Below, piece by piece: positions 1 to 63,303 of a stretch of 63,303 nt of DNA; within the stretch, counting starts at the first letter, position 1; every line of letters begins with the position of its first letter. The notes beneath the pieces were generated by a model, which had not been told where the DNA came from, did not search any database, and saw only the letters and a program-made list of their open reading frames with translations. The translations under genes were made by a program, and so were the position numbers. Source of the stretch: Eubacteriales bacterium (GTDB lineage Bacteria > Bacillota > Clostridia > Oscillospirales > CAG-272); NCBI GenBank assembly GCA_045533915.1, contig JAZSIP010000039.1, forward strand, positions 1-63,303, given 5' to 3'.

Positions 1-11
1 CCAAATCGTAA

Positions 12-100
12 AAAATCCAATAGTATAATATAAATCCAATAGTTTATGGCGCATAGAAAAAATAAGAGTATACTATTAGTTGTAGAATTATGCTATTGGA
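12..100 (+). promoter_or_regulatory. Candidate operator/promoter region with repeated CCAATAG boxes upstream of the XRE regulator
   Basis: ATCCAATAGT occurs at 15-24 and 34-43 (direct, 19 bp apart). The first copy flanks a TATAAT at 24-29. An inverted CTATTGG lies at 93-99, just before the RBS. Confidence 0.3.
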
Positions 101-107
101 GGGGCTT

Positions 108-479
108 ATGCCGAGAAGAAGGACAGGAAGTGAATGTGACAAGCTCAGCGGGGCTGCGCTTGGAAAAAGAATTCATGAAATTAGAATCGAAAAGGGAATA
201 ACATTACAAAAGCTGGCATCAGGTGCAGGGGTACAAGCGAGTTTTATAAATCAATTGGAAAAGGGAGAAAAAGTTCCTGGCTTTGATACGTTGATTGGTA
301 TTCTTAATACTTTGGAAGTATCTGCTGATGAGATTCTGTATGATTATATTAAAAATCCTGCACCAGATACACTAAACAGGAGCATCGGTAGAAAATTAAA
401 GGATGCTACAGAGCAACAATTACGACATATAGAGGCACATATAGCATTGGAATTAAGTTTAGACAAAGAGATAACCTAA
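108..479 (+). CDS. XRE/Cro-C1 family helix-turn-helix transcriptional regulator
   Basis: The translation contains a typical XRE HTH (LGKRIHEIRIEKGITLQKLASGAGVQASFINQLEKGEKVP). The start was moved to ATG 108, which follows a GGAGG RBS. The ORF track starts at 90. Confidence 0.8.
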   Translation: MPRRRTGSECDKLSGAALGKRIHEIRIEKGITLQKLASGAGVQASFINQLEKGEKVPGFDTLIGILNTLEVSADEILYDYIKNPAPDTLNRSIGRKLKDATEQQLRHIEAHIALELSLDKEIT

Positions 480-492
480 CACCGGAGATAAA

Positions 493-1071
493 ATGATTTT
501 AGAGTTAATACAAGCGATTGAAAATGAAGACGAACGTCAAGCAATAACAGAAATATTCAATTTGTACTATGGGAAAATGAAGGCAATTGCATTTGATATT
601 TTACATAACCGGGAAGATACAGAGGATGCGGCAATGAATGCCATTAAATATATGTGTGATCATCCCCAAATGTTTATTGATTATTCAACCTCACACCGTA
701 CAATCAACCTTATTTATCTGTGTGTCAAGAGCGCGGCCATAGATATATATCGCTCTAATAAACGCAAAAACAAAATATTTTCTTCACTTGATGCAATAGA
801 AACATTTGTTAGAGTAGATAATGACTCTCGTTTCGATGATGCGATATTGAATTTAATTATCAATGATGAAACCAAAGCAGCACTGGCTAAAGCGATCGAT
901 GAATTAGACGAAATGTATAAAATTCCGATCTTGCTGAAGTATTATCATCAGATGAGAAATATAGAAATAGCCGAAATGATGCATTTGGATGTGAACATGG
1001 TTAATGCCAGAATATTTCGGGCTAAAAAAATACTGCAACAAAAGATGAAAGCGTTGGGGTATACAGAATGA
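493..1071 (+). CDS. Sigma-70 family (ECF-like) RNA polymerase sigma factor
   Basis: 192 aa with a region-2-like N-terminus and a region-4 HTH (RNIEIAEMMHLDVNMVNARIFRAKKILQQKM). An RBS (GGAG) lies upstream. Confidence 0.75.
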   Translation: MILELIQAIENEDERQAITEIFNLYYGKMKAIAFDILHNREDTEDAAMNAIKYMCDHPQMFIDYSTSHRTINLIYLCVKSAAIDIYRSNKRKNKIFSSLDAIETFVRVDNDSRFDDAILNLIINDETKAALAKAIDELDEMYKIPILLKYYHQMRNIEIAEMMHLDVNMVNARIFRAKKILQQKMKALGYTE

Positions 1072-1766
1072 ATTTATATAATAATTTTGAATTACTATTG
1101 TCTGCAGCTTCAGAAGAATGCTGCAACAATGATACAAAGAAATTCCTTGAACAAGACGATTCAAATTTTGATTCAACTGCAAAGGAGAGAAAACGGTTTA
1201 AACAAGTTGTTAAAAGACAGAGACATACTTCTTGGAGAGCCATTAAAGTGGCAGCGGTAGCATGCTTGATTTGCTTTTCGCTTCTTTTTACTGCATGCAT
1301 GTGCATCCCCAAAATTAGATCAGCAATTTTTGAGGTTGTTGTGGAGTGGTATGAAACGTATATTGCGGTTGGATTTGAATCCCAAAATGGTGAAGATGAT
1401 CAGTCACCGCCGCCCACAGAAATCTTAAACAAAGCATATGCTTCGTACTTGCCGTCCGAATACACTAGCGAAGTGGATATTGACAACAAAAATTATTATT
1501 CGATCAGCTATTATTCAGAAGATTCATTAATCTTTTCTTTGACACAAAATGTTATCAGTGGAGAGATGAATTGGAATAATGCTGAGGGTCAGTTAGTAAG
1601 CGAAATACAGATAAATGGTTACAATGCTATTTTAATTGAAGATCAAAATACACCTTCTGTTTATTCTCTTGTTTGGAGAGATAAAGAATACGAGTATAAT
1701 ATTGTAGGCTTATTTACGAATAAGGAAGAACTTATTCGAGTAGCCGAAGGAATAAAAACGGAATAA
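1068..1766 (+). CDS. DUF4367-like membrane protein, a putative anti-sigma partner
   Basis: Its start overlaps the sigma gene stop by 4 nt (ATGA). It has one central TM segment (AIKVAAVACLICFSLLFTACMCI). The C-terminal domain resembles the DUF4367 proteins found next to clostridial ECF-like sigma factors. Confidence 0.6.
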   Translation: MNLYNNFELLLSAASEECCNNDTKKFLEQDDSNFDSTAKERKRFKQVVKRQRHTSWRAIKVAAVACLICFSLLFTACMCIPKIRSAIFEVVVEWYETYIAVGFESQNGEDDQSPPPTEILNKAYASYLPSEYTSEVDIDNKNYYSISYYSEDSLIFSLTQNVISGEMNWNNAEGQLVSEIQINGYNAILIEDQNTPSVYSLVWRDKEYEYNIVGLFTNKEELIRVAEGIKTE

Positions 1767-1772
1767 CTTTTC

Positions 1773-1822
1773 AAAAAAAGAAAAGGTGGTTTGCAATAAG
1801 GCAAACCACCTTTTCTTTTTTT
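1773..1822. terminator. Bidirectional intrinsic terminator
   Basis: A 16-bp stem (AGAAAAGGTGGTTTGC / GCAAACCACCTTTTCT) has a 6-nt loop, an A-run before it and a T-run after it. It lies between convergent genes. Confidence 0.85.
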
Positions 1823-1858
1823 GATGTACTTGACAACTCAATATCACATTATAAACAA

Positions 1859-2269
1859 TTAAGGGCATGTATTATAAAGTGTACGATTGATCACTTCTGC
1901 CACATTATTCTTGGTTACTGTAAATGTGTAATCCGCGCGATAATACACGCCGGATTCGGCATTGAAAGTACAGCTAACGCCAGATACCATTTTGTTTTTG
2001 GTATCGTGCAATTCCGTGACATAAATCCAATTTCCATTGATCTGTTTATATACATAAATATCTGTTGTTATCGAAGATGCACCGAACTGTGCCTTGGTGA
2101 CGGAATCAGCATACCCTACGCCATCATGAAAATTAAATGTACAGTCGATATTAGCTGTATTACTCCATAGTGGATGAACGGTGTTGTCTATGGTACTTGC
2201 ATAGACATTTACAGAAACTACAGATATCAGTAAAATCACAGACAGAATTGAAATTAGTGTTCGTTTCAT
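1859..2269 (-). CDS. Small secreted protein of unknown function
   Basis: It has an N-terminal signal peptide (MKRTLISILSVILLISVVSVNVYAS) and a strong RBS (GGGGGGAG). The mature part looks beta-rich, and I recognise no family. Confidence 0.6.
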   Translation of the reverse strand: MKRTLISILSVILLISVVSVNVYASTIDNTVHPLWSNTANIDCTFNFHDGVGYADSVTKAQFGASSITTDIYVYKQINGNWIYVTELHDTKNKMVSGVSCTFNAESGVYYRADYTFTVTKNNVAEVINRTLYNTCP

Positions 2270-2627
2270 TGGATCTCCCCCCCTTTCTATTTTTGGTTAC
2301 ATAATATATAAAAAAACAACGTTGAAAAAATTTGCTAAAAAAACAAAAAATATTTTTTAAGTAGTTCAAATTTTTTTGTGACTTGTTCGTTATATATTTA
2401 ATTATACTTTTTTACGGGGAATTTGCCGATGGTTGGTCGAAAAAAAACCAAATACATATTGTTCCCTTGGCTTTTAGCGCATAGAATTGATTTGTTTTTC
2501 CACTTATCAATTTTATGCGTTTTTTTTACGCCAATTTTGTCGGAAAAGTGGGAAACCTACGTAGCCAGATATCCATAATCCTTTCTTTTATATTTCTCAA
2601 CGAAATCAAAAAGAAAGGATTAACATT

Positions 2628-3182
2628 ATGAAAAGGATTTATTGGGTAAAAAAGAATCCCAACATTGATTCGAATAATAATTGGATCAAAATGAACAAAG
2701 CAGAGTTTACAAAATTTATCAAATCAGGTGTAGCTAAAGGAAGATACTTTGCACAGCTCGATGCCTGTGATGAAAACGATAGCATTCTTATTGTAGAATG
2801 TTCCCGAGAGCTAGCGGTACGGTGCAGAAAGGAGAAAGATTATCACGACAATCTCGAAAAGAATCGCGTTGCATCGCAGATCAAGACTTGTTCTTACAAT
2901 ATTGTTGTATTAGGAGAAGAATCAAAAAATGGAGAATCGCTATTGATTGACCATGAAAATGATGTGATTGCCATTTTTCTTGATCAGTGTGAAAAGGAAC
3001 AGTTACATAAGGCATTGCTACAATTGACACGGAGAGAGTATGAATTGATTGAGGCTTTATTCTTCTGCTATCCACGAAAAAGCGAAGCGGAAGTTGCCAG
3101 AGAGCGATGCGTGTCTCAGCAGGCAATCAGTAAGCAAAAAAGAATTATTTTTGAAAAAATAAAAAGTTTTTTCAAAAATTAG
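2628..3182 (+). CDS. Sigma-70 region-4-like HTH protein (Tn916 Orf7-like regulator)
   Basis: The C-terminus (LTRREYELIEALFFCYPRKSEAEVARERCVSQQAISKQKRIIFEKIK) looks like a sigma region-4 HTH. Its position upstream of the xis/int module matches Tn916-family elements. Confidence 0.55.
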   Translation: MKRIYWVKKNPNIDSNNNWIKMNKAEFTKFIKSGVAKGRYFAQLDACDENDSILIVECSRELAVRCRKEKDYHDNLEKNRVASQIKTCSYNIVVLGEESKNGESLLIDHENDVIAIFLDQCEKEQLHKALLQLTRREYELIEALFFCYPRKSEAEVARERCVSQQAISKQKRIIFEKIKSFFKN

Positions 3183-3199
3183 GTTGTGAAATCAAATTT

Positions 3200-3712
3200 T
3201 CGTTCCCAATTGTATATTGGGGGGATCAATAGTCCCCATCCTTGACAATTGAATATCGGGATGCCGAGGTTACTCCCAGTTTCGTCCGGAAGGACAAGCC
3301 GCCGGGCAAGAGCGCCAAGACCTCGATTTTTTCTCTTGGGAAGAGTCGAGCGAGCGATTCATCTTGTGTCGGACCGTACAGTACACAGCATTGTACGGCA
3401 GGCCATGACAGAGACTGTGGTGAATAATGATACTTCTGCGTTAGTCGCAGCTCGCCGGTGGGCGGGTTACGGCGTTTCGGGCTGGAACATGGATGTCCGT
3501 TTCGTTGTAAATGATCCTCAGTTGTCACAAAAGAAGTTGTGGCTTGTATGCTGCGAGGTACTCGGCATCTCCCCTGTAACACAGATCCTGTTTGTGTTAG
3601 GGTTCGCCGGGGACAGAGAAGAATACGGCGACCGTCAATTTATTCTAAATGATTTGGCGGCAGAACCACTGTGCAGAAGTCTTTGTATTTCTGCACACCA
3701 TTCTGCCGTCAA
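3200..3712 (+). ncRNA. Candidate large structured non-coding RNA, or a structured 5' leader of the helicase gene
   Basis: This is a 555-nt gap with no credible ORF. The only ORFs are overlapping Arg/Pro/Ser-rich artefacts on both strands. It is visibly richer in G+C than the flanks. It contains many local hairpins plus a long-range helix, 3260-3268 GATGCCGAG with 3561-3569 CTCGGCATC. There is a GNRA hairpin GTCC-GGAA-GGAC at 3284-3295 and a 17-bp bipartite hairpin at 3658-3708. Confidence 0.5.
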
Positions 3713-3738
3713 AGGACTTTAAAAACAAGGAGAACGAT

Positions 3739-6036
3739 ATGTTTGACTTTACGTTTCAAGATGCAGATCGACTGCAGGACTACGTCAGAAAAAAGAAAGC
3801 CGATCAAAATGCAATCTATGATTTCACCTTTGAAAACCGTTATCTAATTTACCACTATCCCATAAAGCACGAGTATCATTATACCGCCTTGGATATGCAG
3901 ACAGGATACGGTTCTCATATTGTTACAAAAAAGAAGAAGGGTGCGTACCGCTTGGAAACCTATCGGAATATGATTCCCAAGATATTGTATTCAATCAAAT
4001 ACACAAGCGATGGGCGTTATTTAAAGGATTTTAATTTTACCCCCGAAATGACGATTAATTTCATTTTTCGCACTGTTTTGCCTTATCACGGATATAAAGT
4101 GCGCGAGGAACAAATTAAGCTCTCATTGCATATGCTGGAGGGCTTCCGTAACAAATGGGTATCCATCAATGAAGCCGAGGTTGGTACCGGAAAATCCTTG
4201 GCGTATCTTATTGCTGCTTTCGTTGCTAAAACACAGTTCGCCAAAAGCATCACAAATCCATGTCCCGTAACGATTACCACCTCCAGTATTGAATTGCAAA
4301 ACGCATTGGTTGAAAAAGAAATTCCGAATCTATCGCGCATGCTGCAAGCCTTTGGCTTGATTGAACAGCCGCTGAAGGTGGTTCTGCGCAAAGGAAAAGA
4401 GCATTATTTATGTCCCATGCGGTACCAAGAATATTTGAAGCAGATCAGAATATATGAAAAGCACAGGGCGTTAGTGGATCGCTTGGAAAGGATGAAGCGC
4501 AAGGATAAAGCACTGACCGATCTTGACAAGCTGGATCTTCGTGTCTCGGTGAAAGATAAGATCTGCGTAAAAGGCAGTTGTAAGGATTGCAAACACGCAG
4601 AGCATTGCGGGTATGCAGAGTTCATCAGGCACGCGCAGAAGGACTTTGACATTGACTTTCAAGTCACAAACCATAATCTTTATCTTGCCCAAGTCAAGCT
4701 CTGTAATACTGCTAAAAGCGCACCTACGATTTTACAACCAAGTCATTATGTGATTATAGATGAGGCACACAAGCTCAAGCAGGCGGCTGAGGATACCTTT
4801 GGAGAAAGGTTCTCTGAAAAAGAGATTGCAAACTACATCAAAGCAGCATGGAATGCCTGTGCTGAACAATCGAATCTTACTCGTTATCGAGATGTATTGA
4901 ACGAACTGAAAGATACCAATAAAAAAGTCTTTTCCTATCTGCGCGAGCAAATGCACGAGGACGATTACGAAAACGAGGGACATACCATTATCACCGATCC
5001 TATCCATGTTCAAGTTATGCTGTATGACATGGTACATCAGATCGATGAGAGTGAATCATACAGAGCCAAGACGGATTCTGCATTTGACCGCAAGATCGCA
5101 ATGTTGGCTGATACCGTTTACAGCATTGCTGACAGTTATTCAAAGGAAACCAACTTTTGGGTTGAGGTGGATGAAAATGACGTTGCATCCTTTTGCTGTT
5201 CACCAATCCACATCAATGAAATCCTGTATGAAAAGCTTTGGAATCGAAAAAACAGCCATGTGCTGACTTCCGGAACAATGAGTGATGGAACAGACTTCGA
5301 TTTTTTTAAGTGTGAGAATGGCATTGACCGTGTCAATTCTTGCAAGGTGCAGGAAAGCTCCACGCCGTCGCCATTTGATTATCGGAATCACGCGCGGTTG
5401 TATATTCCCAAGGGGATGCCTCAACCCGACAATGAGGATGAAACATATCATCAGGCAGTTGCCGAACAGATTATTCAGATCGTGGATGCCACCAACGGAC
5501 ATACCGCCATTCTGTTTACATCCTATGCCGTTTTGCAAACGGTCTATGAGCTGATCAAAGACAAGCTGGATCGCTATGAGGTTATTTGTATGACGCGAAG
5601 CAACCGCACGGCAATCGCGGATTTTAAGAAATCGGTCAATGCTGTTTTGTTTGCATCCGGCTCCATGTGGGAAGGTGTAGACTGTGCGGGAGACTGTCTC
5701 TCGTCTGTGATCATTGTCAGGCTTCCGTTTCCTTTGCGAAGTGCCACAATGGAGCAGAAAAAGAGCAATTGCACTGATGTCGGCGAGTTTGTACAAAAAT
5801 ATGCCGTTCCAGAAATGATCATCAAGCTCCGACAAGGTGTGGGCAGGTTGATCCGAAACGAAACGGACACGGGTTTGATTGCAATTTTAGATGTTCGTGC
5901 GGACGAAGGAAAGCACGCTGTTCGGGTCAGAAAGGTGTTGAGGAAATATCCTCTTGTCAACTCACCTGAGGAAATACGAAAGTTTTTCCATACCGTGAAG
6001 TCTCCCGCCTATTTTGAGGGATCTGCTAAACAATGA
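3739..6036 (+). CDS. DinG/XPD (Rad3)-family Fe-S ATP-dependent DNA helicase with an uncharacterised ~150-aa N-terminal domain
   Basis: It has Walker A (AEVGTGKSLAYL), a DEAH box (VIIDEAHKL) and motif VI (QGVGRLIR). A Cys cluster (CPMRY...CVKGSCKDCKHAEHC) lies between motifs I and II, as in XPD/DinG Fe-S domains. The start was set to ATG 3739 after the RBS AAGGAGA. The ORF track starts at 3649, inside the structured region. Confidence 0.8.
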   Translation: MFDFTFQDADRLQDYVRKKKADQNAIYDFTFENRYLIYHYPIKHEYHYTALDMQTGYGSHIVTKKKKGAYRLETYRNMIPKILYSIKYTSDGRYLKDFNFTPEMTINFIFRTVLPYHGYKVREEQIKLSLHMLEGFRNKWVSINEAEVGTGKSLAYLIAAFVAKTQFAKSITNPCPVTITTSSIELQNALVEKEIPNLSRMLQAFGLIEQPLKVVLRKGKEHYLCPMRYQEYLKQIRIYEKHRALVDRLERMKRKDKALTDLDKLDLRVSVKDKICVKGSCKDCKHAEHCGYAEFIRHAQKDFDIDFQVTNHNLYLAQVKLCNTAKSAPTILQPSHYVIIDEAHKLKQAAEDTFGERFSEKEIANYIKAAWNACAEQSNLTRYRDVLNELKDTNKKVFSYLREQMHEDDYENEGHTIITDPIHVQVMLYDMVHQIDESESYRAKTDSAFDRKIAMLADTVYSIADSYSKETNFWVEVDENDVASFCCSPIHINEILYEKLWNRKNSHVLTSGTMSDGTDFDFFKCENGIDRVNSCKVQESSTPSPFDYRNHARLYIPKGMPQPDNEDETYHQAVAEQIIQIVDATNGHTAILFTSYAVLQTVYELIKDKLDRYEVICMTRSNRTAIADFKKSVNAVLFASGSMWEGVDCAGDCLSSVIIVRLPFPLRSATMEQKKSNCTDVGEFVQKYAVPEMIIKLRQGVGRLIRNETDTGLIAILDVRADEGKHAVRVRKVLRKYPLVNSPEEIRKFFHTVKSPAYFEGSAKQ

Positions 6037-6497
6037 GAAACTATCTTTTGATTAAAACATGGGCGCTTATCAGCACGATTTTATTTATAATTTCTCTTTT
6101 TTGCCTTGCGAGCGCAATACAAACGATAAACACCTTTGAGCATCCGGAACCGCAATACTATACAGAAACCGAGGACTGCGTGCTTGTCACGTTGTCCTCG
6201 GGGAAGTGCTTTACACTTGACTTTAGGAAAACGGCTGTTGAAGTAAAACGATGTGCTTCTGTGTCCCGTCATGATGCGCTGATGTTAATATCCTTCATCA
6301 AAGGATATGCCAAAAAGAACAGCATCCCAATTTCGCGTGCTACGGTCGAGTTGATCGGTGAATGTCGACTCCATACAATGCTTTCAAGCATTGGTTATAA
6401 AGCCGAGCAGACCGACAATGCTGATCTGGACTATACGCAAGATCGACGGTGGTATGTCAATTCGATAGCAAAAATGATTGGGGTTATGGGAATGTAA
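6033..6497 (+). CDS. Small membrane-anchored protein of unknown function, translationally coupled to the helicase
   Basis: Its start overlaps the helicase stop (ATGA). It has an N-terminal TM helix (TWALISTILFIISLFCLASAI). I recognise no family. Confidence 0.55.
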   Translation: MRNYLLIKTWALISTILFIISLFCLASAIQTINTFEHPEPQYYTETEDCVLVTLSSGKCFTLDFRKTAVEVKRCASVSRHDALMLISFIKGYAKKNSIPISRATVELIGECRLHTMLSSIGYKAEQTDNADLDYTQDRRWYVNSIAKMIGVMGM

Positions 6498-6597
6498 GAG
6501 GTCTTGCAAAATTGCAACTTAATTGATAATAAAACAAAATACGCTGGCTATTTTGCTTATTTTGTGATATAGTCAGTTGGGAAAGGAAGTAAGAAAA

Positions 6598-6780
6598 ATG
6601 TTTGAAGAATATCCCGACGTTGTGACCTTTGAAGATGTATGCAAAATGCTTTCCCTGAGTCGCAACACCGTCTATACACTTTTGAGAAAAAAGAAAATTA
6701 AAAACAAGAAAATTGGGCGTGTCTATCGGATACCCAAAAGGTATGTGATAGAATATATCAATGAGAATTGTGAGGCATAA
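6598..6780 (+). CDS. xis: Excisionase-family (MerR-like HTH) DNA-binding protein
   Basis: 60 aa, with VTFEDVCKMLSLSRNTVYTLLRKKKIKNKKIGRVYRIPKRYVIEYI, typical of excisionase-family HTH proteins. It lies immediately 5' of the integrase. ATG 6598 follows the RBS AAGGAAG. Confidence 0.75.
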   Translation: MFEEYPDVVTFEDVCKMLSLSRNTVYTLLRKKKIKNKKIGRVYRIPKRYVIEYINENCEA

Positions 6781-7965
6781 ATGACAGGATGTGTTTTTCA
6801 ACGCGGAGACATCTATTACATTCGATTAAAATATCAGGATTTTACAGGTAAGCTGAAGGAAAAATGGGTATCTACCGGACTGAGAGGGCGTGGAGCAAAA
6901 AGACAAGCGCAGCAGATGATCGATCAGATTATAAAAGATTATGCCTATTTGGAGAGAAACGAAGATAAGCGTTCAATGTTGTTTTCGGATTACATGAAAC
7001 ATTGGCAAATTCAGCAAAAGGATCATGTAGAGTTATCTACATACGAAGGGTACATCACGTACTTTGACCGTCATTTGATTCCGTATTTTGAAAAAAAGAA
7101 ATTGACTGTACAACAAATCAAACCATATGAGATTCAACAATTTATCGAATATAAGCTTCATGGCGGGCGTTGCGATAATAAGCCCGGCGGATTATCAAGA
7201 GACATGATAAGTAAGCTTGTCAGCTTGATTCGCCATGTGTTGGATTATGCAGTGATGGTGGGGGATATCGATGTAAACCCTGCGGTCAGAGTCCGCATTC
7301 CTCCAAATAAGGATAAAACCCCTGTAGAAGAAAAGATCGTATTTTTGAACCAAGAGGAAGCACAGAAGATGCTCAATGCATTTGCGGGTGATCCTCTCGA
7401 AGCGTTGGTATATGTCACGCTTTATTATGGATTGAGACGTTCTGAGGTGTTAGGCTTGAAGTGGGATGCCGTGGATTTTGACCGCAACACGATCAGTATC
7501 AGGCATGTTGTTGTGAAGAACCGTACTGTGGAAGCGAAGGATTCTACCAAATCCTATAGTAGCCGCAGAACCTTTGAAATACTGCCGGAGGTGAAGGATC
7601 TATTACTTAATCTGAAAGAAGAAGAAAAACTGAATCGTGCCTTTTACGGCAATTGCTATGTAGAAAATGATTATATTTTCAAGCATGAGGATGGAACCCC
7701 TTACCGTCCCGATTGTATTACAAGATCGTTTCAGCGTGTTCTTGCGCGTAATGGTTTGAAAAAGATGAGATTTCACGATATCCGGCATACCACGGCAAGC
7801 GTGTTATTTGATAAGGGCTGGGATATCAACGAGATCAAGGAGTGGCTGGGACATGCTGATATTGAAACCACAGCAAATATCTATACGCATATCAGCCATG
7901 CCAAAAGAGTATCCTTGGCAAAGAATATGGAAAATACGTTTACTATATCAGGACAGACAATGTAA
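6781..7965 (+). CDS. int: Tyrosine-type site-specific integrase
   Basis: The catalytic residues are recognisable: LRRSEVLGLKW (Arg), HDIRHTTAS (H-x-x-R) and LGHADIETTANIYTH (Tyr). It also has an N-terminal arm-binding-like domain (GDIYYIRLKY). Confidence 0.9.
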   Translation: MTGCVFQRGDIYYIRLKYQDFTGKLKEKWVSTGLRGRGAKRQAQQMIDQIIKDYAYLERNEDKRSMLFSDYMKHWQIQQKDHVELSTYEGYITYFDRHLIPYFEKKKLTVQQIKPYEIQQFIEYKLHGGRCDNKPGGLSRDMISKLVSLIRHVLDYAVMVGDIDVNPAVRVRIPPNKDKTPVEEKIVFLNQEEAQKMLNAFAGDPLEALVYVTLYYGLRRSEVLGLKWDAVDFDRNTISIRHVVVKNRTVEAKDSTKSYSSRRTFEILPEVKDLLLNLKEEEKLNRAFYGNCYVENDYIFKHEDGTPYRPDCITRSFQRVLARNGLKKMRFHDIRHTTASVLFDKGWDINEIKEWLGHADIETTANIYTHISHAKRVSLAKNMENTFTISGQTM

Positions 7966-8220
7966 ATAAAAATGAAGGCACGACCAAATGTTTCGTCGTG
8001 CCTTCTGTAATTAAAAAATATTTGAAAGAAATTTTTTGTCACTCGGGAGTAGTATCGGATATCTATTGATTTTAGAAGGGAAGAATTGGGAACGGAAAAA
8101 GTTTAGGTAGCAGTTTTGGGTAGCAGTCGCAAAAAACGGCGTTTTTGCTACCGCGTTTTTGAAGCACCGTTAACAGTTTGGAAACACCAAAATGCAGGAA
8201 AACGCCCAAAAAACAAAGAA

Positions 8221-8247
8221 AAACGGAGATTCCGAAGAATCTCCGTT
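8221..8247 (-). terminator. Intrinsic terminator following tRNA-Pro
   Basis: The stem AAACGGAGATTC/GAATCTCCGTTT lies directly after the CCA end. On the minus strand it is followed by a T-rich run. Confidence 0.7.
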
Positions 8248-8323
8248 TGGTCTGAGTGACAAGACTTGAACTTGCGGCCTCTACCACCCCAAGGTAGCGC
8301 GCTCCCAACTGCGCCACACCCAG
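8248..8323 (-). tRNA. tRNA-Pro (anticodon GGG) with encoded CCA
   Basis: I folded the cloverleaf by hand. The acceptor stem is CTGGGTG/CACTCAG and the D arm is GCGC-AGTTGGGA-GCGC. The anticodon stem is CTACC/GGTAG with loop TTGGGGT (GGG, G37). The T arm is GCAAG-TTCAAGT-CTTGT, followed by discriminator A and CCA. Confidence 0.85.
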
Positions 8324-8453
8324 ATCTTTACGACCTGTATATTTTATCACACTTCATTTAAAAAGTCAATAGTTTTTTGAAAAATATTTTTCTTTTTTAT
8401 TAAACTTAAAAAATATGATCAATATTGGGATTCTATAATATAAATAACATAAA

Positions 8454-9437
8454 TTAATTATTTTTTTTTGATCGCCTATATTCACTTGGCGGCATACCAT
8501 ATCGGATTTTAAATTCTTTGTGGAAATAGCTGCTATTTTCGTATCCAACGTTATTGATTATATCGCCTATTGGAATATCTGTTGTCAAGAGCATTTTTTC
8601 TGCGGCATTGAAGCGTTGTGACATCAACAGTTCCTTAAAGCTCGTACCGAGCTGTCGTTTGATCCAACGGCTCAGATACGGTGCGGACAGTCCAAGCATT
8701 TGAGCGGCTTCTGTAAGAGTTGCGGTACTATAAGATGTGCGTATATAATTCAATATTTTCTTTTTGTTTTTTTCCTCATAAGAATCGTCTGACAAAGGAG
8801 CTTGTGTTCTTTGCATAGATGCAAGATAGCATAGAAGAAGCTCTAGAGACTGTTGAAGAGTGTAGCCATCGCCCTCTTGTTGATGAATTACAGAATATAT
8901 CATATTTTCCATGAGGTTACGAATCGAGATGCTTTGTGATGCGGAAAAAACGCAAAAAGAATTATCGCCGCGTTCAAGAAGTGCTTCTAATTGACGCAAA
9001 GGAAGTGTGGAATTTTGCCGTATACGGTTTAAAAGAGCTTCGAAAAGTTCAACAGATATTATAAGGTTTACTCCAATATCTCCTTTGCCTGCGGCACGAA
9101 TCGAATGGCGTGTCTCTTTTCCGAGAAGAATGATACTGTCGGTATCAAGCTTGATTTCTCTATCCTTAAATATATGTGTGATCGATCCGCTGCACACGTA
9201 CATTATCTCAATGTAGTCGTGTGAGTGCAAAGGGAAATCTCTGAATCGAGGGTGAGCTCTCATGCTTATTGGTGCGGTGGATTCGCCCGAGATAATATTT
9301 GACATATGTCTGCGTTCAATAATAAAACGTTTTGATTTCGAATATAAAGAACGTTGCGAATCGTCATTTTCACGCACGAGAATGAATTGTTCTTCCTCTG
9401 TCAAGAGAGAAAGGCGGTCTATGATCTCTTGTTTCAT
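8454..9437 (-). CDS. AraC-family transcriptional regulator (cupin sensor domain plus 2x HTH), probably the rhamnose regulator
   Basis: It has a C-terminal AraC HTH (IGDIINNVGYENSSYFHKEFKIRYGMPPSEYRR) and an N-terminal cupin-like region. It is divergent from rhaB-rhaA. Confidence 0.8.
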   Translation of the reverse strand: MKQEIIDRLSLLTEEEQFILVRENDDSQRSLYSKSKRFIIERRHMSNIISGESTAPISMRAHPRFRDFPLHSHDYIEIMYVCSGSITHIFKDREIKLDTDSIILLGKETRHSIRAAGKGDIGVNLIISVELFEALLNRIRQNSTLPLRQLEALLERGDNSFCVFSASQSISIRNLMENMIYSVIHQQEGDGYTLQQSLELLLCYLASMQRTQAPLSDDSYEEKNKKKILNYIRTSYSTATLTEAAQMLGLSAPYLSRWIKRQLGTSFKELLMSQRFNAAEKMLLTTDIPIGDIINNVGYENSSYFHKEFKIRYGMPPSEYRRSKKNN

Positions 9438-9644
9438 AATTGTCCTTTCGCGCTACCTTAAGCATTTCTGTAAACAGTATATCACAATTTTAACCTCATT
9501 TCAATACCTAAGGACAAAAAAAGACACAAATTTAGTAAAAAAACGACCTTAATATATGTCTATTGGTATGCTAAAATATAATTAGATAAATGTGGGCGGT
9601 CGTGTCTGCAAAAACAATAACTTTAAATCACAAGGAGAAAAACT

Positions 9645-11030
9645 ATGAAGACCTATTATCTTGCAATCGATATTGGAGCATCAAGCGGAAGACACATTCT
9701 CGGAAGCGTTGAGAACGGAAAGATCGAGCTTGAAGAGGTATACCGCTTCCCGAACGGAATGTCAGAAAAGAACGGACATATGTGCTGGGATCACGAAAGC
9801 CTTGTTGAAAGCGTAATAAACGGACTTGCAAAATGTAAGGAGATCGGAAAGATACCCTCGTACCTTGGTATTGATACGTGGGGTGTTGACTATGTTCTTA
9901 TTGACAAGGACGGAAACGATATAGGTGATGCGGTAGGATACCGCGATAGCCGTACGGATAATATCGATGAGGAAGTATACAAGCTCGTTCCCGAGAATGA
10001 ACTGTATGCTCGTACAGGAATCCAGAAGCAGCTGTATAATACCGTATATCAGCTTATGGCACTCAAAAAGGAGGCTCCCGAGCAGCTTGAAAAGGCAGAT
10101 GCTCTGCTTATGATGCCCGACTACCTCGGTTATCGTCTTACAGGCGTAAAGCATCAGGAATATACTAACGCAACGACTGCGCAGCTTGTAAACATCAAAA
10201 CTGGCGAATGGGATCTTGAGCTTATAGAAAAGTTAGGTTACCCCACGCGTTTGTTCGGAAAGCTCAGTATGCCAGGAGAAACACTCGGAAACCTTCGTCC
10301 CGAGATCGTAGAGCGCATCGGATATGATCTGACCGTTATACATCCCGCATCACACGATACCGGTTCGGCAGTGCTTGCAGTTCCCACGAACTCCGACAAC
10401 GCGGTATATATCAGTTCGGGTACGTGGTCACTTATGGGAATCGAGCGTCTTGATCCCGATTCCTCGATCGATGCAATGAATCATAACTTTACAAACGAGG
10501 GCGGAGTACAGCACCGTTTCCGTTTTCTCAAGAATATTATGGGACTTTGGATCATTCAGTCTATCCGTAAGGAACTTGGTGGAAAGTATTCCTTTGCAGA
10601 ACTTTGTGATATGGCTACCGCTCTTGGAGACACTCCTTACCGTATAGATGTAAACGAGCATAGATTCCTTGCTCCCAAGAGTATGATGGGGGCTATAAAT
10701 GAGGCTTGCGGAACTACCGATATGCCTCTTGATCATATGCTTTGCTGCGTATATAACAGTCTTGCGAACTGCTATGCGGAGACTATCAAGGAGATAGCAC
10801 ATGTCAGCGGAAAGAAGCTTGAGGCTCTTCATATAATCGGCGGCGGAAGCAAGGACGATTATCTCAACGAGCTTACAGCAAAGGCTATAGATATCCCTGT
10901 ATACGCAGGACCTACCGAAGCTACCGCTATCGGAAATCTTCTCGCTCAGATGCTTGGAACGGGTGTCTTCAAGACTGTTGCAGAGGCAAGAAATGCCGTA
11001 TTTAATTCCTTTGACGTAAAAAAGGTCTGA
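9645..11030 (+). CDS. rhaB: Rhamnulokinase
   Basis: This is a 461-aa FGGY-family kinase. It has the rhamnulokinase-type N-terminus (YLAIDIGASSGRHILG) and lies next to rhaA. Confidence 0.85.
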   Translation: MKTYYLAIDIGASSGRHILGSVENGKIELEEVYRFPNGMSEKNGHMCWDHESLVESVINGLAKCKEIGKIPSYLGIDTWGVDYVLIDKDGNDIGDAVGYRDSRTDNIDEEVYKLVPENELYARTGIQKQLYNTVYQLMALKKEAPEQLEKADALLMMPDYLGYRLTGVKHQEYTNATTAQLVNIKTGEWDLELIEKLGYPTRLFGKLSMPGETLGNLRPEIVERIGYDLTVIHPASHDTGSAVLAVPTNSDNAVYISSGTWSLMGIERLDPDSSIDAMNHNFTNEGGVQHRFRFLKNIMGLWIIQSIRKELGGKYSFAELCDMATALGDTPYRIDVNEHRFLAPKSMMGAINEACGTTDMPLDHMLCCVYNSLANCYAETIKEIAHVSGKKLEALHIIGGGSKDDYLNELTAKAIDIPVYAGPTEATAIGNLLAQMLGTGVFKTVAEARNAVFNSFDVKKV

Positions 11031-11059
11031 AAAATATTATATAACGAGAGGGAAAAGAA

Positions 11060-12304
11060 ATTAATCAGGAATATGTACTTGCAAAAGCTAAATACGCTAC
11101 TATCGGCATAGATACCGACGCAGTTTTAGAAAAGTTAAAATCAGTTCCCGTGTCCATGCACTGTTGGCAGGGTGATGACGTTAAAGGCTTTGACTTTGAC
11201 GGAGAACTCAGCGGAGGTATTCAGACGACGGGAAATTATCCGGGAAGAGCAAGAACTCCCGATGAGCTTATGTCGGATATCGATAAGGTGCTCTCTCTTG
11301 ACGGCGGAGCGCACAAGCTTAATCTTCATGCCTGCTATGCTATATTCGAAAAAGGCGAGTATGCGGATAGAGATGATATTGAGCCTAAGCACTTTGCAAA
11401 ATGGGTAGAATTTGCAAAGGCGAGAGGAATGGGTATAGACTTTAACCCTACATTCTTCTCTCACCCCAAAGCAAACGGACTTACGCTTTCGTCTCCCGAT
11501 GAGGAGATCCGCACATTCTGGGTTCGTCACGGTCAGGCTTGTTTGCGTATAGCGGAATATTTTGCAAATGAGACGGGAATACCTTGCGTTATGAACGTTT
11601 GGATACCCGATGGATATAAGGATATCCCCGCGGATCGTTACTCTCCGAGAGCAAGATTTGCAAAGTCGATGGACGAGATCCTCGGCATCGGATATGACAA
11701 AGAAAAGGTTCTTGTCTGCCTTGAATCAAAGGTGTTTGGTATCGGTCTTGAATCTTATACGGTCGGTTCGGCTGAATTCGGTCTTGGATACGTTCTTAGC
11801 CGTGGAATCGTTCCGCTTATGGATAACGGTCATTATCATCCTACCGAGATGGTTTCGGATAAGATATCCTCTATGCTTTTGTTCTCTCCAAAGCTCGCTC
11901 TCCACGTAACTCGCGCAGTGCGCTGGGATAGTGACCACGTGATCCGTCTTGACGATGAGACAAAGGAGATCGCAAAGGAGATCGTAGCGAGCGGAAGAAT
12001 TGACGATATAGCTATCGCACTTGACTACTTTGACGCAAGTATCAACCGTGTTGCGGCGTGGACAATAGGCTTGCGTAATTTCCGCAAGGCTCTTCTTATA
12101 GCAATGCTTACTCCTCACGCAGAGCTTAAGGCTCTTCAGGAGAAAGGAAACTTTACCGAGCTTATGATGCGTGATGAGGAGCTTAAATCGTATCCTTGGG
12201 GCGCTGTCTGGAACGAATATTGTGAGCGTTGCGGCGTAGGTGTCGGCGAGGCTTGGTATAACGAGATAGTAAAATACGAAGAAGTCCTCTCTAAGAGAGC
12301 TTGA
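11060..12304 (+). CDS. rhaA: L-rhamnose isomerase. The start is probably ATT at 11060; the conservative GTG start is at 11150.
   Basis: It carries SMHCWQGDDV and the rest of the RhaA core. The 30 in-frame codons upstream of the ORF-track start (INQEYVLAKAKYATIGIDTDAVLEKLKSVPV) match the conserved RhaA N-terminus. They contain no ATG, GTG or TTG. Confidence 0.85.
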   Translation: MNQEYVLAKAKYATIGIDTDAVLEKLKSVPVSMHCWQGDDVKGFDFDGELSGGIQTTGNYPGRARTPDELMSDIDKVLSLDGGAHKLNLHACYAIFEKGEYADRDDIEPKHFAKWVEFAKARGMGIDFNPTFFSHPKANGLTLSSPDEEIRTFWVRHGQACLRIAEYFANETGIPCVMNVWIPDGYKDIPADRYSPRARFAKSMDEILGIGYDKEKVLVCLESKVFGIGLESYTVGSAEFGLGYVLSRGIVPLMDNGHYHPTEMVSDKISSMLLFSPKLALHVTRAVRWDSDHVIRLDDETKEIAKEIVASGRIDDIAIALDYFDASINRVAAWTIGLRNFRKALLIAMLTPHAELKALQEKGNFTELMMRDEELKSYPWGAVWNEYCERCGVGVGEAWYNEIVKYEEVLSKRA

Positions 12305-12325
12305 TTGGACGAGGGGACGTGATTT

Positions 12326-12363
12326 ATGCTGCTTTCTTCTTTTGCGAAAGAAGAAAGCAGCAT
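12326..12363. terminator. Bidirectional intrinsic terminator between rhaA and spoIIR
   Basis: A perfect 16-bp stem (ATGCTGCTTTCTTCTT / AAGAAGAAAGCAGCAT) with a 6-nt loop, followed by a T-run. Confidence 0.85.
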
Positions 12364-12367
12364 ATTT

Positions 12368-12955
12368 TTATCCTCCAAATACTTCCAAAATTTTAAATCT
12401 TACGTTGTATTTTGGATCGTTTGTTTCGGTTATCAATTTGTACTGCTCACCCGTAAGACCGAGAGGAACGGTCTCGATATCGCTGTATGAGGCGGCGGAA
12501 AGACACATGGGAGGGAAGAGAACGCACCACCAGTTCTGTCCCGCGCCTTCGCCTATAATTACGCGCAGCGAGAGATACATTCCCGCGGGAAAGCATATCT
12601 CACCGTATGAACGCGAGGGATATTTTTCCTCTCCAAGCTCTATTGATACGGGATACTCGTATCCCGCGTCAAGAATAGTCTTTTTCGCTATTTCTTCAAG
12701 ATAAACGCGATTTTCTTCTATTACTTTTGCAGCGCCGTTTCTGTCGGTACAGCCCGTAAACAATTCGGACGAGTTTTCAAGTAAAGAATCGCGGACCTTT
12801 AATTTAAGTCGTTGATCCTCTTCGCTGTCTGAATTTGCAATAACGTGTATCCGCAATACGTTGTCGTATATTTCTGCTTCACCGTGAACAGGAAGAAAGC
12901 CAAGCATAATAAATACAGTGCATACGGTAAGAAGAACAATAAAAATTTTACGCAT
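12368..12955 (-). CDS. spoIIR: Stage II sporulation protein R
   Basis: It has LRIHVIANSDSEEDQRLKLKVRD and a C-terminal NWWCVLFPPMC motif typical of SpoIIR. The start was set to the ATG (MRKIF...) that follows the RBS AAGGAG. Confidence 0.85.
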   Translation of the reverse strand: MRKIFIVLLTVCTVFIMLGFLPVHGEAEIYDNVLRIHVIANSDSEEDQRLKLKVRDSLLENSSELFTGCTDRNGAAKVIEENRVYLEEIAKKTILDAGYEYPVSIELGEEKYPSRSYGEICFPAGMYLSLRVIIGEGAGQNWWCVLFPPMCLSAASYSDIETVPLGLTGEQYKLITETNDPKYNVRFKILEVFGG

Positions 12956-13051
12956 AAAAAAGCTCCTTTTGCAAAAGATTGATGTTGTCATATAATCACA
13001 TCATTGAGCAAAAAGGAGCTTTTTATTCATATTAAATTGAACTTGGAAAAA

Positions 13052-13429
13052 TTATTCAGCGTTTTGAAGCGCGATCAGGATTTCCCGATAACTCATAGAG
13101 CGGTCGAGCTTAACGTCACCAACAAAGCTTTCGATAAAATCAGTCTTATCTTTTGATTTTAAATACAGACTGAAGACGGTTGGATTTGATATAATGCTGT
13201 TATCATGGAGCAGCTTTGAAAAATCGGATATACCAAGAGGAGAGGAAACTGTTAAAACTATCTCTCCTTCGGATTTGATAAACGCATAGATGTCGTTTGC
13301 TACCGATATCAAAAGACAAGCAAAAAAAGCGGCTGTAAGTGCCATGACGAATATCACGCCAAAAACACGTCGAACCGCTTTTTTATCGGAAAATGAAGCT
13401 TCTTTTTTCAAAATTTTTACCCCCGCCAA
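13052..13429 (-). CDS. Membrane-anchored hypothetical protein (resembles the N-terminal part of YceG/MltG-like proteins)
   Basis: It has one TM helix (VFGVIFVMALTAAFFACLLISV). The start is uncertain and may be TTG. The family assignment is tentative. Confidence 0.4.
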   Translation of the reverse strand: MAGVKILKKEASFSDKKAVRRVFGVIFVMALTAAFFACLLISVANDIYAFIKSEGEIVLTVSSPLGISDFSKLLHDNSIISNPTVFSLYLKSKDKTDFIESFVGDVKLDRSMSYREILIALQNAE

Positions 13430-13443
13430 ACTTCATAAAGCAC

Positions 13444-14409
13444 TCATATCCAAGATATTATAAGAGCGATTATGTATACGGCAAAGCACGCAATTGCGGA
13501 AGGGGCACGTATCACGTCAAGATAAGAATCGCGTATTTTAGGAAGATCGTCGTTTAACGGTTGTCTGTATTCTGCCGAATGACCGCGGTAAAGGTGATTT
13601 TTGTAAAGCCTTGCCGCCTCTCCGCAGAATATTGCCGCCGATGCAAGAAATACGAAACCGACGATAAACATAAAAAGCTTTGTAGAATTCGTTATATTGT
13701 ATAGCGTACTCATATAGGGTTGCCCGAAAAGACCGAAAATATTATAAAGAAAATGAGCTATCATAGCTCCAAACAACGAGCGTGTAGCATATAGCGTCAT
13801 TGCAAGAACGATACCCGAGAAAAGATATACGGGAATATTAACAAAATTAAAATGAAGGAGAGCGAAAAACAGAGAGCTTAAAACGATAGCTCTTGAAACT
13901 CCGCCGCGCTCATATTCATGGCAGAGAATACCTCTGAAAATAAACTCTTCGCATATAGCTGGAAGGACTGCATACGCAAGCAAAAGGTAAAGTCTTACGG
14001 GAACAGTTCCGTTGTCGCGCGAAATAAAGGTATCGTAAAGAGAGAAATTTTTAGAAAGATTTTCGAGTCCTCCGAAAAGAAAACCGATCAATAAGCTTCC
14101 CGATATCATCAAAAGCGCCGCCGCGATTATAAGCAGGATAGAGTTTGCGCCAAACATACGCAACCGCAACTTTTTAACGTATTTTTCTCCGCTGAATTTA
14201 CACCATATAGCGCCTGGAAGCAAAAACACCATCATTTGCAGAATAACAACGCTGTAATACTCGTTTTCTCTGTTGATAAGCGTAAGGTCAATTATTTTGG
14301 AAAGCAAAAGCAGAACGTATGTGGCAAGAATAAGAGTGGTAGGCTGAATAAAGATAGTACGGCTTTGCTTAGGTGTTGATTTTGCCTTTTGGGAATTATT
14401 CTTTTTCAT
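13444..14409 (-). CDS. CPBP-family intramembrane glutamic endopeptidase (CAAX protease-like)
   Basis: A polytopic membrane protein with EEFIFRG and FALLHF motifs. Confidence 0.8.
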   Translation of the reverse strand: MKKNNSQKAKSTPKQSRTIFIQPTTLILATYVLLLLSKIIDLTLINRENEYYSVVILQMMVFLLPGAIWCKFSGEKYVKKLRLRMFGANSILLIIAAALLMISGSLLIGFLFGGLENLSKNFSLYDTFISRDNGTVPVRLYLLLAYAVLPAICEEFIFRGILCHEYERGGVSRAIVLSSLFFALLHFNFVNIPVYLFSGIVLAMTLYATRSLFGAMIAHFLYNIFGLFGQPYMSTLYNITNSTKLFMFIVGFVFLASAAIFCGEAARLYKNHLYRGHSAEYRQPLNDDLPKIRDSYLDVIRAPSAIACFAVYIIALIISWI

Positions 14410-14986
14410 CGGGAAGAATTATCCCCCTTTCCGTAATTATTATATCCACCGTCACGTCAGTAGGCTCATACGGTAATTTATCAACGACAAATTGACTGTA
14501 AGCTATGCCTATTGACTTCCCTTGAAAATTACTTAAAAATCGGTCGTAATAGCCCTTGCCGTATCCAATGCGGTAACCGTAGCGGTCAAAAACGAGCGCG
14601 GGAACGATGCAAACGCAATTTGTAAGATCTTTCGCAATTTTTGCGTCCTTCGACGGTTCGGGAATGTTGTAAGTTCCCAAGACCATGTCGTCAAAGCTTT
14701 CTACATATTTAAAGGTCAACGTGCAGTTATCGCTGTTGCTGACGGGAAAAGCCACCCGTTTGCCAAAAGAAAACATATTTTGAATAAAAGGGAGGATATC
14801 AGGCTCGTTTTTTATAGGGTAATATACAAGAATCGTATCCGCGTTATTTATGATAGGTAATTCAGATAGGTTCGCGCAAATAGCAATGTCAAGAAGTTCT
14901 CTCGCTTCCTTCGAAACAGCGGCACGTTCTTTTCTGTAATGCGCGCGGATCTTATGCTTTTCAACTGAAAAAACGGAAATGTTCAC
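14396..14986 (-). CDS. 5-formyltetrahydrofolate cyclo-ligase
   Basis: 196 aa with the G-YGKGYYDRFL motif characteristic of MTHFS. Confidence 0.8.
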   Translation of the reverse strand: MNISVFSVEKHKIRAHYRKERAAVSKEARELLDIAICANLSELPIINNADTILVYYPIKNEPDILPFIQNMFSFGKRVAFPVSNSDNCTLTFKYVESFDDMVLGTYNIPEPSKDAKIAKDLTNCVCIVPALVFDRYGYRIGYGKGYYDRFLSNFQGKSIGIAYSQFVVDKLPYEPTDVTVDIIITERGIILPDEKE

Positions 14987-14987
14987 G

Positions 14988-15527
14988 TCAATCGGCTATA
15001 ACTGAGTGTCTGAGATCATCTGAACAAGCTTTGCCGCAAAATATCTCAACGATCTTAAGTCCCATATCAAGAGCAACGCCCATTCCCGCGGCTGTAAGTA
15101 TCTTTCCGTCGAGAACTACACGATTTTCGGATATCTTAGCCCCCGTGAGTCTGTCCTCGAATCCGGGATAACAGATTGCCTCTTTGCCGCAAAGTATACC
15201 CATATCTCCGAGGATAGATGGAGCAGCGCAGATGGCAGCTATATACGCATCGTTTCTAACAGCCGTTTCAATAGCGGAAACGACCGTTTTTGATGCGGCG
15301 AGATTCAATGTTCCGGGCATACCTCCGGGGAGAAATATAAGCTCGGGAGAATCGTCAGTGTATTCGGTGTCGGTAATATCGGCTTTTACGGTAATGCCGT
15401 GAGCACCTGTTATTTCGCGGCTTCCGATGCCGACAGTCGTAACGCAAAGTCCCGCACGGCGCATAAGATCAAGAGGGCAGAGCGCCTCTATCTCTTCCAT
15501 ACCGTTTGCAAGAAACATATAGATCAT
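14988..15527 (-). CDS. DJ-1/PfpI (ThiJ) family protein
   Basis: It has AICAAPS with the nucleophile-elbow Cys and the N-terminus MIYMFLANGMEEIE. The ATG start was chosen after the RBS AAAGGA. The ORF track starts at TTG 15548. Confidence 0.75.
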   Translation of the reverse strand: MIYMFLANGMEEIEALCPLDLMRRAGLCVTTVGIGSREITGAHGITVKADITDTEYTDDSPELIFLPGGMPGTLNLAASKTVVSAIETAVRNDAYIAAICAAPSILGDMGILCGKEAICYPGFEDRLTGAKISENRVVLDGKILTAAGMGVALDMGLKIVEIFCGKACSDDLRHSVIAD

Positions 15528-15554
15528 TTGAATATATCCTTTCGCCAAGAAATT

Positions 15555-16853
15555 TTACGCCTTGAAAAAATCTTCGATAGTATCAAGCGCAACGGTGGTT
15601 TCTTCTCTCGTTGCAAGATCCTTGATCTTTACCGTTCCCGCTTCAAGCTCGGATGCTCCCATAATAATAACGTGACTGTAATTTTCCTTTACCGCATAAT
15701 CTATCTGTTTGCCGAATTTCTTTGTGGCAAGATAGATAGACGAAGTAATACCCGCATTGTAGAGCTTGTCCGAAAGAGCCATATAGTTTTCATATGAAAC
15801 GTCGGAGAAACGAGTGATAAGCACCTTTCTCTCGGAGAGCGTTTCAGGAATGAGACCGTGGGTATTGAGGAAGTTTTCAAGTGTAACGTCACCCATACCG
15901 TATCCAACGCCCGAGATCTTTGCGTTGTTCACGAAAAGACCGACAAGGTTGTCGTAACGTCCGCCACCGAACATCGCGCGGTTGTTCTCGGGAGCGTTGT
16001 CGAACACCTCGAAAACAGTACCCGTGTAATAGTCAAGACCGCGGATTATACCGAAGTCAAAAGAGCAGAAATCGTCAAGACCTATTTTCTTTAACATATC
16101 AAAGAGGTGCAAAAGCTCCTGAGAGCCGACAGAATCGGGGCAGAGCGCAGTAGCCTCCTCAACAGTAGCAGAGTAAAGAGAATCAAGCTTTGCTATCTGC
16201 GAGTTATCCATTCCAAGCTTTATAAGCTCTTGCTCATAGACCTCGCGCGGGATCTTGTTGCGCTTGTCTATGATCTTGGAGATTTTACGGCAACCTTCGA
16301 TATCAGTGTTTGCGATAGTCGATACAACGTCGTTGAAGAAACGGCGATTGCTTATGTGAACGGTAAACATAGAGGAATCCGCTCCAAACGCGCGAAGCAA
16401 ACGGATAGCGCTGACGATACATTCGAGATCAGCCTCATAAGTGTCGCAACCAAAAACGTCAACGTTTACCTGCCAGAACTCGCGCAGACGACCGCGCTGA
16501 GGGTTCTCGCAACGGTACATATTCGGGAAAGAGAACCAACGAAGAGGAAAGTTGAGTTCACCCATTTTAGCCGCGACCATACGCGCGACGGTGGGCGTCA
16601 TTTCGGGACGTATTGCCATATGGCGATTGCCTTTGTCAAAGAAGTTGTAGGTCTGTTCACCCGCAAGCTCCTCACCGCTTTTTGCGGCATAAAGAGCGAG
16701 AGATTCGAGCATAGGACCATTGTATTCCTCAAAAGCCGAGGTCTCGAGAACGTTACGTATAACGCCGAAGAACCAGTTGCGAAGACGCATATCGTTGGGG
16801 TAGAAATCACGAGTTCCCTTATAGGGCTGTGTAGAAAGAAGCTGAGCGCACAT
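15555..16853 (-). CDS. hisS: Histidine--tRNA ligase
   Basis: It has KGTRDFYP, class II aaRS motifs and a C-terminal anticodon-binding domain. Confidence 0.85.
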   Translation of the reverse strand: MCAQLLSTQPYKGTRDFYPNDMRLRNWFFGVIRNVLETSAFEEYNGPMLESLALYAAKSGEELAGEQTYNFFDKGNRHMAIRPEMTPTVARMVAAKMGELNFPLRWFSFPNMYRCENPQRGRLREFWQVNVDVFGCDTYEADLECIVSAIRLLRAFGADSSMFTVHISNRRFFNDVVSTIANTDIEGCRKISKIIDKRNKIPREVYEQELIKLGMDNSQIAKLDSLYSATVEEATALCPDSVGSQELLHLFDMLKKIGLDDFCSFDFGIIRGLDYYTGTVFEVFDNAPENNRAMFGGGRYDNLVGLFVNNAKISGVGYGMGDVTLENFLNTHGLIPETLSERKVLITRFSDVSYENYMALSDKLYNAGITSSIYLATKKFGKQIDYAVKENYSHVIIMGASELEAGTVKIKDLATREETTVALDTIEDFFKA

Positions 16854-17033
16854 TTTTTATATATCCTTTCATTATAAAGAAGATAAACTTTAACACTTTA
16901 TTATATCATATAAGAAGAGCTTTGTCAATTGCTTTGGCAAGTAAAATATAATTATAAAAATAATGTAATCATACGCATCGGTGCGTTGATTTTTTTATTT
17001 GTTTAAAAAACAAAAATAGTTTTTCAAAACCTA

Positions 17034-17062
17034 TTGACATTTATATTTTTATGTGGCATAAT
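17034..17062 (+). promoter_or_regulatory. Sigma-A type promoter for the MATE gene
   Basis: TTGACA (17034-17039), a 17-nt spacer, then CATAAT (17057-17062). Confidence 0.55.
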
Positions 17063-17116
17063 TACCAAAGCGGAGCTTTTCCGAAATATCCAAAAGCTTG
17101 AAAGCGAGGGCATATA

Positions 17117-18514
17117 ATGTCTGCGTCAAGAACAAAAGATCTTAATCTAACAGAAGGACCGTTGCTCAAAAAAATAATACTATTTGCGATCCCTCTTATA
17201 TTAACAGGACTTTTGCAACAATTTTATAATGCTGCAGATCTTATGGTCGTTGGTATGTTCGAGGGTGAGATAGCACTTGCGGCAGTTGGATCTACGGGTT
17301 CACTGACGGGTCTTATCGTCGGTCTTTTCATGGGACTTTCAGTAGGGGCTGGAGTAAGTGTCGCACACCATATCGGAGCTAAAGAATACGGTGAATTAAA
17401 GCGTGTTATACATACGGCTATTCCCGTCGCTTTTGTTTTGGGAATTTTGGTAAGTATTTTAGGCTTTATTTTCGCGCCCGATCTTTTGCGCCTTATGGAT
17501 AATCCCGAGAACGTGATAGGCGGCGCAACTCTTTATATTCGCATTATTTTTCTCGGACTTCCCGCATCTATGGTTTATAACTATTCGGCATCAATGCTAC
17601 GTTCGTCAGGAGATGCAAAGCGCCCACTCATATTTTTGTCTATATCGGGAATTGTAAACGTAGTTCTTAATTTTGTTCTTGTTTCATTCTTTCATATGGG
17701 AGTTGCGGGAGTTGGTATAGCAACTATCACGTCTCAGTATATCTCGGCAATAATGGCTATCGTATATATGATGAGAACAAAGGGATATATGCATTTTTCT
17801 TTTAAAGAGCTTTGTATTGATAAAAATAAGCTCAAGAAAATACTTTACATAGGTGTACCTTCGGGGTTGCAGACCTGTCTGTTTGCGCTTGGAAACGTTA
17901 TGATACAATCCTCGATCAATAGCCTTGGCGATACTGTCATAGCGGGACGCGCGGCAGCGGCAAATCTTGAGGGATTTGTATATATTACTTTGAACGCGCT
18001 CTATCACGTTTCGATCACTTTTGTAGGTCAGGCGGTAGGCGCAAAGGCGTACAAAAGCATAAAAAAGATCGTTTTGTATAGCGGAGCGGTAGTACTGATT
18101 ATAGGGGCTTTTTATACCGTAGTTATGCTTGGATTTAATGAACAACTCGTTGGACTTTATGCGCCTGATAACGAAGTGGTTCTTCACGAGGCTTTTAAGA
18201 GCATGTCGATAATAGTTCCAACGTATTTCCTTTGCGGATTTATGGAGATATTGGGCGGTGCGCTCAGAGCTATGGGAAAATCCATTACAACGATGGTGGT
18301 AACCCTTTTGGGTGCTTGCGGTATACGAGTTCTTTGGGTTCAGACTGTATTTCGCTTCGTTCAGACGTCAGAATGTATATACTACTCTTATCCCATAAGC
18401 TGGTTCTTAACAATGATATGTCACGGTATCTTCCTTGTGGTCTTTGTTAAAAAGGCGATGAGAGAGTTGAACAATGAAAACGCGTTAAAAAAACTCAAAA
18501 CAAAGTTGTCATAA
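17117..18514 (+). CDS. MATE-family efflux transporter
   Basis: 465 aa with 12 predicted TM segments. The N-terminus is typical of MATE/NorM proteins (EGPLLKKIILFAIPLILTGLLQQFYNAADLMVVG). Confidence 0.85.
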   Translation: MSASRTKDLNLTEGPLLKKIILFAIPLILTGLLQQFYNAADLMVVGMFEGEIALAAVGSTGSLTGLIVGLFMGLSVGAGVSVAHHIGAKEYGELKRVIHTAIPVAFVLGILVSILGFIFAPDLLRLMDNPENVIGGATLYIRIIFLGLPASMVYNYSASMLRSSGDAKRPLIFLSISGIVNVVLNFVLVSFFHMGVAGVGIATITSQYISAIMAIVYMMRTKGYMHFSFKELCIDKNKLKKILYIGVPSGLQTCLFALGNVMIQSSINSLGDTVIAGRAAAANLEGFVYITLNALYHVSITFVGQAVGAKAYKSIKKIVLYSGAVVLIIGAFYTVVMLGFNEQLVGLYAPDNEVVLHEAFKSMSIIVPTYFLCGFMEILGGALRAMGKSITTMVVTLLGACGIRVLWVQTVFRFVQTSECIYYSYPISWFLTMICHGIFLVVFVKKAMRELNNENALKKLKTKLS

Positions 18515-18517
18515 AGT

Positions 18518-18545
18518 AAAAAGGGTGGTTTGTCCACCCTTTTTG
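18518..18545 (+). terminator. Intrinsic terminator
   Basis: AGGGTGG-TTTGT-CCACCCT followed by TTTT. Confidence 0.8.
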
Positions 18546-18651
18546 AATAAAAATCATAGATAAGTCAAAGTTTATTCAATAAAAATACACAGTTTTAATG
18601 TATAATATTTTAAATATGTCATAATAATACCTGATTTTTGGAGGTACGTAA

Positions 18652-19596
18652 ATGATCGAAGTAGCAAATGTAAAATATTCTCTTGAAAGCGAAAATGAGC
18701 TGACCTTTTCAATCGGAGGAAAGGGAATACACGGTATATTTTGCGACACTGATAAAGAAACGGCGCTCTTGACTGATCTTTTGTCGGGCGGGAAAGACGC
18801 TTTGAGCGGAAGCATACTTTTCGGCAAAGACGAAGCGGAGTTTTCTCCGTCTGAGCAACGCGCAAAATTGGGAGTATCACTTTCAAAAATGCCGTTTTAC
18901 GAGGATATGACTGTAGTGGAGACACTTGAGTTCGTCGCTCTTGCCAAAAAAACAGATCCCGAGAAAAGCCGACGCCAGATCAAAGAGGCACTCTCGCTTT
19001 TGGGTATCGAAAATATAGCAAAAAAGCAGATAAAAAAGCTTTCCGTACAGAATCGACGCCGTCTTTCAGCGGCACAGGCTCTGCTTGGAAATCCCGAGAT
19101 TATCATTTTCGAATCTCCCACAGCTGAGGTCGACGAAAATTGCGCGAACGAAATGCGTGAGCTTATAAAAATGCTCGGAAATATTAAGAGCGTAGTAGTT
19201 TTAAGCTCAGACGACGAGCTATTGATAGATCTTTGCGAGGATGTAAAGGTGATATCGGGAGGTAAGCTTTTGTTTGACGGCTCTTCGGAAGAGCTTGCGT
19301 CTCACCTTGATGGCGGAAGAAGACTTACCGTTACGCTCAAGGGAAGTGAAGAGAATATAGAGAAAGCATCAAATAAGATCAAGACACTTTGCGGAGTAGA
19401 ACTTTTGGAAAGTGACGGAAACATTGTTACAGTAAATTTCAATTTGGAGACTGTAAGCAGAGAAGCTATATTGTCCGCGTTTGAAGAAAACGATTGTATA
19501 GTTCGATCCGTAAAAATCTCAGCTAGAGCGGTTGCTGAAACCTTTTACGAGGCTTCTGACGAGAATGAAGGAAATGATGAGGAGGAAAAGGAATGA
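18652..19596 (+). CDS. ABC-transporter ATPase-like protein with degenerate catalytic motifs
   Basis: The overall layout is ABC-like, but the motifs are degenerate. Walker A reads GIFCDTDKETA, the signature reads LSVQN, Walker B reads IIIFESPT, and the H-loop His is replaced (LSSDD). Confidence 0.7.
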   Translation: MIEVANVKYSLESENELTFSIGGKGIHGIFCDTDKETALLTDLLSGGKDALSGSILFGKDEAEFSPSEQRAKLGVSLSKMPFYEDMTVVETLEFVALAKKTDPEKSRRQIKEALSLLGIENIAKKQIKKLSVQNRRRLSAAQALLGNPEIIIFESPTAEVDENCANEMRELIKMLGNIKSVVVLSSDDELLIDLCEDVKVISGGKLLFDGSSEELASHLDGGRRLTVTLKGSEENIEKASNKIKTLCGVELLESDGNIVTVNFNLETVSREAILSAFEENDCIVRSVKISARAVAETFYEASDENEGNDEEEKE

Positions 19597-21842
19597 GAGC
19601 TATATTCAAAAAAGAATTTCGCTCGGTGTTGCTAAGCACAGCGGGACTTTCGTTTATAGGATTGTTTCTCTGCTTTGCGGGAAGTATGACTGCGTATTGG
19701 AATCTGACACAGCTTTCCTCGTCCTTTGAGGTCATTTTCGCATATATGCCTTTTGCGGCTATCGTACTTGTTCCATTGCTCACAATAGGCGCTTTTTCAA
19801 GGGAACGCACACAGGAAACGGATAGATTTCTTGCACTTTTACCCCTGTCTACCCGTGATATCGTATTAGGTAAATATTTCGCTCGCCTCAGCGTCGCGAT
19901 GATACCCAATGTCATAATGATATTTACGCCCATTATACTCAATTTCAGCGGAGAAGTAAATTATATAACGGCGTACACCTCGCTTTTGGTTTTTTCTATT
20001 CTTGAGGCTTTGCTTATTGCGCTGTGCCTTTATATCGACACACGTTGCAAACATAGATACGTTGCTACGGCTCTGCCTTACGGCGCGATTGTTTTGTGGT
20101 TTGCGATCGGTGTTGTGGGAGAAAAGCTTCCGACATCTAATGCCTTTTTGAGAATTTTTGGTGATATTCTTTCCAATATCTCTCCGTTTTCGATGTTTAA
20201 CGAATTTCTTTACGGGCTTTTCGATTTCAGAGTCGTATTCGTATATATATCGCTTACAGTTCTTTTTGTTGCTCTTGCTATATGGGCTTTCGGTTCTAAA
20301 AAGAGTATATATGCATACGAATCATATAATAAAAGCGCACTGCAAAAAGCTTCCGCTACACTCTCACTCGTTATGGCTCTGGCAATAATTTTTGCAAATA
20401 TAGGCGTAATGATAACACCCGCAAAATTTGGAAAGATAGATATTACAGCTCAAAGAACGTATACTCTTTCCGAGGAGACCAAGGAGTTTTTGGATTCTCT
20501 AGATACGGAAGTAACTATTTACGCCGTAAATTTTGAGGACTCTGAGTATAGAATAAAGCTTTTCCTTGACCGTATGGCAAGTTATAGTGACCGCCTTACC
20601 GTCAGAGAGATAGACACCGAAAAGGATATAGAATTTGCCGCAAAATACGGACTCGACGGCTATGAAAAGAGCTCTTTGGCTAATAGTATCATAGTTGAAA
20701 GCGACAAGCGTTATCAAATGATATATTACTCGTCTCTTTTCACATATACAAATGAGAATGACAGCTTTGGTTTTGAGCGTATTTCGGCATCTCAATTTCA
20801 GCAATATTACTCTATGTTTGCTTCAAACACTCAATACGCAGACTACTTGAATATTTTGCTGAGCGAAACAGATATGTATTTTGAGGGTCAAACAGTCATT
20901 TCAAATAACATTGAATACGTAGCGGCAGAATATATCCCGTCCTTTTATGTTCTCGGCGGTCATGAAACCGATATATCAAGCACTCTGTGGGGACAGCTTT
21001 GCACGTATTACGGAATGATACCTAAGACGTTGAATATTACGGACGGCTCTCCCGTGACTATGGATGTTGCCTCGCTTACGATAGCCGCACCCAAGACCGA
21101 CCTTAGCGATAGGGAGCTTTCAGCAATAAAGGCTTATCTTGAAAAAGGCGGTCAAGTAACGGTCATTACGAATGAAAGCAATTTGGAAATGAAAAATCTT
21201 ATGTCACTTCTTGACTCTTACGGAATGACAGCAAACTCCGGCATACTTGCAGAGCAGGTCGAAGTAAAGACCGAGACGGAGGAGGGCGGTGAGGAGACAA
21301 AGACTGAGGAATCAAAAACTCTGACCGTTTACCCGAATTACGATCACGATATTATGGCAACTATTGCGGCACAGGGCGGTGAGTATTCCGCAAAGATAAC
21401 TAACGCAAACTCCATCAAGCTGAATACCGAAAAAGATACTTCGCTTTTGCTTTCCCCCATACTCAAGACTTCTGAAAACTCATATTTTGTGGGAGCAGAA
21501 TCGGACAAAGCAAGTCATATAGTAGCCGCAACCGCGGAGCGTGCAAGAGGCGACCGCTTGGTATGGTTTACGGCGGCTGATTCTTTCTTGGGAATCGGAG
21601 ATATGGCATCTTTCGATGAGCAACAGCTCAATAATACGATGGCAGTGCTTTTTGCGCAGGCGTGGACGAATAACGTGTATACATCAACGCTTAATGAAGC
21701 TCCGCCATCGCAATATATGACGAACGGACTTGAGATGTCCGAAACGGTGGCAACAGTCCTTGGTATGATATTCGTAGCCGTCATACCTTTTGCTGTCGTA
21801 GGCATTGTCGGTATAGTAAGATATAAGCGTGAAAAGGCATAA
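19593..21842 (+). CDS. Fused ABC-2 type permease / GldG-like (ABC-type uncharacterised transport system) protein
   Basis: The N-terminal ~240 aa are polytopic. A large extracytoplasmic domain and a C-terminal TM anchor follow. The start overlaps the ATPase stop (ATGA). Confidence 0.65.
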   Translation: MRAIFKKEFRSVLLSTAGLSFIGLFLCFAGSMTAYWNLTQLSSSFEVIFAYMPFAAIVLVPLLTIGAFSRERTQETDRFLALLPLSTRDIVLGKYFARLSVAMIPNVIMIFTPIILNFSGEVNYITAYTSLLVFSILEALLIALCLYIDTRCKHRYVATALPYGAIVLWFAIGVVGEKLPTSNAFLRIFGDILSNISPFSMFNEFLYGLFDFRVVFVYISLTVLFVALAIWAFGSKKSIYAYESYNKSALQKASATLSLVMALAIIFANIGVMITPAKFGKIDITAQRTYTLSEETKEFLDSLDTEVTIYAVNFEDSEYRIKLFLDRMASYSDRLTVREIDTEKDIEFAAKYGLDGYEKSSLANSIIVESDKRYQMIYYSSLFTYTNENDSFGFERISASQFQQYYSMFASNTQYADYLNILLSETDMYFEGQTVISNNIEYVAAEYIPSFYVLGGHETDISSTLWGQLCTYYGMIPKTLNITDGSPVTMDVASLTIAAPKTDLSDRELSAIKAYLEKGGQVTVITNESNLEMKNLMSLLDSYGMTANSGILAEQVEVKTETEEGGEETKTEESKTLTVYPNYDHDIMATIAAQGGEYSAKITNANSIKLNTEKDTSLLLSPILKTSENSYFVGAESDKASHIVAATAERARGDRLVWFTAADSFLGIGDMASFDEQQLNNTMAVLFAQAWTNNVYTSTLNEAPPSQYMTNGLEMSETVATVLGMIFVAVIPFAVVGIVGIVRYKREKA

Positions 21843-21865
21843 AAACTATTTTGAGAGGAACAGTT

Positions 21866-22429
21866 ATGTGGATATTTTTGATCATAGCGATTATAGCGAC
21901 AATAGTGCTGTATCCATATTTATCCGTGGCTGTGTGCAGATATAAGGCAATATCAAATCTGCGCTCAAAATTGCGCCGTGTCGGAGGCAGAATGAGAGTT
22001 TTGCGCCGATTTGCGTTTGCTTCATCAAACCGCTCGGCAAAATACGATCTTTTGGTTGAAAAGGATAGTGTACTTTATGCCGTGAAATTTTGGTCTTGTT
22101 CGCATAGAAACACGGAGCTGAGGATCTATTCCGATGGACGCGTAGCCGAGGAGCGCAGTTTGCCGTCTCCGATTACTCCCAAAGGTCCTGTAAAGGCAAG
22201 AACTGTCAGTTACCGTGCAAAATACGTGCCTAAGACCGAATATAATTTCAAAAATTCAAACGGTAAAAAAATAATCAACGTTATACTTGTTTATCCTTCG
22301 TATAAAAATATAATACTTGATAAAGATGGCGAGAAACGCATATTGCATAGCGGAGATCTGTTTTTTGATAAAGTGATACTTACTCCCTTGGCTTTTGGGA
22401 AAATATTGTCTCAAATTCAACAAGGTTAA
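21866..22429 (+). CDS. Membrane-anchored hypothetical protein
   Basis: It has an N-terminal TM helix (WIFLIIAIIATIVLYPYL). The segment YDLLVEKDSVLYAVKFW faintly resembles a PD-(D/E)xK core, which is speculative. Confidence 0.45.
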   Translation: MWIFLIIAIIATIVLYPYLSVAVCRYKAISNLRSKLRRVGGRMRVLRRFAFASSNRSAKYDLLVEKDSVLYAVKFWSCSHRNTELRIYSDGRVAEERSLPSPITPKGPVKARTVSYRAKYVPKTEYNFKNSNGKKIINVILVYPSYKNIILDKDGEKRILHSGDLFFDKVILTPLAFGKILSQIQQG

Positions 22430-22471
22430 GATTTAATGGATTTATAATTTGTTGCGGATATAAGCAACAAA

Positions 22472-22515
22472 GGGGCTGAGTCAAAAGCTTTTTAGAAAGC
22501 GAATGGCTCAGCCCC
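22472..22515. terminator. Bidirectional terminator hairpin, a member of a repeat family (second copy at 63159-63200)
   Basis: GGGGCTGAG-TCAAAAGCTTTTTAGAAAGCGAATGG-CTCAGCCCC flanked by an A-run and a T-run. A near-identical core recurs at the end of the window. Confidence 0.7.
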
Positions 22516-22526
22516 TTTTATAATAA

Positions 22527-23885
22527 TTATTCGATTACCTTTTCAGGCTCAGCATCTTTTTCGTTTTCTTCGTCTTCTTCGGTGGGAAGCGGAATAACCT
22601 TGACCAAAACCTCGTGAGTCATCTGCTCGTCTGCTTCGGTGACGGAGATAGAAAGATTTTCATAATCAAAAGAGAATCCGACATCAGGAATGTTTCCGCA
22701 TACCTCTGAGACCCAACCGTTTACGGTTATTGATGCAATATCTTCGTTCTTTTCGAGCGAGAAATGCTCAAAGAACTCATCAATAGAAACACTCGAGAGA
22801 ACCTTATAAGTATCTTCGCTTACGGGAACGATCGTTTCGATAGCTTCATCTTGCTCGTCCCATATCTCACCCACAAGCTCCTCGATGATATCCTCCATCG
22901 TAACGATACCCGAAGTGCTTCCGTACTCGTTCACAACAAGTACCATATGCTTGTGCTTTTTCTGCATATCCTTGAAAAGAGAATCCAAACGGATCGTTTC
23001 AGGAACAAATTCGGGGGGGAGAAGTACGTCGTCAAGCTTAAAATCGGGTTCGGAACGCTTCAAAAGATAGTTGCGGGTGTGAAGAATTCCGACTATTTTA
23101 TCAACGTTTTCATTATAAACGGGGATACGGGAATAACCCTCTTTTGCTATGATGTCGAGAAGCTCGCTTTCAGCGATGTCATAGGAGATCGAAACGACCG
23201 AATTCCTCTGTGTCATAACGTCTGCCGCTGAAAGACGTTCAAGCTTAAAGACGTTTTTGATATATTCGATGTCGTCTTGCTTAAGTGTGCCTTCGTCCGC
23301 GCCCGCATCAAGCATTACAACGATGTCTTCCTCGGAAACCGATTCTTCCTTTGCGTGAGGATCGATTCCGAACATACGGATAACGAGATTGGTCGATACA
23401 GATAAGAACCAGATTATAGGCTTAAGTATAGTAGTAAGTACAGAAATGATGCCGCAAACACCATTTGCAAGCTTTTCTTTATGACGCATAGCTATACGCT
23501 TTGGAACAAGCTCACCGAGAACGAGAGTGAAATAAGAGAGTATCAAGGTGATCAAAATGACAGATACTGTATCTATCGTTGCGTAGTGCGCGTCAGTTAA
23601 GTTAAACAATTTTATCAAAGCGCCGGTAAGCTTTTCCGAAAAGCTGTCCGCAGCAAAAGCCGAGCCCAAAAATCCTGCAAGCGTGATTCCGACTTGGATC
23701 GTAGACAGAAATTTCGTAGGGTCGTCGATGATCTTTATCATTTTACGAGCTTTTTTGTCGCCGTCCTCTGCAAGAGCGCGAACCTTTTTCTCGTTGATAG
23801 AGATCAAAGCTATCTCGGTAGCCGCAAAAAAAGCATTAAGAAGGATAAGGATCAGTTGCAATAATAATTGTTTAAAGATGTCCAT
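22527..23885 (-). CDS. CNNM/CorC-HlyC family transporter (DUF21 TM domain, CBS pair, CorC_HlyC domain)
   Basis: The domain order is recognisable from the translation. The start was set to MDIFKQLLLQ. The ORF track extends 17 codons further upstream. Confidence 0.8.
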   Translation of the reverse strand: MDIFKQLLLQLILILLNAFFAATEIALISINEKKVRALAEDGDKKARKMIKIIDDPTKFLSTIQVGITLAGFLGSAFAADSFSEKLTGALIKLFNLTDAHYATIDTVSVILITLILSYFTLVLGELVPKRIAMRHKEKLANGVCGIISVLTTILKPIIWFLSVSTNLVIRMFGIDPHAKEESVSEEDIVVMLDAGADEGTLKQDDIEYIKNVFKLERLSAADVMTQRNSVVSISYDIAESELLDIIAKEGYSRIPVYNENVDKIVGILHTRNYLLKRSEPDFKLDDVLLPPEFVPETIRLDSLFKDMQKKHKHMVLVVNEYGSTSGIVTMEDIIEELVGEIWDEQDEAIETIVPVSEDTYKVLSSVSIDEFFEHFSLEKNEDIASITVNGWVSEVCGNIPDVGFSFDYENLSISVTEADEQMTHEVLVKVIPLPTEEDEENEKDAEPEKVIE

Positions 23886-24175
23886 AGTGATTTTTGTGTT
23901 TGATTTTGCTTTATAGATCAAACACGGCGTCTGCAATTGGCAGACATAATAACTCCTTTTTTATAAATATTTCCGTCTGTTCTTTCAGATCGGATAGATT
24001 TTTGAGAACGTTGAGAAACGCAAAAAAGCATAGCCTGAGTTCGATAGAGCGCAGGTTATGCTAAAATGTAATATTAGATTTAAAACTAAAACTGTTTAAG
24101 CTCGTACTTCGACAGTTTCCGTCTCCGTTATCCACAATGTTCTCCTTATTTTATTGATCCTGAACGGATCATAGT
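23886..24175 (-). promoter_or_regulatory. Long 5' leader of the CNNM gene with an internal intrinsic terminator (riboswitch or attenuator candidate)
   Basis: A perfect sigma-A promoter lies upstream. The ~290-nt leader contains a terminator at 24021-24061 (10-bp stem GCATAACCTG/CAGGCTATGC followed by T6 on the minus strand). A possible 24-codon leader ORF lies at 24061-24135. Confidence 0.5.
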
Positions 24176-24181
24176 GTAGAG

Positions 24182-24210
24182 CATTATAACATATTAATAA
24201 TATTTTGTCA
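24182..24210 (-). promoter_or_regulatory. Consensus sigma-A promoter (minus strand)
   Basis: Read on the minus strand: TTGACA (24205-24210), a 17-nt spacer, then TATAAT (24182-24187). Confidence 0.7.
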
Positions 24211-24229
24211 AGCTATTTTATGAAAATAT

Positions 24230-24481
24230 TTATTTAAGTTTGTATTCCTTAAGTGCGATTGCCAGTTGATCGGGACAAGAAGTGGGCTTAAAGCCGCATT
24301 TTATTCCTTCAAGGCGTGATATAGCTTCATCGATGCTCATACCCGCGACAAGAGCCGCAACTCCTTGCGTATTTCCGGCACAGCCGCCTTCAAATTTAAC
24401 GCTTATAATACGGTCGCCATCGACCTCAATGTTTATTCTTCTGGAGCAAACCGATTTTGTATTGTAAACTATTTTTTCCAT
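24230..24481 (-). CDS. TSCPD-domain protein (TIGR03905-like)
   Basis: 83 aa, MEKIVYNTK...GGCAGNTQG...TSCPDQLA. The longer ORF-track version (to 24748) overlaps the upstream gene and is not credible. Confidence 0.7.
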   Translation of the reverse strand: MEKIVYNTKSVCSRRINIEVDGDRIISVKFEGGCAGNTQGVAALVAGMSIDEAISRLEGIKCGFKPTSCPDQLAIALKEYKLK

Positions 24482-24497
24482 ATTTAAAAATTCCTTT

Positions 24498-25385
24498 TTA
24501 TATAAATTCTTCGGTTTGATAAAAACCGATGGGGGTGTAGTTAGGATATTCCAAAGACAGATACAACGCAAAAGCATACGCCTCCTGACAGGGAATGGAG
24601 AATGTAAGATAATGCTTATAGAGAGCGTGATCGTATTCAAGCGACACAGTATCTGTTTTTTTAGGGATCGCCGAGAATTCATAAGCCGCAGACAGCAGAT
24701 CAACAAGTCTCTTACTATCTTGACGCGCAATGGAAAATTCAAAGTCACACAAAGTATCGTTATTTATTCGCTTTGGCGCAGTTTTTCCAACGAGGGCAAA
24801 GCGTATATTAGAGGCGGGATCGTCATTGGTTTCCAAGGAAGTTACCGCGCAGATATGTAGCTCGTATCGGTCAAGAAGCGAATAAAATCCGAACAGTCTG
24901 CCATCTGAGGAATTTTCTATCGGAAGTATCGCATACTCGCAAACTCCGCTTATAACGTCCTCGCAAGCCGATGCAAACGATGAGGCATACGAAAACTTTG
25001 TATTTCTTACTATATGTGAAAATTTCTCATAGGCGACATCGTTATATTTGTTGCGGACATAAGATATCCTTCCGTGAGATCCGGGCAAAGCTCTTTCACT
25101 TATTCCCAAAAGTTCAAATATTGCATCACATTTATTTCGCGATACTGATTTTCCGTTTTGTGTGATCGTTTTGAAGAAAATAGCGCAAGCGATAGTGTTG
25201 TCGTCAGGTAAAAGAGACTTGAATTCTTCATAAACTTTCGCGATATTACTTCCGTTGTGTTCAAGCCATAACTGCTCGGCAAGGCTTTCCGCGCATAAAC
25301 GGTATTGCTTTTGAATAAGAGAAAGACGTTCTTTGCAAAACTCGAGATTTTCGCAAATAGTGCTTTTTATCTTCTGATCACTCAT
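24498..25385 (-). CDS. Divergent prephenate-dehydratase-like (PDT plus ACT-like) protein with an N-terminal extension
   Basis: It has YAILPIENSSDGRL and IRFALVG motifs resembling PheA PDT domains. The assignment is tentative. Confidence 0.45.
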   Translation of the reverse strand: MSDQKIKSTICENLEFCKERLSLIQKQYRLCAESLAEQLWLEHNGSNIAKVYEEFKSLLPDDNTIACAIFFKTITQNGKSVSRNKCDAIFELLGISERALPGSHGRISYVRNKYNDVAYEKFSHIVRNTKFSYASSFASACEDVISGVCEYAILPIENSSDGRLFGFYSLLDRYELHICAVTSLETNDDPASNIRFALVGKTAPKRINNDTLCDFEFSIARQDSKRLVDLLSAAYEFSAIPKKTDTVSLEYDHALYKHYLTFSIPCQEAYAFALYLSLEYPNYTPIGFYQTEEFI

Positions 25386-25411
25386 GCGCGTTATAGCCTC
25401 CTTTTGTGATT

Positions 25412-27259
25412 TTAAAGCTTCATCAACATATTAAAGCTGTCTTGCATAAAGCTTTGCATCTCCTCAGCGGAGAATTTCTTTTGAGAGAGAAGCGAGAGCT
25501 TGTAAACGTAAGATGCTATTTCCTTTGCCTTAGATTCGTCGGAAGACGCAAGCTCGCACATTTTTGCGGTGAGAGGCGAGGAAGTGTTCAAAATGAGTGT
25601 GCTTTCAACTGGGAAATCTCCACCCATATTATAAAGGCGCATCATTTCTTCCATACGGCGAGACTGCTCTGAAACATTGAGGACTGCGGGGATAGACGTA
25701 TCCTTAAGCGCATCGAACTTCAATGACGTGCGTTCGCCGAGTATCTCGGAGAATATTTTTTTCAGATCTTCGTTTTCGCTTATATCCCCGTCATTTTTGA
25801 GAATATCGCCGATCTCGGCGTCAACACGCAAGAATTTTACGTTTTCCATATATTGCTCAAGCATAGTCGCAAACTGCGTGTCAATGGGGCGTTCGAACAG
25901 AGCTATCTTTATTCCTTCGGAGTCGAACATTGAAATGTACTGAGCCTGAAGCGCGCGGTCGGTTGCATAATATACAGTGTTTTCGTGCTTTTCCTTTGCG
26001 TCATCAAGATATTCCGCATAGGTCTTTTTCGTACCGTCGGTCATCGGGATAAGAAGCGCGGAGCGAACTCTGTCATAAAATTTCTTATCCTTCATACATG
26101 CGTATTCAACAAATGGAGCGATATCGTCCCAGATCTTTTCGTAATTTTCTCTGTCGGTGTTGCAAAGAGAGCAGAGCTTGTCGGCGACCTTCTTTACGAT
26201 ATGAGCAGAGACCTTTGAAACGTATGTGTTTGTCTGCAAATAGCTTCTCGAAACGTTCAAAGGAAGCTCGTGGCAGTCAAGTACACCCTTGAGCATAAGC
26301 AGATATTCGGGTATGACCTCCTTTATATTGTCGGCAACGTATACCTGATTATAATAGAGCTTTACCTGACCTTCAATGCTCTCATACTCGTTTGCAAGTT
26401 TGGGGAAGTAAAGGATACCCTTGAAGTTGAGCGGATAGTCCGCATTTATATGGATATGGAATAGGGGCTCACGGAAGTCCGAGAAAACCTTTGCGTAAAA
26501 ATCCTTGTATTCTTCGGCAGTGCATTCCGAAGGATTCTTAAGCCAAAGGGGGCGAACGTCGTTGATGGGAGAGGGGTCTTTTTTCTCCTCTCCTTCCTTG
26601 ATTTCCTGCTCAGAACCGTCATTGAAGTATATCTCAACGGGCATAAACGAGCAGTATTTTTCAAGCATTGAACGTATTTTAGATGCAGAGAGATATTCTC
26701 GTTCGGCATCGGATATGTGCATAACTACCGCTGTTCCGTGTTCTTCTTTTTCACAGAAAGACGTTTCATATTCTCCACTTTCATCGCATATCCAATGTAC
26801 CGCGGGAGCATCTGTATAGGATCTCGTTATTACTTCAACGCGGTCGCTGACCATAAACGCTGAGTAAAATCCAAGACCGAAATGACCGATAATACCGTTC
26901 TTTGAGCCGTCTGTTTCGTTTTCGTATTTTTGAATAAAATCGACTGCGCCCGAAAGAGCGATACTGCAAATGTATTTAGTAAGTTCCTCCTCGGTCATAC
27001 CGATACCGTTGTCTTCGACGGTAAGTGTTTCCGCATCCTTGTCTAACGTAACGGTGATCTTGTAGGTCTCGCCCTTGCCCTCTCTCATTCCGAGCGACTC
27101 AAGGCGTTTTAGCTTTGTAATTGCGTCAGATGCGTTAGAAACTATCTCGCGCAGAAAAATATCCTTTTCGGAATAGAGCCATTTTTTAATGATAGGGAAT
27201 ATATGCTCAGTATCTACCGAGATACCGCCCTTTTTGATATCGTTGTTTTCGGTGGTCAT
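25412..27259 (-). CDS. htpG: Molecular chaperone HtpG (Hsp90)
   Basis: It has IFLREIVSNASDA and a GHKL ATPase N-terminus. It is 615 aa long. Confidence 0.9.
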   Translation of the reverse strand: MTTENNDIKKGGISVDTEHIFPIIKKWLYSEKDIFLREIVSNASDAITKLKRLESLGMREGKGETYKITVTLDKDAETLTVEDNGIGMTEEELTKYICSIALSGAVDFIQKYENETDGSKNGIIGHFGLGFYSAFMVSDRVEVITRSYTDAPAVHWICDESGEYETSFCEKEEHGTAVVMHISDAEREYLSASKIRSMLEKYCSFMPVEIYFNDGSEQEIKEGEEKKDPSPINDVRPLWLKNPSECTAEEYKDFYAKVFSDFREPLFHIHINADYPLNFKGILYFPKLANEYESIEGQVKLYYNQVYVADNIKEVIPEYLLMLKGVLDCHELPLNVSRSYLQTNTYVSKVSAHIVKKVADKLCSLCNTDRENYEKIWDDIAPFVEYACMKDKKFYDRVRSALLIPMTDGTKKTYAEYLDDAKEKHENTVYYATDRALQAQYISMFDSEGIKIALFERPIDTQFATMLEQYMENVKFLRVDAEIGDILKNDGDISENEDLKKIFSEILGERTSLKFDALKDTSIPAVLNVSEQSRRMEEMMRLYNMGGDFPVESTLILNTSSPLTAKMCELASSDESKAKEIASYVYKLSLLSQKKFSAEEMQSFMQDSFNMLMKL

Positions 27260-28653
27260 TGCTGTTTGTTTTCTTCCTTTTCGTTAATATTATTTTCAGT
27301 TTCCAGAGCTTCTGTGTTTTCTAACGAAGCATTGTTATTTTCTGAAACTTCTTCTGTTGAGTTTTTCTTTTTGAATATATCTTTTATTTTTAAAATTATT
27401 TTTAAGATCTTTTTGAAAATTTCCGTAGATTTTCTGAATAGCTTTTGAGAAACAGTCTCGTGTATTTCGTGAGGGTCAACAAGGGAATCGTCCGCGTAAT
27501 ATTCGGCAGTGTCGGTCGGCATATCAGCCATACGCAGACGGTGATCGATAAATTCTTTTCCGATAGCTATACCCGCGGCAAATATCGGAACACCTATGAT
27601 CATTCCCACTATACCGAAATAATCTCCCATTACGGTGATAGCTATAATAACGCCTAGCGAACTGATGTTCGTAGAGTTTCCAAGCACCTTCGGAGCAATA
27701 ATGTTTCCGTCTATTTGCTGTATAACAAGGATAAGGATAGCGAAAATAAGTGCTTTTGTCGGGTTTTGAATAAATACGATTATGAACGAGGGGATAGCAC
27801 CGATGAAAGGACCGAATATAGGGATAATATTCGTTGTTCCTATAATTACCGCGATAAGAGGCGCATAGGGAATATTGAATATTAAAAAACAAATAAATGA
27901 TACGACCATAATGATCAAAGCATCAACGAGAACGCCCGAGAAATATCCGCCGAAATTTCTATGAACGATACGGATATATCTGTATAGACGTTTTCTGCCC
28001 TTTATTCCAAAGATCGCCGCACTAAGTTTGCGTCCTTGTGCGAAAAGACGTTCCTTGGAAATAAGCATATAAAGAGATATGAAGAAAGCGAGGAAAGTGT
28101 TTTTTAAGCCTACGCCGATGCCTGTAATAATATTCATAGCATCATCGTTTGAAGGCATAAAGGTGTTTATTGCTTTCAGCAAAAGATTTTTTAACTTTTC
28201 CCCGTCAAGCAGGGTATTGTGTTCGGGATTATCTGTGAACTTAACGATTATTCCGTTCAAGAGCTGAGCCGTTGTTTCGAGATGCTCATCTACATTTGCT
28301 ACGAGCGTTGAAACGCTGTCTATAAGAGAGGGTATGAGTATAGCTGCAAAAGCGGCAAGGATAAGCAGGAGAGTTACGTAAGTCATAAGGATCGAGACTC
28401 CACGCAAGACACCTGTGTTTTTTATCTTTTTGAAAACCTTGAATTCATAAAATTTCAGTATAGGATTCAAAAAATAAGCAAGAGCCGCACCGAGTAATAT
28501 AGGTAAAAGTACGGAGAAAACGGCAGAAAATACACCGCTTACGTTTGAACTGTTAACGATAACGAAAACAGAAATGAATATAATGGCGCAAATAAGTATT
28601 CGTGTAATGAGTTTTTTTGAAGCTTGATTGTCATTGTTTGTCATCGTTTTCAT
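27256..28653 (-). CDS. AI-2E family transporter (PerM/UPF0118)
   Basis: A polytopic protein with a conserved IPIFGPFIGAIPSF segment. Its stop overlaps the htpG start (ATGA). Confidence 0.8.
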   Translation of the reverse strand: MKTMTNNDNQASKKLITRILICAIIFISVFVIVNSSNVSGVFSAVFSVLLPILLGAALAYFLNPILKFYEFKVFKKIKNTGVLRGVSILMTYVTLLLILAAFAAILIPSLIDSVSTLVANVDEHLETTAQLLNGIIVKFTDNPEHNTLLDGEKLKNLLLKAINTFMPSNDDAMNIITGIGVGLKNTFLAFFISLYMLISKERLFAQGRKLSAAIFGIKGRKRLYRYIRIVHRNFGGYFSGVLVDALIIMVVSFICFLIFNIPYAPLIAVIIGTTNIIPIFGPFIGAIPSFIIVFIQNPTKALIFAILILVIQQIDGNIIAPKVLGNSTNISSLGVIIAITVMGDYFGIVGMIIGVPIFAAGIAIGKEFIDHRLRMADMPTDTAEYYADDSLVDPHEIHETVSQKLFRKSTEIFKKILKIILKIKDIFKKKNSTEEVSENNNASLENTEALETENNINEKEENKQQ

Positions 28654-29968
28654 TTACCTCCGTTTCTTTGGATTCGTTGTCTTTGTCACTTAAGCCTTTT
28701 TTGCTTTTATTAATAAATGGCTTAGACAGTATTTTTAATAGAGCGCGTGCGCTTTTGAATATTCTTTGAGAGAAGCTTTCGTGTGCTTCATGTGGATCAA
28801 CCAAAGAATCGCTTGCATAATATTCGGCGATATCTGTCGGAAGATCTGTCTTTTTCAAACGTGCGTTTATAAGGTCTTTTATTATAGCTATCAGCGTAGC
28901 AAAAACAGGTACGGATACGATCATTCCGATCACTCCGAACTGTCCGCCAATAATGATCGCTACAATGACTGAGATGGAACTTATACCCGTAGTTTCTCCA
29001 AGCATTTTAGGACCTATTACGTTTCCGTCTATGATCTGAATTATAAGTATCAGAATTACAAAAGTCAGTGCTTTGGACGGATCAGCTATAAAAATAATCG
29101 CAAATGACGGTATAGCACCCAAAAAAGGACCGAAAATGGGGATAATATTCGCAGCTCCCACTATTACCGAAACGAGAGGTGCGTAGGGAATACGGAACAG
29201 TGAAAAAACTATAAGGCAGATAAAGAGGATTATAAGCGCATCTATAGATTTTCCAACAAAGAAATTTCCAAAGGTTCTGTGAGCGGTCCTAAGATATTTG
29301 CGGAATCTTTTGCGCTTGTCCGATTGTAAAAGCGAGGCGGATAACTTGCGCGACTGCGCTTTAAGGCGCTCCTTTGAAATAAGGATGTAGATCGAAATAA
29401 ACAAACCTAAAAAGATATTTTTCAGTCCCGAAATAAGTTGCGGACCGTATTTTGTTACGTAGGACATTACAGTATTGAAAACGTCTCCTGAGAAAGAGAA
29501 AAATTTCATTACCGTATTCGATATCTGCTCGGTGCTTATAAATTCCGAAAACTCACCGTTCTTTGTGAATTTAACAATAATGGAATTTACGTATTGAGCG
29601 GTAGAGATAAGATATGAGTCCATTTTGTTTGCAAGATCGGTTATGCTGTTTATAAGCGCAGGTATTATCAAAAAACCGAACGCAACGATTAAAAGGATCG
29701 CGACGACATAGGTAAGTACAAGAGAAAGTCCGCGCAAAACGTTTTTGTTTTTGATCTTTTTGAGTATTTTAAATTCAAAAAGCTTCAGGATCGGATTGAG
29801 CATATAGGCGAAAGCAGCTCCGATGATTATAGGAGCTACAACCGATAAAAAAGATGAGAGAAACGCGTTTATTGCGGATATATTTATAAGCAAATAAAAA
29901 ATGACGAAAAAAACCGCGCAGGCGGCTGCGATAGAAAGTATGCCTTTTTTGCCTTCCTTGTTGAACAT
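28631..29968 (-). CDS. AI-2E family transporter (tandem paralog)
   Basis: It has the same architecture as the neighbouring gene and shares IPIFGPFLGAIPSF and the C-terminal AEYYASDSLVDPHEAHE motif. Confidence 0.8.
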   Translation of the reverse strand: MFNKEGKKGILSIAAACAVFFVIFYLLINISAINAFLSSFLSVVAPIIIGAAFAYMLNPILKLFEFKILKKIKNKNVLRGLSLVLTYVVAILLIVAFGFLIIPALINSITDLANKMDSYLISTAQYVNSIIVKFTKNGEFSEFISTEQISNTVMKFFSFSGDVFNTVMSYVTKYGPQLISGLKNIFLGLFISIYILISKERLKAQSRKLSASLLQSDKRKRFRKYLRTAHRTFGNFFVGKSIDALIILFICLIVFSLFRIPYAPLVSVIVGAANIIPIFGPFLGAIPSFAIIFIADPSKALTFVILILIIQIIDGNVIGPKMLGETTGISSISVIVAIIIGGQFGVIGMIVSVPVFATLIAIIKDLINARLKKTDLPTDIAEYYASDSLVDPHEAHESFSQRIFKSARALLKILSKPFINKSKKGLSDKDNESKETEVNENDDKQ

Positions 29969-30183
29969 ATCAAGTCTCTTTTCGGTGCTGAACGAATTTT
30001 ATTTATACTTTGCCACGATAACAAAAATAAATACTTATTACATTATATAACCTTTTCTTGAATCGGTCAAGTAAATAACATAAAATTTACACTTTACAAA
30101 TAAAATATCGCATATTTTCCTTGAAAAAAATCAAAATTTATGGTATTCTTAAAAAGCAGTATAAAGCGCGTAAGGAGAAACGT

Positions 30184-31059
30184 ATGAAAACAGTAACTAA
30201 AAAAGGCTATGCAAAAATAAATCTTCATATGGACATTACAGGCAGAACGAGTGACGGATATCATACGGTTCAGACGGTTATGCAGAGCATCTCGCTGTAT
30301 GATGAGATAACGCTTTCTTTGCGTGAGGACGAAGCTTTTTCATTGACCTGTAACGTAAACGGTGTTCCAACAGATGAAAAAAATCTTGCCATAAAAGCAA
30401 TTCTTGCTTTTCGTGAAAAAACGGGTGTAAGATACGGAGCGGATATCGTAATAAAAAAGCGGATACCTATGGCAGCGGGAATGGCAGGCGGAAGCGCTGA
30501 TGCCGCGGCAACTCTCAGTGCCTTTAATGAGCTTTGCGGAGATCTTTTGTCTGCAGAAGAGCTTTGTGATATAGGCGCGAAGTTAGGTGCGGATGTTCCT
30601 TTTTGCATCGTAGGAGGAACTGCGTATGCCGACGGTAAGGGTGACGTGCTTCATGATTTTAAGAAAATGCCCGATTGTTATATCCTTGCCGCTTGCGGAG
30701 GAGAGGGTGTCTCTACACCGCTTGCATACGGAACTCTTGACAGTATGTACGGCGGATTTTATGAAGACAGCATTTATAAAAGCCGAGGAACAGAGGACCT
30801 CTCAAAAGCAATGGATAGCGGAGAGCTATCCTTGATCGCAAGATCTATGTATAATATTTTCGAAGAGCCTATACTTGCGCTTCGGCCGATAGCAAAGGAA
30901 ATACGAGAAACTATTAAAAAGGGAGGGGCACTCGGCGTTATGATGAGCGGAAGCGGACCTTCTGTGTTCGGGATATTTGCGGATAAAGTGTCCGCTGAGC
31001 AAACGGCACAAACGATCCGCCAAAAAGGATATTTTGCCGAGGTCTGCAGACCTGTATAA
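30184..31059 (+). CDS. ispE: 4-diphosphocytidyl-2-C-methyl-D-erythritol kinase
   Basis: It has AKINLHMDITGRTSDGYHTV and GHMP kinase motifs (PMAAGMAGGSADAAA). The start was set to ATG 30184 after the RBS AAGGAGA. Confidence 0.85.
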   Translation: MKTVTKKGYAKINLHMDITGRTSDGYHTVQTVMQSISLYDEITLSLREDEAFSLTCNVNGVPTDEKNLAIKAILAFREKTGVRYGADIVIKKRIPMAAGMAGGSADAAATLSAFNELCGDLLSAEELCDIGAKLGADVPFCIVGGTAYADGKGDVLHDFKKMPDCYILAACGGEGVSTPLAYGTLDSMYGGFYEDSIYKSRGTEDLSKAMDSGELSLIARSMYNIFEEPILALRPIAKEIRETIKKGGALGVMMSGSGPSVFGIFADKVSAEQTAQTIRQKGYFAEVCRPV

Positions 31060-31081
31060 TAAAAGAGGACACGGAGGACGC

Positions 31082-31146
31082 GTTCGAGAACTTTCTTTTT
31101 AAGAAAGTTCTCGAACTATCAAAGAACTTCTTAAAAGAAGTTTTTA
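31082..31146. repeat. Two tandem related palindromes (terminator/REP-like)
   Basis: There is a perfect 16-bp hairpin GTTCGAGAACTTTCTT/AAGAAAGTTCTCGAAC (31082-31116). A second one, AACTTCTT/AAGAAGTT plus a T-run (31125-31146), follows. The two cores are related. Confidence 0.7.
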
Positions 31147-31327
31147 TATTATCCCATTTTGTTTTTGTGTTGATTGAATAAGACGGACAAATTTATTGTA
31201 ACAAGCAGGTATTTATAAATACCGCTTTTTTGTTTTCTTTTTGGTTACTTTCCCTTTTTTAAAAGAAAAAGTAATCCGCATTCTTGTAAAAAAGGCGAAA
31301 AAAGTCAAAGAAAAGAGGATAATAATC

Positions 31328-31356
31328 GTTGACAAAACGGCGTGTTCGTTGTATAA
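31328..31356 (+). promoter_or_regulatory. Consensus sigma-A promoter for the transglutaminase/dlt-like operon
   Basis: TTGACA (31328-31333), a 17-nt spacer, then TATAAT (31351-31356). Confidence 0.65.
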
Positions 31357-31450
31357 TAAAATGTGTATACTTTTTTGCCGACGAAAGCTATTTATAGGCT
31401 CGGACAGGCAGTAAAAAATAACTAAAATATATAAACGGAGGCATATAGCC

Positions 31451-32428
31451 GTGTCATATAGATCGGAACTTGAAAATTACGCAGAAGAAATGTCAAAACG
31501 CAAAAAAACGGTAATGACCGTCATAAAAGTCATATCCGTCTTACTCGCGGTCGCACTTCTTGCAACCGCGACTTTGGTCGTTGTGGATATAGTAAATGAT
31601 AACCAAGTGTCGTCAAAGGACGATGAAACGAATATTTCGATTATAAAAACCACTATGGGAAACAAGATCACATTAAAGCAACACACAACACCGCAGTATT
31701 ATAGCTACGTTACTGTTGACGAAAAATATACAGGATATGAGCTTGATGTGACTCCAAACGGTACTACGGATAATGTTGGAACATATACGGTCGTATATAA
31801 GGTTAAGGATGAAAACGGAAAAACACTCGATACGCTCAAAATAACTGTAGTTGTTGAAGCATATGATGAAGCATGGGAAGAACTTGAACCGCTTATAATT
31901 GCTAAAAGTAATGTGCTTGGCATTACTAAAGATATGAGCAAAGCGGATATAGTAAAAAAGGTATATGCTTTTGTAAATGGCGGTATTCCTTATGAACAAA
32001 CTTCGGCATCGCATACAGGGAACGACCGTTCAAAATGGCAAGATAATTGGGTTCAAGAGGCACTTCTCACTATAAAAACTATGAAAGGCGATTGTTATTC
32101 AAATTATTCTCTCTCAAAAGCGTTCTTTGAGTATTACGGTATCGAAAATGAAGGTATTATGAGAGATGAAAATGACGGAGGACTTCCAGGCACTCATTTT
32201 TGGAGCATGGTTAACATAGGCACTGAACAGAATCCCGTCTGGTATTATTATGATTCTACCGAGCTTGCGGGAACTTTTTCCGATGGAACAAGAAACGCAT
32301 GCTTAATTACTTTGGATAAGCTTTGGAGTTATCATTCAAGACAAATTGAAGAAGGAAAAGCTCACTTAACATTCTATGCGTTTGATCCTTCAAAATACCC
32401 CACCGCCGAAACCACACCTTTGAGTTGA
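31451..32428 (+). CDS. Membrane-anchored transglutaminase-like (papain-fold) domain protein
   Basis: It has a GTG start and an N-terminal TM helix. A Cys/His/Asp arrangement is visible (GDCYSNY ... THFWSMV ... YYYDST). Confidence 0.65.
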   Translation: MSYRSELENYAEEMSKRKKTVMTVIKVISVLLAVALLATATLVVVDIVNDNQVSSKDDETNISIIKTTMGNKITLKQHTTPQYYSYVTVDEKYTGYELDVTPNGTTDNVGTYTVVYKVKDENGKTLDTLKITVVVEAYDEAWEELEPLIIAKSNVLGITKDMSKADIVKKVYAFVNGGIPYEQTSASHTGNDRSKWQDNWVQEALLTIKTMKGDCYSNYSLSKAFFEYYGIENEGIMRDENDGGLPGTHFWSMVNIGTEQNPVWYYYDSTELAGTFSDGTRNACLITLDKLWSYHSRQIEEGKAHLTFYAFDPSKYPTAETTPLS

Positions 32429-33942
32429 CCGCTATGCAGAAGAATATACTTGAATACTTAGAAAAAACCGCGTCTCGTGTTCCCGATAAGCTTGCCTTTT
32501 CAACGGGTAAAGAGGGAATGACTTTTTCCGAGGTCAGCCGCGGCGCGAGAGCTATCGGAACGTATCTTGCCCAGAACGGGTTTGGCGGAGAGCCGATAGT
32601 AATATTTATGGACAAGCATCCCCGCACAGTTACGGCTTTTTGGGGTGTTATATACGCAGGCTGTTTTTACGTTTGCATTGACGAAAAAATGCCTGTTACA
32701 AGAATAGAGGCAATATTCAAAAGCCTTTCGCCGAGAGCGATCATTTGCGACAAAAAGAACGAAAAGACCGCAAAAACTCTCGGTGTAGAAAATGTTTGGC
32801 TTTACGACGATATAGCGGAAACGGAAGAGAATACGGCGCTTCTTGACGAAATTCGCGCACATCAGTGCGATACCGACCCGATATATGTCGTATTTACCTC
32901 GGGCTCTACGGGAGTTCCGAAGGGAGTCGTCGCTTGTCACCGTTCGGTCATAGATTATACCGAGACGTTGTCGGAAGCGCTCGAATTTTCGGAGGATACG
33001 GTCTTTGCAAATCAAACTCCGCTTTATTTCGACGCGCCCCTAAAAGAGCTTATGCCTACGCTAAAATTCGGCGCGACGACGTACTTCGTTCCGAAAATGC
33101 TTTTTTCGTTCCCCGTAAGACTGCTCGATTATCTTGACGAAAATAAAATAAATACTGTTTGTTGGGTCGTTTCAGCATTTGTTCAGATATCGTCACTCGG
33201 CGCGCTTGAGAACAGAACGCCCAAGACCTTGACGAAGATAGCGTTCGGAAGCGAGGTGTTCCCGCGTAAGCAATACGATATCTGGAGAAAAGCTCTGCCC
33301 AATGCCAAATTCTTCAATCTTTACGGACCGACCGAGGCAACGGGTATGTCTTGCTATTGGAGAGCGGACAGGGAGCTTTGCGAGAGCGAACCGATACCTG
33401 TCGGCAGACCCTTTGACAATACCGATATCATTCTTCTTAACGATAAAGACGAAAGAGCGGATATCGGTGAGCAGGGTGAGATATGCATACGCGGTACTTG
33501 TCTAACGCTCGGATATTATAATAATCCCGAAAAGACCGCGGAGGTCTTTGTTCAGAATCCGCTTAATAAGTTCTATCCCGAGCGTATTTACAGAACGGGA
33601 GATATCGGACGTATAAACGAATACGGTGAGCTTGTGTTTGTCAGCCGTAAGGATTCTCAGATAAAGCATATGGGACACCGTATCGAGCTTGGCGAGATAG
33701 ATTCCGCCGCACAAAAGTGCGATAGCGTAAAAAGGACGTGTTGTGTTTATGATGCCGATGTGAAGCGTATCGTTTTGTTCTATGTCGGAGATATCGCCGA
33801 GAGTGAGCTCTCAATGTTTCTTGCAACCTATTTGCCCCGTTATATGATGCCCGCATTCTGTATAAAGCTCGACGTTATGCCGCTTACCGATAACGGAAAG
33901 ACCGACCGTCGAACACTTAAGGAAAAAGCCGCATCACTGTAA
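32425..33942 (+). CDS. DltA-like carrier-protein ligase (adenylation domain, ANL superfamily)
   Basis: It has FTSGSTGVPKG, YRTGDIGR, GRKDSQIKHMGHRIELGEI and a terminal NGKTDRR motif. The start is TTG 32425 or ATG 32434. Confidence 0.8.
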   Translation: MTAMQKNILEYLEKTASRVPDKLAFSTGKEGMTFSEVSRGARAIGTYLAQNGFGGEPIVIFMDKHPRTVTAFWGVIYAGCFYVCIDEKMPVTRIEAIFKSLSPRAIICDKKNEKTAKTLGVENVWLYDDIAETEENTALLDEIRAHQCDTDPIYVVFTSGSTGVPKGVVACHRSVIDYTETLSEALEFSEDTVFANQTPLYFDAPLKELMPTLKFGATTYFVPKMLFSFPVRLLDYLDENKINTVCWVVSAFVQISSLGALENRTPKTLTKIAFGSEVFPRKQYDIWRKALPNAKFFNLYGPTEATGMSCYWRADRELCESEPIPVGRPFDNTDIILLNDKDERADIGEQGEICIRGTCLTLGYYNNPEKTAEVFVQNPLNKFYPERIYRTGDIGRINEYGELVFVSRKDSQIKHMGHRIELGEIDSAAQKCDSVKRTCCVYDADVKRIVLFYVGDIAESELSMFLATYLPRYMMPAFCIKLDVMPLTDNGKTDRRTLKEKAASL

Positions 33943-33982
33943 ATAACTTTCCAAAAAATAAAAAATCAGGAGAACAACAAAA

Positions 33983-34210
33983 ATGGAACAACTTCTTAAA
34001 ATACTCTCCTCGCTTCACCCTGAAGTCGATTTTGAAAATACAGAGGATCTCGTGGACGACGGAATACTCGACTCGCTCGACATAGTTGCGATCGTTACAG
34101 AGATAGATGCCGAAATGGGCGTTTCTATTCCCGCGGAAGAGATAGTTCCCGAGAACTTCAATTCTGTACAGGCTCTTATGACTCTTATAAACCGTTTGGA
34201 CGAAGAATAA
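33983..34210 (+). CDS. Acyl/D-alanyl carrier protein (DltC-like)
   Basis: 75 aa with a phosphopantetheine attachment-like DSLD motif. Confidence 0.75.
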   Translation: MEQLLKILSSLHPEVDFENTEDLVDDGILDSLDIVAIVTEIDAEMGVSIPAEEIVPENFNSVQALMTLINRLDEE

Positions 34211-34227
34211 AATAAGGAGATAACAGA

Positions 34228-35817
34228 ATGCTGTTTACCTCCTATGGCTTCATAGCCTTTTTGGCTGTGTTTTTCCTCACTTATTATTTATTTCCGAGGA
34301 AATATCAATGGTGTCTGCTTCTTGCCGCGAGCTATATTTTTTACGCGTTTGCAGGACTTGATTCACTTGTGTTTATTCTCATAACCACTCTGTCATCGTA
34401 TACTGTGGCTCTTATAATGGGGCGTATGCGGCAAAAGGAGAACTCGTATATAGAGACACACAAGGACGAGCTTGACAAGGAAACGAAAAAAGCTTACCGA
34501 GCAAAGCAGAGAAAACGCCGTTTTCCCGTTCTTGTTGCGGGACTGTTTTTTAATTTCGGAATACTCGCGGTCATAAAATATACGGGCTTTGCGATCTCGA
34601 ATCTCAATTCGGTTATCGGAGCATTTGGAAAAGAACCGCTTGCTATCCCATCTCTGCTTTTGCCGATGGGAATATCATTTTACATATTTCAGTCGATGGG
34701 ATATCTTATCGACGTGTACAGAGCGAAAGCCGAGCCCGAGAAAAACGTGGCAAGATTCGCACTTTTCGTATCATTCTTTCCTCAACTTGTGCAAGGACCT
34801 ATCTCGCGTTTTTCGGACCTTGCGCCCCAACTCTTTGCTCCGCATAAATTCAGTGGAAAGAGTTTTACGTTCGGACTTCAAAGAATACTTTGGGGCTACT
34901 TCAAAAAGCTTGTTATTGCCGACAGAATAGTCGTACTTATGACGACGATGCTCGATGAACCTACCGAATATAAAGGAGCATACGTTCTTTTACTTATTGT
35001 CGTTTATTCTATACAGATATTCGCCGATTTTACGGGCGGCATCGATATTACTATCGGTATTGCCGAGGCTCTCGGAATACGCCTTGCGGAGAACTTCAAG
35101 CACCCGTTCTCATCAACGTCAACGAAGGAATATTGGAACCGTTGGCATATAACGATGGGAAGCTGGTTCAACGATTACGTTTTCAACTCGCTTTCTGTCT
35201 GCGGACCTATGAAAAAGTTCTCGACATTTAGCAGAAAGCGTTTCGGAAAGTCTCTCGGAATGAGAGTTCCCGTGTATATTTCAACGATAGTTACTTGGTT
35301 TTTGACGGGACTTTGGCACGGTGCGGGTTGGAATTTTATAGTCTGGGGTCTGCTCAACTGCGCGGTGATACTTGTTTCCCGTGAGTTTGAGCCGCTTTAT
35401 AAAAAATTCCGAGCTAAATTTCCAAAGCTTGTCGCAAATAGAGGATATTATTTCTTCTCGGTCGCAAGAACCTTTTTGCTTATGGGGATCATACGTTCAC
35501 TTGACTGTTACCGCGACGTAGGACTTACCTTTAGACTGTGGGGAAGTATGCTTACGACTTTTAATTACGGTAAGCTTTTAGGCGGAGGAATACTCGACCT
35601 TGGACTTAACGTCTCGGATTTTGTGATAATAGCTGTTGCCGTTGCGGCAGTCTGCGTTATCGGCGTCGTTACGCAAAAGAGGGACATAAGGGAAGCGCTT
35701 TACGAAAAGCCTGTCATAAACGTGTCCCTTGCCGCTGTGATCTTCATAGCTATAATACTTTTCGGCGCATATGGCATAAATTACGATGCAACACAGTTTA
35801 TTTATAATCAATTTTGA
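34228..35817 (+). CDS. MBOAT-family membrane O-acyltransferase (DltB/AlgI-like)
   Basis: A polytopic protein with YWNRWHITMGSWF containing the conserved MBOAT His. Confidence 0.8.
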   Translation: MLFTSYGFIAFLAVFFLTYYLFPRKYQWCLLLAASYIFYAFAGLDSLVFILITTLSSYTVALIMGRMRQKENSYIETHKDELDKETKKAYRAKQRKRRFPVLVAGLFFNFGILAVIKYTGFAISNLNSVIGAFGKEPLAIPSLLLPMGISFYIFQSMGYLIDVYRAKAEPEKNVARFALFVSFFPQLVQGPISRFSDLAPQLFAPHKFSGKSFTFGLQRILWGYFKKLVIADRIVVLMTTMLDEPTEYKGAYVLLLIVVYSIQIFADFTGGIDITIGIAEALGIRLAENFKHPFSSTSTKEYWNRWHITMGSWFNDYVFNSLSVCGPMKKFSTFSRKRFGKSLGMRVPVYISTIVTWFLTGLWHGAGWNFIVWGLLNCAVILVSREFEPLYKKFRAKFPKLVANRGYYFFSVARTFLLMGIIRSLDCYRDVGLTFRLWGSMLTTFNYGKLLGGGILDLGLNVSDFVIIAVAVAAVCVIGVVTQKRDIREALYEKPVINVSLAAVIFIAIILFGAYGINYDATQFIYNQF

Positions 35818-35846
35818 TAATAATAAAAATATTAGTTGGATATTAA

Positions 35847-36872
35847 ATGAAAAAAAGAATTGTAGCAACGGTTTGTGCGCTTCTTGTAACGGTGATCTTG
35901 CTTGCCGTATTACAGGCGCTTGTAATACCGAAATATACAGATAACCGAGAAGGAGCTCTTGTCGGCGAATATTATAGCTCGGGCTTGGACCACGATGTGA
36001 TTTTCGTCGGAGACTGCGAGGTATATGAGACATTCGTTCCCGCAATACTTTGGGAGGAATACGGAATACGCTCATATGTTCGCGGCAGCGCACAGCAGCT
36101 TCCTTGGCAGTCGTATTATCTGCTTGAGGACGTTTTTAAGAACGAAAAGCCAAAGGCGGTCGTGTTTAACGTGTACGCGTTAAAATACGGAAATCCGCAG
36201 AGCGAGGAATTTAACCGAATGACACTTGACGGAATGAAATGGTCGGGATCAAAATGGAACGCGATAAAAGCGTCTATGACAAAAGAAGAAAATATGCTCG
36301 ACTATATTTTCCCAATATTGAGGTATCATTCTCGTATAACCGAGCTTAACGGAGATGATTTTCGTTACATTTTTAAAGATACGACGAGCGTTTCGGATAG
36401 CGGATATCTTATGCAGACGGGAATAGCTCCGATGACTACGGATCAAAGTGAGCTTGTGCGCGGTCTTTCTGATTACACATTGCCAAAGACGGCAATGGAA
36501 TATCTTGATAAAATGCGCAGTCTTTGTGAGGATAACGGAAGTGAGCTTATACTCGTAAAAGCTCCGACAAACTCTTGGAGATATTGGTGGTACGATGAGT
36601 GGAACGATCAGATCACAAATTATGCAGAAGATCACGGACTCGCGTATTATAATTTTATTCCCGAATGTGAACGTATAGGAATAGATTGGTCCACAGATAC
36701 ATACGACGCAGGCGCGCATCTCAACGTTTACGGCGCGGAGAAAATGACGAGATATTTCGGAGAGATACTTAAAGCTTCACATGGATTTAACGCATCAAGC
36801 GAAAGCTCGGAATGGGACGAACTTGCAAAGGTCTATTACGAAAGAAAGAGACAGATGGAAGAACAAAAATAA
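35847..36872 (+). CDS. Membrane-anchored SGNH/DltD-like protein
   Basis: It has an N-terminal anchor. Block I reads FVGDCEV (Cys where SGNH enzymes have Ser). A C-terminal DAGAHLN block is present. Confidence 0.55.
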   Translation: MKKRIVATVCALLVTVILLAVLQALVIPKYTDNREGALVGEYYSSGLDHDVIFVGDCEVYETFVPAILWEEYGIRSYVRGSAQQLPWQSYYLLEDVFKNEKPKAVVFNVYALKYGNPQSEEFNRMTLDGMKWSGSKWNAIKASMTKEENMLDYIFPILRYHSRITELNGDDFRYIFKDTTSVSDSGYLMQTGIAPMTTDQSELVRGLSDYTLPKTAMEYLDKMRSLCEDNGSELILVKAPTNSWRYWWYDEWNDQITNYAEDHGLAYYNFIPECERIGIDWSTDTYDAGAHLNVYGAEKMTRYFGEILKASHGFNASSESSEWDELAKVYYERKRQMEEQK

Positions 36873-36892
36873 ATAAAAAGGAATTGATTATT

Positions 36893-37444
36893 ATGAAAAA
36901 GATCGCTAAAATTTTATTGGCACTTACCTTAGCGCTTATACTTGTTTTTTGTGCGGTTGCTTGTGACGAAAAGGATAAAAACAACGATTCCGACGATAAT
37001 GCCGTTGAAAACGATAAGGACGCGGAAAATGCCGAGATCGGTGCGTTTTCGGTCAGATATAAGGGGATAAATATTTCGCTCGGAAATAAAGCGAATACTA
37101 CTTTGACAAAACTCGGAGAGCCTCTTTCATCGAATTTTGTAGCTTCTTGCGGAGAAGGCGCGGGGGATCAGTGGGTGTACGCATATTCTTCAATTTTTGT
37201 CTATACGGTAAAGAATGGCGATGATGAGATAATAGACGGATTAAAGCTTCGCGACGATACGGTTGATACGTCTAAAGGAATCCGTATAGGGGCAACAAAA
37301 ACGAACGTAGAAACTGCGTACGGTGATAAGCTTGTAGAAAAGGAAGGGCGTCTTCTTTATCAAGATGGCTCTTACGTAATAGAATTTTCGATAGATCCAA
37401 ATGACAAAGTAACGGGAATAGAATTAAGAACCGAAGCAAATTAA
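36893..37444 (+). CDS. Lipoprotein of unknown function
   Basis: The signal peptide has a lipobox (LVFCAVAC-D). The start was set to ATG 36893. The ORF track starts at 36812, inside the previous gene. Confidence 0.6.
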   Translation: MKKIAKILLALTLALILVFCAVACDEKDKNNDSDDNAVENDKDAENAEIGAFSVRYKGINISLGNKANTTLTKLGEPLSSNFVASCGEGAGDQWVYAYSSIFVYTVKNGDDEIIDGLKLRDDTVDTSKGIRIGATKTNVETAYGDKLVEKEGRLLYQDGSYVIEFSIDPNDKVTGIELRTEAN

Positions 37445-37457
37445 ATATTTACAGATA

Positions 37458-37494
37458 AAGACCGCTTTCACAAAATTTTCGTGAAAGCGGTCTT
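37458..37494. terminator. Bidirectional intrinsic terminator
   Basis: AAGACCGCTTTCAC / GTGAAAGCGGTCTT with a 9-nt loop, between convergent genes. Confidence 0.8.
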
Positions 37495-37517
37495 CGCTTT
37501 TAATATTTATTGTTATT

Positions 37518-38303
37518 TTACTTCATGTACTTTGCAAGGAAGTCCGCGCTCATCTTGAGGCTGTTGAAGGGAGTAACGACGAAATTGGTGTCCTGTTCAA
37601 CAACGTAAGATTTTACGCCGATCTTTTCAGCAGTCTCCATAATGGGATCCCATGTGAGATTTCCGTGTCCGACCTCGGTGATGTAGGGGAGGAATTTCTT
37701 TGATATGGGATCGTATTTCATAGACATATCCTTAAGGTGAAGAATGTCGATCCTGCCCTTGAGCTTTTCAAGCCATTCGCAAACGTCAGCGCCGCCCGCC
37801 GCGAGCCAGCAGGTGTCAGCAACGAATGTAATGTTTTCGGGGTCAAATTCTTCAACAAGAATATCCATTATCGTCTTGTATCCGTCAACTCTTGCAAATT
37901 CAAAATTGTGGTGGTGATATGTAAGCTTGAAACCTTCCTTTGCGTACATTTCGGCAGCCTTGTTGTAATCCGCAACAAATTTATTAACAGCCTCAAGCGT
38001 AAGGCTGCTCCTGTCAATGGGCATACTTCCGATACCGATATTCGTGGTGTTCCACATACGGTGAATCTCAATAGTTCTTTCAGGATCATTTATGATCTTT
38101 TTGAGATCGTAGTGCGTACCAACAACAGAGAATCCATGCTTTGCCATGATCTCACCAAACACCTTTTCATCTAATTCATTAGAGAAAGTGTGAGCCTCGG
38201 AATAACCCATCTTTGCAAGTCTTCCAAAAGTGAAATCCGCAAGCTCGGGATCTCTGAGATAATCTCTGACGGTATAGAGCTGAACGCCAAGCTTTTTAAA
38301 CAT
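37518..38303 (-). CDS. Sugar phosphate isomerase/epimerase (xylose-isomerase-like TIM barrel)
   Basis: 261 aa with the N-terminus KLGVQLYTVRD typical of this family. Confidence 0.7.
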   Translation of the reverse strand: MFKKLGVQLYTVRDYLRDPELADFTFGRLAKMGYSEAHTFSNELDEKVFGEIMAKHGFSVVGTHYDLKKIINDPERTIEIHRMWNTTNIGIGSMPIDRSSLTLEAVNKFVADYNKAAEMYAKEGFKLTYHHHNFEFARVDGYKTIMDILVEEFDPENITFVADTCWLAAGGADVCEWLEKLKGRIDILHLKDMSMKYDPISKKFLPYITEVGHGNLTWDPIMETAEKIGVKSYVVEQDTNFVVTPFNSLKMSADFLAKYMK

Positions 38304-38532
38304 AATTTTAATACCTCCAAGTATGTTTTTAAACTAAAATAATTATAACATATAAAAAATATAAAAGCAATACTTTTGAAAAAATTAAGATTATTTATGT
38401 ATTGAAAAATATAAAAGTACTGAAAAACACAAATTTTGACATTAAAAGTTGGTGAATTCAAGTATATACCGATAAATTAGCACAGTTCATAAATAATTAA
38501 CAAAAAAATCGCAAAAAACTTTTGAAAAACCC

Positions 38533-38561
38533 TTGACAAAAGAGCGAAAACGTGATAAATT
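38533..38561 (+). promoter_or_regulatory. Sigma-A promoter of the hrcA-dnaK operon
   Basis: TTGACA (38533-38538), a 17-nt spacer, then TAAATT (38556-38561). Confidence 0.65.
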
Positions 38562-38572
38562 TTATACAGTGG

Positions 38573-38599
38573 TTAGCACTTGAAACAAAAGAGTGCTAA
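38573..38599 (+). promoter_or_regulatory. CIRCE operator (HrcA binding site)
   Basis: TTAGCACTT-N9-GAGTGCTAA. This differs from the CIRCE consensus TTAGCACTC-N9-GAGTGCTAA at one position. Confidence 0.9.
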
Positions 38600-38634
38600 A
38601 ACCCAAATTAAAAATAATAGGGGAGGAGAAAAAT

Positions 38635-39729
38635 ATGGCTAACGATATGATCAATAAAAAAGAACTCAGCGAAAGAAAAAAGCTGATACTTAAAGCTATC
38701 GTTGAAGCTCATATAGAGGGCGGAGATCCCGTGGGATCTAAGTATATAATGCAAAACAATCTCCTCACCTGTTCTTCCGCGACGATAAGAAACGAGATGG
38801 CGGAGCTTGAACAGCTTGGATATCTTCAGCAGCCTCACACTTCGGCGGGGAGAGTGCCAAGTGAGAAGGGATACCGCTTTTACGTAGACAGTCTTGTTGA
38901 GCAATACGCCAAAACGACCAGAGAGGTAGCGCAGATCGGACAGATAATGAAGATAAAGATGTCTGAGATCGACCAGATACTCGAGACGGCATCAAAGCTT
39001 GCGTCTTCTATGACGAATTATACGGGTATCGCGATAAAGCCGCGTATTTCTTCGGTAACGATGCAAAAGTTCGAAATGATACCGATAGACAGAAATCACT
39101 TTGCAATGGTAATGATAACGTCAGGCGGCGCGGTAAAAACAAAAAAGGTTTCGACTATGTCGACCGTTACAGAGCATGGACTCAGAAAGCTATCGGATAT
39201 TTTTAATACCGCGTTGTGCGGATTAAGCGCGGATATGATAACGCTTCCGATAATAATGGAAATGGAAAACGAGATGGGTGACGAGGCTCACCTTGTAAAT
39301 CCTTCCGTAAAATGCGTTTATGAGGTCATGAACGAGATGGACGGCGGTGAGCTTCGTCTTTCGGGATTAAATCATCTTCTCAAATATCCCGAGTATTCGG
39401 ATACCGATCAGCTTGGCGAGCTTCTCGGAACACTTGAGAGTCAAGACGAGATACTTGATCTTATCTCTCAACCCGAAAATGATGATATAAACGTTTTGAT
39501 CGGTTCGGAAAGTCCCGTTAAGGTCATGAATAATTCTTCACTTGTTTTTAAGCCTATAAAGAAAAACGGACGTACAGTCGGTGTTATCGGAGTGCTCGGA
39601 CCTCGCCGTATGAATTATAAGCAGGTCTTGCAAACGATAGACGAGATAAGCGGCAGTATTTCGGGAATGATAAATGAAGAACCGAATAATAAGATAGGAC
39701 CTGCAAAGGAAGAGAAAGAAGGAGGATGA
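38635..39729 (+). CDS. hrcA: Heat-inducible transcription repressor HrcA
   Basis: It has an HrcA N-terminal winged helix (LSERKKLILKAIVEAHIEGGDPVGSKYI). The operon context fits. ATG 38635 follows the RBS GGAGGAG. Confidence 0.9.
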   Translation: MANDMINKKELSERKKLILKAIVEAHIEGGDPVGSKYIMQNNLLTCSSATIRNEMAELEQLGYLQQPHTSAGRVPSEKGYRFYVDSLVEQYAKTTREVAQIGQIMKIKMSEIDQILETASKLASSMTNYTGIAIKPRISSVTMQKFEMIPIDRNHFAMVMITSGGAVKTKKVSTMSTVTEHGLRKLSDIFNTALCGLSADMITLPIIMEMENEMGDEAHLVNPSVKCVYEVMNEMDGGELRLSGLNHLLKYPEYSDTDQLGELLGTLESQDEILDLISQPENDDINVLIGSESPVKVMNNSSLVFKPIKKNGRTVGVIGVLGPRRMNYKQVLQTIDEISGSISGMINEEPNNKIGPAKEEKEGG

Positions 39730-39730
39730 A

Positions 39731-40360
39731 ATGGAAGAAAATAAGAATCCAAATGTAGAAGAGTTTGAGACTACACAGGATAATGTGACTGTCGAAGATA
39801 TAGCGGAAAACGAAAATACTTCGGAGGAGATATCGGAAGAGACGGCTGACGAAAAGCTTTCGGGAAAAGAAAAAAGGAAAGCAAAAAAAGCCGACGCGGA
39901 GATAGCAAAGCTTGAAAAGGCACTTGCGGAGAGTGAAGCAAAGATTGCCGAGGCAAATGACAAGTATATGCGAGTTTTCGCCGAATACGATAATTTCCGC
40001 AAACGCTCCGCAAAGGAAAGGGAAGGCGTTTACGCAGATGCGTATATAGATGCGCTGACACAGATACTTCCGATACTTGATAACCTTGAAAGAGCGGCAC
40101 AGTATAGCGGAGAGGATGCAGAGCATCCTCTTGCAAAAGGACTTGAGCTCACACTTAAAAGCTTCAATGAAGTAATGGAAAAGATGGGAGTTAGCGAGAT
40201 AGAAGCTCTCGGAAAGCAATTCGATCCCAACGTCCATAACGCCGTGATGCACGTCGATGACGAAAATTACGGAGAGAACGAGATAACCGAGGTCTTCATG
40301 AAGGGATATATCCGCGGAGATAAGGTGCTTCGTTATTCTATGGTAAAAGTAGCAAATTAA
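39731..40360 (+). CDS. grpE: Nucleotide exchange factor GrpE
   Basis: It has an acidic N-terminus and the GrpE core ([14 protein letters not shown]). Confidence 0.9.
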
Positions 40361-40437
40361 AAAGGAAAGTTTCGCCGAACTTAAAACGGCTAATAATATT
40401 AAAAAACAAAAACAAACCCATAAAGGAGGATTTAATC

Positions 40438-42282
40438 ATGGGAAAGATCATTGGTATAGATTTAGGTACAACAAACTCTTGCGTAGCGGTATATGAAGGC
40501 GGAGAGCCTATCGTAATACCCAATCCCGAAGGAGCGAGAACTACTCCCTCGGTAGTAGCATTTACAAAGACGGGTGAGAGAATGGTAGGTCAGGTCGCAA
40601 AGCGTCAGGCTATCACCAACCCCGACAGAACTGTCATCAGTATCAAGCGTGAGATGGGTTCTGCATATAAAAAGGATATCGACGGCAAGTCGTTCACTCC
40701 TCAGGAGCTCTCCGCTATGATCCTGCAGAAGCTTAAGGCAGACGCAGAGGCATATCTCGGAACAAGCGTATCGCAGGCGGTAATCACCGTTCCCGCTTAC
40801 TTCTCTGATGCTCAGAGACAGGCAACCAAGGACGCAGGTAAGATCGCGGGACTTGAGGTGCTTCGTATAATCAACGAGCCTACAGCCGCAGCTCTTGCTT
40901 ACGGTATGGATAAGGAAGCAGACCAGAAGATAATGGTATTCGACCTCGGCGGCGGTACGTTCGACGTATCCTTGCTTGAGATCTCCGACGGCGTATTCGA
41001 GGTTCTTGCTACCGCAGGTAACAACAAGCTCGGCGGCGATGACTTCGACCAGAGAGTTATCGACTGGATGGTAAATCGTTTCAAGGCTGAAAACGGAGTT
41101 GATCTCCGTAACGACAAGATGGTAATGCAGAGACTTAAGGAAGCTGCTGAGAAAGCAAAGATCGAGCTTTCGGGTATGTCAAGCACGAACATCAATCTGC
41201 CCTTTATCACGGCAACCGCGGCAGGACCTCTCCATTTCGACGCAACTCTCACAAGAGCAGAGTTCGACCGCATCACAGCGGACCTCGTAGAAGCAACAAT
41301 GGGTCCGACAAGACAGGTACTTTCCGATGCTGGACTCAGCGTATCTGAGGTCGATAAGATACTTCTCGTCGGTGGTTCGACCAGAATCCCCGCGGTTCAG
41401 GAGGCAGTTAAGAAATTCCTCGGTAAAGACGCGTTCAAGGGAATCAACCCCGATGAGTGCGTAGCTATCGGTGCGGCTATTCAGGGCGGAGTTCTTGGCG
41501 GCGACGTTAAGGATCTTCTCCTTCTCGACGTAACTCCTCTGTCTCTCGGTATCGAAACGCTCGGAGGAATCTCTAATAAGATAATCGAGAGAAACACAAC
41601 CATTCCCGTAAAGAAGAGTCAGGTGTATTCGACTGCGGCTGACGGTCAGACCTCTGTTGAGATCCACGTTCTTCAGGGTGAACGCGAGATGGCTGCTTAT
41701 AACACCACGCTCGGAAGATTTATTCTCGACGGTATTCCCGCAGCTCCCCGCGGAGTTCCTCAGATCGAGGTAACATTTGATATCGACGCAAACGGTATCG
41801 TAAACGTAAGCGCAAAGGATCTTGGAACGGGTAAGGAGACGAACATCACTATTACTTCTTCTACCAATATGTCCCAAGAGGATATAGATAAGGCAGTTAA
41901 GGACGCAGAAAAGTTCGCGGAGGAAGACAAGAAGCTCAAAGAGCAGGTAGATACCAAGAACCGTGCGGATTCTATGGTATTCCAGGCTGAAAAGACTCTT
42001 AACGAGGTCGGCGATAAGGTTGACGAGGCAGATAAGGCTCCCGTTAAGGAGGCAATCGAAAAGCTCAAGACCACTATCGCAGGCGGCGATACAGAGGCTA
42101 TCAAGGCTGATACAGAGGCTCTTGAAAAGTCCTTCTACGCACTTTCCGAAAAGCTTTACGCACAGAGCGGCGCGGCTCAGGGTCAGGGCTTTGATCCTAA
42201 CGCGGCAGCAGGAGGAAATGGCGGCGCAAACGGTGACGGAACTTATTACAACGCCGATTACGAGGATAAGACAAACAACTAA
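40438..42282 (+). CDS. dnaK: Molecular chaperone DnaK (Hsp70)
   Basis: [24 protein letters not shown] and the full Hsp70 architecture are present. Confidence 0.95.
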
Positions 42283-42393
42283 TAATATCGATCCTGCGGG
42301 GAAGTGCCGAAAGGCTCTTTCCCGTATGGGCGTATAAAGGGAATTTTGAAAAAAGGTAAATCATAGCCGCAAAAGCGGCTTTTGGGAGCATAT

Positions 42394-43527
42394 ATGGCAG
42401 ATAAGAGAGACTATTACGAGGTCTTAGGACTAAATAAAGGGGCGGGAGAAGCGGAAATAAAAAAGGCTTATCGCTCGCTTGCAAAAAAATATCACCCCGA
42501 CGTAAATCCGGGAAATGCCGATGCCGAAGCTAAATTCAAGGAGATAAATGAGGCGTACGCGGTTCTTTCCGATGCCGATAAAAAGGCAAAATATGATCAG
42601 TTCGGACACGCGGCGTTTGATCCCGCGGCGGGAGGCGGAGCAGGATTTGACGGCGGATTCGATTTCGGAGATATCGGAGATATTTTCGGAAGCTTTTTCG
42701 GCGGCGGATTTGGTTCGTCACAGAGAAACCGTAACGCTCCAATGCGCGGCGACGATGTCGGTGCGAGAGTTACTATCACGTTCGAGGAGGCGGCGTTCGG
42801 CGTAAAGAAGGACGTTTCCTTTAACAGAGTTCAGAAATGTGACGATTGCGGAGGCTCGGGTGCTAAAAAGGGAACGAGTGCCGAGACCTGTCGTGTGTGC
42901 GGAGGAAGCGGACAGAGAAGGATCACGCAAAGACTCGGCGGTATGGCGTTTCAGTCTACAACAACTTGCGATAGCTGTCGCGGAACGGGTAAGACGATCA
43001 AAGATCCGTGTACTAACTGCCGCGGAACGGGATACGTAAAAGTAAATAAAAAGCTCAGCGTTTCGATCCCTGCGGGAATTGACGACGGAGAGCGTATCGC
43101 GCTTCGCGGACAAGGCTGTGACGGACGTAACGGAGGGCCTGCGGGCGATCTTATAATCACGGTTATCGTAAAACGCCACGCGATCTTTGAACGCGACGGA
43201 TATAACCTCTATTGCGAAGTACCGCTTACCGTTGCCGAAGCAACGCTTGGCGCGGAGATAGACGTACCTACGCTTGAGGGGAATATTAAGTACACGATAC
43301 CCGAGGGAACTCAGCCCGGAACGACCTTTACAATAAGACAAAAGGGACTACCCTATATCAATAATCAGAACCGCAAGGGCGATCTGATATTTACTGTAAA
43401 CGTTGAGATACCCAAAGGTCTTAGCGAAAAGCAAAAGGACCATATGAGAGCGTTTGCGGATGCTTGCGGAGATAGCAATTACTCCAAAAAGAGCGGCTTT
43501 TTCAAGCGCATATTCGATAAAAAATAA
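42394..43527 (+). CDS. dnaJ: Molecular chaperone DnaJ
   Basis: It has a J domain ([14 protein letters not shown]), a G/F region and four CxxCxGxG zinc motifs. The start was set to ATG 42394. Confidence 0.95.
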
Positions 43528-43547
43528 CCGAAAGGCTGATCGTAAAA

Positions 43548-44504
43548 ATGGACAAGGATTATACCTGCGAGGATTGGGGAATTCAATCCGAATGGACACA
43601 AATAAAGGTTACAGTTAAGCTTGAACAGCTTGACGAGCTCGTAGCAGTGATGAATATGATATCAAATTATCTTCAGATAGAGGATTATAGCGATATCGAT
43701 CTTAAGACCTGCTATGGAGATCTGATAGATGAGAGCATACTTAACGCCGATAAAACGATAGCTTCGGTAAGCGTATATCTGCCTGCCGATAACGGAGTAA
43801 ACGATACACTTGTGTTTTTGAGAGAGAGATGTAACACTCTTTCGATCGACGCGAAGATCGAGGTAAGCGGCGTTAATGAGGAGGACTGGGCAAACTCCTG
43901 GAAGGCTTATTATAAGCCGATAAGAATAGGGGAGAGAATAGTCATAGTTCCCGCTTGGGAAAAGTACGACGAAAGTCCTGACGATGTAATTGTTCGTATG
44001 GATCCGGGTATGGCTTTCGGAACGGGAACACACGAGACGACAAGGCTCGTTATAGGTCTGCTTGAAAAATATACGAAAGAAAATATGCGTGTGCTTGACG
44101 TTGGTTGCGGAAGCGGAATACTCGCTATCTGCGCGGCAAAGCTCGGCGCGCGTGAGTGTAAGGCTTACGATATCGATCCCGTTGCGGTAAAGGTCGCAAG
44201 GGAGAATATCAAGGATAGCGGACTTTCACAAAAGGTGACGTGCGATACGTCCGATCTTCTCAAAGGCGTTGATAAAAGCGGCGGCGCGTATGACCTCATT
44301 TGCGCGAATATCGTCGCGGATATAATAATCCGAATGACACCCGACGTTGCGGAGTATATGAACGAAAATTCGGTCATTCTCGCATCGGGAATAATCGTAG
44401 AACGTGCTGACGACGTAATAAATACGTTTGAAGCAAACGGCTTCCGTATAGTCGAGAGAGCCGAGGAAAACGGCTGGTGCGCACTCGTCGTGGCAAAGGC
44501 ATAA
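43548..44504 (+). CDS. prmA: Ribosomal protein L11 methyltransferase
   Basis: It has FGTGTHETT and the SAM motif VLDVGCGSGILA. Its position after dnaJ is typical. Confidence 0.9.
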   Translation: MDKDYTCEDWGIQSEWTQIKVTVKLEQLDELVAVMNMISNYLQIEDYSDIDLKTCYGDLIDESILNADKTIASVSVYLPADNGVNDTLVFLRERCNTLSIDAKIEVSGVNEEDWANSWKAYYKPIRIGERIVIVPAWEKYDESPDDVIVRMDPGMAFGTGTHETTRLVIGLLEKYTKENMRVLDVGCGSGILAICAAKLGARECKAYDIDPVAVKVARENIKDSGLSQKVTCDTSDLLKGVDKSGGAYDLICANIVADIIIRMTPDVAEYMNENSVILASGIIVERADDVINTFEANGFRIVERAEENGWCALVVAKA

Positions 44505-44523
44505 TTTAAAAAATTAAAAACAG

Positions 44524-44567
44524 AAAAAGCGTTTGCGGAATTTTAACGTTCTGCAAACGCTTTTTTG
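44524..44567 (+). terminator. Intrinsic terminator of the dnaK-prmA operon
   Basis: GCGTTTGC ... GCAAACGC stem followed by T6. Confidence 0.8.
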
Positions 44568-44662
44568 GAGAAACCAATAAAAAACACAGAACCGCAGTCT
44601 GTGTTGCCAAATTTTTATTTGTCGGTGTGTTAATGTTCGCATAAATTTAACCGAATGGTAAC

Positions 44663-44785
44663 GGACCGTCGAGGACGCCGTTCCCTACAGTGTGTAAAAA
44701 TTGCACATATATACCTCGCCGTGAGGCGATGGAAAACCTTAACGATCATAATTTATCTTGTAGGGACCGGCGTCCTCGACGGTCC
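44663..44785. repeat. Palindromic element: 27-bp inverted repeats flanking a 69-bp spacer (REP/MITE-like)
   Basis: GGACCGTCGAGGACGCCGTTCCCTACA (44663-44689) pairs with TGTAGGGACCGGCGTCCTCGACGGTCC (44759-44785) with 1 mismatch. A related half-site lies at 63123-63148. Confidence 0.8.
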
Positions 44786-44866
44786 TAATACAAACGATTT
44801 TAACCAATCAATCGATATAACATTCTCACCGACAAACCGCAATTTATTTGAATCAAAATAACACAG

Positions 44867-44920
44867 AAAACGGTTTTGCGTATGATACCACACAAACCTT
44901 TCTCTGTGTTATTTTATTTT
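44867..44920 (+). terminator. Orphan terminator-like hairpin (AATAACACAG stem family)
   Basis: AATAACACAGA / TCTGTGTTATT with a 25-nt loop and a T-rich tail. No ORF lies upstream. The stem is related to those at 44583-44605 and 45937-45969. Confidence 0.55.
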
Positions 44921-44927
44921 TCATATA

Positions 44928-44956
44928 TTGACAAAAAATTAAAATCATGTTATAAT
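44928..44956 (+). promoter_or_regulatory. Consensus sigma-A promoter (module 1)
   Basis: TTGACA (44928-44933), a 17-nt spacer, then TATAAT (44951-44956). Confidence 0.65.
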
Positions 44957-44962
44957 TAATGA

Positions 44963-45179
44963 TGCGAAACAAACTTAATAGACAGAATCAGGGGTATTTT
45001 CTTTTTATGGGGATACTATACCCTTTTTTAGTCAAATATGTCTTTATGGATTTGGTAAAAACGCAAATTCACTTTGGCATATTTGGCAAGATTTTATATC
45101 CCCAATTCTGTTAAAGTTTGTTTCGCAGCAATCGGGTTTGCGTTTTTCGTGCGGTGACTCCTGTTGCCGCACTTTTTTG
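44963..45179 (+). ncRNA. Candidate ~220-nt small RNA or small-ORF transcript with 5'/3' end pairing and its own terminator
   Basis: A 14-bp closing helix, TGCGAAACAAACTT (44963-44976) with AAGTTTGTTTCGCA (45114-45127), is extended by ACAGAAT/ATTCTGT and GGGG/CCCC. A terminator lies at 45149-45179. The transcript encloses a 35-codon ORF (45007-45114). Confidence 0.4.
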
Positions 45180-45200
45180 TTTTTATTATACTAACTTGTA

Positions 45201-45229
45201 TTGACAAGAGATTAAAATAATGGTATAAT
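45201..45229 (+). promoter_or_regulatory. Consensus sigma-A promoter (module 2, paralogous to module 1)
   Basis: TTGACA (45201-45206), a 17-nt spacer, then TATAAT (45224-45229). The flanking bases resemble module 1. Confidence 0.65.
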
Positions 45230-45235
45230 AATTTT

Positions 45236-45377
45236 GCGACGCACAACTTAATACGCCCATAATAAAGGGAATACTATTTGACAAAAATGTATTCTCTTAC
45301 CTTTGTTATGGGTAAAAGTGCGTCGCGGCATTAAGAGATACGTTTTTTGTGCGTCTCTTAATGGGACGCACTTTTTG
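45236..45377 (+). promoter_or_regulatory. Structured leader with mutually exclusive P1/terminator pairings upstream of the orphan gene
   Basis: GCGACGCAC (45236-45244) and GACGCAC-T5 (45365-45376) both complement GTGCGTCGC (45318-45326). Inner helices are GCCCATAA/TTATGGGT and GGAATAC/GTATTC. Confidence 0.4.
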
Positions 45378-45407
45378 CTTTTTAATAAAATTCAAAGGAG
45401 AAATACC

Positions 45408-45932
45408 ATGCACAACGAATATGAGCCTCACTCATTTATAAAAAAAGTTCCTTTGGAAACGGAAGATATATATCTTATTTACAAAAGAGCTTTTTTTGAA
45501 GATATAGATATAGGTGATATGGCAGATACGTTCGCGACATTAGAATACGTTAAAATAGACGAAAAATATGCTAAGCATATGCTCAACGCTATAAAAAATG
45601 AGGAGCTGTTAAATTCTCTTGACGAAAATACTAAAGGTTATCTTAAAAATATTTTCTCAAAAGCAGTTAATTTAGCTGTGATCACGAGTTCGGAAATTGC
45701 CATATATTTGTCAAAAGAGGGCAAGTACGCCGTTGTGGATATTTCAAATCATATTTTAGATATCTTTTATCCCGAATTGATCTTATTTGAGCATCTCACT
45801 GTCAATGCAAGCGAGATAATAATATCAAACAATTCAGAAGAAGATAGTTCTAATATTTCTTTCTACTTTGATTTTGAAGAGGATTCGTTGAATATTGTTA
45901 ATTCCGTAAAAAATAAATTGTCAAAAATATAA
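45408..45932 (+). CDS. Orphan acidic cytoplasmic protein of unknown function
   Basis: 174 aa and very AT-rich. A good RBS (AAAGGAGA) precedes ATG 45408. There are no recognisable motifs. The ORF-track TTG extension (45303) overlaps the leader structure. Confidence 0.6.
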   Translation: MHNEYEPHSFIKKVPLETEDIYLIYKRAFFEDIDIGDMADTFATLEYVKIDEKYAKHMLNAIKNEELLNSLDENTKGYLKNIFSKAVNLAVITSSEIAIYLSKEGKYAVVDISNHILDIFYPELILFEHLTVNASEIIISNNSEEDSSNISFYFDFEEDSLNIVNSVKNKLSKI

Positions 45933-45936
45933 ACGA

Positions 45937-45971
45937 AAATAACACAAGGAATGTTTTCTTGTGTTATTTTT
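45937..45971 (+). terminator. Intrinsic terminator (AATAACACA stem family)
   Basis: AAATAACACAAG / CTTGTGTTATTT (12 bp), a 9-nt loop and a T-run. Confidence 0.8.
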
Positions 45972-46053
45972 GCGTTTGTTTTTTGCGTATTTCATGTTAA
46001 AATTAACATATTTAAATAAAACACTGAAAATATTTTCAGAATTTTAAAAACTA

Positions 46054-46082
46054 TTGAAAATAAAAATTTTGTGTGATATAAT
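46054..46082 (+). promoter_or_regulatory. Sigma-A promoter with an extended -10
   Basis: TTGAAA (46054-46059), a 17-nt spacer ending in TGTGA, then TATAAT (46077-46082). Confidence 0.6.
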
Positions 46083-46123
46083 GCATTTGTTATAAAAAAT
46101 AATTTTTAACGGAGGATGAAAAA

Positions 46124-47233
46124 ATGGCAAAGACAAATATTGTTGATTGGAATACGATCACAAACTTTGTAATCGACGCTTTTGTTGGTTACGGTATCCC
46201 TCGCGAAGACGCAGAGATCTGTGCGGACGTTCTTCTTGAGTCTGATAAAAGAGGTATTGAATCTCACGGATGCAACCGCTTCAAGCCCATTTACCTTGAC
46301 AGAATCAAGGCAGGTATCCAGAATCCTATAACCAATTTTGAGATCATAAAGGAGACCGAGACTACCGCAGTAGTAGACGGTCACGACGGTATGGGTCAGG
46401 TTATCGGATACAAGGCTATGTCTATGGCTATCGAAAAGGCTAAAAAGTACGGTATGGGTATGGTAGTTGTTCGTAACTCCTGCCACTACGGTATCGCAGG
46501 CTACTACACCTCTATGGCAACCAAGGCGGGTTGTATCGGTCTTACAGGTACTAACGCTCGTCCTACCGTTGCTCCTACATTTGGTGTAAAGGGTGCTTTG
46601 GGTACAAACCCCTTAACTCTCGGTGTTCCTACCGATGAGGAATTTGATTTCAACTTTGATGCGGCTACCTCTACTTATCAGAACGGTAAGCTTGAGTACT
46701 ACGCACGTATAGGTAAGGATGCTCCCGCAGGCGCACTTGTCGGTAATGATGGCAAGGCTTACGAGGGAACTGCTGACGATGCTCTCAAGACTATGGCACG
46801 CGGCGAGGCTGCTCTTTGTACTCTCGGCGGACCCGGTGAAGAGGGATGCGGATATAAGGGCTACGGCTTTGCTATGTTCGTTGAGCTTATGAGTGCGGTT
46901 CTTCAGAGCGGACACTACGGTCAGTACCTTACGGGTAAGGATGAAAACGGCAACAAGAGACCTTTCGGACTCGGACACTTCTTTATCGCTATCGATACCG
47001 ACCATTTCCTCGGCGAAGATGTTTGCCGTAAGAACGCAGGCGATATCATTCGTGAGGTTCGTTCGACACAGAAAGCTCCGGGTGCAGAGCGCATATATAC
47101 CGCAGGTGAGAAGGAGCACGAGATCCGTCTTGCTCGCCACGCAGGTGTTCCGATAAACGAGTCTGTTCAGAAAGAGTTTATCGCGGTTCGCGATGAGCTT
47201 GGCTTGAACTATAAATTCCCATTTGAAGATTGA
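46124..47233 (+). CDS. Ldh_2 family (malate/L-lactate/ureidoglycolate-type) oxidoreductase
   Basis: 369 aa with DAEICADVLLESDKRGIESHGCNRF, typical of the Ldh_2 family. Confidence 0.75.
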   Translation: MAKTNIVDWNTITNFVIDAFVGYGIPREDAEICADVLLESDKRGIESHGCNRFKPIYLDRIKAGIQNPITNFEIIKETETTAVVDGHDGMGQVIGYKAMSMAIEKAKKYGMGMVVVRNSCHYGIAGYYTSMATKAGCIGLTGTNARPTVAPTFGVKGALGTNPLTLGVPTDEEFDFNFDAATSTYQNGKLEYYARIGKDAPAGALVGNDGKAYEGTADDALKTMARGEAALCTLGGPGEEGCGYKGYGFAMFVELMSAVLQSGHYGQYLTGKDENGNKRPFGLGHFFIAIDTDHFLGEDVCRKNAGDIIREVRSTQKAPGAERIYTAGEKEHEIRLARHAGVPINESVQKEFIAVRDELGLNYKFPFED

Positions 47234-47252
47234 TTGAAAGGAAAATTGAATT

Positions 47253-48431
47253 ATGAATATCAGAGAAGAATCTTTGCAGAAGCACTATGAATGGAACGGC
47301 AAAATAGAGGTAGTTTCAAGAGTTCCCGTTGAGAACCGTCAGGACCTTTCTCTTGCGTACACCCCAGGTGTAGCAGAGCCCTGTCTTGAGATACAGAAGG
47401 ACGTAAATAAGTCTTATGAGCTTACACGCCGTAAAAACCTTGTTGCGGTTATCACTGACGGTACTGCAGTTCTCGGTCTTGGAGATATCGGACCTGAGGC
47501 AGGTATGCCCGTTATGGAGGGTAAGTGCGTACTCTTCAAGGAATTTGCGGATGTTGACGCATTTCCGCTTTGCATTCGTTCTAAAGACGTTGATACTATC
47601 GTTAATACGATCACTCTTCTCGCGGGAAGCTTTGGAGGTGTAAACCTTGAGGATATTTCCGCACCCCGTTGCTTTGAGATAGAGCGCAGACTTAAAGAGA
47701 CCTGCGATATCCCGATATTCCACGATGACCAGCACGGTACAGCTATCGTTGTTGCGGCGGCTCTTCTCAACGCGCTTAAGGTAGTTGGAAAGAATCTCTC
47801 CGATGTTCGCATCACAATGAGTGGCGCGGGTGCGGCAGGAATATCTATCGCAAAGCATCTCATCAATATGGGCGCAGATCCTAAGAAGATGCTTATGTGC
47901 GATATTAACGGTATTCTTTGCGAGGGTGACGGCAGAATGAATCCCGCTCAGGCGGCTATGGCAGCTATCACCAACGCGGAGCATAAGCAGGGAACACTTG
48001 CAGACGCGCTCAAGGGCGCAGACGTTTTCGTAGGCGTTTCTGCTCCGAATATCGTTACTGAGGAAATGATCGCAAGCATGGCAAAGGATTCTATAGTATT
48101 CCCCATGGCAAACCCCACTCCCGAGATCATGCCCGATCTTGCAAAGAAGGCGGGCGCAAGAATTGTCGGTACGGGTCGTTCCGATTTCCCTAACCAGATA
48201 AACAACCTTCTCGCATTCCCCGGAATCTTCCGCGGAGCGCTTGATTGCAGAGCATCTTGTATCAATGAAGAGATGAAGGTCGCTTCCTCTCACGCTCTTG
48301 CTTCTCTTATCCCCGAGAACGAGCTTAACGAGGAGAACATAATCGTTTCCGCTCTCAATAAGAGCGTTGCTCCCGTAGTAGCTAAAGCTGTTATCGAAGC
48401 GGCAAAAAAGACGGGCGTTGCAAGAATATAA
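47253..48431 (+). CDS. NAD(P)-dependent malic enzyme (short form)
   Basis: It has LSLAYTPGVAEPC, a FHDDQHGTA motif and a GAGAAG Rossmann loop. Confidence 0.85.
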   Translation: MNIREESLQKHYEWNGKIEVVSRVPVENRQDLSLAYTPGVAEPCLEIQKDVNKSYELTRRKNLVAVITDGTAVLGLGDIGPEAGMPVMEGKCVLFKEFADVDAFPLCIRSKDVDTIVNTITLLAGSFGGVNLEDISAPRCFEIERRLKETCDIPIFHDDQHGTAIVVAAALLNALKVVGKNLSDVRITMSGAGAAGISIAKHLINMGADPKKMLMCDINGILCEGDGRMNPAQAAMAAITNAEHKQGTLADALKGADVFVGVSAPNIVTEEMIASMAKDSIVFPMANPTPEIMPDLAKKAGARIVGTGRSDFPNQINNLLAFPGIFRGALDCRASCINEEMKVASSHALASLIPENELNEENIIVSALNKSVAPVVAKAVIEAAKKTGVARI

Positions 48432-48447
48432 TTAATAAATAAGACTA

Positions 48448-48480
48448 ACAGCCGTGGTAAAAAAAACACGGCTGTTTTTG
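48448..48480 (+). terminator. Intrinsic terminator
   Basis: ACAGCCGTG / CACGGCTGT stem followed by a T-run. Confidence 0.8.
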
Positions 48481-48511
48481 CGTTGTTTGTTTTACAAAAC
48501 GGTTAAAGCTG

Positions 48512-49369
48512 TCAGATAACTCCCGTTATCACGTATTCAACCGTTCCGGGTGTAACGACTACCTCTCCTGTGGTGGCATCACGCGTAAAGGTAGCGGCGG
48601 GGATTGTATCCGTTGCCGTTGCGGGAACTGTAAGCGTACCGTTTTCGTAAAGATAAGCTGTACCCTCAAGAAGCACACCGTTGCGGGACACTGTTATATT
48701 CGTGAGGATAGGATCGAAAACGTCTATAAGCTGTACGTTTTCGGCATCGATATTGCCGTAGTTGTAAAGTCTAATGGTGTAGGTTACAGTATCTCCGCAA
48801 ACTACGGGGTTGGGCGACATTTGCTTGAATATAGAAACGTCTGCCGCGGGTGCTACCGTGACGGTTGCCGATGCGCTTCCGTCAGCACAATCTGAGTCAG
48901 TCGTAAGCGTTGCTTCGTTTACGATAGCCGAATCAAGCTCAAGAGGAGCAAATTCGTTTACTCTGGCAGTATAGATGATATTTGCAGTAGCCCCTGCGGC
49001 AAGTGCGGGAATAGTGAATATAAGCTGGGAAGAGCTTGAGCTGTCGGTGGTAAGGTTCGCGCTTGCGTCCTGTCCGTCAACGAGAAGAATAGCTGGACCA
49101 ACATAGGTCAAAGGGGTAAGGTCACCTGTTTGATCGGTAAAAGTGCCGAGGTTGTCGGTAATGCTTACCGTATTCAGCGGAGCTGACGACGTGTTGCTGA
49201 CAGTCATGATATAGGTGACGGTGTCACCCTCGGAATAGGTGCTTCCAACCGTTCTCTTGTCAAAGGTAACGGAGGAGGTAAGGTCTATCTGCGCAATATT
49301 GGAGACCGTAGTTGCCGCAACACCGCCTGAGGTGTAGCGAACGGTCGCAAAATTTTCTATGGTTGGCAT
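48512..49369 (-). CDS. DUF11 / conserved-repeat-domain protein (two Ig-like repeats) without a signal peptide
   Basis: It has repeated DTVTY...(T/R)V.N.G motifs (GDTVTYIMTVSNTSS, GDTVTYTIRLYNYGN). The N-terminus MPTIENFATVRY has no hydrophobic leader. Confidence 0.65.
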   Translation of the reverse strand: MPTIENFATVRYTSGGVAATTVSNIAQIDLTSSVTFDKRTVGSTYSEGDTVTYIMTVSNTSSAPLNTVSITDNLGTFTDQTGDLTPLTYVGPAILLVDGQDASANLTTDSSSSSQLIFTIPALAAGATANIIYTARVNEFAPLELDSAIVNEATLTTDSDCADGSASATVTVAPAADVSIFKQMSPNPVVCGDTVTYTIRLYNYGNIDAENVQLIDVFDPILTNITVSRNGVLLEGTAYLYENGTLTVPATATDTIPAATFTRDATTGEVVVTPGTVEYVITGVI

Positions 49370-49456
49370 TAAAAATCTCCTGTTTGTTTTTTGAAGGCGT
49401 GAAGCCCTCTATAAAAAGGATATGAAATATAAAAGTGTTTTGTCATATAAAAAGAG

Positions 49457-49489
49457 AAAACCGTCGACACGATTCGTGCCGACGGTTTT
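49457..49489. terminator. Bidirectional terminator downstream of addA
   Basis: AAAACCGTCG...CGACGGTTTT hairpin flanked by an A-run and a T-run. Confidence 0.75.
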
Positions 49490-49499
49490 GTTGATTTTA

Positions 49500-52400
49500 T
49501 TATAGAATATCTTTGGGATAATCGAGTGGAATGGGATCAATGTCAAAAAGCTTTGCCGCGTGGGTCGAGTAAACTGCCACTCGGTCACAGCTTCTGTCGA
49601 ACAGAAGCTCTGCGGCTTTTTTGTAGTAAGAGAGCTGCATAGCGTGAAGTCCGTTTAACCGCTGATTCGCAAGCAGATCGTTTTCAAGCTCTTCTCCCGT
49701 GAGCCTGTCGGTCTTGTAGTCGAACAGGTAAAGCCTGTTGTCCTTGTCTATAACGATAAGGTCGATAACACCCTGAACCGCAAGAGATTCGTCTTTGATT
49801 TTAGCAAGAAGCTCCTTGTCGCGAGTAAAATTATCGGGCGGAAGCAAAAGATTGAATCTTTGTTCGCGAATGATCTTTTTGGCGTTTGTTATGATATCGC
49901 AAAGTTCACTTTTAAAGAATTTTTCAAGCTCATCAAAACGGATAAGCTCACCCGCGTCCTTGGGCAGAAAACCATTTGAATACAATCTGTTGAATTCTTC
50001 GCGAACACCGTTTTTCAAAGCGTTTGCAAAATCGCAGAATTGCAGGAAAAGGTGAGTAGCAGTACCGCGGTCGGTAGCTTTTTTCGATCTCTTTGTACCC
50101 AAACGGAAGAAATCGGGAACGGTAGCTTTTTTGTCATTGATAAGATCTACGGACGTGTCGTTTTCATCAAGCACGTCGGGAGACAAACGTGATACGGATA
50201 TCTTTGCAGGTACACGCTTCAACTCCTTGTATCCGTATTCAAAAGAGAATTTTTCTTCAAGAAGAGCAAGGAGCTTTTCGTCGGGATCAACGTTTGCCTT
50301 GCTTACTTCGGGCAGAAGAAGTACATTATCATTTGTTTCGGATTGGAAGTTCGATATATGATCCTCGGTAGGCATTGGAAGCTCATGGAACTTAAGCTCG
50401 TAAAAATCATTTTTGTCAGATGCCTCAAGCGCAGTAAGTATCCACTGTATGTAAGAGTTACATGAAAGAAGTGAATAACGAGAGGGAAGAAAGGCATTGG
50501 TTTTTGCCGCGGCGATCATTCTTTCCTCACTTGCGCTTGTTGCCGTAATATACAAGCGTTCCCTTGCTCGTGTCATAGCAACGTAAAGAATACGCATTTC
50601 TTCTTCAAGCTCGGATATCCTTTTTTTAGTGAAAATAGCCTTGCGTAAAGGCGTATTTATTGTAGCGAAGCTTGAACCGTCCGATAATTTCAGAGCAAGT
50701 CCGACGTGAGGATCAAACACGAGACTTTCGGTGCTTGAGGGATCTGTAAACCGCTTTGAACAGCCAAAAAGAAAGCAAACGGGAAATTCAAGACCTTTGG
50801 AATGGTGAGAGGTTATAAGAACGACCTGATCTTCGGAGAGCGCCTTTTCGGGCGCGTCTATCTTTCTTCCTTCTTCCATCATCGTGTTTATAAAATCGAT
50901 AAAGCCGCCAAGTCCCTTGAAAGAACCGTTTTCAAATTTTCTCGCGTATTCGTAAAGAAGAAGCAGATTTCCACCGTCCCCCTCGCTTTGATTTGATTCA
51001 AGTCCCGAAGAAATAACGAGTTCGGAATCAAGTATGGTCCTCAACAGGCGGTCAACGGGCATAGAAGCCGCGTGATCGCGCCATTCTTCAAGGTACGACA
51101 AAAAAGCACGGCACTTTTCGGCAAGAGGATCTTCCTTTTCCGAATATGTCAAAAGAGAATCGAAGAGTGACATAGAGGTATCGCATACAGAACGTACAGA
51201 TATCATTTCTTCAAGAGTGAACTCAAATATAGGAGATCGCAGAGCGCCCGCAAGATAAATATCTCTGTGAGGATTGTCTATTGCGTTGAGCAGACATATC
51301 ATCATCATTACGTCAGGGTCGGCAAAATATCTGTCCTCCTCACCGCTTGATGTCTTTATACCGAGGGCGTTGAGTTCGCGTGTGAGTATCTCCTTCGGAG
51401 AATGCTTACGCGTAAGTACAGCGATATCTGATGGGCGTATTTTCTTGCCATTTGCAAGCGTTTCGTTGTCAATGAGCCGTTTTATTTCTGCGGCAATAAA
51501 TTTCGCTTCATACTCGTCGTTGCTAAAGAAAAGCTTTGGATCGATATCAGGAGCGCCTTTCCTTATTTGAGCAGGTGTCGGTCTTTTTGGAGGAATTATA
51601 ATGTCAACGTGTACGAGAGGAGATAGGTAATCTTCATTCGGGGGAACTTTGCCCCATTCAAGATCGTCCTTTTTTGTGTATCCGAGATTATCTCCGCAAT
51701 GCTTGAAAAGATATGAGCATACGGTATTTGTAAAGTCTATGATGTTTTCATCGCAACGGAAATTTGAGGACATAAATATAGACGCGCTGTTGCTATCCGT
51801 GGCTTCTTTTGAATGAAGATCGGGAAAAGCCTCGCGATATTCCGCAAACAGTAAAGGCTCAGCGCCTCGGAAACCGTAAATGCTCTGCTTTATATCTCCG
51901 ACCATAAAACGATTGTCTTTTTTTGCGATAGATGAGAAAATAAGATCCTGAACTCTGTCGACGTCCTGATATTCGTCAATATAAATGTCGGTGTAATGCT
52001 CTGAATATGCTTTTGCGATAGACGAGGGCTCGCCGTTTTCGTCGACAAGAAGCTTTAAAGCGTATCTTCGGACATCGGAAAATGTCATATAGTTTCGGCG
52101 TTTTTTCTCCTCGTCCATGCGTTTTTCGAATTCCGCAAGTAAGCTGTATATGATCATAGTATAACGCGCGGTGTCAGCCATCGCACGCTTTACAGAATCG
52201 GGAGGAGTTGCAAAGGATGATGTGTAAAGCGATTTTATAGCTGCGTTTATGTCGGTGCGTATAGCTTTAAAATAGAGCATTTCTTCGCTATCTTCAAATT
52301 TTTTCTTTCCCTTAGGCAATGCGGGGAATACGTATGACGAAAGATGCTCACGGCAGGCATTATATCCGCCGCTTTCAAGTTTGAGAAGCTCAAGAAGCTT

Positions 52401-53183
52401 TTTGCAATATTCGAGAAGCTCAAAAAAAGCTCCGTGATAATATGACGTAAAATCAGGAGAGAGTTCGATATGCTCAACAGCCAAGCTAAGACCTTTTATA
52501 GCGTGATTTGCAAAATCAATGGATTCGTCACGTATCACTTTGCCGATATGAGATGCAAAGAAATCACGTTGAGAATCTTCTTGAAGATCCTCAGCAAAGT
52601 TTTTAAGATACAGTATCCCCTCGGGAATATTAGAGCATCTCTCGGACAGAGAAATAAAAACGTTGTTTACGTTGTCTATAGAGCGCGCACCGCCAAAACA
52701 TTCCACAAGACGAGGGAAATCGGGCTCTGTCTCATAAAAATTGTCAAAAACATCCGACATAACAGAACTTGCGAGCAAAGCGTTCTCCGCGCCGTCGGCT
52801 ATCCTGAAATTCGGAGATATGCCGAGATGCGAGAAATTTGTTCTTATAAGATCGATATAAAACGCATCGATAGTGCATATCTGCGCGCTTGCAAGCTTTA
52901 GAATTTGAGAATTCAAATGTTTGCTTGAGGGATTTTTTGCAAGCTCCTTTGTAAGAGCCTCGGATATTCTCGAACGCAATTCCGCGGCGGCGGCTCTCGT
53001 AAATGTCACGATAAGCATTTTTCCGATATCGGAGGGGGAATCTTCATTTGTCAGAGAGTTTATGATTCGTTGCGTAAGCGTTGCGGTCTTACCCGAGCCT
53101 GCTGCTGCGCTGACAAGAAGAGTTTTATTTCTTGTGTTCATAGCATCTCTTTGCGCGGGTGTCCATTTTCTTTCTGTTTCCAT
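49500..53183 (-). CDS. addA: ATP-dependent helicase/nuclease subunit A (AddA)
   Basis: It has a UvrD-like helicase (LVSAAAGSGKT, DEYQD) and a C-terminal PD-(D/E)xK nuclease (GVIDLI...DYKTD). The start was set to METERKW (53183) after the RBS AAGGAGGAGG. Confidence 0.9.
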   Translation of the reverse strand: METERKWTPAQRDAMNTRNKTLLVSAAAGSGKTATLTQRIINSLTNEDSPSDIGKMLIVTFTRAAAAELRSRISEALTKELAKNPSSKHLNSQILKLASAQICTIDAFYIDLIRTNFSHLGISPNFRIADGAENALLASSVMSDVFDNFYETEPDFPRLVECFGGARSIDNVNNVFISLSERCSNIPEGILYLKNFAEDLQEDSQRDFFASHIGKVIRDESIDFANHAIKGLSLAVEHIELSPDFTSYYHGAFFELLEYCKKLLELLKLESGGYNACREHLSSYVFPALPKGKKKFEDSEEMLYFKAIRTDINAAIKSLYTSSFATPPDSVKRAMADTARYTMIIYSLLAEFEKRMDEEKKRRNYMTFSDVRRYALKLLVDENGEPSSIAKAYSEHYTDIYIDEYQDVDRVQDLIFSSIAKKDNRFMVGDIKQSIYGFRGAEPLLFAEYREAFPDLHSKEATDSNSASIFMSSNFRCDENIIDFTNTVCSYLFKHCGDNLGYTKKDDLEWGKVPPNEDYLSPLVHVDIIIPPKRPTPAQIRKGAPDIDPKLFFSNDEYEAKFIAAEIKRLIDNETLANGKKIRPSDIAVLTRKHSPKEILTRELNALGIKTSSGEEDRYFADPDVMMMICLLNAIDNPHRDIYLAGALRSPIFEFTLEEMISVRSVCDTSMSLFDSLLTYSEKEDPLAEKCRAFLSYLEEWRDHAASMPVDRLLRTILDSELVISSGLESNQSEGDGGNLLLLYEYARKFENGSFKGLGGFIDFINTMMEEGRKIDAPEKALSEDQVVLITSHHSKGLEFPVCFLFGCSKRFTDPSSTESLVFDPHVGLALKLSDGSSFATINTPLRKAIFTKKRISELEEEMRILYVAMTRARERLYITATSASEERMIAAAKTNAFLPSRYSLLSCNSYIQWILTALEASDKNDFYELKFHELPMPTEDHISNFQSETNDNVLLLPEVSKANVDPDEKLLALLEEKFSFEYGYKELKRVPAKISVSRLSPDVLDENDTSVDLINDKKATVPDFFRLGTKRSKKATDRGTATHLFLQFCDFANALKNGVREEFNRLYSNGFLPKDAGELIRFDELEKFFKSELCDIITNAKKIIREQRFNLLLPPDNFTRDKELLAKIKDESLAVQGVIDLIVIDKDNRLYLFDYKTDRLTGEELENDLLANQRLNGLHAMQLSYYKKAAELLFDRSCDRVAVYSTHAAKLFDIDPIPLDYPKDIL

Positions 53184-53199
53184 AAAACCTCCTCCTTTC

Positions 53200-56100
53200 T
53201 TAAGATTTGGAAATGTATCTGCATACGGATTTGTATTCGCAATAGGAACAGGGATCTTTTCCGTCATATTTTAAAGGTCTGACATCTGCACAGCCACTGC
53301 GCATTTCGGCGGTTATTTTTAAGATCACTTTTTCCATATCGGAGAAAAGCTTTTCGAAATTTTCACCGCTTATGAGCGCATTTCCGCTGAGTATTCCGTC
53401 CTTTTGAGATATTCCCGCAAGAAACTGAGAGTCAAGCTCATCGTTCATAGCATAAAGTATCTCTTCGTTTCCAAGCAATAATCCGTTGCGCTCTATTTCA
53501 AAATCAGCAGATCGAATAACGGTGTCTTCCTCCGTATAGTCTTCAAGAGAGATCACGGGTACTTTGGCAAGAAGATATACCATTCCCGCGGGTGTAGCCG
53601 TCTTACCTTGCTCAAGACCTAAAACACGGGCAAAATCGTTGTCTCTGTTGCGGCAAAGCGTACAAAGATAAAGAAGCATTTGAAGATTCATACCGTGTTC
53701 AACGTCTCCAAGAGAGAATGTCTTAGAGCCCGTTTTGTAGTCAATAACTCTTATATAGACCTCGCCGTCATTTTTGAAAAGATCGACGCGGTCAATAATA
53801 CCCGTGAAAGTGACCTTATAGCTCTTGTCTTCGGGAATAAATACCATAGGGCGCGGGTTGCTTCCGATGCCGTTCGTCTCTAATTCAAAGAAAGCAGGTT
53901 TGAATTTGCTGTGCTCCATTTCCTTGAGCATATTGTCGATAACGAGGCGCGACAGCTTTTTAAGTCTTGAAAAAAGGTGAGATAATCTCTTTGGCGTTTG
54001 AGAATCGGACGGGAATATGCCGTCGATGTATTCGTCAACTATCGCATCTCCTTTTTTTATTATCATATCACGGTCGGGAAGCGAGCCGTCGGAAAGCTCT
54101 GTTACAGAATAACGCAAAAGCTTTTCAAGAACGTAGTGAACAAATGTTCCCATATCGTTAAATTCAAACCTTGCCCGTCCGCTCTCGCGCAGCTTAAGCT
54201 CGGAGTAGCAAAAATATTTAAACGGACAGGATACGTATTTTTCAAATTTTGAAAACGAAAGGGTCATATTTTCAAAACGCTTTTTTGAGGTTATAGCTTC
54301 GGATAAACGTTCTTTCGGCGAAAAGCTTTCCGCTTGCGAACGTTGGCTCATAGAGGGAAGATAGGGCGTGGCGGCGATCCTTAAAGCTTCACCCTCGGAA
54401 GATCCTTTCATACTTCTCAAATGTCCGATCGCTCCTTTCGGTCCGCTTGTCAGATATTGAAAATCATTTCCTTTGAATTCGTGAATATTGATAGTTGGGA
54501 AAAGGACCTTTACACGATTGAAAGCCAGAGACGGAAACCGTTGCTCACTCGCTCCAAGCTCGGAGGTCGCGGTAAAGAGATACAGGTTCGCTGCAAGCGA
54601 TGAAAAGACACGAAGACCGTTGATAAGCTCGTCCGAGGAGCGAGAGTTCACATCTGCCGATAGCTCAATGTCGAGTGAATTGAGCCGTTCGCGCTCACCC
54701 GCGCCAAACACTCCCGTATCACGCACTGCGGCAGGGAAGATAGATTCGCAAAGACCGAGAACGAATGTGTATTTGACATTTGATGTACGCATTATTGCGG
54801 CAGATCCTATCGTGACCTCGTCAATGGAGGTGGGAATAGTGCCTATGTCTGTCTGATCAAATACAGTTTTCAAGATAGTGTAAAGCTCCTCAATACTTGC
54901 TTCCTGATCCTCCATAGCCTCGCCAATATCGGCAAGCGTATTGAGAATGATCCCGTAAAGCGAGGAGAATTCGGCGGCGGATTTTGGTTTTCCTCTTGCC
55001 GATTCCTTTTTCGCAAGCTCATCAAGACGGTCCTCAAGACCAAGCTCCGATATGTATTCAAATAAAGCGCGGCACATGTCTGCGATATTTTCCGAGGAGT
55101 CAAGCAGAATAAAGAGCTTTGTCAAAGGCTCGGCTATTGCTTTTCGTGTCTCGTTAGCCGCAAGGAGTATGTCCTTTGCACGCTCGCTCATTTCCTTTTT
55201 GTACCCGTCGGGATTCATCGTAAAATCTCCGTCGGTGAACTTTGCTCCGCGTATATTCCAAGTGTTTACGTATTCCTCAAAAAGATCGATCTTTCTTTGA
55301 TCAATTGGATAAAGTCCTGTTTTAACGTGAGCCAATACGTCCGATCTTTGCCAATTAAAGCGTCGTATCTTCAAAGCTGACAAAATAAGCTTTATAGGAG
55401 CTAAAGACGAAAGATCTGTCTTGTCTGCCATAAAGAAGGGGATACCGTTTTTTTCAAAAGCAGGCTCGATAATGCCCTTATATCTCGACGGATCTCGTGC
55501 GATAACGGCTATATCATGGCATCTCGCACCGTTTCGCAGCAATTCAAGGATATGTGCCGAAACCGCTTCCGATTCCGCATAGGCGTTTTCGCATTTCTCC
55601 ATTACTATGCTTCCGTCGGAGATATCTATATGGCTGTCCTCCTGAACTTCAAGCTGCCATAGATTTTTCGTAAGATAAGAAAGAGCTTGAGAGCTTGTAC
55701 GGCGGTTTTCACCAAGAGTTTGACAGATAGCACCGCCGTGCTTTTCCGCATTTCTTAGTAAACGCTCGAGTGAGTGGCGAATGCTTGACGTATAGTTGCC
55801 GTCATATTCGGGATGGGGTAGAGGAATAGTTACCGTAACGTTTGAGGCACTTGCGAATATTCGTTCTATGACTTTGTGCTCAACTGCTGTAAAAGAGGTA
55901 AAAGAATCTATGTATACGTCGCAGTTTGCAAAGAAATCGTGCTTTGATAGTGTGTCGTAAAGCCTTGAAAGATCGTCGGACGAATCACTGTACTTTTCAG
56001 CGATCAATCTGTCGAACGAGGCGTATATAAGCGAAAGATCGCGAAGCTTTTTTCTTAAAGGATCGTCTTTGTTGAGCTTTTCAGAAGCTTTTTCGATAGA

Positions 56101-56505
56101 GTCAGGCGTTATAGAACACATTTTAAACTCGTTGACGGCGCTTAGCATAAGATCGCAAAGCGAAGCATCACTCTCGGCAAGCATACCGTATTCTTCAAGC
56201 ATAGGAGCAAGCTCGCGAAGATTTTGCCACATAAGAAGATATTTTATAGGCTTTTTTATATAGTTATATGAAAGTCCGCCGTATTCTCGACAGACTCTGT
56301 TATACAGACGTGAAAAGTTAATGACCTCAAGCTCAAGCTGTGAAGAGGGAGAAAGAGCATTCAAGGTCATACGTTCAGCGGAGACAGCCTCCTGTTCGGG
56401 AACTATAAGAAAGGTGTGTCTTCCTTCGGAGAGACTTTTTTTGATATTTTGCAAAACAAGCGTCGTTTTTCCGCTTCCGTAAGTTCCAAAAATAAACGTT
56501 ATCAC
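53200..56505 (-). CDS. addB: ATP-dependent helicase/deoxyribonuclease subunit B (AddB)
   Basis: It has FGTYGSGKT and a C-terminal nuclease with Fe-S cysteines (CPFKYFC, CSYCEYKSVC). The start was set to GTG 56505 after the RBS AAGGAG. The ORF-track extension to 56610 looks spurious. Confidence 0.85.
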   Translation of the reverse strand: MITFIFGTYGSGKTTLVLQNIKKSLSEGRHTFLIVPEQEAVSAERMTLNALSPSSQLELEVINFSRLYNRVCREYGGLSYNYIKKPIKYLLMWQNLRELAPMLEEYGMLAESDASLCDLMLSAVNEFKMCSITPDSIEKASEKLNKDDPLRKKLRDLSLIYASFDRLIAEKYSDSSDDLSRLYDTLSKHDFFANCDVYIDSFTSFTAVEHKVIERIFASASNVTVTIPLPHPEYDGNYTSSIRHSLERLLRNAEKHGGAICQTLGENRRTSSQALSYLTKNLWQLEVQEDSHIDISDGSIVMEKCENAYAESEAVSAHILELLRNGARCHDIAVIARDPSRYKGIIEPAFEKNGIPFFMADKTDLSSLAPIKLILSALKIRRFNWQRSDVLAHVKTGLYPIDQRKIDLFEEYVNTWNIRGAKFTDGDFTMNPDGYKKEMSERAKDILLAANETRKAIAEPLTKLFILLDSSENIADMCRALFEYISELGLEDRLDELAKKESARGKPKSAAEFSSLYGIILNTLADIGEAMEDQEASIEELYTILKTVFDQTDIGTIPTSIDEVTIGSAAIMRTSNVKYTFVLGLCESIFPAAVRDTGVFGAGERERLNSLDIELSADVNSRSSDELINGLRVFSSLAANLYLFTATSELGASEQRFPSLAFNRVKVLFPTINIHEFKGNDFQYLTSGPKGAIGHLRSMKGSSEGEALRIAATPYLPSMSQRSQAESFSPKERLSEAITSKKRFENMTLSFSKFEKYVSCPFKYFCYSELKLRESGRARFEFNDMGTFVHYVLEKLLRYSVTELSDGSLPDRDMIIKKGDAIVDEYIDGIFPSDSQTPKRLSHLFSRLKKLSRLVIDNMLKEMEHSKFKPAFFELETNGIGSNPRPMVFIPEDKSYKVTFTGIIDRVDLFKNDGEVYIRVIDYKTGSKTFSLGDVEHGMNLQMLLYLCTLCRNRDNDFARVLGLEQGKTATPAGMVYLLAKVPVISLEDYTEEDTVIRSADFEIERNGLLLGNEEILYAMNDELDSQFLAGISQKDGILSGNALISGENFEKLFSDMEKVILKITAEMRSGCADVRPLKYDGKDPCSYCEYKSVCRYISKS

Positions 56506-56761
56506 GCAATGTCTCCTTTCTATATGATAAAAAATTATTGCAATATAGTGAAAATCGTGGTATACTATAATGTGAAGATAATTTACAATTATATTATAAC
56601 ATATAAACAAAGTCTTAGCAACTGTTTTTTTGTTTCACTTAAACTTTTGTGTAATTCAATAAGAGTTAAATAATTCGTCAAAAAACTGTCACATACGAAA
56701 TTTATAATAAAACTGTATAATATAATTAAAACTTTTCTTAAGATGAAGGGAAGGTGTATCA

Positions 56762-58228
56762 ATGCAAGATCGTTTAAATGGAGAAGATCGCGAATTAAAT
56801 ACTAATCATAACGACAGCGGGACAGATAATTTTTCGGAAGGAAAAAAAGACTATGAAAATAATCAAAATAGCAAAGAAAGCGGCGAATATCATAAAGAAG
56901 AGCTTCAAACAGAAATCGAAGCAAATGAATGCCAAGGGCAAGATAATGATAAAAAAGCGCAAGATAATAGAGCAGAAGTGGAAGACACTCAAGGACCCAA
57001 AGGTGTAACTGAAAACAAGACTGAAAAAGAAGGACCGCAGACGGCATCGACAACCTATGCTCCTCCATATTATACATCGCAAACGAGCTGTTGGAGCAGA
57101 GAAAAGACAACGGACAAGCCAAAAGAAAAACACAGAATGAATTCGTGGGTGATAGCGGTCTGCGTTATATTGAGCCTTGCGATAGCCGTATTTGCGGGTG
57201 CGTTTGCGGGATATTATGCCGTATATTCATTGGCAAATATCTCGGGTGCGTCAAGCGTGGGAACTATCATAAAAAACAACGGCAGAGTTGAAGTAAACAA
57301 GGTAATACAGGACGGAGATTATTCCGCAATGGACGTCTCGGGAGTTGCCGCGGCGGTCAAGGACAGTGTTGTTGAAATAACTACTTCCGCAATTCAGACA
57401 CATCCTTTTTTCGGTCAATACGTGACAAGCGGAGCGGGAAGCGGAGTGATAATTTTACAGGCAGATGCCTCTGGCGTTGGATATATAGTTACCAACTATC
57501 ACGTTGTAGAGGGCGCAAGTGAAATTACCGTGCGACTTAATAACGGTAATGAATATAAGGCTTTATACAGAGCTGGCGATGAAGCTATGGATATCGCTGT
57601 CATAGAGATACAGGCAACAGAGACGCTTGTATGCGCCGAGATAGGAAACAGTGATAAGCTTGCCGTAGGAGACGAGGTAGTGGCAATAGGCAACCCTCTG
57701 GGTGAGCTTGGAGGTACGGTAACAAACGGAATAATAAGTGCGCTTGAGCGCAATATAATCGTCGAAAATAACGCAATGGTCCTTTTGCAGACCAATGCGG
57801 CAATAAATCCAGGTAACTCGGGCGGCGGACTGTTTGATATGGGCGGAAAGCTTGTTGGTATAGTAAACGCAAAGGAATCGGCAGAGGGAATAGAGGGACT
57901 TGGCTTTGCTATCCCGATAAACCGAATAGAACAGGCAATCGAGGATATACTCTCGGAGGACGGATACGTAAAGGGCAGACCGACTCTTTTGGCTACAGTT
58001 TCTTATGATTCAAGATACGGTCTTTATGTGACGAGCGTGAGTGAGGGAAGTCCTTTGCACGCGGGAGATATAATAGAATCGATTAACGATACTAACGTAA
58101 AAAGTGAGCTTGAATATAACATCATAGTTTCCGAGCTCGAGATAGGATCTCAGGCAACGATCAGCATAAAGCGAAACAAAATTCCGCTCAAGATAACTGT
58201 TACCGTATCGGAGAACAAGTCGGTTTAA
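56762..58228 (+). CDS. HtrA/DegP-family serine protease with a PDZ domain and a low-complexity acidic N-terminus
   Basis: It has one TM helix, a trypsin-like core (TNYHVV, GNSGGGLFD) and a C-terminal PDZ-like region. Confidence 0.85.
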   Translation: MQDRLNGEDRELNTNHNDSGTDNFSEGKKDYENNQNSKESGEYHKEELQTEIEANECQGQDNDKKAQDNRAEVEDTQGPKGVTENKTEKEGPQTASTTYAPPYYTSQTSCWSREKTTDKPKEKHRMNSWVIAVCVILSLAIAVFAGAFAGYYAVYSLANISGASSVGTIIKNNGRVEVNKVIQDGDYSAMDVSGVAAAVKDSVVEITTSAIQTHPFFGQYVTSGAGSGVIILQADASGVGYIVTNYHVVEGASEITVRLNNGNEYKALYRAGDEAMDIAVIEIQATETLVCAEIGNSDKLAVGDEVVAIGNPLGELGGTVTNGIISALERNIIVENNAMVLLQTNAAINPGNSGGGLFDMGGKLVGIVNAKESAEGIEGLGFAIPINRIEQAIEDILSEDGYVKGRPTLLATVSYDSRYGLYVTSVSEGSPLHAGDIIESINDTNVKSELEYNIIVSELEIGSQATISIKRNKIPLKITVTVSENKSV

Positions 58229-58260
58229 AAGCTATTTAATAACAACGATGGAGGAAGATT

Positions 58261-58950
58261 ATGTATCGCATTTTAGTGGTGGACGATGAATCGCGCATCA
58301 GGTCAATAATAAAGAAATATGCGGAATTTGAAGGGCATAATGTTACCGAGGCGGCAGACGGTATGGAAGCGGTCCATTTGTGCAGAACAAACGAATTTGA
58401 TATAGTTATAATGGATATTATGATGCCCGAGCTTGACGGTTTTTCTGCGTGCAGAGAGATAAGAAAGATATCTCAGATACCGATAATAATGCTCTCGGCA
58501 AGAGGAGAGGAATACGATAAGATAAACGGATTTGAGCTTGGTATCGACGATTACGTGGTAAAGCCCTTTTCTCCAAAGGAGCTTATGCTCCGCATAGAAG
58601 CCGTAATGAAGCGTGTAACACGTATTGCGTCAGAGCCTATGAAGAAAGAAAACGTCGTTGTGGAGCTTGATAACGGCGGACTTCGCGCAGATATTACAGC
58701 GCGTCTTGTGTTTATAGACGGAGAGCGCATAGATATGTCTCCAAAGGAATATGATCTCTTCTTTTATATGCTTGAAAACAGAAACATAGCCTTGTCAAGA
58801 GAAAAGCTTATAAGTGACGTTTGGGGATATGATTTTTACGGAGACGTGCGTACTCTCGATACACATATAAAGCTCTTGAGAAAAAGTTTGCGCCAATATG
58901 CAAATCTTATCGTCACACTCAGAGGCGTAGGATATCGTTTTGAGGGCTAA
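58261..58950 (+). CDS. OmpR/PhoB-family response regulator
   Basis: It has a receiver domain (ILVVDDE, DIVIMDIMMPELDG) and a winged-helix output domain (LRGVGYRF). Confidence 0.9.
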   Translation: MYRILVVDDESRIRSIIKKYAEFEGHNVTEAADGMEAVHLCRTNEFDIVIMDIMMPELDGFSACREIRKISQIPIIMLSARGEEYDKINGFELGIDDYVVKPFSPKELMLRIEAVMKRVTRIASEPMKKENVVVELDNGGLRADITARLVFIDGERIDMSPKEYDLFFYMLENRNIALSREKLISDVWGYDFYGDVRTLDTHIKLLRKSLRQYANLIVTLRGVGYRFEG

Positions 58951-58952
58951 GC

Positions 58953-60488
58953 GTGGATAACGGAGAAAATAAACGGTATAACTCAAACCGTATAGGCATA
59001 AAATGGAAGATGTTTGCGCTTTTGATAATATTTACGGCATTTGCGATACTTATAATCTGGATATGCGGAGTGCAAATGGTAAGCCGTTTTTATCAAAGCA
59101 CAAAATTCAATGAGTTGAAATTCTCAAACAGCTCTGTTTCGGCGGCACTTGGAGATAGCGAAAGACTTGAAAATTCGATAAAAGAATGTGCGGACGAATA
59201 TCACGTAGATATATGGGTATATTCAATAGCGCAAAATTCCGCATATAAAATAGCGTCTGCCAACGGAACGGGAACTCCCGAGCCTGTGTTTTTGAATAAG
59301 CATATGCTTGCAATGTACGAAACGGCTACCAAAAATGACGGACATTATATCGCTATCGTTCCAATGGACGAATATGAGAGAAATTTTGAAATGCACGTGA
59401 TCTCAGATAATATGGGTGATCCCGATGCGATCCCGTCTTATCGAAATCATTCAAGCGCACTGGTAGCATTGTCTATCAGTACACACGATGTGGACGGAAC
59501 GAGATACGCTGTTCTTCAAGCAACCGATCTTACTCCTATATCGTCAATGGTAAAGACTATGCGCAACCAATTTTCATGGATCGGCGTATCTCTGATAATT
59601 TTGGTGCTTATCTTTGCGGAGGTAATGTCAAGGTTTATTACAAAGCCCTTTATAAATATGAATAAAGCCGCTAAATCATTGGCAAAGGGCGATTATGATG
59701 TTGAATTTTCGGGAAAGGGTTATCGCGAGATAAACGAGCTTGCGGATACTTTGAATTATGCCGCAGAGGAGCTTTCGCGAAACGATGCGCTCAAACAGGA
59801 GCTTATAGCAAATCTGTCTCACGATCTCCGTACCCCTCTTACGATGATAAAAGGGTATGGCGAGGTAATGAGAGATATTCCGGGAGAAAATACTCCCGAA
59901 AATATACAGGTCATAATCGATGAGACCGAGCGCCTTTCGGAGCTTGTAAACGAGGTTTTCGATCTTTCAAAAATACAGTCGGGAGCTCAGAAGCCCAAGT
60001 TTGAAATATTCAGCTTAACGGATACCGTAAGCTCTACTATGCATAGGTACGAAAAGCTTACCGAGCAGGACGGATATAAAATAGAATTTTCGGAAGATGG
60101 AAACGCCGACGTTTGCGCAGACCGAGGAATGATACTTCAGGTAGTATATAATCTCATAAATAACGCGATAAATTATACGGGCGAGGATAAATACGTTCTT
60201 GTAAAGCAGGAAATAAAGGGAGATAGTGTCCGTATAAGCGTTACCGATACGGGAGAGGGAATACAAAGGGAAGATATACCTCTCATATGGGACAGATATT
60301 ACAAAATAGATAAGATACACAAACGAGCAAAGGTAGGCGCAGGTATAGGACTTTCGATAGTAAAGGAGATACTTGAGCTTCATAACGCTACCTATGGGGT
60401 AGAGAGCATTATAGGAAAGGGCTCGACCTTTTGGTTTGAGCTTACTTCGGTTACTGCGGAGGTAGTGAATAACGACACAAATCAATAA
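58953..60488 (+). CDS. Sensor histidine kinase (2 TM, HAMP, HisKA, HATPase_c)
   Basis: It has the H-box LSHDLRTPLT, the N-box NLINNAINYT and the G-boxes DTGEGI and GAGIGLSIV. The start is GTG. Confidence 0.85.
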   Translation: MDNGENKRYNSNRIGIKWKMFALLIIFTAFAILIIWICGVQMVSRFYQSTKFNELKFSNSSVSAALGDSERLENSIKECADEYHVDIWVYSIAQNSAYKIASANGTGTPEPVFLNKHMLAMYETATKNDGHYIAIVPMDEYERNFEMHVISDNMGDPDAIPSYRNHSSALVALSISTHDVDGTRYAVLQATDLTPISSMVKTMRNQFSWIGVSLIILVLIFAEVMSRFITKPFINMNKAAKSLAKGDYDVEFSGKGYREINELADTLNYAAEELSRNDALKQELIANLSHDLRTPLTMIKGYGEVMRDIPGENTPENIQVIIDETERLSELVNEVFDLSKIQSGAQKPKFEIFSLTDTVSSTMHRYEKLTEQDGYKIEFSEDGNADVCADRGMILQVVYNLINNAINYTGEDKYVLVKQEIKGDSVRISVTDTGEGIQREDIPLIWDRYYKIDKIHKRAKVGAGIGLSIVKEILELHNATYGVESIIGKGSTFWFELTSVTAEVVNNDTNQ

Positions 60489-60501
60489 CGAAAGGGACTT
60501 T

Positions 60502-61368
60502 ATGAGACTTTTAACCGATGAAAAAATATTAGATTCACTCGTATGTCCGCATTGCAGAGAAAAGCTTCACGTTGAAGAAAAAAGTCTCGTATGCGGGGGA
60601 GTAAAAAAGCATTGCTTTGATTTCGGCGGAGGCGGATACGTGAACTTTGGCGCACCCGTACATAGCGGCGGAGGAGATTCCAAAAGCGCTGTACGAGCGA
60701 GAAGCGCATTTTTGAACCTTGGATATTACTCGCCTGTAGCCGAAGCACTCGCGAGAACCGTAGCCGAATTTTGTGATTCGAATGACGGTATCGTCATAGA
60801 TGCAGGCTGTGGAGAGGGATATTACTCGGATAGAATAGCCGCAGACGGATTTTCCGTTATGGGCGCGGATCTTTCAAAGTTTGCCGTCGATGCCGCATCG
60901 AAAAGATCAAATGCATCGTGCCGAGAAAACTCATTTTTCACAGTTTCAAGCGTGTTTTCCTTGCCCGTAAAGGACGAATGCGCATCATCAGTAATAAACG
61001 TTTTTGCGCCTTGTGTCGAAAAAGAATACGAGCGTGTCATAAAAAATAACGGCGTTCTTATAGTCGTATCTGCGGGACAGGATCACTTGATGGGATTAAA
61101 AAAACTTTTGTATTCCGAGGTCCATGAAAACAACGAACGCGCCGATATGCCAAAGCTTATGGAAAAGGTAAAGGAAGAAAACATCAAATTTGATATAAGC
61201 GTCGAAGGAAAAGAAGCTATAGCCAATCTTTTTGAAATGACTCCGTATTATTGGCGTACTTCAAAGGACGACGCCAAAAAGCTCGAGTCCGTTGAGATAC
61301 TTGATACCGAAATAGATATGACGATTACCGTATATCGCAAAAAAGCAGCACAAAAGGAGAGGACATGA
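60502..61368 (+). CDS. RlmA-like 23S rRNA (guanine-N1)-methyltransferase
   Basis: It has an N-terminal zinc ribbon (CPHC...C...HCFDFGGGGYVNF) and the SAM-binding motif IDAGCGEGYY. Confidence 0.7.
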   Translation: MRLLTDEKILDSLVCPHCREKLHVEEKSLVCGGVKKHCFDFGGGGYVNFGAPVHSGGGDSKSAVRARSAFLNLGYYSPVAEALARTVAEFCDSNDGIVIDAGCGEGYYSDRIAADGFSVMGADLSKFAVDAASKRSNASCRENSFFTVSSVFSLPVKDECASSVINVFAPCVEKEYERVIKNNGVLIVVSAGQDHLMGLKKLLYSEVHENNERADMPKLMEKVKEENIKFDISVEGKEAIANLFEMTPYYWRTSKDDAKKLESVEILDTEIDMTITVYRKKAAQKERT

Positions 61369-62078
61369 AAGTATCAGTAGTAATTCCGATGTATAATGAG
61401 AGCAGTATTATAGCCGATACTGCCAAAAAGCTATCGGAGGAAATGGTAAGAAGCTTCGATTCTTATGAGATACTTTTTTCGGACGACGGTTCAAAGGACG
61501 GCTGTGGTGATATCGTAAGGGATTTAAATCTGCCTTGTGTACGTGTAACGGGATACTCTCAGAATAAGGGCAAAGGCTGTGCGGTAAGAACGGCTGTAAT
61601 GGAAGCCGAGGGAGATATCATTATGTTTACCGATGCCGATCTTGCTTACGGTACGAATGTTATATGCGAAGCCGTAAAAATGCTTGAAGAGAATGCAGAT
61701 GCTGGAATACTCATAGGATCGAGAAATATATCAAAGGACGGATACGACGGATATACATTTTTGAGAAAGTTGGTTTCCAAGGTCTATATAAAGATTTTGT
61801 GTATTGTGGGCGGCTTTGATCTGTCCGACTCACAGTGCGGCTGTAAGGCATTCAGACGAGATGCGGCAAGAACTGTATTTTCAAAGGCAAAGGTCAACGG
61901 ATTTGCTTTTGATTTTGAAATGATATTGCGCGCAAAGAAAGTTGGCATAAAGATCGTAGAAATGCCCGTAAAGATAATAAATCACCGCGAATCGAAGGTG
62001 AACGTGCTTCGTGACAGTATCCGTATGCTTCGCGACCTGAGAAAGATCAAAAGGGATATAAAAAGAGAAAAGAATTAA
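61365..62078 (+). CDS. Family 2 glycosyltransferase (polyprenyl-phosphate glycosyltransferase-like)
   Basis: It has VVIPMYNE, SDDGSKD and FTDADL motifs. Confidence 0.8.
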   Translation: MKVSVVIPMYNESSIIADTAKKLSEEMVRSFDSYEILFSDDGSKDGCGDIVRDLNLPCVRVTGYSQNKGKGCAVRTAVMEAEGDIIMFTDADLAYGTNVICEAVKMLEENADAGILIGSRNISKDGYDGYTFLRKLVSKVYIKILCIVGGFDLSDSQCGCKAFRRDAARTVFSKAKVNGFAFDFEMILRAKKVGIKIVEMPVKIINHRESKVNVLRDSIRMLRDLRKIKRDIKREKN

Positions 62079-62116
62079 AAAAATAACAGTCCGCCGCATA
62101 AAAAAGCGACGGACTG

Positions 62117-62145
62117 TTGACATTTCTTAGATCTTGTGATAAAAT
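62117..62145 (+). promoter_or_regulatory. Sigma-A promoter with an extended -10, upstream of pnuC
   Basis: TTGACA (62117-62122), a 17-nt spacer, then TG-n-TAAAAT (62140-62145). Confidence 0.6.
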
Positions 62146-62249
62146 ATAAAAAAATAACTGCCACCGGGTAGTGAGAGCTTTGCACTCGTGAACGTATCAT
62201 TAGGTCTTTGAAGATGCGTTTCGGGTGTTATTTTTTTGAGGTAAACGTA
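62146..62249 (+). promoter_or_regulatory. pnuC leader with an intrinsic terminator (attenuator or riboswitch candidate)
   Basis: The hairpin is CACTCG-tg-AACGTATC / GATGCGTT-t-CGGGTG (62183-62227), followed by TTATTTTTTT. The RBS GAGG comes immediately after. Confidence 0.45.
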
Positions 62250-62942
62250 ATGTTAAAAAATCCTTTTTCGGAATTAAAAAAGCACGAATGGATACTATGG
62301 GCAATATCAATGACCGTAGTGCTTGTGTCAAATTTTGTTTCAAAAGATATACAGCCTGTCACATTGTTAGCTACGCTTATAGGAGTGACCGCCCTTATAT
62401 TTGTAGCAAAGGGAAACGTTTGGGGACAGATATTTACAGTCGTTTTCAGCGTTCTTTATTCTATAACCTCGTTTGAGTTTCGTTATTACGGCGAGATAAT
62501 AACTTATCTCGGAATGAGCGCGCCGATAGCGGCGTTGTCGGTAGTATCGTGGCTTCGCAATCCTTATAAAAAAGGGAAGAACGAGGTCAAAATACGTCAC
62601 TTAAAAGCTCGTGATGTTGTTTTGTGCGTTGTGTTGACATTGAGCGTTACTATCGCGTTTTATTTTATATTGCGCGCACTTGATACGCCGAATCTTCTCG
62701 TAAGCACAGTGTCTATAACAACGAGCTTTCTTGCGTCGTATCTTATGTTTATGCGCAATTCCTATTATGCGCTCGCATATGCTGTAAACGATATAGTTTT
62801 GGTAACATTATGGATATTGGCTACCTTTGAAAGCCTTTCATATCTTCCGATGGTCGCGTGCTTCGCGATATTTCTTGTGAATGATATATACGGCTTCGCA
62901 AGCTGGAAGATTCGCGAGAAAAAACAGGAAGCAGGGGAATAA
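62250..62942 (+). CDS. pnuC: PnuC-family nicotinamide riboside (vitamin) transporter
   Basis: It has ~7 TM segments. The conserved W-x-x-W-like N-terminus (EWILWAIS) and the C-terminal NDIYGF(A)SW motif are typical of PnuC. ATG 62250 follows GAGG. Confidence 0.75.
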   Translation: MLKNPFSELKKHEWILWAISMTVVLVSNFVSKDIQPVTLLATLIGVTALIFVAKGNVWGQIFTVVFSVLYSITSFEFRYYGEIITYLGMSAPIAALSVVSWLRNPYKKGKNEVKIRHLKARDVVLCVVLTLSVTIAFYFILRALDTPNLLVSTVSITTSFLASYLMFMRNSYYALAYAVNDIVLVTLWILATFESLSYLPMVACFAIFLVNDIYGFASWKIREKKQEAGE

Positions 62943-62963
62943 AAAGTGTGATCGTAGCACTAT

Positions 62964-63116
62964 GTTTCATCTAAAAGTTTACATTTTTATTCCGCCTAAG
63001 ATCCTTCGCTTTTCCGCCCCACGTTGTCATTCTTGAGCGTAAGCGAAGGATCTCGTGGGGCGGCGAAGCTCAAGGATGACAAGGCGGAGGGTATGTTGTC
63101 AAGTTTTAGATGAAAC
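62964..63116. repeat. Complex repeat with interleaved (non-nested) inverted-repeat modules
   Basis: The modules appear in the order A B C D E C' D' E' B' A'. A is 62964-62976 with 63104-63116. B is 62991-62997 with 63082-63088. C is 63000-63011 with 63041-63052. D is 63014-63023 with 63054-63063. E is 63024-63038 with 63068-63082. Confidence 0.75.
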
Positions 63117-63122
63117 AAGGTA

Positions 63123-63148
63123 GTAGGGACAGGCGTCCGCGACTGTCC
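63123..63148. repeat. Solo half-site of the 44663-44785 palindromic element family
   Basis: GTAGGGACAGGCGTCCGCGACTGTCC compared with GTAGGGACCGGCGTCCTCGACGGTCC (44761-44785). Confidence 0.6.
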
Positions 63149-63158
63149 AAAAAAGAAC

Positions 63159-63200
63159 GGGACTGAGTCAAAAGCTTATAATTAAGCGAATGGCTCAGCC
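63159..63200. repeat. Second copy of the GCTGAGTCAAAAGCTT...AAGCGAATGGCTCAGC hairpin family
   Basis: GGGACTGAGTCAAAAGCTTATAATTAAGCGAATGGCTCAGCC, compared with 22472-22515. Confidence 0.7.
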
Positions 63201-63303
63201 TTTTGCTATGCAATTTTGCGAATTACGTGTAACATAAAAGAAAAAGCGTCGAATTGAGGCGAAAATGAGTACGACAAAAAGAGGATCATAAAATCCTTGT
63301 TTT

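Follow-up and report, generated by a model that had tools for sequence, protein, structure and literature searches.

A large structured RNA upstream of a DinG-like helicase in an Eubacteriales mobile element and its kinship with the Tn916 antiterminator canT

Organization and coding potential of the locus

The window analysed here, a 63,303-nucleotide stretch of DNA from an Eubacteriales bacterium, contains part of a mobile element in which a gene for a sigma-70 region-4-type HTH protein (r4-HTH; 2628-3182, + strand), recognized by weak NCBIfam sigma-70 matches at residues 107-180, is followed by the RNA described below and then by a DinG/YoaA-family helicase gene (3739-6036, +; Helicase_C_2 and DinG/YoaA NCBIfam matches). 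Beyond the helicase lie a hypothetical gene, an excisionase-type HTH_17 gene (xis; 6577-6780, +) and a tyrosine integrase gene (int; 6781-7965, +), the latter two representing the recombination module normally found 3′ of this RNA family. The tRNA-Pro(GGG) gene at 8248-8323, on the − strand, is probably the attachment site and marks the right end of the element. The helicase was also considered as a possible defence system, a view that was rejected as PADLOC reported generic CasDinG-family similarity only and there were no conserved partner genes.

The r4-HTH stop codon (3180-3182) is separated by 556 nt from the helicase ATG at 3739, which is preceded by the ribosome-binding site (RBS) AAGGAGA at 3727-3733. 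The initial annotation of this DNA had described the gap as G+C-rich relative to AT-rich surroundings, and as holding no credible ORF. Both statements agree with the present data. The G+C content of the RNA region is 0.45-0.52, compared with 0.28-0.40 in the upstream flank and ∼0.38-0.42 just downstream. With respect to coding potential, two long ORFs, 3249-3722 (+) and 3226-3582 (−), span the conserved block, and gene callers annotate ORFs over homologues of the RNA, exemplified by Tn916 orf5 and the 5′ end of a 329-aa gene in the related locus L200. However, neither window ORF has a Pfam match, and six-frame tblastn against 79 related loci returned equal scores (1087-1370 summed bits per frame) with no preference for any frame, showing that conservation is at the nucleotide level. 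Furthermore, substitutions follow base-pair covariation, and start- and stop-codon mutations in Tn916 orf5 are without phenotype (PMC11658703). It is therefore scarcely credible that the gap contains a protein-coding gene or a decayed pseudogene, and the ORFs called over these RNAs, whether orf5-like or as over-extended gene starts, are probably annotation errors. In blastn searches the 556-nt gap matched no sequence among the PLSDB plasmids or the INPHARED phages.

Structure and covariation of the RNA

Homologous loci were recovered by an alignment-based genome scan, a single helicase protein used as the query having found nothing. The whole region of ∼500 nt is conserved 5′ of the helicase homologue at about 54 of the 79 genome loci. 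Folding energies are −209 kcal/mol (z = −5.7) for the + strand and −174 kcal/mol (z = −3.9) for the − strand. Covariation was assessed in 28 non-redundant homologues aligned with MAFFT (alignment A2), while a further alignment, A3, represents the superfamily with Tn916 included. In the resulting structure of 92 pairs, 91.9% of the cells are paired, compared with 36-44% in slid controls; 79 of the pairs display compensatory changes, against 35-43 in the same controls, and the covariation score is 0.534 versus about 0.11. None of 500 shuffles reached the observed values. In the homologue alignment G.U cells outnumber A.C cells by 225 to 44, and the + strand is therefore the correct one. These data, together with the lack of a coding frame, show that 3200-3713 (+) is a real, large, folded non-coding RNA, in line with the earlier proposal of a large structured non-coding RNA on the + strand of a mobile element.

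As covariation alone cannot tell RNA from single-stranded DNA (ssDNA), the conserved structure could in principle belong to the mobile DNA itself, for instance as a recombination site, a promoter active in ssDNA or a single-strand origin. Replication or transfer of the element probably involves an ssDNA form, and its TTGACA block resembles a −35 hexamer. This block, however, is not accompanied by a −10 element at the proper spacing (16-18 nt), while GNRA tetraloops and the 5:1 excess of G.U over A.C fit RNA. In addition the Tn916 homologue, canT, is active in a chromosomal transcription reporter, where it is orientation-specific, and oriT and sso are drawn apart from it on the Tn916 map (PMC11658703). 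A role as ssDNA is thus very improbable.

The RNA, all parts of which are on the + strand, starts with two small hairpins (P0, 3205-3238), evident in the sequence and in the minimum free energy (MFE) fold, with a compensating 3′ arm seen by eye in the alignment. The first of these hairpins is window-specific, while the second, at 3222-3238, is of the conserved GUGAGGGG type; in Tn916 the place of P0 is taken by GGCU/AGCC. P0 was not confirmed by the fixed-register pair count because the alignment is gappy at this position. Next to it lies the nearly invariant single-stranded block CCUUGACAAUUGAAUA (3240-3255), comprising columns that are invariant in A2 and in A3, Tn916 included. The long-range helix P1 (3258-3268/3561-3571), which had been predicted to enclose ∼290 nt, shows compensatory changes in 10 of its 11 pairs. 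It recurs in every subfamily with unrelated sequences, including Tn916, where it is also present in the MFE fold.

Within the domain closed by P1, all seven pairs of P2 (3277-3283/3411-3417) have changed on both sides, and the conserved sequence GGCCAUGACA (3401-3410) is located directly 5′ of the 3′ strand of this helix. P3 is the GNRA-capped hairpin GUCC-GGAA-GGAC (3284-3295), in which 3/3 pairs covary; the loop in most of the 28 homologues is likewise GNRA (GAAA, GGAA, GUGA, GUAA, GAGA or GCAA). Covariation also supports the three-part stem P4 (3307-3311/3362-3366, 3313-3315/3354-3356 and 3322-3326/3346-3350), whose strands GCGCCAAGAC (3312-3321) and GAGCGA (3352-3357) are invariant in alignments A2 and A3; the blocks CGCCAnGAC and GAGCGA are unchanged across the superfamily, Tn916 canT included. 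All eight pairs of the hairpin P5, CCGUACAG/UUGUACGG (3374-3381/3391-3398), display compensatory changes. The core AUAAUGAUACUUC (3424-3436), again invariant in both alignments, leads into P6 (3436-3440/3446-3450), P7 (3451-3455/3462-3466) and P8 (3467-3471/3506-3510, 3473-3475/3502-3504 and 3479-3482/3495-3498), each supported by covariation. P9 (3517-3521/3554-3557; 3/4 pairs covary) surrounds a variable hairpin that is visible in the sequences and poorly aligned.

The P1-closed domain is followed by a variable linker (3573-3652) with local hairpins at 3577-3599 and 3604-3630, which is gappy in A2, differs in length and sequence among homologues and displays no in-register covariation. At the 3′ end is the bipartite hairpin P12 (3653-3665/3701-3713 and 3670-3680/3687-3697), which shows compensatory changes in 19 of its 24 pairs, pairing in 96-97% of cells and a conserved internal loop, ACCACU/CACC. 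As an nhmmer profile of P12 was insensitive (4/120), a descriptor search was used instead, which located the module in 58 of 120 family loci among the matches listed (see below) and in 0 of 120 shuffles.

Beyond P1, the helices that had been proposed from the letters alone and that are borne out by the alignments are CTCGA...TCGAG at 3322-3350 (now part of P4), CCGTACA/TGTACGG at 3374-3398 (P5), CTGCG/CGCAG at 3436-3450 (P6), the GNRA hairpin at 3284-3295 and a 17-bp bipartite hairpin at 3658-3708, here extended to P12. The hairpin at 3222-3237 stands as a conserved feature by eye, but not in the fixed-register count. By contrast, the hairpins at 3205-3221 and 3577-3599, and the inner CTCTT/AAGAG stem, are either lineage-specific or part of a variable segment. 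For CGCCG/CGGCG at 3453-3474 the proposed register is wrong, with covariation favouring 3451-3455/3462-3466 followed by a separate hairpin at 3467-3510, and the register of the second CGCCG/CGGCG pairing, at 3604-3630, was unconfirmed in the MAFFT alignment. An alternative pairing of 3432-3439 with the 5′ arm of the last hairpin (3673-3680) is unsupported; in six sequences position 3437 is C, a change compensated by the local partner in 6/6 cases, while the distant partner stays A. A second alternative between the core and a P12 arm, 3434-3439/3660-3665, was rejected as its pairs are not compensated.

Family membership and gene neighbourhood

The centre of the RNA corresponds to a catalogued motif. 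Rfam dinG RNA (RF03082) matches 3426-3510 (+) with 61.1 bits (gathering score 46.9), covering model positions 1-87 of 87, and the match sits 5′ of a DinG-family helicase both here and in L200. The model consists of three hairpins only, about one sixth of the conserved structure, while the conserved unit in this locus extends over ∼3205-3713. Rfam types dinG as ‘Gene; sRNA', without a function, whereas the window RNA is probably cis-acting. The motif, which we take to originate from Weinberg et al. 2017, is not discussed in the main text of that paper. Rfam pemK RNA (RF02913) scores 25.0 bits at 3424-3492, under its gathering score of 34.8, and the window RNA is therefore a sister subtype of pemK, the two having in common the 5′ AUAAUGAUACUUC core and the hairpins that follow. 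Matches to the pemK model, including one inside Tn916 canT, lie in the same large architecture. The literature searched offered no study of the function of the dinG or pemK motifs, and none linking either to canT. No Rfam gathering-score match to ROOL, GOLLD, OLE, raiA, group I/II introns, RNase P or tmRNA was found in the whole window, and none even at E ≤ 10 in 3100-3800. Thus, while the RNA does not belong to any of these large RNAs, two of which it had brought to mind in the initial annotation, it is not unmatched; rather than an undescribed family, it has catalogued dinG at its centre and is, as a whole, a relative of Tn916 canT.

To place the RNA among its relatives, viral contigs were scanned with a 24-base composite pattern; this replaced the 14-base pattern ATAATGATACTTCNG, for which about 17 of 120 listed matches were real and the rest mostly chance. 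The composite pattern gave 120 further members among the matches listed. In 92 of these 120 listed loci the first gene recognizable 3′ of the RNA is part of a recombination module (small protein and/or serine recombinase, xis, integrase). PemK comes first in 12 and a helicase in 6, and where sequence is available most of these PemK and helicase loci again continue into a recombinase gene. Seven loci did not extend far enough to be scored and three matched nothing. The name pemK is hence misleading, as only 12/120 listed members precede this gene. Across the family the RNA precedes xis-int, small-protein plus serine-recombinase modules, PemK, or ParB-like/DUF6551 genes. Upstream, an r4-HTH or orf8-like gene is present in 88/120 listed loci, r4-HTH homologues being found 5′ of the RNA in many loci. 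In the loci L200-L203, two other genes lie between RNA and helicase. These are small elements without visible conjugation genes, in which the role of the RNA may differ from the canT-type role. The helicase at 3739-6036 is thus an optional inserted gene 3′ of the RNA and, as it is one of several such genes (6/120 listed), the RNA is not a helicase partner, and the earlier suggestion that the two work together is not supported.

These neighbourhoods bear on two other explanations of the RNA. The first is a cis-regulatory leader specific for the DinG-like helicase, in the form of a riboswitch, an attenuator or an autoregulatory protein-binding leader. Its attraction lies in the location of the RNA directly 5′ of the helicase RBS, at a fixed distance, in about 54 of 79 helicase loci, in the resemblance of the P1-closed multi-helix domain with its invariant junction nucleotides to an aptamer, and in a motif name that Rfam took from the helicase gene. 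The same RNA family, however, precedes unrelated genes, and two genes intervene in L200-L203. There is no terminator-like or RBS-sequestering element after the RNA, nor a U-tract terminator after any helix, and the alternative pairings on which a leader switch could be built were not compensated in the covariation test. The Tn916 homologue, moreover, needs no helicase and functions when promoters and terminators are heterologous (PMC11658703). A helicase-specific leader is thus unlikely. Of the ‘elaborate regulatory leader' entertained initially, the cis action probably stands, but not a helicase-specific switch with a terminator or RBS-sequestering platform.

The second explanation, an independent RNA acting in trans and assembled with the helicase into a ribonucleoprotein, as guide or scaffold, is less likely still. 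HEARO/omega-RNA next to IscB sets a precedent for RNA-protein pairing of this type. The large size and ornate structure of the RNA, the conserved P12 internal loop as a putative protein-binding site and the Rfam type of dinG are all compatible with such a particle, but the family is mostly found without a helicase, and the RNA contains neither a variable guide-like segment with target matches nor a 3′ terminator. It should also be noted that Tn916 canT provided in trans does not complement (PMC11658703).

Relation to Tn916 canT and proposed function

The canT RNA (conjugation-associated antitermination RNA) was described by Wirachman & Grossman 2024 as a 452-nt, orientation-specific, cis-acting and processive antiterminator, located between orf7/orf8 and xis-int, that needs no other Tn916 gene (PMC11658703). 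For comparison we used the Tn916 copy in pCF10 (L204), in which the canT region lies at 2541-3000, between orf8 and xis. An nhmmer profile built from helicase-type loci only matches L204 2646-2837, within canT, at E = 5e-14, and Rfam pemK matches the canT region at 55 bits. The same blocks occur in the same order in Tn916 canT, namely UUGAAAACUGAAUA, P1, CGCCAUGAC, GAGCGA and AUAAUGAUAC. Position and orientation are also shared, each RNA following a sigma-r4-type regulatory gene and preceding xis-int at the end of the element; the r4-HTH gene (2628-3182) is the positional counterpart of Tn916 orf7/orf8, although the pairwise similarity between r4-HTH and Orf7 region 4 is weak (E = 0.022). The two RNAs are of similar size, 452 nt against ∼510 nt here, and both carry a spurious opposite-strand ORF (orf5 in Tn916, 3226-3582 in the window). 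These sequence and positional data show that the window RNA is homologous to, and syntenic with, Tn916 canT.

There are also clear differences. Overall identity is low, and nhmmer aligns the 5′ half only, the 3′ half being matched to Tn916 canT through the blocks and the P1 search alone; the equivalents of P2, P4 and P5 in Tn916 were read by eye, without statistics. The window RNA is distinguished by the extra GNRA hairpin P3, a longer P8/P9 region, the variable linker and the bipartite hairpin P12. Tn916 canT, which lacks P3 and P12, carries instead a large insertion within P6 and ends in a small hairpin. The window also has cargo, the helicase and the hypothetical protein, between RNA and xis, which is not the case in Tn916. 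The allele canT(S3) inactivates canT (PMC11658703). This ATA to TGC change, at nt 283 after the orf8 stop codon, falls at L204 2823-2825, the first three nucleotides of invariant AUAAUGAUAC, and thus the S3 site coincides with the invariant core of the family; the matching bases in the window are AUA 3424-3426. The authors reported that their mutants were not explained by single-sequence folding (PMC11658703).

By analogy with Tn916, we favour as the probable reading that 3200-3713 (+) is a canT-class antiterminator RNA, of the Rfam dinG subtype, that makes RNA polymerase resistant to terminators. The RNA is probably transcribed together with the r4-HTH gene, within an operon starting at or before that gene. 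The nascent transcript would fold into the ∼315-nt P1-closed domain, with its invariant single-stranded and internal-loop blocks, and then into a second part, the 3′ bipartite hairpin P12. Like Tn916 canT it would act in cis, on the very RNA polymerase that synthesized it, rendering the elongation complex resistant to intrinsic terminators. Transcripts could then extend over the helicase, xis and int genes and, once the element has excised, continue past the joint of the circle into its remaining part. Antitermination activity and its processivity, a direct contact to the polymerase and the shared transcript with r4-HTH are here inferred from the characterized homologue. A simple scan of the + strand detected no intrinsic terminator between 3713 and 8250; Tn916 has its terminators at the left end, a part of the present element that lies beyond the window. 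The terminator scan downstream in L200 gave nothing decisive.

Taken alone, the locus is an ordinary representative of a motif family already in the catalogue. The comparison, however, ties two Rfam motifs to which no function had been assigned, dinG and pemK, to the one RNA of this type that has been characterized experimentally, Tn916 canT. The genes that gave these motifs their names would then be interchangeable cargo in a slot 3′ of the antiterminator. At least 120 family matches in one viral-contig scan suggest that integrative elements of gut Firmicutes commonly make use of processive antitermination by RNA. The covariation-backed model offers elements that can be tested, namely the P1-closed core, the invariant blocks with the S3 site, and the optional P12 domain.

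Among other antitermination RNAs, the put RNA of phage HK022 comprises about 70 nt and the EAR RNA of the Bacillus eps operon about 120 nt. Each works in cis as a processive antiterminator made of RNA alone and is considered to alter the elongating RNA polymerase (PMC11658703, PMC8191782). They are unrelated to the window RNA in sequence and structure, with no Rfam match to either at E ≤ 10 in 3100-3800, and are much smaller than conAn2 (PMC8191782), a large antitermination RNA (260-600 nt) that acts in cis in conjugative plasmids of the pLS20 type (Miguel-Arribas et al. 2021, PMC8191782).

In a more elaborate reading the window RNA would be one half of a two-component, conAn-like system, in which the sigma-r4 HTH protein binds the conserved P12 internal loop and accompanies RNA polymerase as its processivity factor. 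The helicase, instead of being random cargo, would handle R-loops or transcription-replication conflicts arising from terminator-resistant transcription of the replicating circular element. A hint in this direction is the occurrence of P12 in 47 of 49 listed loci with a single upstream r4-HTH gene, compared with 0 of 32 of the Tn916 orf8 type, but this correlation may reflect lineage, and we regard the two-component system as unlikely. There is no detectable sequence relationship between conAn2 and the window RNA, and profile and core-block searches for the family of the window RNA found no match in pCF10 1-38600, the part of this plasmid that contains its conjugation operon with the conAn system. 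A long inverted repeat closes the central region of conAn2, and the gene of a small protein is located directly 5′ of the RNA (PMC8191782). The two are alike in that both are large RNAs of Gram-positive elements with a long closing helix and a small protein gene upstream, but conAn2 needs ConAn1 for long range, whereas canT, the homologue of the window RNA, is active alone in reporters (PMC8191782, PMC11658703).

A conserved structured RNA ahead of the helicase

The sequence at ∼3200–3713 (+) encodes a genuine large structured RNA that belongs to two known families, Rfam dinG and the canT class of antiterminator RNAs. It occupies the 556-nt gap between an r4-HTH gene, which lies 5' of the RNA and ends at 3182, and the DinG-family helicase gene (ATG at 3739, preceded by the ribosome-binding site AAGGAGA). 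As the initial annotation had observed, this gap is richer in G+C (45–52%) than its surroundings (28–40% upstream, ∼38–42% just downstream) and contains no credible ORF: neither of the two frames that overlap it, 3249–3722 (+) and 3226–3582 (−), has a Pfam match, and the six translated frames score equivalently in tblastn searches against 79 helicase loci, showing that no reading frame is conserved over the RNA. ORFs called over the RNA, such as 3226–3582 (−) in the window, 2766–3017 (−) in the Tn916 copy of pCF10 (L204) and 8178–8225 in L200, are probably artefacts. L200–L203 are related loci in which gene callers place the start of a 329-aa gene inside the RNA (8178–8225 in L200).

Rfam 15 gave two matches at gathering threshold in the whole window, one tRNA and the dinG RNA (RF03082) at 3426–3510 (+), which scored 61.1 bits (gathering score, 46.9) with the full model covered. 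A permissive scan of 3100–3800 added only a sub-threshold match to the pemK RNA (RF02913; 25 bits), which shares the 5' sequence AUAAUGAUACUUC with the dinG match, and returned nothing like ROOL, GOLLD, OLE, raiA, introns, RNase P or tmRNA. These data replace the initial view that the region resembles ROOL/GOLLD-type large RNAs in size and setting and may be an undescribed RNA. No functional study of the dinG or pemK RNA motif was found in the literature searched.

Helicase homologues were aligned and then used to retrieve the 79 genome loci, which derive mostly from Clostridia MAGs, together with Clostridium, Hathewaya and Desnuesiella isolates. Positions 3204–3735 are conserved as a whole, immediately 5' of the helicase, in ∼54 of the 79 loci (blastn and iterated nhmmer), a unit ∼6-fold larger than the Rfam dinG motif. 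The helicase itself carries a conserved N-terminal extension of ∼110 residues (residues 1–112; 3739–4075), in which Y27, F29, T30 and F31 are invariant; it lies outside the DinG/YoaA profiles and matches no Pfam family.

Secondary structure

The + strand folds at −209 kcal/mol (z = −5.7), compared with −174 kcal/mol (z = −3.9) for the − strand. In a MAFFT alignment of 28 non-redundant RNA copies, the RNAalifold consensus displays compensatory changes in 60 of 71 pairs, and its extension by column-pair search and inspection yielded a 92-pair model on the + strand. This comprises P1 (3258–3268/3561–3571), P2 (3277–3283/3411–3417), the GNRA hairpin P3 (3284–3295), the three-part P4 (3307–3366), P5 (3374–3398), P6 (3436–3450), P7 (3451–3466), P8 (3467–3510), P9 (3517–3557) and the bipartite hairpin P12 (3653–3713). 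In the alignment 91.9% of cells are paired under the model, 79 pairs are changed on both sides and the covariation score is 0.534, compared with 36–44%, 35–43 and ∼0.11, respectively, when partners were slid by 1–3 columns; none of 500 shuffles reached the observed values. The excess of G.U over A.C cells (225 vs 44), along with the GNRA loop of P3 in most of the aligned sequences, shows that the structure is RNA-like and on the + strand, the strand initially favoured. The helices first proposed were largely right, except for the register of 3453–3474 and some lineage-specific stems, while an alternative pairing of 3432–3439 with 3673–3680 displayed no compensation.

The motif GCCAnGAC occurs twice in the RNA (GCGCCAAGAC at 3312–3321 and GGCCAUGACA at 3401–3410). 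Each copy is highly conserved and immediately precedes a helix strand; the two may represent a repeated motif for tertiary or protein contacts.

Gene neighbourhood of the RNA family

A specific search with the composite pattern CGCCANGAC..GAGCGA..ATAATGATAC matched at least 120 loci, and the 120 matches listed were sorted by the nearest recognisable gene in the 4 kb 3' of the RNA. Among these, that gene encodes a small protein and/or serine recombinase in 71, a Tn916-type xis in 15 (followed by int in 14), PemK in 12, and an HTH_17 xis-int or integrase alone in 6; the helicase accounts for only 6, the downstream stretch is too short to score in 7, and 3 gave no match. The upstream gene is r4-HTH-like in 53 and orf8-like in 35 of the same 120. 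These neighbours therefore place the family between a sigma-r4-type regulator and a recombination module, at the ends of integrative elements, with an optional cargo slot after the RNA. The window conforms to this layout, with r4-HTH, RNA, helicase plus a hypothetical gene, xis (HTH_17), tyrosine integrase and tRNA-Pro in order. The window RNA is thus not dedicated to the helicase, with which it had been suggested to work.

In L200–L203 the same RNA is 3' of a GerE/r4-type HTH gene, and the 329-aa and DUF6551 genes separate it from the helicase. Loci from viral contigs, matched by core sequence, have the same ordered blocks and a long-range helix; these copies precede PemK, primase, or small-protein and serine-recombinase genes, and are assigned to pemK RNA by Rfam, a name that fits just 12 among the 120 matches listed. 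In some members, such as L112 (reverse strand; 2041–4804 numbered in RNA orientation), PemK directly follows the RNA with no antitoxin gene between, and ParB-like and DUF6551-like genes come after PemK.

P12 is a separate module with a conserved internal loop of the GAAnACUAUG ... UAUCnUUUUG type. Hairpins of this type occur in 58 among the 120 family loci listed, compared with 0 of 120 shuffles. Among the matches listed, P12 accompanies a single upstream r4-HTH gene in 47 of 49 loci and is present in 0 of 32 Tn916 orf8-type loci, a distribution that could be explained by lineage or by protein partner.

The tRNA-Pro(GGG) gene (8221–8323 region, −) directly follows the integrase, beside a strong terminator-like hairpin (8221–8248), and is likely the attachment site, marking where the element ends on the right; its left end is outside the window. 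Another regulatory module, located further upstream within the element (90–1766), encodes a Cro/C1-type HTH protein (90–479), an ECF-like sigma factor with Sigma70_r4_2 (493–1071) and a DUF4367 protein (1068–1766) that may be an anti-sigma factor. L200 (5391–14937), like L201–L203, contains a compact integrative element of ∼9 kb encoding an ImmA-like M78 peptidase, HTH_3 repressor, GerE/r4 HTH, the 329-aa protein, DUF6551, helicase, a RelB/ParE pair and integrase, together with the canT-like RNA. It has perfect divergent promoters at 6403–6490 and no obvious conjugation genes.

Relationship to Tn916 canT and conAn2

The 452-nt canT RNA, located between Tn916 orf8 and xis, is needed for conjugation-gene expression and confers processive read-through of Tn916 and heterologous terminators, in one orientation only, in cis only and independently of any other Tn916 gene (Wirachman and Grossman, PLoS Genet 2024, PMC11658703). 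The overlapping orf5, on the opposite strand, is non-functional, with no protein function by experiment; canT mutants were unexplained by single-sequence folding, and the authors report no further sequence or structure analysis (PMC11658703). The counterpart of orf5 in the window is 3226–3582 (−).

In L204 the orf8-xis gap is matched by Rfam pemK at 55 bits, and an nhmmer profile built from helicase-linked loci only matches 2646–2837 (E = 5e-14). Like the window RNA, canT displays the block order UUGAAAACUGAAUA, P1 strand, CGCCAUGAC, GAGCGA, AUAAUGAUAC, and a complement search and MFE folding both revealed that Tn916 has its own P1, AGUAAUCGAAUA/UGUUCGAUUGCU. The inactive allele canT(S3), ATA to TGC beginning 283 nt past the orf8 stop (L204 2823–2825), alters the three bases with which the invariant core begins, equivalent to window 3424–3426, while the canT(delta162) deletion spans the end of P4 to part of P9.

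Beyond the homology, structure and synteny shown here, we infer antitermination activity from the Tn916 member. The RNA would be transcribed as part of the operon and act in cis on RNA polymerase; the resulting resistance to terminators would secure expression of the cargo, xis and int and, once the element has excised, of genes across the circle joint. Weak points of this mechanism are the low identity to canT, the subtype-specific P3 and P12 domains, the occurrence of family members in small elements that have no evident transfer genes, and a + strand scan that found no predicted terminator between 3713 and 8250 in the window.

The connection between dinG/pemK and canT, and the comparative structure, are what is added here, neither being found in the literature searched. 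Neither a canT-like block nor a profile match occurs in the conjugation region of pCF10, where a conAn system is present. The conAn2 RNA of pLS20-type plasmids is similar in function and architecture, being a large RNA with a protein gene just upstream and a central region closed by a 20-bp inverted repeat.
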